A DNA stretch of 14,617 nucleotides. It comes from Candidatus Latescibacterota bacterium. Its GTDB lineage: Bacteria > Latescibacterota > UBA2968 > UBA8231. Both the position numbers and the translations under genes were made by a program. Location: contig CBDETY010000001.1 in NCBI GenBank assembly GCA_965243025.1, positions 1 through 14,617 on the forward strand, read 5' to 3'. Numbering within the stretch: the first letter of the stretch is position 1; each line of letters begins with the position of its first letter. This document shows positions 1 to 14,617 of this stretch, piece by piece. The notes under the pieces are model-generated. The model searched no databases. It had not been told where the DNA came from and saw only the letters and a program-made list of their open reading frames with translations.

Positions 1-573
1 CCCCACGGCGCGGCGGGGCGGGAAATGGACACACATTGCGGTCGGGCGCATCTTGGCCCGCGCGGAGCGGACGCAGCCCGAGGAGGCCAGCCCGATGGCC
101 GCCCAGGCTGACCCACCCCCAGCGCCAGCGGAGCCGCCGGCCAGCCCAGCGCCAGCGGAGCCGCCGGCCAGCCCAGCGCCAGCGCGCCAGAAGAGTGAGG
201 CCCAGACCCAGGTCCAGCACGAGGCCGCGCTACAACAGCTGAGCACGAGCTATCAGGGGGCGATGAAACGCGAGCTGGGGAGCATTGCGAGCGTGACGGC
301 GCAGGAGGCCAAGGTCGTACGGAAAGTCGTCGTCCGGCTGTGGTTCTGGTTCGCGGTCGGCGGGGTGCTGCTGATCGGGAGCTTGACCCTGGGCACCTGG
401 GGACTCGCTGCGGGGCTGACGGCCAGCATCGACAGCAAGCTGAAAGAGCGGGCCACGCTCACGCGGGAGATTGCGCAGCAGCAAGCGACGCTGCGCGAGC
501 GCCGCCGTTCAAGGGCAAGGAGTCGGATCCGGTGTATGCGGGCAAATGGGTGGCGAAACTCGCCGAGGAGTGA
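1..573 (+). pseudogene. 5'-truncated, frameshifted copy of the HTH-MbeB-like gene (copy A)
   Basis: Matches 4879-5527 but lacks 76 bp (5379-5454) after position 500, shifting the frame. May be an assembly or read error. Confidence 0.7.
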
Positions 574-1101
574 GGGCCTGGCCCTTCCCGCCTTTCCCCT
601 TGTCAACCGGGGGCGAAGGGGGTCAGCCGGCGGCCAGAGTCTGACCGGACGCCCCTCGGCCGGGGAGTGCCGGAGGACAGCCAGGGCCTTGACTGGCTCC
701 CGCACGGCACGGACGGCCGCTGCCTGCCAGGCTCCCGCTGCCTGCAACCCCGCCGCCCGCTTGTCCGCGCCGGGCCTTGGCGGCGCGTCCGAGCGGCCGC
801 CCTCCGGTCCAAACTGAACAATCTTCGGCTGTTTGGCCGTTTGACCCGCGATTTGTTCAGCCGCGCTGGGTGAGCCTCGGCCCGTAAGTCCCTGATTTTC
901 CTGAACTCGGCCTCGGCCGCTGCGTGAGAAAGAGGGTAGGACCGTGCTCAGTGGGCAGGGGGGGGTGAGCACGGCCCCGAGGGAAAGAGAGAGTCCCGTC
1001 AGGCTACACAGCCAAGGCGGCGGATGCAAACCAGCCGGGCCGTGACGCAGGCGAGATGGAGCCTCAGCGCTGCTCGACAATCCACCCCGTACCTAAATCG
1101 A

Positions 1102-1677
1102 TCACCTCAACCCTCTGCGCCGTCTTTTCTTTTTCGCCCCGGCCTCCAGCGGCGCGCGCATCTTCTTGTAGAGCATGAAAAGATGCTCTACACGTTCACG
1201 CTCCGAAGCGAAGCCGCCAGGCCGGTACAGCCGGTCCACCGCCCGGTCGAGGTCGTTATGGGCCTTGCGCAGATCGGGCGGCATCTGGTTGGGGTTGTAC
1301 AGGTCGGCCAGGGTCACACCGGTATGGGTGGCACGGGCGTTGAGCACAGCTTGGGCCAGCGATTCCAGTTTTGCCAGCTTCTCACCTTGGGGCGGCAGGG
1401 GGAAGGTATTATAGACGACGCCAACAGAGTACATGTAATCGCTCTTCATTCGTCCCGTCACGGTACGCATCCACGCCATATGCATGGCAGAGGTAAGAAG
1501 CGCGAAATCAGTGAGGGTGGCCTGCAACTCCTGGGCGTCCTTGTCCAACTCGGCCGCAAATTGGGTCAGCAGCCGGACGATCTCCTCGGGGGGGAGGAGG
1601 CGCACCAAGTCCGCCAGGTACTCCAAGCTCACCTCGCCCTGGTCATCCGCCACGATCTGAATCAGGACCTGCCCCAT
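1102..1677 (-). CDS. Protein with MmeI-family (type IIL RM) C-terminal region and an unrelated ~52-aa N-terminus, 191 aa
   Basis: Motifs TSAMHMAWMRTVTGRMKSDYMYS..VYNTFPLP, TLADLYNPNQMPPDLRKAHNDLDRAVDRLY and ERVEHLFMLY are typical of the end of MmeI-like enzymes. GAGGAGG RBS lies 5 nt before the ATG. Confidence 0.88.
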   Translation of the reverse strand: MGQVLIQIVADDQGEVSLEYLADLVRLLPPEEIVRLLTQFAAELDKDAQELQATLTDFALLTSAMHMAWMRTVTGRMKSDYMYSVGVVYNTFPLPPQGEKLAKLESLAQAVLNARATHTGVTLADLYNPNQMPPDLRKAHNDLDRAVDRLYRPGGFASERERVEHLFMLYKKMRAPLEAGAKKKRRRRGLR

Positions 1678-1699
1678 GTCGGCCTCCTCAGCCGCCGTG

Positions 1700-2146
1700 T
1701 CACGGTTGGGCCGGCGCGGTGCGTTCGATCAGGGTCTGCAAAGCGTCGCCTTGTTGGCGTAAAGCGTCGCCTTGTTGGCGAAAGGCGTCGCCCTGCTGCC
1801 GTAAGGCTTCCATCGTGGCCTCGTGCTGCTCGCGGCTGGCGGTGGCTTGGAGGCGTAAGGCGTCGAGCGTGGCCTCGTGCTGCTCGCGGCTGGCGATGGC
1901 TTGGAGGCGTAAGGCGTCCATCGCTTCGGCGTGGCGTTGCGCCTCCGCCTGGGCCTGGGCGCGGGTTTGCTGCTCGCGGCTCGTATTGCTCCGGTACATC
2001 AGCCCCAGCCCGACCGTGAGCAGCACGAGTTGCCCCAGCCCGACCCCCAAGGCGACCCACGCCAGCGGGGTCATGCCTGCCGGTGGGACCAGTGCCTGTA
2101 AGGCGGCCAGGGTGGCCGCACCCAGTTCGATAGTTTGACTCTCCAT
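1700..2146 (-). CDS. Hypothetical membrane-anchored coiled-coil repeat protein, 148 aa
   Basis: Hydrophobic segment LAWVALGVGLGQLVLLTVGLGLM is followed by an A/Q/E/R-rich helix with in-frame 18-aa and 7-aa repeats. Co-oriented between rep and the MmeI-C gene. The RBS is weak. Confidence 0.8.
   Translation of the reverse strand: MESQTIELGAATLAALQALVPPAGMTPLAWVALGVGLGQLVLLTVGLGLMYRSNTSREQQTRAQAQAEAQRHAEAMDALRLQAIASREQHEATLDALRLQATASREQHEATMEALRQQGDAFRQQGDALRQQGDALQTLIERTAPAQP
1740..1921. repeat. Intragenic tandem repeats: 3 x 21 bp (1740-1802) and 2 x 54 bp (1814-1921); also at +4988 and +9976
   Basis: 21-bp units aaagcgtcgccttgttggcgt / aaagcgtcgccttgttggcga / aaggcgtcgccctgctgccgt. cgtggcctcgtgctgctcgcggctggc occurs at 1814 and 1868. 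Confidence 0.92.
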
Positions 2147-2252
2147 AGGTCGCTCTTTAGCACAAATCCGGCCAGAATCGGGCGAAAATCAAAATTCAAA
2201 ATTCGGGAGTAGGCCAGGACCTAATTTTCAATCACTTTTCAGGAGCCGGGAA

Positions 2253-2287
2253 GGGCACACATCCTGCTTTGGTTCGGTTTACACCCC
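2253..2287 (-). promoter_or_regulatory. Candidate ColE2-like replication origin overlapping the rep stop codon (also 7241-7275, 12229-12263)
   Basis: ColE2-family origins lie immediately 3' of rep. The minus strand reads GGTGTAAACCGAACCAAAGCAGGATGTGTGCCC, loosely similar to the ColE2 ori end as I recall it (CCTTATCAGATAACAGCGCC). Confidence 0.45.
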
Positions 2288-3244
2288 TCGCCGCACGATC
2301 TTGGACACGGCCATTGCTGACAGACCATAGACACGCGCCGTCGCCCGCATGGACTCGCCCGCTTGCACGGCCGCTACGATTGCCGCGTCTCGGTCGGCCG
2401 TGCGTTCCCGCCGCGCCTGGCCGGATTTCTTGCCCCGTGCCGCCTGGATGAACGAGAACGTCCGCTGCGTCTGCCCGCTCTGCAAGTTCTTGGACTGAAT
2501 CCGCCGAATGCTCTTGACGATCCCGCCTAGCTCCCGTTCCCCCAGCGGCAGGACAAATTCCGCGTTCAGGGCCGCCAGGTACGTCGCCAGGCCGGCCCAG
2601 TCGCCCCAATGCGCCGGCCGACCCGTCCACTTCATCCCCGCCCGGAACAGCGCATCGTTCCGCCCATACACCGTCAGCGGCCGCCGAGGCCGACGCCACC
2701 CAAACGGGATCGACTCGCCCAGCTCGGCTAGGGTGTACGGCTCCTGGCGCAGCCAGTCCGTCCGGTAGCGCCCCTGACTGGCCCACTCCAGGGGGTTGTG
2801 AGCCAGTACCGCAGGGTACGCCAGGTCTGCGTGCAGCGTGGCCGCCAGATATTCCCCAACACGAGCCAGCCACCCCTGCGGTGTCGGCCGCGCTTCCTCA
2901 CCCCGCAGCACCGGCCGGGCCAGGGCGTAGACCAGGTGGGCGTGCTGATTCGCCCGCCGCCACGTCGCCCAGTTCGGGACCGGCACCACCCCATCGAAAA
3001 TCTCCAGCCCCCAGTCGGGCCGATCTACGTCGAAAATCAGCGCCGGGATGCTGTTGGCTGTCCGCCCGAGTTCCAGTTCGGGATGGGTCCAGGCTTCCGC
3101 CGGCGGCATCCGCCGGGAGCCGAGCCAGATCCCTGCCGCGTTCTTGCCATAGGACGCCAGCGGATAGTGATGAAATTCGCGCAGGCCGTAGCGCCGGACC
3201 TGGCGCGGGACAAAGTCGATACCGGGTAATATGAGCTGCTGCAT
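2279..3244 (-). CDS. rep: ColE2-type plasmid replication initiator (replicase/primase + PriCT-like region + C-terminal HTH), 321 aa
   Basis: Replicase motifs LIFDVDRP, PVPNW and HAHLVYAL; GRNDALF ... PLGERELGGIVKSI (PriCT-like); ARGKKSGQARR; C-terminal HTH (GESMRATARVYGLSAMAVSKIV). G-rich RBS upstream. Confidence 0.93.
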   Translation of the reverse strand: MQQLILPGIDFVPRQVRRYGLREFHHYPLASYGKNAAGIWLGSRRMPPAEAWTHPELELGRTANSIPALIFDVDRPDWGLEIFDGVVPVPNWATWRRANQHAHLVYALARPVLRGEEARPTPQGWLARVGEYLAATLHADLAYPAVLAHNPLEWASQGRYRTDWLRQEPYTLAELGESIPFGWRRPRRPLTVYGRNDALFRAGMKWTGRPAHWGDWAGLATYLAALNAEFVLPLGERELGGIVKSIRRIQSKNLQSGQTQRTFSFIQAARGKKSGQARRERTADRDAAIVAAVQAGESMRATARVYGLSAMAVSKIVRRGV

Positions 3245-3280
3245 GGGCCGCCCCTCCCCTCATCGGTCGGGGGATGGGAC

Positions 3281-3309
3281 TTGAGCAGCGGGGGGAGGTA
3301 GGGTAGGGT
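3281..3309 (+). promoter_or_regulatory. Putative sigma70-type promoter for an antisense RNA in the rep leader
   Basis: TTGAGC (3281-3286), 17-bp spacer, TAGGGT (3304-3309), pointing at a two-hairpin region that ends in a T-rich tract. Confidence 0.45.
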
Positions 3310-3314
3310 TTCCT

Positions 3315-3398
3315 ACGCGTGAAGCTGCCCGGTCCCATCCGGGTTGTCTGTTCGAGAAAGCCCCTTGGATTAGAGCCGTGGGGCTTTCGCTCTTTTGT
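3315..3398 (+). ncRNA. Putative ~85-nt antisense copy-number control RNA, RNAI-like (also ~8303-8386, ~13291-13374)
   Basis: Antisense to the rep 5' leader. Hairpin cccgg/ccggg (3328-3343), then hairpin gaaagcccc/ggggctttc (3356-3388) and gctcttttgtt. ColE2 plasmids use antisense control in this position. Confidence 0.55.
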
Positions 3399-3399
3399 T
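3356..3399 (+). terminator. Intrinsic terminator-like hairpin
   Basis: 9-bp perfect stem gaaagcccc/ggggctttc followed by a T-rich tail. Confidence 0.6.
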
Positions 3400-3681
3400 C
3401 CCCGGCATTATGCCACGTCCCGCCCTTTTCGCCACCAGCGCGCCGGCGTAAACCCCTGTTGTTTGGTGAGGGTCTAGGTAAGGGCCGAGCCGATTACGGC
3501 CGTCTGCGGCCCTGTATGGCGGTCGGATTCCGCCGGCGCGGCCGATCTGCCCCGCTGTGGCCCGAAAACGGCCCGTAGCGACGCAAACGGCCACAGACGG
3601 CCTTGGGACGGCTTTGGGGGCCTGGGCGAGCCACAGGGGCCGCCCACGGCCTCCGCAGCGGGCTGTCCGGGCGGGAGAATA

Positions 3682-4221
3682 CTAGCACGGCGGCCCGCCG
3701 GCGAGCGGGGCGAGAGCGGGGTCGGGCGCGGCTCGCTTGCGCGGCCGACCACGCCGGCGGGCGGGGGGACGGGCTGGCAGGAAATCTGCATCCTCCAAGT
3801 CGAAGGGCGAGGACAGGCCCGCTTCTTCGCATAAGGGCACAATGGCCCGGTGGCACGCCGCCCGCACAGCGGTCTGGTACGTGGCCTGCACGACCTCGAA
3901 CTGTGCTCGGGCGGCGTCGATGACCTGGCGCAGATCAGCCGGCGCGACTTGCTCCCCCCGGTGGATCGACCGCACGAGCATGTTGAGATTGCGCCCGATC
4001 GCGTTCATCTCCCGGCTCAGCCGGCGCAGCTCGATCTTGTCGTCATCGAAGAAATCCGGCCCGCCTGTGACGGCTTCCCGGATCAGCCGCCGGATCAGCC
4101 GGCTGGGCGGCTCCTGTACCTGGTCCGCAATCCGCCGCAGCGCCGCCGCTTCTTGCTCTCGGAGCCGTACCCCGTAGACAATCGACCGCGCTGCACGTGG
4201 TTCAAGCTTGGGTCGTGCCAT
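3682..4221 (-). CDS. mobC: NikA/MobC-like relaxosome accessory protein (RHH + MobC motif), 179 aa from ATG at 4221
   Basis: RHH-like YGVRLREQEAAALRRIADQVQEPPSRLIRRLI and MobC motif LSREMNAIGRNLNMLVR. GAGGAGG RBS (4229-4235) precedes ATG 4221. Adjacent to the oriT-like site. Confidence 0.85.
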   Translation of the reverse strand: MARPKLEPRAARSIVYGVRLREQEAAALRRIADQVQEPPSRLIRRLIREAVTGGPDFFDDDKIELRRLSREMNAIGRNLNMLVRSIHRGEQVAPADLRQVIDAARAQFEVVQATYQTAVRAACHRAIVPLCEEAGLSSPFDLEDADFLPARPPARRRGRPRKRAAPDPALAPLAGGPPC

Positions 4222-4344
4222 CCGTTGACCTCCTCGAAACGGCCAGCCTGGGCCGAGCCTCGCTGGCGCCCGCCTGCCCCGGCTCTCACCCTCGGTAGTG
4301 CGAGCTGAAGGACTTGCCGGCCCTGGCCGGGCGGCGAAGCCGGA

Positions 4345-4380
4345 GCAATCGTTTTTGTACAACAGATTGCATATCCTGCC
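4345..4380 (+). other. MOBP-type origin of transfer (oriT); predicted nic between 4378 and 4379
   Basis: Inverted repeat GCAATC(4345-4350)...GATTGC(4365-4370) is directly followed by ATATCCTG^C. This matches the MOBP nic consensus YATCCTG^Y and the R64 arrangement ATTGCACATCCTG^T. It lies upstream of mobC. Confidence 0.8.
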
Positions 4381-4570
4381 TCACAATAATTCCCCACACT
4401 GAACCACTCTCCGAACTACTCCGCCGCGAACCAGCCAGCAAAAGACGCGGCAAGGACACCAGCCCCGAAGTATAGCCCACAATTGGCCCAAAAGCAGGGC
4501 ACAAGAGGGGCGACCGAGGGTGGAAGCAGCCAACCGAGGACGGAAGCGGTCAAGGTCTGGACTGGCCGAC

Positions 4571-4630
4571 CCGTACCGACAGAATCAGACCCACACCGAC
4601 AGCGGCCAGTCCACACCGACAGAGCCGGGC
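4571..4630 (+). repeat. Three iteron-like direct repeats with 20-bp period (also 9559-9618, 14547-14606)
   Basis: ccgtaccgacag (4571), ccacaccgacag (4591), ccacaccgacag (4611). Confidence 0.8.
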
Positions 4631-4696
4631 AGCTCACGGCTGGAAAGGTTTGTCAAAGTTGGTGTAAAGATAAGGAAAATCAGGAGCTTGCCTGGT

Positions 4697-4756
4697 TTTG
4701 GTCCAGACGGTGAACCGAACATTGATCCGGGCGTTGGTCCGGGTGTTGAACCAGGA
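4697..4756 (+). repeat. Five degenerate 12-bp tandem units just upstream of the HTH-MbeB start (also 9685-9744)
   Basis: tttggtccagac ggtgaaccgaac attgatccgggc gttggtccgggt gttgaaccagga; consensus nnTGRWCCRRRn. Confidence 0.65.
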
Positions 4757-4765
4757 GGGGCCGGA

Positions 4766-5527
4766 ATGAATCGCAAACAAGCCGAGCACGATAGGACCGT
4801 CCTCCCCCGGATTCAAGCGCTGCTGGCCCAGGGCCGGAGTCGGCGGGAGATCGCCGAGCAGCTGCAACACGACGGCGTCCCCACGGCGCGGCGGGGCGGG
4901 AAATGGACACACATTGCGGTCGGGCGCATCTTGGCCCGCGCGGAGCGGACGCAGCCCGAGGAGGCCAGCCCGATGGCCGCCCAGGCTGACCCACCCCCAG
5001 CGCCAGCGGAGCCGCCGGCCAGCCCAGCGCCAGCGGAGCCGCCGGCCAGCCCAGCGCCAGCGCGCCAGAAGAGTGAGGCCCAGACCCAGGTCCAGCACGA
5101 GGCCGCGCTACAACAGCTGAGCACGAGCTATCAGGGGGCGATGAAACGCGAGCTGGGGAGCATTGCGAGCGTGACGGCGCAGGAGGCCAAGGTCGTACGG
5201 AAAGTCGTCGTCCGGCTGTGGTTCTGGTTCGCGGTCGGCGGGGTGCTGCTGATCGGGAGCTTGACCCTGGGCACCTGGGGACTCGCTGCGGGGCTGACGG
5301 CCAGCATCGACAGCAAGCTGAAAGAGCGGGCCACGCTCACGCGGGAGATTGCGCAGCAGCAAGCGACGCTGCGCGAGCTGGAGAAAGAAACCTGGGGCGT
5401 GGGCTTTCATGACACGACGGGCGGCAAGTACATCACGTGGCCGGGCCACTACCGGCCGCCGTTCAAGGGCAAGGAGTCGGATCCGGTGTATGCGGGCAAA
5501 TGGGTGGCGAAACTCGCCGAGGAGTGA
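4766..5527 (+). CDS. Fusion of a serine-recombinase-type DNA-binding domain, Pro/Ala linker and MbeB/MobB-like TM-coiled-coil C-terminus, 253 aa
   Basis: N-terminal GRSRREIAEQLQHDGVPTARRGGKWTHIAVGRIL resembles the recombinase DNA-binding motif. TM helix LWFWFAVGGVLLIGSLTLGTWGLA. C-terminal EIAQQQATLRELEKETWGVGFHDTTGGKYITWP resembles the MbeB C-terminus as I recall it (TLQKLNAKTWGVEF...KFLVLP). AGGAGG precedes ATG 4766. Confidence 0.82.
   Translation: MNRKQAEHDRTVLPRIQALLAQGRSRREIAEQLQHDGVPTARRGGKWTHIAVGRILARAERTQPEEASPMAAQADPPPAPAEPPASPAPAEPPASPAPARQKSEAQTQVQHEAALQQLSTSYQGAMKRELGSIASVTAQEAKVVRKVVVRLWFWFAVGGVLLIGSLTLGTWGLAAGLTASIDSKLKERATLTREIAQQQATLRELEKETWGVGFHDTTGGKYITWPGHYRPPFKGKESDPVYAGKWVAKLAEE
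4997..5062 (+). repeat. 27-bp tandem repeat (~2.4 copies) encoding a PAPAEPPAS linker (also 119-184, 9985-10050)
   Basis: ccagcgccagcggagccgccggccagc at 4997 and 5024, partial at 5051. Confidence 0.92.
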
Positions 5528-5883
5528 GGGCCTGGCCCTTCCCGCCTTTCCCCTTGTCAACCGGGGGCGAAGGGGTCAGCCGGCGGCCAGAGTCTGACCG
5601 GACGCCCCTCGGCCGGGGAGTGCCGGAGGACAGCCAGGGCCTTGACTGGCTCCCGCACGGCACGGACGGCCGCTGCCTGCCAGGCTCCCGCTGCCTGCAA
5701 CCCCGCCGCCCGCTTGTCCGCGCCGGGCCTTGGCGGCGCGTCCGAGCGGCCGCCCTCCGGTCCAAACTGAACAATCTTCGGCTGTTTGGCCGTTTGACCC
5801 GCGATTTGTTCAGCCGCGCTGGGTGAGCCTCGGCCCGTAAGTCCCTGATTTTCCTGAACTCGGCCTCGGCCGCTGCGTCCGCA

Positions 5884-5911
5884 GTGTCTGATAACGCGCA
5901 ATGTGTCAACT
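5884..5911 (+). other. dif/psi-like XerC/XerD recombination site (11-6-11)
   Basis: GTGTCTGATAA-CGCGCA-ATGTGTCAACT versus E. coli dif GGTGCGCATAA-TGTATA-TTATGTTAAAT. It keeps the inner ATAA of the XerC arm, a 6-bp spacer and TGTcAAcT of the XerD arm. Intergenic and AT-richer than its surroundings. Confidence 0.6.
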
Positions 5912-5929
5912 TTGAGAAAGAGGGTAGGA

Positions 5930-5962
5930 CCGTGCTCAGTGGGCAGGGGGGGGTGAGCACGG
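5930..5962. repeat. 9-bp perfect inverted repeat, possible terminator of the minus-strand operon (also 942-974, 10918-10950)
   Basis: ccgtgctca-N15-tgagcacgg, downstream of the MmeI-C gene. The minus-strand tail is pyrimidine-rich but not a clean U-tract. Confidence 0.4.
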
Positions 5963-6089
5963 CCCCGAGGGAAAGAGAGAGTCCCGTCAGGCTACACAGC
6001 CAAGGCGGCGGATGCAAACCAGCCGGGCCGTGACGCAGGCGAGATGGAGCCTCAGCGCTGCTCGACAATCCACCCCGTACCTAAATCGA

Positions 6090-6665
6090 TCACCTCAACC
6101 CTCTGCGCCGTCTTTTCTTTTTCGCCCCGGCCTCCAGCGGCGCGCGCATCTTCTTGTAGAGCATGAAAAGATGCTCTACACGTTCACGCTCCGAAGCGAA
6201 GCCGCCAGGCCGGTACAGCCGGTCCACCGCCCGGTCGAGGTCGTTATGGGCCTTGCGCAGATCGGGCGGCATCTGGTTGGGGTTGTACAGGTCGGCCAGG
6301 GTCACACCGGTATGGGTGGCACGGGCGTTGAGCACAGCTTGGGCCAGCGATTCCAGTTTTGCCAGCTTCTCACCTTGGGGCGGCAGGGGGAAGGTATTAT
6401 AGACGACGCCAACAGAGTACATGTAATCGCTCTTCATTCGTCCCGTCACGGTACGCATCCACGCCATATGCATGGCAGAGGTAAGAAGCGCGAAATCAGT
6501 GAGGGTGGCCTGCAACTCCTGGGCGTCCTTGTCCAACTCGGCCGCAAATTGGGTCAGCAGCCGGACGATCTCCTCGGGGGGGAGGAGGCGCACCAAGTCC
6601 GCCAGGTACTCCAAGCTCACCTCGCCCTGGTCATCCGCCACGATCTGAATCAGGACCTGCCCCAT
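6090..6665 (-). CDS. MmeI-family C-terminal domain protein (copy B)
   Basis: Same translation as 1102-1677. Confidence 0.88.
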   Translation of the reverse strand: MGQVLIQIVADDQGEVSLEYLADLVRLLPPEEIVRLLTQFAAELDKDAQELQATLTDFALLTSAMHMAWMRTVTGRMKSDYMYSVGVVYNTFPLPPQGEKLAKLESLAQAVLNARATHTGVTLADLYNPNQMPPDLRKAHNDLDRAVDRLYRPGGFASERERVEHLFMLYKKMRAPLEAGAKKKRRRRGLR

Positions 6666-6687
6666 GTCGGCCTCCTCAGCCGCCGTG

Positions 6688-7134
6688 TCACGGTTGGGCC
6701 GGCGCGGTGCGTTCGATCAGGGTCTGCAAAGCGTCGCCTTGTTGGCGTAAAGCGTCGCCTTGTTGGCGAAAGGCGTCGCCCTGCTGCCGTAAGGCTTCCA
6801 TCGTGGCCTCGTGCTGCTCGCGGCTGGCGGTGGCTTGGAGGCGTAAGGCGTCGAGCGTGGCCTCGTGCTGCTCGCGGCTGGCGATGGCTTGGAGGCGTAA
6901 GGCGTCCATCGCTTCGGCGTGGCGTTGCGCCTCCGCCTGGGCCTGGGCGCGGGTTTGCTGCTCGCGGCTCGTATTGCTCCGGTACATCAGCCCCAGCCCG
7001 ACCGTGAGCAGCACGAGTTGCCCCAGCCCGACCCCCAAGGCGACCCACGCCAGCGGGGTCATGCCTGCCGGTGGGACCAGTGCCTGTAAGGCGGCCAGGG
7101 TGGCCGCACCCAGTTCGATAGTTTGACTCTCCAT
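6688..7134 (-). CDS. Hypothetical membrane-anchored coiled-coil protein (copy B)
   Basis: Same translation as 1700-2146. Confidence 0.8.
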   Translation of the reverse strand: MESQTIELGAATLAALQALVPPAGMTPLAWVALGVGLGQLVLLTVGLGLMYRSNTSREQQTRAQAQAEAQRHAEAMDALRLQAIASREQHEATLDALRLQATASREQHEATMEALRQQGDAFRQQGDALRQQGDALQTLIERTAPAQP

Positions 7135-7266
7135 AGGTCGCTCTTTAGCACAAATCCGGCCAGAATCGGGCGAAAATCAAAATTCAAAATTCGGGAGTAG
7201 GCCAGGACCTAATTTTCAATCACTTTTCAGGAGCCGGGAAGGGCACACATCCTGCTTTGGTTCGGT

Positions 7267-8232
7267 TTACACCCCTCGCCGCACGATCTTGGACACGGCC
7301 ATTGCTGACAGACCATAGACACGCGCCGTCGCCCGCATGGACTCGCCCGCTTGCACGGCCGCTACGATTGCCGCGTCTCGGTCGGCCGTGCGTTCCCGCC
7401 GCGCCTGGCCGGATTTCTTGCCCCGTGCCGCCTGGATGAACGAGAACGTCCGCTGCGTCTGCCCGCTCTGCAAGTTCTTGGACTGAATCCGCCGAATGCT
7501 CTTGACGATCCCGCCTAGCTCCCGTTCCCCCAGCGGCAGGACAAATTCCGCGTTCAGGGCCGCCAGGTACGTCGCCAGGCCGGCCCAGTCGCCCCAATGC
7601 GCCGGCCGACCCGTCCACTTCATCCCCGCCCGGAACAGCGCATCGTTCCGCCCATACACCGTCAGCGGCCGCCGAGGCCGACGCCACCCAAACGGGATCG
7701 ACTCGCCCAGCTCGGCTAGGGTGTACGGCTCCTGGCGCAGCCAGTCCGTCCGGTAGCGCCCCTGACTGGCCCACTCCAGGGGGTTGTGAGCCAGTACCGC
7801 AGGGTACGCCAGGTCTGCGTGCAGCGTGGCCGCCAGATATTCCCCAACACGAGCCAGCCACCCCTGCGGTGTCGGCCGCGCTTCCTCACCCCGCAGCACC
7901 GGCCGGGCCAGGGCGTAGACCAGGTGGGCGTGCTGATTCGCCCGCCGCCACGTCGCCCAGTTCGGGACCGGCACCACCCCATCGAAAATCTCCAGCCCCC
8001 AGTCGGGCCGATCTACGTCGAAAATCAGCGCCGGGATGCTGTTGGCTGTCCGCCCGAGTTCCAGTTCGGGATGGGTCCAGGCTTCCGCCGGCGGCATCCG
8101 CCGGGAGCCGAGCCAGATCCCTGCCGCGTTCTTGCCATAGGACGCCAGCGGATAGTGATGAAATTCGCGCAGGCCGTAGCGCCGGACCTGGCGCGGGACA
8201 AAGTCGATACCGGGTAATATGAGCTGCTGCAT
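7267..8232 (-). CDS. rep: ColE2-type replication initiator (copy B)
   Basis: Same translation as 2279-3244. Confidence 0.93.
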   Translation of the reverse strand: MQQLILPGIDFVPRQVRRYGLREFHHYPLASYGKNAAGIWLGSRRMPPAEAWTHPELELGRTANSIPALIFDVDRPDWGLEIFDGVVPVPNWATWRRANQHAHLVYALARPVLRGEEARPTPQGWLARVGEYLAATLHADLAYPAVLAHNPLEWASQGRYRTDWLRQEPYTLAELGESIPFGWRRPRRPLTVYGRNDALFRAGMKWTGRPAHWGDWAGLATYLAALNAEFVLPLGERELGGIVKSIRRIQSKNLQSGQTQRTFSFIQAARGKKSGQARRERTADRDAAIVAAVQAGESMRATARVYGLSAMAVSKIVRRGV

Positions 8233-8669
8233 GGGCCGCCCCTCCCCTCATCGGTCGGGGGATGGGACTTGAGCAGCGGGGGGAGGTAGGGTAGGGTTTC
8301 CTACGCGTGAAGCTGCCCGGTCCCATCCGGGTTGTCTGTTCGAGAAAGCCCCTTGGATTAGAGCCGTGGGGCTTTCGCTCTTTTGTTCCCCGGCATTATG
8401 CCACGTCCCGCCCTTTTCGCCACCAGCGCGCCGGCGTAAACCCCTGTTGTTTGGTGAGGGTCTAGGTAAGGGCCGAGCCGATTACGGCCGTCTGCGGCCC
8501 TGTATGGCGGTCGGATTCCGCCGGCGCGGCCGATCTGCCCCGCTGTGGCCCGAAAACGGCCCGTAGCGACGCAAACGGCCACAGACGGCCTTGGGACGGC
8601 TTTGGGGGCCTGGGCGAGCCACAGGGGCCGCCCACGGCCTCCGCAGCGGGCTGTCCGGGCGGGAGAATA

Positions 8670-9209
8670 CTAGCACGGCGGCCCGCCGGCGAGCGGGGCG
8701 AGAGCGGGGTCGGGCGCGGCTCGCTTGCGCGGCCGACCACGCCGGCGGGCGGGGGGACGGGCTGGCAGGAAATCTGCATCCTCCAAGTCGAAGGGCGAGG
8801 ACAGGCCCGCTTCTTCGCATAAGGGCACAATGGCCCGGTGGCACGCCGCCCGCACAGCGGTCTGGTACGTGGCCTGCACGACCTCGAACTGTGCTCGGGC
8901 GGCGTCGATGACCTGGCGCAGATCAGCCGGCGCGACTTGCTCCCCCCGGTGGATCGACCGCACGAGCATGTTGAGATTGCGCCCGATCGCGTTCATCTCC
9001 CGGCTCAGCCGGCGCAGCTCGATCTTGTCGTCATCGAAGAAATCCGGCCCGCCTGTGACGGCTTCCCGGATCAGCCGCCGGATCAGCCGGCTGGGCGGCT
9101 CCTGTACCTGGTCCGCAATCCGCCGCAGCGCCGCCGCTTCTTGCTCTCGGAGCCGTACCCCGTAGACAATCGACCGCGCTGCACGTGGTTCAAGCTTGGG
9201 TCGTGCCAT
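8670..9209 (-). CDS. mobC: NikA/MobC-like protein (copy B)
   Basis: Same as 3682-4221. Confidence 0.85.
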   Translation of the reverse strand: MARPKLEPRAARSIVYGVRLREQEAAALRRIADQVQEPPSRLIRRLIREAVTGGPDFFDDDKIELRRLSREMNAIGRNLNMLVRSIHRGEQVAPADLRQVIDAARAQFEVVQATYQTAVRAACHRAIVPLCEEAGLSSPFDLEDADFLPARPPARRRGRPRKRAAPDPALAPLAGGPPC

Positions 9210-9332
9210 CCGTTGACCTCCTCGAAACGGCCAGCCTGGGCCGAGCCTCGCTGGCGCCCGCCTGCCCCGGCTCTCACCCTCGGTAGTGCGAGCTGAAGGA
9301 CTTGCCGGCCCTGGCCGGGCGGCGAAGCCGGA

Positions 9333-9368
9333 GCAATCGTTTTTGTACAACAGATTGCATATCCTGCC
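9333..9368 (+). other. oriT (copy B)
   Basis: Same sequence as 4345-4380. Confidence 0.8.
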
Positions 9369-9753
9369 TCACAATAATTCCCCACACTGAACCACTCTCC
9401 GAACTACTCCGCCGCGAACCAGCCAGCAAAAGACGCGGCAAGGACACCAGCCCCGAAGTATAGCCCACAATTGGCCCAAAAGCAGGGCACAAGAGGGGCG
9501 ACCGAGGGTGGAAGCAGCCAACCGAGGACGGAAGCGGTCAAGGTCTGGACTGGCCGACCCGTACCGACAGAATCAGACCCACACCGACAGCGGCCAGTCC
9601 ACACCGACAGAGCCGGGCAGCTCACGGCTGGAAAGGTTTGTCAAAGTTGGTGTAAAGATAAGGAAAATCAGGAGCTTGCCTGGTTTTGGTCCAGACGGTG
9701 AACCGAACATTGATCCGGGCGTTGGTCCGGGTGTTGAACCAGGAGGGGCCGGA

Positions 9754-10515
9754 ATGAATCGCAAACAAGCCGAGCACGATAGGACCGTCCTCCCCCGGAT
9801 TCAAGCGCTGCTGGCCCAGGGCCGGAGTCGGCGGGAGATCGCCGAGCAGCTGCAACACGACGGCGTCCCCACGGCGCGGCGGGGCGGGAAATGGACACAC
9901 ATTGCGGTCGGGCGCATCTTGGCCCGCGCGGAGCGGACGCAGCCCGAGGAGGCCAGCCCGATGGCCGCCCAGGCTGACCCACCCCCAGCGCCAGCGGAGC
10001 CGCCGGCCAGCCCAGCGCCAGCGGAGCCGCCGGCCAGCCCAGCGCCAGCGCGCCAGAAGAGTGAGGCCCAGACCCAGGTCCAGCACGAGGCCGCGCTACA
10101 ACAGCTGAGCACGAGCTATCAGGGGGCGATGAAACGCGAGCTGGGGAGCATTGCGAGCGTGACGGCGCAGGAGGCCAAGGTCGTACGGAAAGTCGTCGTC
10201 CGGCTGTGGTTCTGGTTCGCGGTCGGCGGGGTGCTGCTGATCGGGAGCTTGACCCTGGGCACCTGGGGACTCGCTGCGGGGCTGACGGCCAGCATCGACA
10301 GCAAGCTGAAAGAGCGGGCCACGCTCACGCGGGAGATTGCGCAGCAGCAAGCGACGCTGCGCGAGCTGGAGAAAGAAACCTGGGGCGTGGGCTTTCATGA
10401 CACGACGGGCGGCAAGTACATCACGTGGCCGGGCCACTACCGGCCGCCGTTCAAGGGCAAGGAGTCGGATCCGGTGTATGCGGGCAAATGGGTGGCGAAA
10501 CTCGCCGAGGAGTGA
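9754..10515 (+). CDS. HTH-MbeB-like fusion protein (second intact copy)
   Basis: Same as 4766-5527. Confidence 0.82.
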   Translation: MNRKQAEHDRTVLPRIQALLAQGRSRREIAEQLQHDGVPTARRGGKWTHIAVGRILARAERTQPEEASPMAAQADPPPAPAEPPASPAPAEPPASPAPARQKSEAQTQVQHEAALQQLSTSYQGAMKRELGSIASVTAQEAKVVRKVVVRLWFWFAVGGVLLIGSLTLGTWGLAAGLTASIDSKLKERATLTREIAQQQATLRELEKETWGVGFHDTTGGKYITWPGHYRPPFKGKESDPVYAGKWVAKLAEE

Positions 10516-10871
10516 GGGCCTGGCCCTTCCCGCCTTTCCCCTTGTCAACCGGGGGCGAAGGGGTCAGCCGGCGGCCAGAGTCTGACCGGACGCCCCTCGG
10601 CCGGGGAGTGCCGGAGGACAGCCAGGGCCTTGACTGGCTCCCGCACGGCACGGACGGCCGCTGCCTGCCAGGCTCCCGCTGCCTGCAACCCCGCCGCCCG
10701 CTTGTCCGCGCCGGGCCTTGGCGGCGCGTCCGAGCGGCCGCCCTCCGGTCCAAACTGAACAATCTTCGGCTGTTTGGCCGTTTGACCCGCGATTTGTTCA
10801 GCCGCGCTGGGTGAGCCTCGGCCCGTAAGTCCCTGATTTTCCTGAACTCGGCCTCGGCCGCTGCGTCCGCA

Positions 10872-10899
10872 GTGTCTGATAACGCGCAATGTGTCAACT
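10872..10899 (+). other. dif-like site (copy C)
   Basis: Same as 5884-5911; absent from copy A. Confidence 0.6.
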
Positions 10900-11077
10900 T
10901 TGAGAAAGAGGGTAGGACCGTGCTCAGTGGGCAGGGGGGGGTGAGCACGGCCCCGAGGGAAAGAGAGAGTCCCGTCAGGCTACACAGCCAAGGCGGCGGA
11001 TGCAAACCAGCCGGGCCGTGACGCAGGCGAGATGGAGCCTCAGCGCTGCTCGACAATCCACCCCGTACCTAAATCGA

Positions 11078-11653
11078 TCACCTCAACCCTCTGCGCCGTC
11101 TTTTCTTTTTCGCCCCGGCCTCCAGCGGCGCGCGCATCTTCTTGTAGAGCATGAAAAGATGCTCTACACGTTCACGCTCCGAAGCGAAGCCGCCAGGCCG
11201 GTACAGCCGGTCCACCGCCCGGTCGAGGTCGTTATGGGCCTTGCGCAGATCGGGCGGCATCTGGTTGGGGTTGTACAGGTCGGCCAGGGTCACACCGGTA
11301 TGGGTGGCACGGGCGTTGAGCACAGCTTGGGCCAGCGATTCCAGTTTTGCCAGCTTCTCACCTTGGGGCGGCAGGGGGAAGGTATTATAGACGACGCCAA
11401 CAGAGTACATGTAATCGCTCTTCATTCGTCCCGTCACGGTACGCATCCACGCCATATGCATGGCAGAGGTAAGAAGCGCGAAATCAGTGAGGGTGGCCTG
11501 CAACTCCTGGGCGTCCTTGTCCAACTCGGCCGCAAATTGGGTCAGCAGCCGGACGATCTCCTCGGGGGGGAGGAGGCGCACCAAGTCCGCCAGGTACTCC
11601 AAGCTCACCTCGCCCTGGTCATCCGCCACGATCTGAATCAGGACCTGCCCCAT
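11078..11653 (-). CDS. MmeI-family C-terminal domain protein (copy C)
   Basis: Same translation as 1102-1677. Confidence 0.88.
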   Translation of the reverse strand: MGQVLIQIVADDQGEVSLEYLADLVRLLPPEEIVRLLTQFAAELDKDAQELQATLTDFALLTSAMHMAWMRTVTGRMKSDYMYSVGVVYNTFPLPPQGEKLAKLESLAQAVLNARATHTGVTLADLYNPNQMPPDLRKAHNDLDRAVDRLYRPGGFASERERVEHLFMLYKKMRAPLEAGAKKKRRRRGLR

Positions 11654-11675
11654 GTCGGCCTCCTCAGCCGCCGTG

Positions 11676-12122
11676 TCACGGTTGGGCCGGCGCGGTGCGT
11701 TCGATCAGGGTCTGCAAAGCGTCGCCTTGTTGGCGTAAAGCGTCGCCTTGTTGGCGAAAGGCGTCGCCCTGCTGCCGTAAGGCTTCCATCGTGGCCTCGT
11801 GCTGCTCGCGGCTGGCGGTGGCTTGGAGGCGTAAGGCGTCGAGCGTGGCCTCGTGCTGCTCGCGGCTGGCGATGGCTTGGAGGCGTAAGGCGTCCATCGC
11901 TTCGGCGTGGCGTTGCGCCTCCGCCTGGGCCTGGGCGCGGGTTTGCTGCTCGCGGCTCGTATTGCTCCGGTACATCAGCCCCAGCCCGACCGTGAGCAGC
12001 ACGAGTTGCCCCAGCCCGACCCCCAAGGCGACCCACGCCAGCGGGGTCATGCCTGCCGGTGGGACCAGTGCCTGTAAGGCGGCCAGGGTGGCCGCACCCA
12101 GTTCGATAGTTTGACTCTCCAT
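11676..12122 (-). CDS. Hypothetical membrane-anchored coiled-coil protein (copy C)
   Basis: Same translation as 1700-2146. Confidence 0.8.
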   Translation of the reverse strand: MESQTIELGAATLAALQALVPPAGMTPLAWVALGVGLGQLVLLTVGLGLMYRSNTSREQQTRAQAQAEAQRHAEAMDALRLQAIASREQHEATLDALRLQATASREQHEATMEALRQQGDAFRQQGDALRQQGDALQTLIERTAPAQP

Positions 12123-12254
12123 AGGTCGCTCTTTAGCACAAATCCGGCCAGAATCGGGCGAAAATCAAAATTCAAAATTCGGGAGTAGGCCAGGACCTAA
12201 TTTTCAATCACTTTTCAGGAGCCGGGAAGGGCACACATCCTGCTTTGGTTCGGT

Positions 12255-13220
12255 TTACACCCCTCGCCGCACGATCTTGGACACGGCCATTGCTGACAGA
12301 CCATAGACACGCGCCGTCGCCCGCATGGACTCGCCCGCTTGCACGGCCGCTACGATTGCCGCGTCTCGGTCGGCCGTGCGTTCCCGCCGCGCCTGGCCGG
12401 ATTTCTTGCCCCGTGCCGCCTGGATGAACGAGAACGTCCGCTGCGTCTGCCCGCTCTGCAAGTTCTTGGACTGAATCCGCCGAATGCTCTTGACGATCCC
12501 GCCTAGCTCCCGTTCCCCCAGCGGCAGGACAAATTCCGCGTTCAGGGCCGCCAGGTACGTCGCCAGGCCGGCCCAGTCGCCCCAATGCGCCGGCCGACCC
12601 GTCCACTTCATCCCCGCCCGGAACAGCGCATCGTTCCGCCCATACACCGTCAGCGGCCGCCGAGGCCGACGCCACCCAAACGGGATCGACTCGCCCAGCT
12701 CGGCTAGGGTGTACGGCTCCTGGCGCAGCCAGTCCGTCCGGTAGCGCCCCTGACTGGCCCACTCCAGGGGGTTGTGAGCCAGTACCGCAGGGTACGCCAG
12801 GTCTGCGTGCAGCGTGGCCGCCAGATATTCCCCAACACGAGCCAGCCACCCCTGCGGTGTCGGCCGCGCTTCCTCACCCCGCAGCACCGGCCGGGCCAGG
12901 GCGTAGACCAGGTGGGCGTGCTGATTCGCCCGCCGCCACGTCGCCCAGTTCGGGACCGGCACCACCCCATCGAAAATCTCCAGCCCCCAGTCGGGCCGAT
13001 CTACGTCGAAAATCAGCGCCGGGATGCTGTTGGCTGTCCGCCCGAGTTCCAGTTCGGGATGGGTCCAGGCTTCCGCCGGCGGCATCCGCCGGGAGCCGAG
13101 CCAGATCCCTGCCGCGTTCTTGCCATAGGACGCCAGCGGATAGTGATGAAATTCGCGCAGGCCGTAGCGCCGGACCTGGCGCGGGACAAAGTCGATACCG
13201 GGTAATATGAGCTGCTGCAT
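12255..13220 (-). CDS. rep: ColE2-type replication initiator (copy C)
   Basis: Same translation as 2279-3244. Confidence 0.93.
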   Translation of the reverse strand: MQQLILPGIDFVPRQVRRYGLREFHHYPLASYGKNAAGIWLGSRRMPPAEAWTHPELELGRTANSIPALIFDVDRPDWGLEIFDGVVPVPNWATWRRANQHAHLVYALARPVLRGEEARPTPQGWLARVGEYLAATLHADLAYPAVLAHNPLEWASQGRYRTDWLRQEPYTLAELGESIPFGWRRPRRPLTVYGRNDALFRAGMKWTGRPAHWGDWAGLATYLAALNAEFVLPLGERELGGIVKSIRRIQSKNLQSGQTQRTFSFIQAARGKKSGQARRERTADRDAAIVAAVQAGESMRATARVYGLSAMAVSKIVRRGV

Positions 13221-13657
13221 GGGCCGCCCCTCCCCTCATCGGTCGGGGGATGGGACTTGAGCAGCGGGGGGAGGTAGGGTAGGGTTTCCTACGCGTGAAG
13301 CTGCCCGGTCCCATCCGGGTTGTCTGTTCGAGAAAGCCCCTTGGATTAGAGCCGTGGGGCTTTCGCTCTTTTGTTCCCCGGCATTATGCCACGTCCCGCC
13401 CTTTTCGCCACCAGCGCGCCGGCGTAAACCCCTGTTGTTTGGTGAGGGTCTAGGTAAGGGCCGAGCCGATTACGGCCGTCTGCGGCCCTGTATGGCGGTC
13501 GGATTCCGCCGGCGCGGCCGATCTGCCCCGCTGTGGCCCGAAAACGGCCCGTAGCGACGCAAACGGCCACAGACGGCCTTGGGACGGCTTTGGGGGCCTG
13601 GGCGAGCCACAGGGGCCGCCCACGGCCTCCGCAGCGGGCTGTCCGGGCGGGAGAATA

Positions 13658-14197
13658 CTAGCACGGCGGCCCGCCGGCGAGCGGGGCGAGAGCGGGGTCG
13701 GGCGCGGCTCGCTTGCGCGGCCGACCACGCCGGCGGGCGGGGGGACGGGCTGGCAGGAAATCTGCATCCTCCAAGTCGAAGGGCGAGGACAGGCCCGCTT
13801 CTTCGCATAAGGGCACAATGGCCCGGTGGCACGCCGCCCGCACAGCGGTCTGGTACGTGGCCTGCACGACCTCGAACTGTGCTCGGGCGGCGTCGATGAC
13901 CTGGCGCAGATCAGCCGGCGCGACTTGCTCCCCCCGGTGGATCGACCGCACGAGCATGTTGAGATTGCGCCCGATCGCGTTCATCTCCCGGCTCAGCCGG
14001 CGCAGCTCGATCTTGTCGTCATCGAAGAAATCCGGCCCGCCTGTGACGGCTTCCCGGATCAGCCGCCGGATCAGCCGGCTGGGCGGCTCCTGTACCTGGT
14101 CCGCAATCCGCCGCAGCGCCGCCGCTTCTTGCTCTCGGAGCCGTACCCCGTAGACAATCGACCGCGCTGCACGTGGTTCAAGCTTGGGTCGTGCCAT
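13658..14197 (-). CDS. mobC: NikA/MobC-like protein (copy C)
   Basis: Same as 3682-4221. Confidence 0.85.
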   Translation of the reverse strand: MARPKLEPRAARSIVYGVRLREQEAAALRRIADQVQEPPSRLIRRLIREAVTGGPDFFDDDKIELRRLSREMNAIGRNLNMLVRSIHRGEQVAPADLRQVIDAARAQFEVVQATYQTAVRAACHRAIVPLCEEAGLSSPFDLEDADFLPARPPARRRGRPRKRAAPDPALAPLAGGPPC

Positions 14198-14320
14198 CCG
14201 TTGACCTCCTCGAAACGGCCAGCCTGGGCCGAGCCTCGCTGGCGCCCGCCTGCCCCGGCTCTCACCCTCGGTAGTGCGAGCTGAAGGACTTGCCGGCCCT
14301 GGCCGGGCGGCGAAGCCGGA

Positions 14321-14356
14321 GCAATCGTTTTTGTACAACAGATTGCATATCCTGCC
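14321..14356 (+). other. oriT (copy C)
   Basis: Same sequence as 4345-4380. Confidence 0.8.
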
Positions 14357-14617
14357 TCACAATAATTCCCCACACTGAACCACTCTCCGAACTACTCCGC
14401 CGCGAACCAGCCAGCAAAAGACGCGGCAAGGACACCAGCCCCGAAGTATAGCCCACAATTGGCCCAAAAGCAGGGCACAAGAGGGGCGACCGAGGGTGGA
14501 AGCAGCCAACCGAGGACGGAAGCGGTCAAGGTCTGGACTGGCCGACCCGTACCGACAGAATCAGACCCACACCGACAGCGGCCAGTCCACACCGACAGAG
14601 CCGGGCAGCTCACGGCT

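Follow-up and report, generated by a model that had tools for sequence, protein, structure and literature searches.

The window, by which we mean the whole stretch of 14,617 nucleotides that was analyzed, was assembled from 2.9 copies of a 4,988-bp plasmid unit, joined as a concatemer. The unit carries a gene in which a putative helix-turn-helix (HTH) domain is fused to an MbeB-type module (protein P0001), a divergent gene for a MobC/NikA-type ribbon-helix-helix (RHH) protein, and a gene for a replication protein (Rep). Because the window is a concatemer, the fusion gene recurs downstream (Table 1), and positions 1-570 hold a damaged partial copy of it. A related plasmid of 8.3 kb (L006) shares the backbone, including the fusion gene and Rep. 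Several related plasmid variants are present together in the same samples.

The host assembly consists of three contigs and is 96.17% complete. Searches of PLSDB with the fusion protein (tblastn) and with the 4,988-bp unit (megablast) gave no match, the metagenome contigs contained nothing that matched the fusion-family profile or a 24-nt piece of the conserved core described below, and an Rfam search of the 4,988-bp unit gave 0 matches at E ≤ 0.1. Relatives were found in metagenome-assembled genomes of Candidatus Binatia, and the plasmid lineage is that of an uncultured group. The noncoding DNA 3' of the fusion gene, which is possibly the replication origin, is the best-conserved part of the backbone, with 88.8% identity to L006 over positions 5506-5979.

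The fusion gene was confirmed as a real, conserved gene. Its start position (M-N/T-x-K/P...) is common to all 29 aligned homologues, and the list of open reading frames contains no long plus-strand frame that overlaps it. A GTG start at 4520, which would give a protein of 335 aa, was rejected because every homologue begins at the ATG. That reading is also opposed by the 12-nt periodicity of the upstream DNA, whose contiguous conserved core of 6-7 nt is typical of binding sites and not of codons. No joint skipping 5379-5454 was seen among the contigs aligned to the plasmid, in which rare variants are dropped.

The preliminary description of this DNA had called the architecture of the protein unusual, and the survey of its family bears this out. 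The full architecture was found in three clusters among 1.84 billion representative proteins, and the 33 homologues detected at E ≤ 0.01 are all metagenomic, with none of the 33 named. The family alignment (A1) contains 30 of these 33; P0013, P0015, and P0033 were omitted because they are partial or of odd length.

Table 1. Features of the plasmid unit, in window coordinates
Feature	Position	Strand	Basis or remark
Rep, 321 aa, of the Replicase family, with C-terminal HTH	2279..3244	-	PF03090 E 9.2e-19; also in L006
MobC/NikA-type RHH accessory protein, 179 aa (P0182)	3682..4221	-	Motif IGRNLNMLVR
Nearly invariant noncoding core between the divergent genes	4411..4501	.	Alignment with L006
Three ACCGACAG direct repeats, spaced by 20 bp, between the divergent genes	4575..4622	+	
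Five TGRWCC repeats, 12-bp period, abutting the ribosome-binding site	4699..4752	+	Candidate operator/binding array
Shine-Dalgarno AGGAGG	4753..4758	+	7 nt before the ATG at 4766; direct reading
HTH-MbeB fusion gene, 253 aa (P0001)	4766..5527	+	Translation and stop; identical copy 9754-10515
Predicted three-helix HTH, serine-recombinase "Recombinase" type, residues 1-62	4766..4951	+	PF07508, AF2 model
Pro/Ala-rich linker, residues 63-100	4952..5065	+	38 residues, of which 14 are P and 12 are A
Exact 27-nt tandem duplication, 2 full copies and 13 nt of a third	4996..5062	+	Repeat families D5, D9
Helical/coiled-coil segment, residues 101-150	5066..5215	+	Equivalent to N-terminal part of stand-alone MbeB-like proteins
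Single hydrophobic transmembrane (TM) segment, residues 151-179	5216..5302	+	Kyte-Doolittle; aligns with ColE1 MbeB hydrophobic segment
Coiled coil and TWGV domain, residues 180-253	5303..5524	+	Homologous to ColE1 MbeB C terminus
TWGV, residues 209-212	5390..5401	+	T209, W210, G211, and V212 invariant in 30/30 members
Conserved noncoding region 3' of the fusion gene	5528..5979	.	Most conserved backbone stretch

The N-terminal domain and the linker

Residues 1-62 are confidently predicted to fold as a three-helix HTH. The AF2 model places helices at residues 3-21, 26-35, and 49-60, in a block with pLDDT values of 84-95, and the same 62 residues modeled alone gave a pLDDT of 82.9. A basic, recombinase-type domain of ~58 residues had been described here, and we find both its motif, GRSRREIAEQLQHDGVPTARRGGKWTHIAVGRIL, and the expected excess of basic residues (K+R = 13 versus D+E = 6 in residues 1-62). 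The PF07508 Recombinase profile matches residues 14-57 of P0001 marginally (21.5 bits, with the cut-off at 21.1; E 3e-4), through positions 8-50 of its 102 positions, which is the first half only. At the lax limit of E ≤ 10, the profile matches 30 of 30 family members, the best with an E value of 3.1e-6.

The preliminary description held that this motif is normally attached to a serine-recombinase catalytic domain, and three relatives of the domain (P0106, P0073, and P0168) indeed combine a Resolvase catalytic domain with 1-6 copies of the HTH unit. In three further relatives (P0046, P0086, and P0100), the unit is repeated in tandem alongside HTH_62, and residues 206-244 of the SPbeta recombinase YokA match the HTH weakly (E 0.094). 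The HTH of the fusion protein has in common with the PF07508 serine-recombinase domain and with PF20552 (HTH_62) the motif G-x-S-x-R-x-IA-x-x-L...G-V/I-P-T...W...V-x-R-I-L and a three-helix fold; the PF20552 profile itself gave no match to P0001 at E ≤ 10. In contrast to serine recombinases, the fusion protein has neither a Resolvase domain nor a zinc ribbon, and its HTH is carried on a predicted membrane protein instead of an enzyme. The catalytic domain is absent, as had been claimed: PF00239 (Resolvase) gave no match at E ≤ 1, and the HTH begins at residue 1. We propose that the HTH may derive from the subdomain, called "Recombinase," with which serine recombinases bind DNA.

Foldseek searches of the PDB with the full model and with the domain-only model gave 0 matches at E ≤ 0.001. 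The best rows for the domain model, which are non-significant, are DNA-bound HTH domains, including those of the Bxb1 and PhiC31 integrases. The non-significance of all the structural matches, together with the half coverage of the Recombinase profile (positions 8-50 of 102), would also suit a domain that binds protein and not DNA, for example one that brings a recombinase or relaxase, of the host or of a helper, to the membrane-bound MbeB module. We consider such a function very unlikely, because the domain is basic (K+R = 13, D+E = 6), it is related in sequence to the units with which serine recombinases bind DNA and to tandem "Recombinase-like HTH" proteins, and its nearest structural rows are DNA-bound HTH domains. 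The HTH is presumed to be cytoplasmic and to bind DNA.

The HTH is the best-conserved part of the fusion family. It is found with C-terminal parts of two divergent subtypes, which account for 20 and 9 of the 30 members, and the same HTH is joined to unrelated C termini in P0040, P0041, P0042, P0052, and P0057. To judge from these sequences, it may be a portable DNA-address module, and we count this in favor of the tethering role proposed below. It is followed by a linker whose length varies across the family (indels crowd alignment columns 79-115) and for which the AF2 model has a pLDDT below 50 at residues 64-106. The linker had been called Pro/Ala-rich and repeat-expanded, and residues 63-100 are in fact encoded by DNA that contains an exact 27-nt tandem duplication, the full copies of which (4996-5022 and 5023-5049) encode PAPAEPPAS twice.

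The MbeB-type module

On the evidence of sequence comparison, residues ~99-253 are a complete MbeB-family module, comprising a coiled coil, one TM helix, a second coiled coil, and a TWGV domain. ColE1 MbeB (172 aa, NC_001371 2868-3386), the MobB of ColE1-type plasmids, is annotated as an "MbeB family mobilization protein" and has the same order of coiled coil, hydrophobic helix, and coiled coil, and both proteins have a TWGV...F/Y-I/L...P...WV-x-L-x-E tail. BLASTP aligned residues 157-237 of P0001 with residues 93-166 of ColE1 MbeB (E 6e-7), and hhalign aligned the fusion family (A1) with ColE1 MbeB at a probability of 94.9%. A set of 55 stand-alone MbeB-like proteins (A3, assembled from matches to the C-terminal half, with those shorter than 150 aa and a few others omitted by choice) bridges the two: A1 columns 97-260 align with A3 columns 21-165 (probability 99.9%, E 5.9e-36), and A3 aligns with residues 8-155 of the 172 residues of ColE1 MbeB (probability 99.0%, E 3.9e-18). 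The membrane part of the protein is thus MbeB-like, as the preliminary description had proposed.

The PF04837 MbeB_N profile, which covers residues 1-52 of ColE1 MbeB and matches that protein with an E value of 3.6e-22, gave no match to P0001 at E ≤ 10 and is not among the 25 most frequent families in the 30 members; it was found in only 1 of the 55 bridging proteins. When the whole-family profile was compared with solved structures, every row returned was coiled coil or of low complexity (best E 0.0064), NCBIfam returned just low-complexity rows for P0001, far under the cut-offs, and the ESM Atlas gave no usable match.

The helical region, the one TM helix, and the TWGV motif noted earlier were all recovered. 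AF2 predicts, at low confidence, a long helix at residues 104-209; there is a single hydrophobic segment (Kyte-Doolittle maximum of 1.89 at residues 147-165, with no charged residues in 151-179); and TWGV is found in all 30 members. For the C-terminal domain, the AF2 model is of low confidence (pLDDT 43-65). The net charge of the TM flanks is +3 on the N-terminal side and +1 on the C-terminal side, which mildly favors an N-in orientation. Given a cytoplasmic HTH and a single TM segment, we infer that the TWGV domain is periplasmic.

MbeB had been said normally to lack a DNA-binding domain. This is true of the 55 stand-alone proteins, which are 152-274 aa long, and also of the features annotated "MbeB family mobilization protein" on matching PLSDB plasmids (25 of the 50 matches listed). 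The features matched by two of the bridging proteins, P0059 and P0036, carry that annotation; the former matched 1,653 and the latter 128 PLSDB plasmids, mostly from Enterobacteria, and 1,638 of the 1,653 and 125 of the 128 are typed as mobilizable. Compared with ColE1 MbeB, the fusion protein has 100 extra N-terminal residues (the HTH and the Pro/Ala linker), no PF04837 match, and a host lineage far from Enterobacteria. The union of a putative recombinase-type DNA-binding domain with a full MbeB-type protein is a rare, unnamed combination, and the openly readable portions of the literature on MbeB, on MbeC and the relaxosome, and on Binatota plasmids (including PMC3447787 and PMC5935869) give neither a mechanism for MbeB nor an HTH-MbeB fusion.

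The inferred outside position of the TWGV domain would fit a role in entry exclusion or transfer interference, in which the outside MbeB-type domain would block related plasmids and the HTH would serve for autoregulation only. Related plasmid variants do co-occur in the same samples, and the ColE1 genes beside mbeB are annotated as "MbeD family mobilization/exclusion," Exc1, and Exc2. We nevertheless regard this role as highly improbable: the plasmid's other small membrane protein, of 148 aa, gave no alignment with ColE1 MbeD, and MbeB is called a part of the relaxosome, with nothing beyond this and no mention of exclusion, in the accessible portion of PMC5935869.

Mobilization genes and intergenic DNA

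A MobC/MbeC-type RHH gene accompanies the fusion gene, as expected for the MbeB family and as is also the case for mbeB of ColE1. The RHH protein, P0182, matches PF21983 (E 2.6e-4) and NCBIfam DDP1 (E 3.2e-7), both below the cut-offs. Precomputed annotations of its 67 homologues include PF21983 in 32, PF05713 in 4, and both in 2, and P0182 has the G-R-N-L-N motif when aligned with them.

The region between the divergent genes is 544 bp long (4222-4765) and contains three notable elements. The TGRWCC array accounts for four overlapping pattern matches, against 0.02 expected in the whole window, and a five-repeat array lies at the same place in L006 (5933-5986). The ACCGACAG repeats give nine matches in the window (three per unit), against 0.39 expected; L006 has only one copy. 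The nearly invariant core is a candidate for oriT and/or a promoter region, and it is common to the co-occurring plasmid variants, the contig depth being approximately doubled there, with loose ends at 4413 and 4501. As the binder of the repeat arrays, the RHH protein and Rep are equally good candidates as the fusion protein. A complex prediction for residues 1-140 of the RHH protein with residues 1-150 of the fusion protein scored 0.00, compared with a mark of 0.32, and counts neither for nor against an interaction.

Three relaxase families (PF03432, PF03389, and PF08751) gave no match in six frames of the whole host assembly, including the plasmid, and the assembly likewise has no match to VirB4 (PF03135) or to the coupling protein T4CP (PF02534). 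Because no relaxase of the three families, VirB4, or T4CP is detectable, nothing in the host assembly could mobilize the plasmid, and the missing parts of a type IV secretion system (T4SS) do not favor active mobilization in this host. No relaxase (7 ORFs scanned), VirB4, or T4CP was detected on L006 either. Stand-alone mbeB-like ORFs lie within a relaxase gene, in another reading frame, at three of the three interpretable loci, namely ColE1, a Chondrocystis plasmid, and a chromosomal remnant in genome G009. The fusion gene, unlike that of ColE1 MbeB, is free-standing, on a plasmid with no detected relaxase gene. The rule of nesting rests on three loci only, because two chromosomal loci with partial MbeB-like matches (L017 and L018) showed no relaxase in the neighboring ORFs, of which 4 and 5, respectively, were scanned; loci L012 to L014 gave N-terminal-only matches.

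The lack of a detected relaxase or T4SS would be expected of a protein for plasmid maintenance, which would fix the plasmid copies, or their origin, to the membrane in the service of segregation or of replication control, with the MbeB-type module as an anchor only. The scanned ORFs of the 4,988-bp unit include no other partition gene, and the fusion gene and Rep belong to the backbone common to the 8.3-kb relative. Small plasmids, however, often need no active partition, and we found no similarity to partition protein families in Pfam or NCBIfam. A bare anchor would not need a TWGV domain, yet the motif is invariant in 30 of 30 members. We therefore think a purely maintenance function decidedly unlikely.

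In ToxR and CadC regulators, the DNA-binding domain is N-terminal and cytoplasmic, and one TM helix connects it to a C-terminal domain on the outside, the same plan as that predicted for the fusion protein. By analogy, the HTH could regulate plasmid promoters, including its own, while the outside MbeB-type domain responds to a signal from the envelope or from mating, with no holding of DNA for transfer. The position of the TGRWCC array next to the Shine-Dalgarno sequence, which is kept in L006, and the lack of detected transfer machinery in the host agree with this. The DNA-binding fold differs from that of ToxR and CadC, as no OmpR/PhoB-type winged helix was found in P0001 (Pfam, E ≤ 1); the outside part is of the MbeB family, which is almost confined to mobilizable plasmids, and it has no known signal or sensor fold, its model being of low confidence; and the gene is plasmid borne, beside a relaxosome accessory gene of the MobC/NikA type. 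For these reasons, we judge a membrane-bound transcription factor to be unlikely.

Proposed role of the fusion protein

We tentatively favor, with a confidence somewhat short of even, the view that the fusion protein is an accessory protein of mobilization, which is anchored in the inner membrane, binds DNA, and so tethers the plasmid there. The preliminary description had suggested that the protein tethers plasmid DNA to the membrane or the coupling protein, replacing the contact made through the relaxase, or that it serves in segregation; the context, with no relaxase, an adjoining MobC/NikA-type gene, and conserved upstream repeat arrays, is consistent with this suggestion.

According to the tethering model, the protein would be a bitopic inner-membrane protein, with a cytoplasmic HTH connected by a flexible Pro/Ala linker to an MbeB/MobB-family mobilization accessory module. 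The first coiled coil of the module would be cytoplasmic, and its second coiled coil and TWGV domain would lie outside, beyond the one TM helix. The HTH would bind the plasmid's own DNA within the 544-bp intergenic region, where the fivefold TGRWCC array, the three ACCGACAG repeats, and the 4411-4501 core are candidate sites. The bound plasmid, or its oriT-accessory complex, would then be kept at the inner membrane, the normal site of action of the MbeB module. Canonical MbeB would have its DNA link through the product of the relaxase gene in which it is nested; here, the link may be built into the protein itself, because binding by the HTH would hold the plasmid at the site of MbeB. Binding of the fusion protein to the array at the ribosome-binding site could in addition lead to autoregulation. 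The relaxase and the transfer channel would have to be supplied by another element.

Some plasmids are mobilized by a relaxase acting in trans and carry an oriT only or an oriT plus accessory genes. The present plasmid resembles these in having a mobilization-type accessory gene and a conserved noncoding core and in lacking a relaxase gene. It differs in that its oriT is a candidate only and that the host assembly yielded no helper element; furthermore, we know of no membrane-anchored, DNA-binding MbeB-type protein in trans-mobilized systems. A more specific proposal, which we hold to be quite doubtful, takes the fusion as a natural "Rosetta stone" for the MbeB/MobB family: MbeB proteins would be inner-membrane docking factors, with the N-terminal coil directed to the relaxosome and the TWGV domain to the periplasmic side of the channel, and the DNA-binding head added here would allow a relaxase-less plasmid with only an oriT, a MobC-type protein, and the fusion protein to be offered to a relaxase and T4SS of foreign origin.

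If this more specific proposal is correct, mobilization modules without a relaxase would form a class not described before. The fusion marks a plasmid lineage with two mobilization accessory genes and no relaxase, which has a bearing on how relaxase-less plasmids pass between cells. MbeB/MobB proteins are encoded by thousands of small mobilizable plasmids, and a natural fusion to a putative DNA-binding domain hints at the role of MbeB in them. It also leads to a predicted topology for the whole MbeB family, with the N-terminal coil inside, near the plasmid DNA, and the TWGV domain outside.

The two parts of the fusion protein

P0001, the 253-residue product of the fusion gene, had been described as a recombinase-type DNA-binding domain joined to an MbeB-like membrane module. 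The PF07508 ("Recombinase") profile matched its residues 14–57 with 21.5 bits (cut-off 21.1; profile positions 8–50 of 102), and at a lax limit (E ≤ 10) it was found in 30/30 family members (best 3.1e-6). When 1.84 billion representatives were searched exhaustively with phmmer, many proteins matched over residues ~1–60 only, and ten of these were scanned for domains. P0106, P0073, and P0168 combine the Resolvase catalytic domain with one to six copies of the HTH unit; P0046, P0086, and P0100 consist of the unit in tandem and match PF20552 ("Recombinase-like HTH") as well; and in P0040, P0041, and P0057, the unit is joined to unrelated C termini. Four to six tandem copies, with or without Resolvase, occur among P0046, P0073, P0086, P0100, and P0168, which is an unusual repeat architecture.

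The best solved structure for the domain profile was the SPbeta large serine recombinase (residues 206–244), with a weak E value of 0.094. Residues 1–63 modeled alone gave a pLDDT of 82.9, and Foldseek found nothing significant with this model; the top, non-significant rows were DNA-bound HTH domains (TM-scores of 0.45–0.60 on the query), including the Bxb1 and PhiC31 integrases, an IS transposase, and a phage small terminase. Because of the PF07508 matches, the Resolvase-bearing relatives, and these structural rows, we judge the identification of residues 1–62 as a serine-recombinase-type HTH to be right at the level of sequence, and we consider it very unlikely that this N-terminal head binds protein instead of DNA. 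The recombinase catalytic domain was reported missing, and we found no Resolvase domain in P0001.

The Pfam MbeB model matched neither P0001 nor its family members, but as that model spans only residues 1–52 of ColE1 MbeB, its silence on P0001 says little. The MbeB of the ColE1 record was compared with P0001 directly and through bridging proteins. The BLASTP alignment of the two (E 6e-7) covers the TM helix and the region around TWGV, and hhalign gave a probability of 94.9% for the family profile against ColE1 MbeB. The bridge was an alignment of 55 stand-alone proteins (152–274 aa) that matched only query residues ~100–233 in the exhaustive search, and PF04837 is present in one of them. Columns 97–260 of the family alignment matched this alignment with E 5.9e-36, and it matched residues 8–155 (of 172) of ColE1 MbeB with E 3.9e-18. 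Two bridging proteins match 1,653 and 128 PLSDB plasmids (1,638 and 125 typed as mobilizable), in features annotated "MbeB family mobilization protein." Thus, by homology, residues ~99–253 are a complete MbeB-type protein, in front of which an HTH and a linker have been added. The preliminary description was therefore correct in its structural reading, and the other elements that it listed are also present: a repeat-expanded linker, in which we found a 27-nt exact tandem duplication, a single hydrophobic segment, and the TWGV motif (T209, W210, G211, and V212), which is invariant in the family. Sequence comparison identifies the fusion as a previously unnamed form of the MbeB/MobB mobilization accessory proteins.

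An unnamed and uncommon family

Among 5.8 billion clustered proteins searched, 33 homologues were found at E ≤ 0.01, all from metagenome assemblies and none named. The 30 that were aligned are 47%–88% identical to the query and share its start position; conservation is highest in the first 60 residues, and the linker is rich in indels. AlphaFold2 on this alignment predicted confident helices at 3–21, 26–35, and 49–60 (block pLDDT 84–95), followed by a disordered stretch (64–106) and, with low confidence, a long helix and a small beta unit.

Within the alignment, a near-identical HTH precedes C termini of two divergent subtypes, one with ...ITWPGHY...YAGKWVAKLAEE (20 of the 30 members) and one with ...GRFLILPE...VKLPDK, which is nearer canonical MbeB (nine members; the last of the 30 is truncated). 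In the same samples, contigs of the second subtype diverge from the window at 5405. The same HTH on two C termini, and the branching at 5405, point to modular recombination among co-resident plasmids.

The expectation that the architecture is uncommon and unannotated held. Of the 150 top-ranking rows in the exhaustive search, only three clusters (P0003, P0028, and P0044) span both halves, and P0044 (238 aa, 35% identity) is a distant fusion. Among 168 genomes of the host phylum, the full-length form is confined to the window's own genome; three have a C-terminal-type match alone, and three an N-terminal-type match alone. The sole full-length relative in 185,579 species genomes (49% identity) comes from a Candidatus Binatia MAG, in which it is encoded on a contig of 18,261 bp.

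Mobilization genes, candidate sites, and proposed role

The neighboring ribbon-helix-helix (RHH) protein, P0182, is by sequence a member of the MobC/NikA accessory family. PF21983 (precomputed) is found in 32 of its 67 homologues, PF05713 in 4, and both in 2; a G-R-N-L-N-Q-L motif is conserved across them, with M for Q in P0182. In three other loci, a stand-alone mbeB-like ORF is nested in a relaxase gene in a different frame (see table), and the relaxase-Toprim gene of the cyanobacterial plasmid follows a NikA/MobC gene. This nested arrangement, found in Enterobacteria, a cyanobacterial plasmid, and a host-phylum remnant, seems old and widespread. In contrast, the fusion gene is free-standing, and in its plasmid lineage a MobC-type gene is present but no relaxase was matched.

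Features of the 4,988-bp unit and of nested mbeB loci
Feature	Record	Position	Strand	Remarks
MmeI-type enzyme remnant	Window	1102–1677	-	191 aa; end of target-recognition domain (TRD) and C-terminal domain only
Membrane protein	Window	1700–2146	-	148 aa; tandem repeats
Rep protein	Window	2279–3244	-	PF03090, E 9.2e-19
RHH protein	Window	3682–4221	-	179 aa
Nearly invariant core	Window	about 4411–4501		Candidate site
Three ACCGACAG repeats	Window	544-bp region		Candidate site; 20-bp spacing; 9 matches in window, 0.39 expected
Five TGRWCC repeats	Window			Candidate site; 12-bp period; last ends one base 5' of Shine-Dalgarno site
HTH-MbeB fusion gene	Window	4766–5527	+	253 aa
mbeB	ColE1	2868–3386		Enclosed by 533-aa ORF, 2132–3733
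mbeB-like ORF, unannotated	Cyanobacterial plasmid	4917–5447		176 aa; inside 829-aa relaxase-Toprim gene, 4175–6664
mbeB-like ORF, chromosomal remnant	Host-phylum genome G009	8112–8612		Within 7777–9531

The divergent RHH and fusion genes are separated by a 544-bp region with three features that are candidate binding sites for the fusion protein or, equally, for the RHH protein or Rep. The TGRWCC array pattern has 11 matches in the window (0.02 expected), and the related plasmid has a five-repeat array at the equivalent place; AGGAGG lies 7 nt upstream of the fusion-gene ATG.

We tentatively propose that the fusion protein anchors plasmid DNA, or an oriT-accessory complex, at the site of MbeB action on the membrane. 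If it binds DNA, the HTH would necessarily be cytoplasmic, which, with a single TM helix, would put the MbeB coil on the inner side of the membrane and the TWGV domain on the outer side; the protein would probably regulate itself through the TGRWCC array at its own ribosome-binding site. A ToxR-like regulator seems unlikely. What speaks most against active transfer in this host is the lack of any T4SS part in its assembly: six-frame searches of the whole assembly found no VirB4 or T4CP. The same searches found no relaxase of the PF03432, PF03389, or PF08751 families. A maintenance or segregation anchor is a distinctly unlikely reading in our estimate, and an exclusion protein is improbable. 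The membrane tether that we prefer yields, like the fusion itself, testable predictions for MbeB/MobB, a widespread family of barely known role.

The replicon and its variants

The ORF pattern of the window recurs with a 4,988-bp period, the sequence is self-identical at offsets of 4,988 and 9,976 from base 925 to the end, and the window is an entire contig of the assembly (6.8 Mb in three contigs, 96.17% complete, 6.02% contamination). The window thus represents a small circular replicon (66% G+C) assembled as ~2.9 head-to-tail copies. The Binatia contig is also a concatemer, with an 8.3-kb plasmid as its unit; such copies reflect true multimers or else an artefact of assembling circular molecules.

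The partial first copy (1–924) departs from both full copies. Relative to them, 76 bp (5379–5454) are missing, with loss of the TWGV codons and a frameshift, as are 35 bp (5878–5912), and there is one additional base at 618; an error at the contig end or a minor variant probably accounts for this. Short-read contigs of four public runs from two studies carry the intact form, covering 5033–5634 with zero differences from the window. This lends the intact fusion gene limited support, as the best-matching run may be the source sample itself. Blocks of the fusion-gene region are common to several related plasmid variants among these contigs.

The 8.3-kb relative shares a backbone of MmeI-type enzyme, Rep, RHH gene, and fusion gene (76%–89% DNA identity in the shared parts), and there is no relaxase among its 7 ORFs scanned. 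Its MmeI-type restriction-modification gene is full length (951 aa; L006 117–2972) and only a remnant is left in the window, so the window's plasmid appears to be a deletion derivative. The 148-aa protein has one hydrophobic helix and tandem repeat units of 21 and 54 nt; it matched no family and showed no similarity to ColE1 MbeD on comparison, and its 119-aa homologue on the relative (72% identity) has fewer repeats. The noncoding stretch 3' of the fusion gene (5528–5979), which has no Rfam match, shows the highest conservation within the backbone (88.8% identity to L006) and may be the replication origin.
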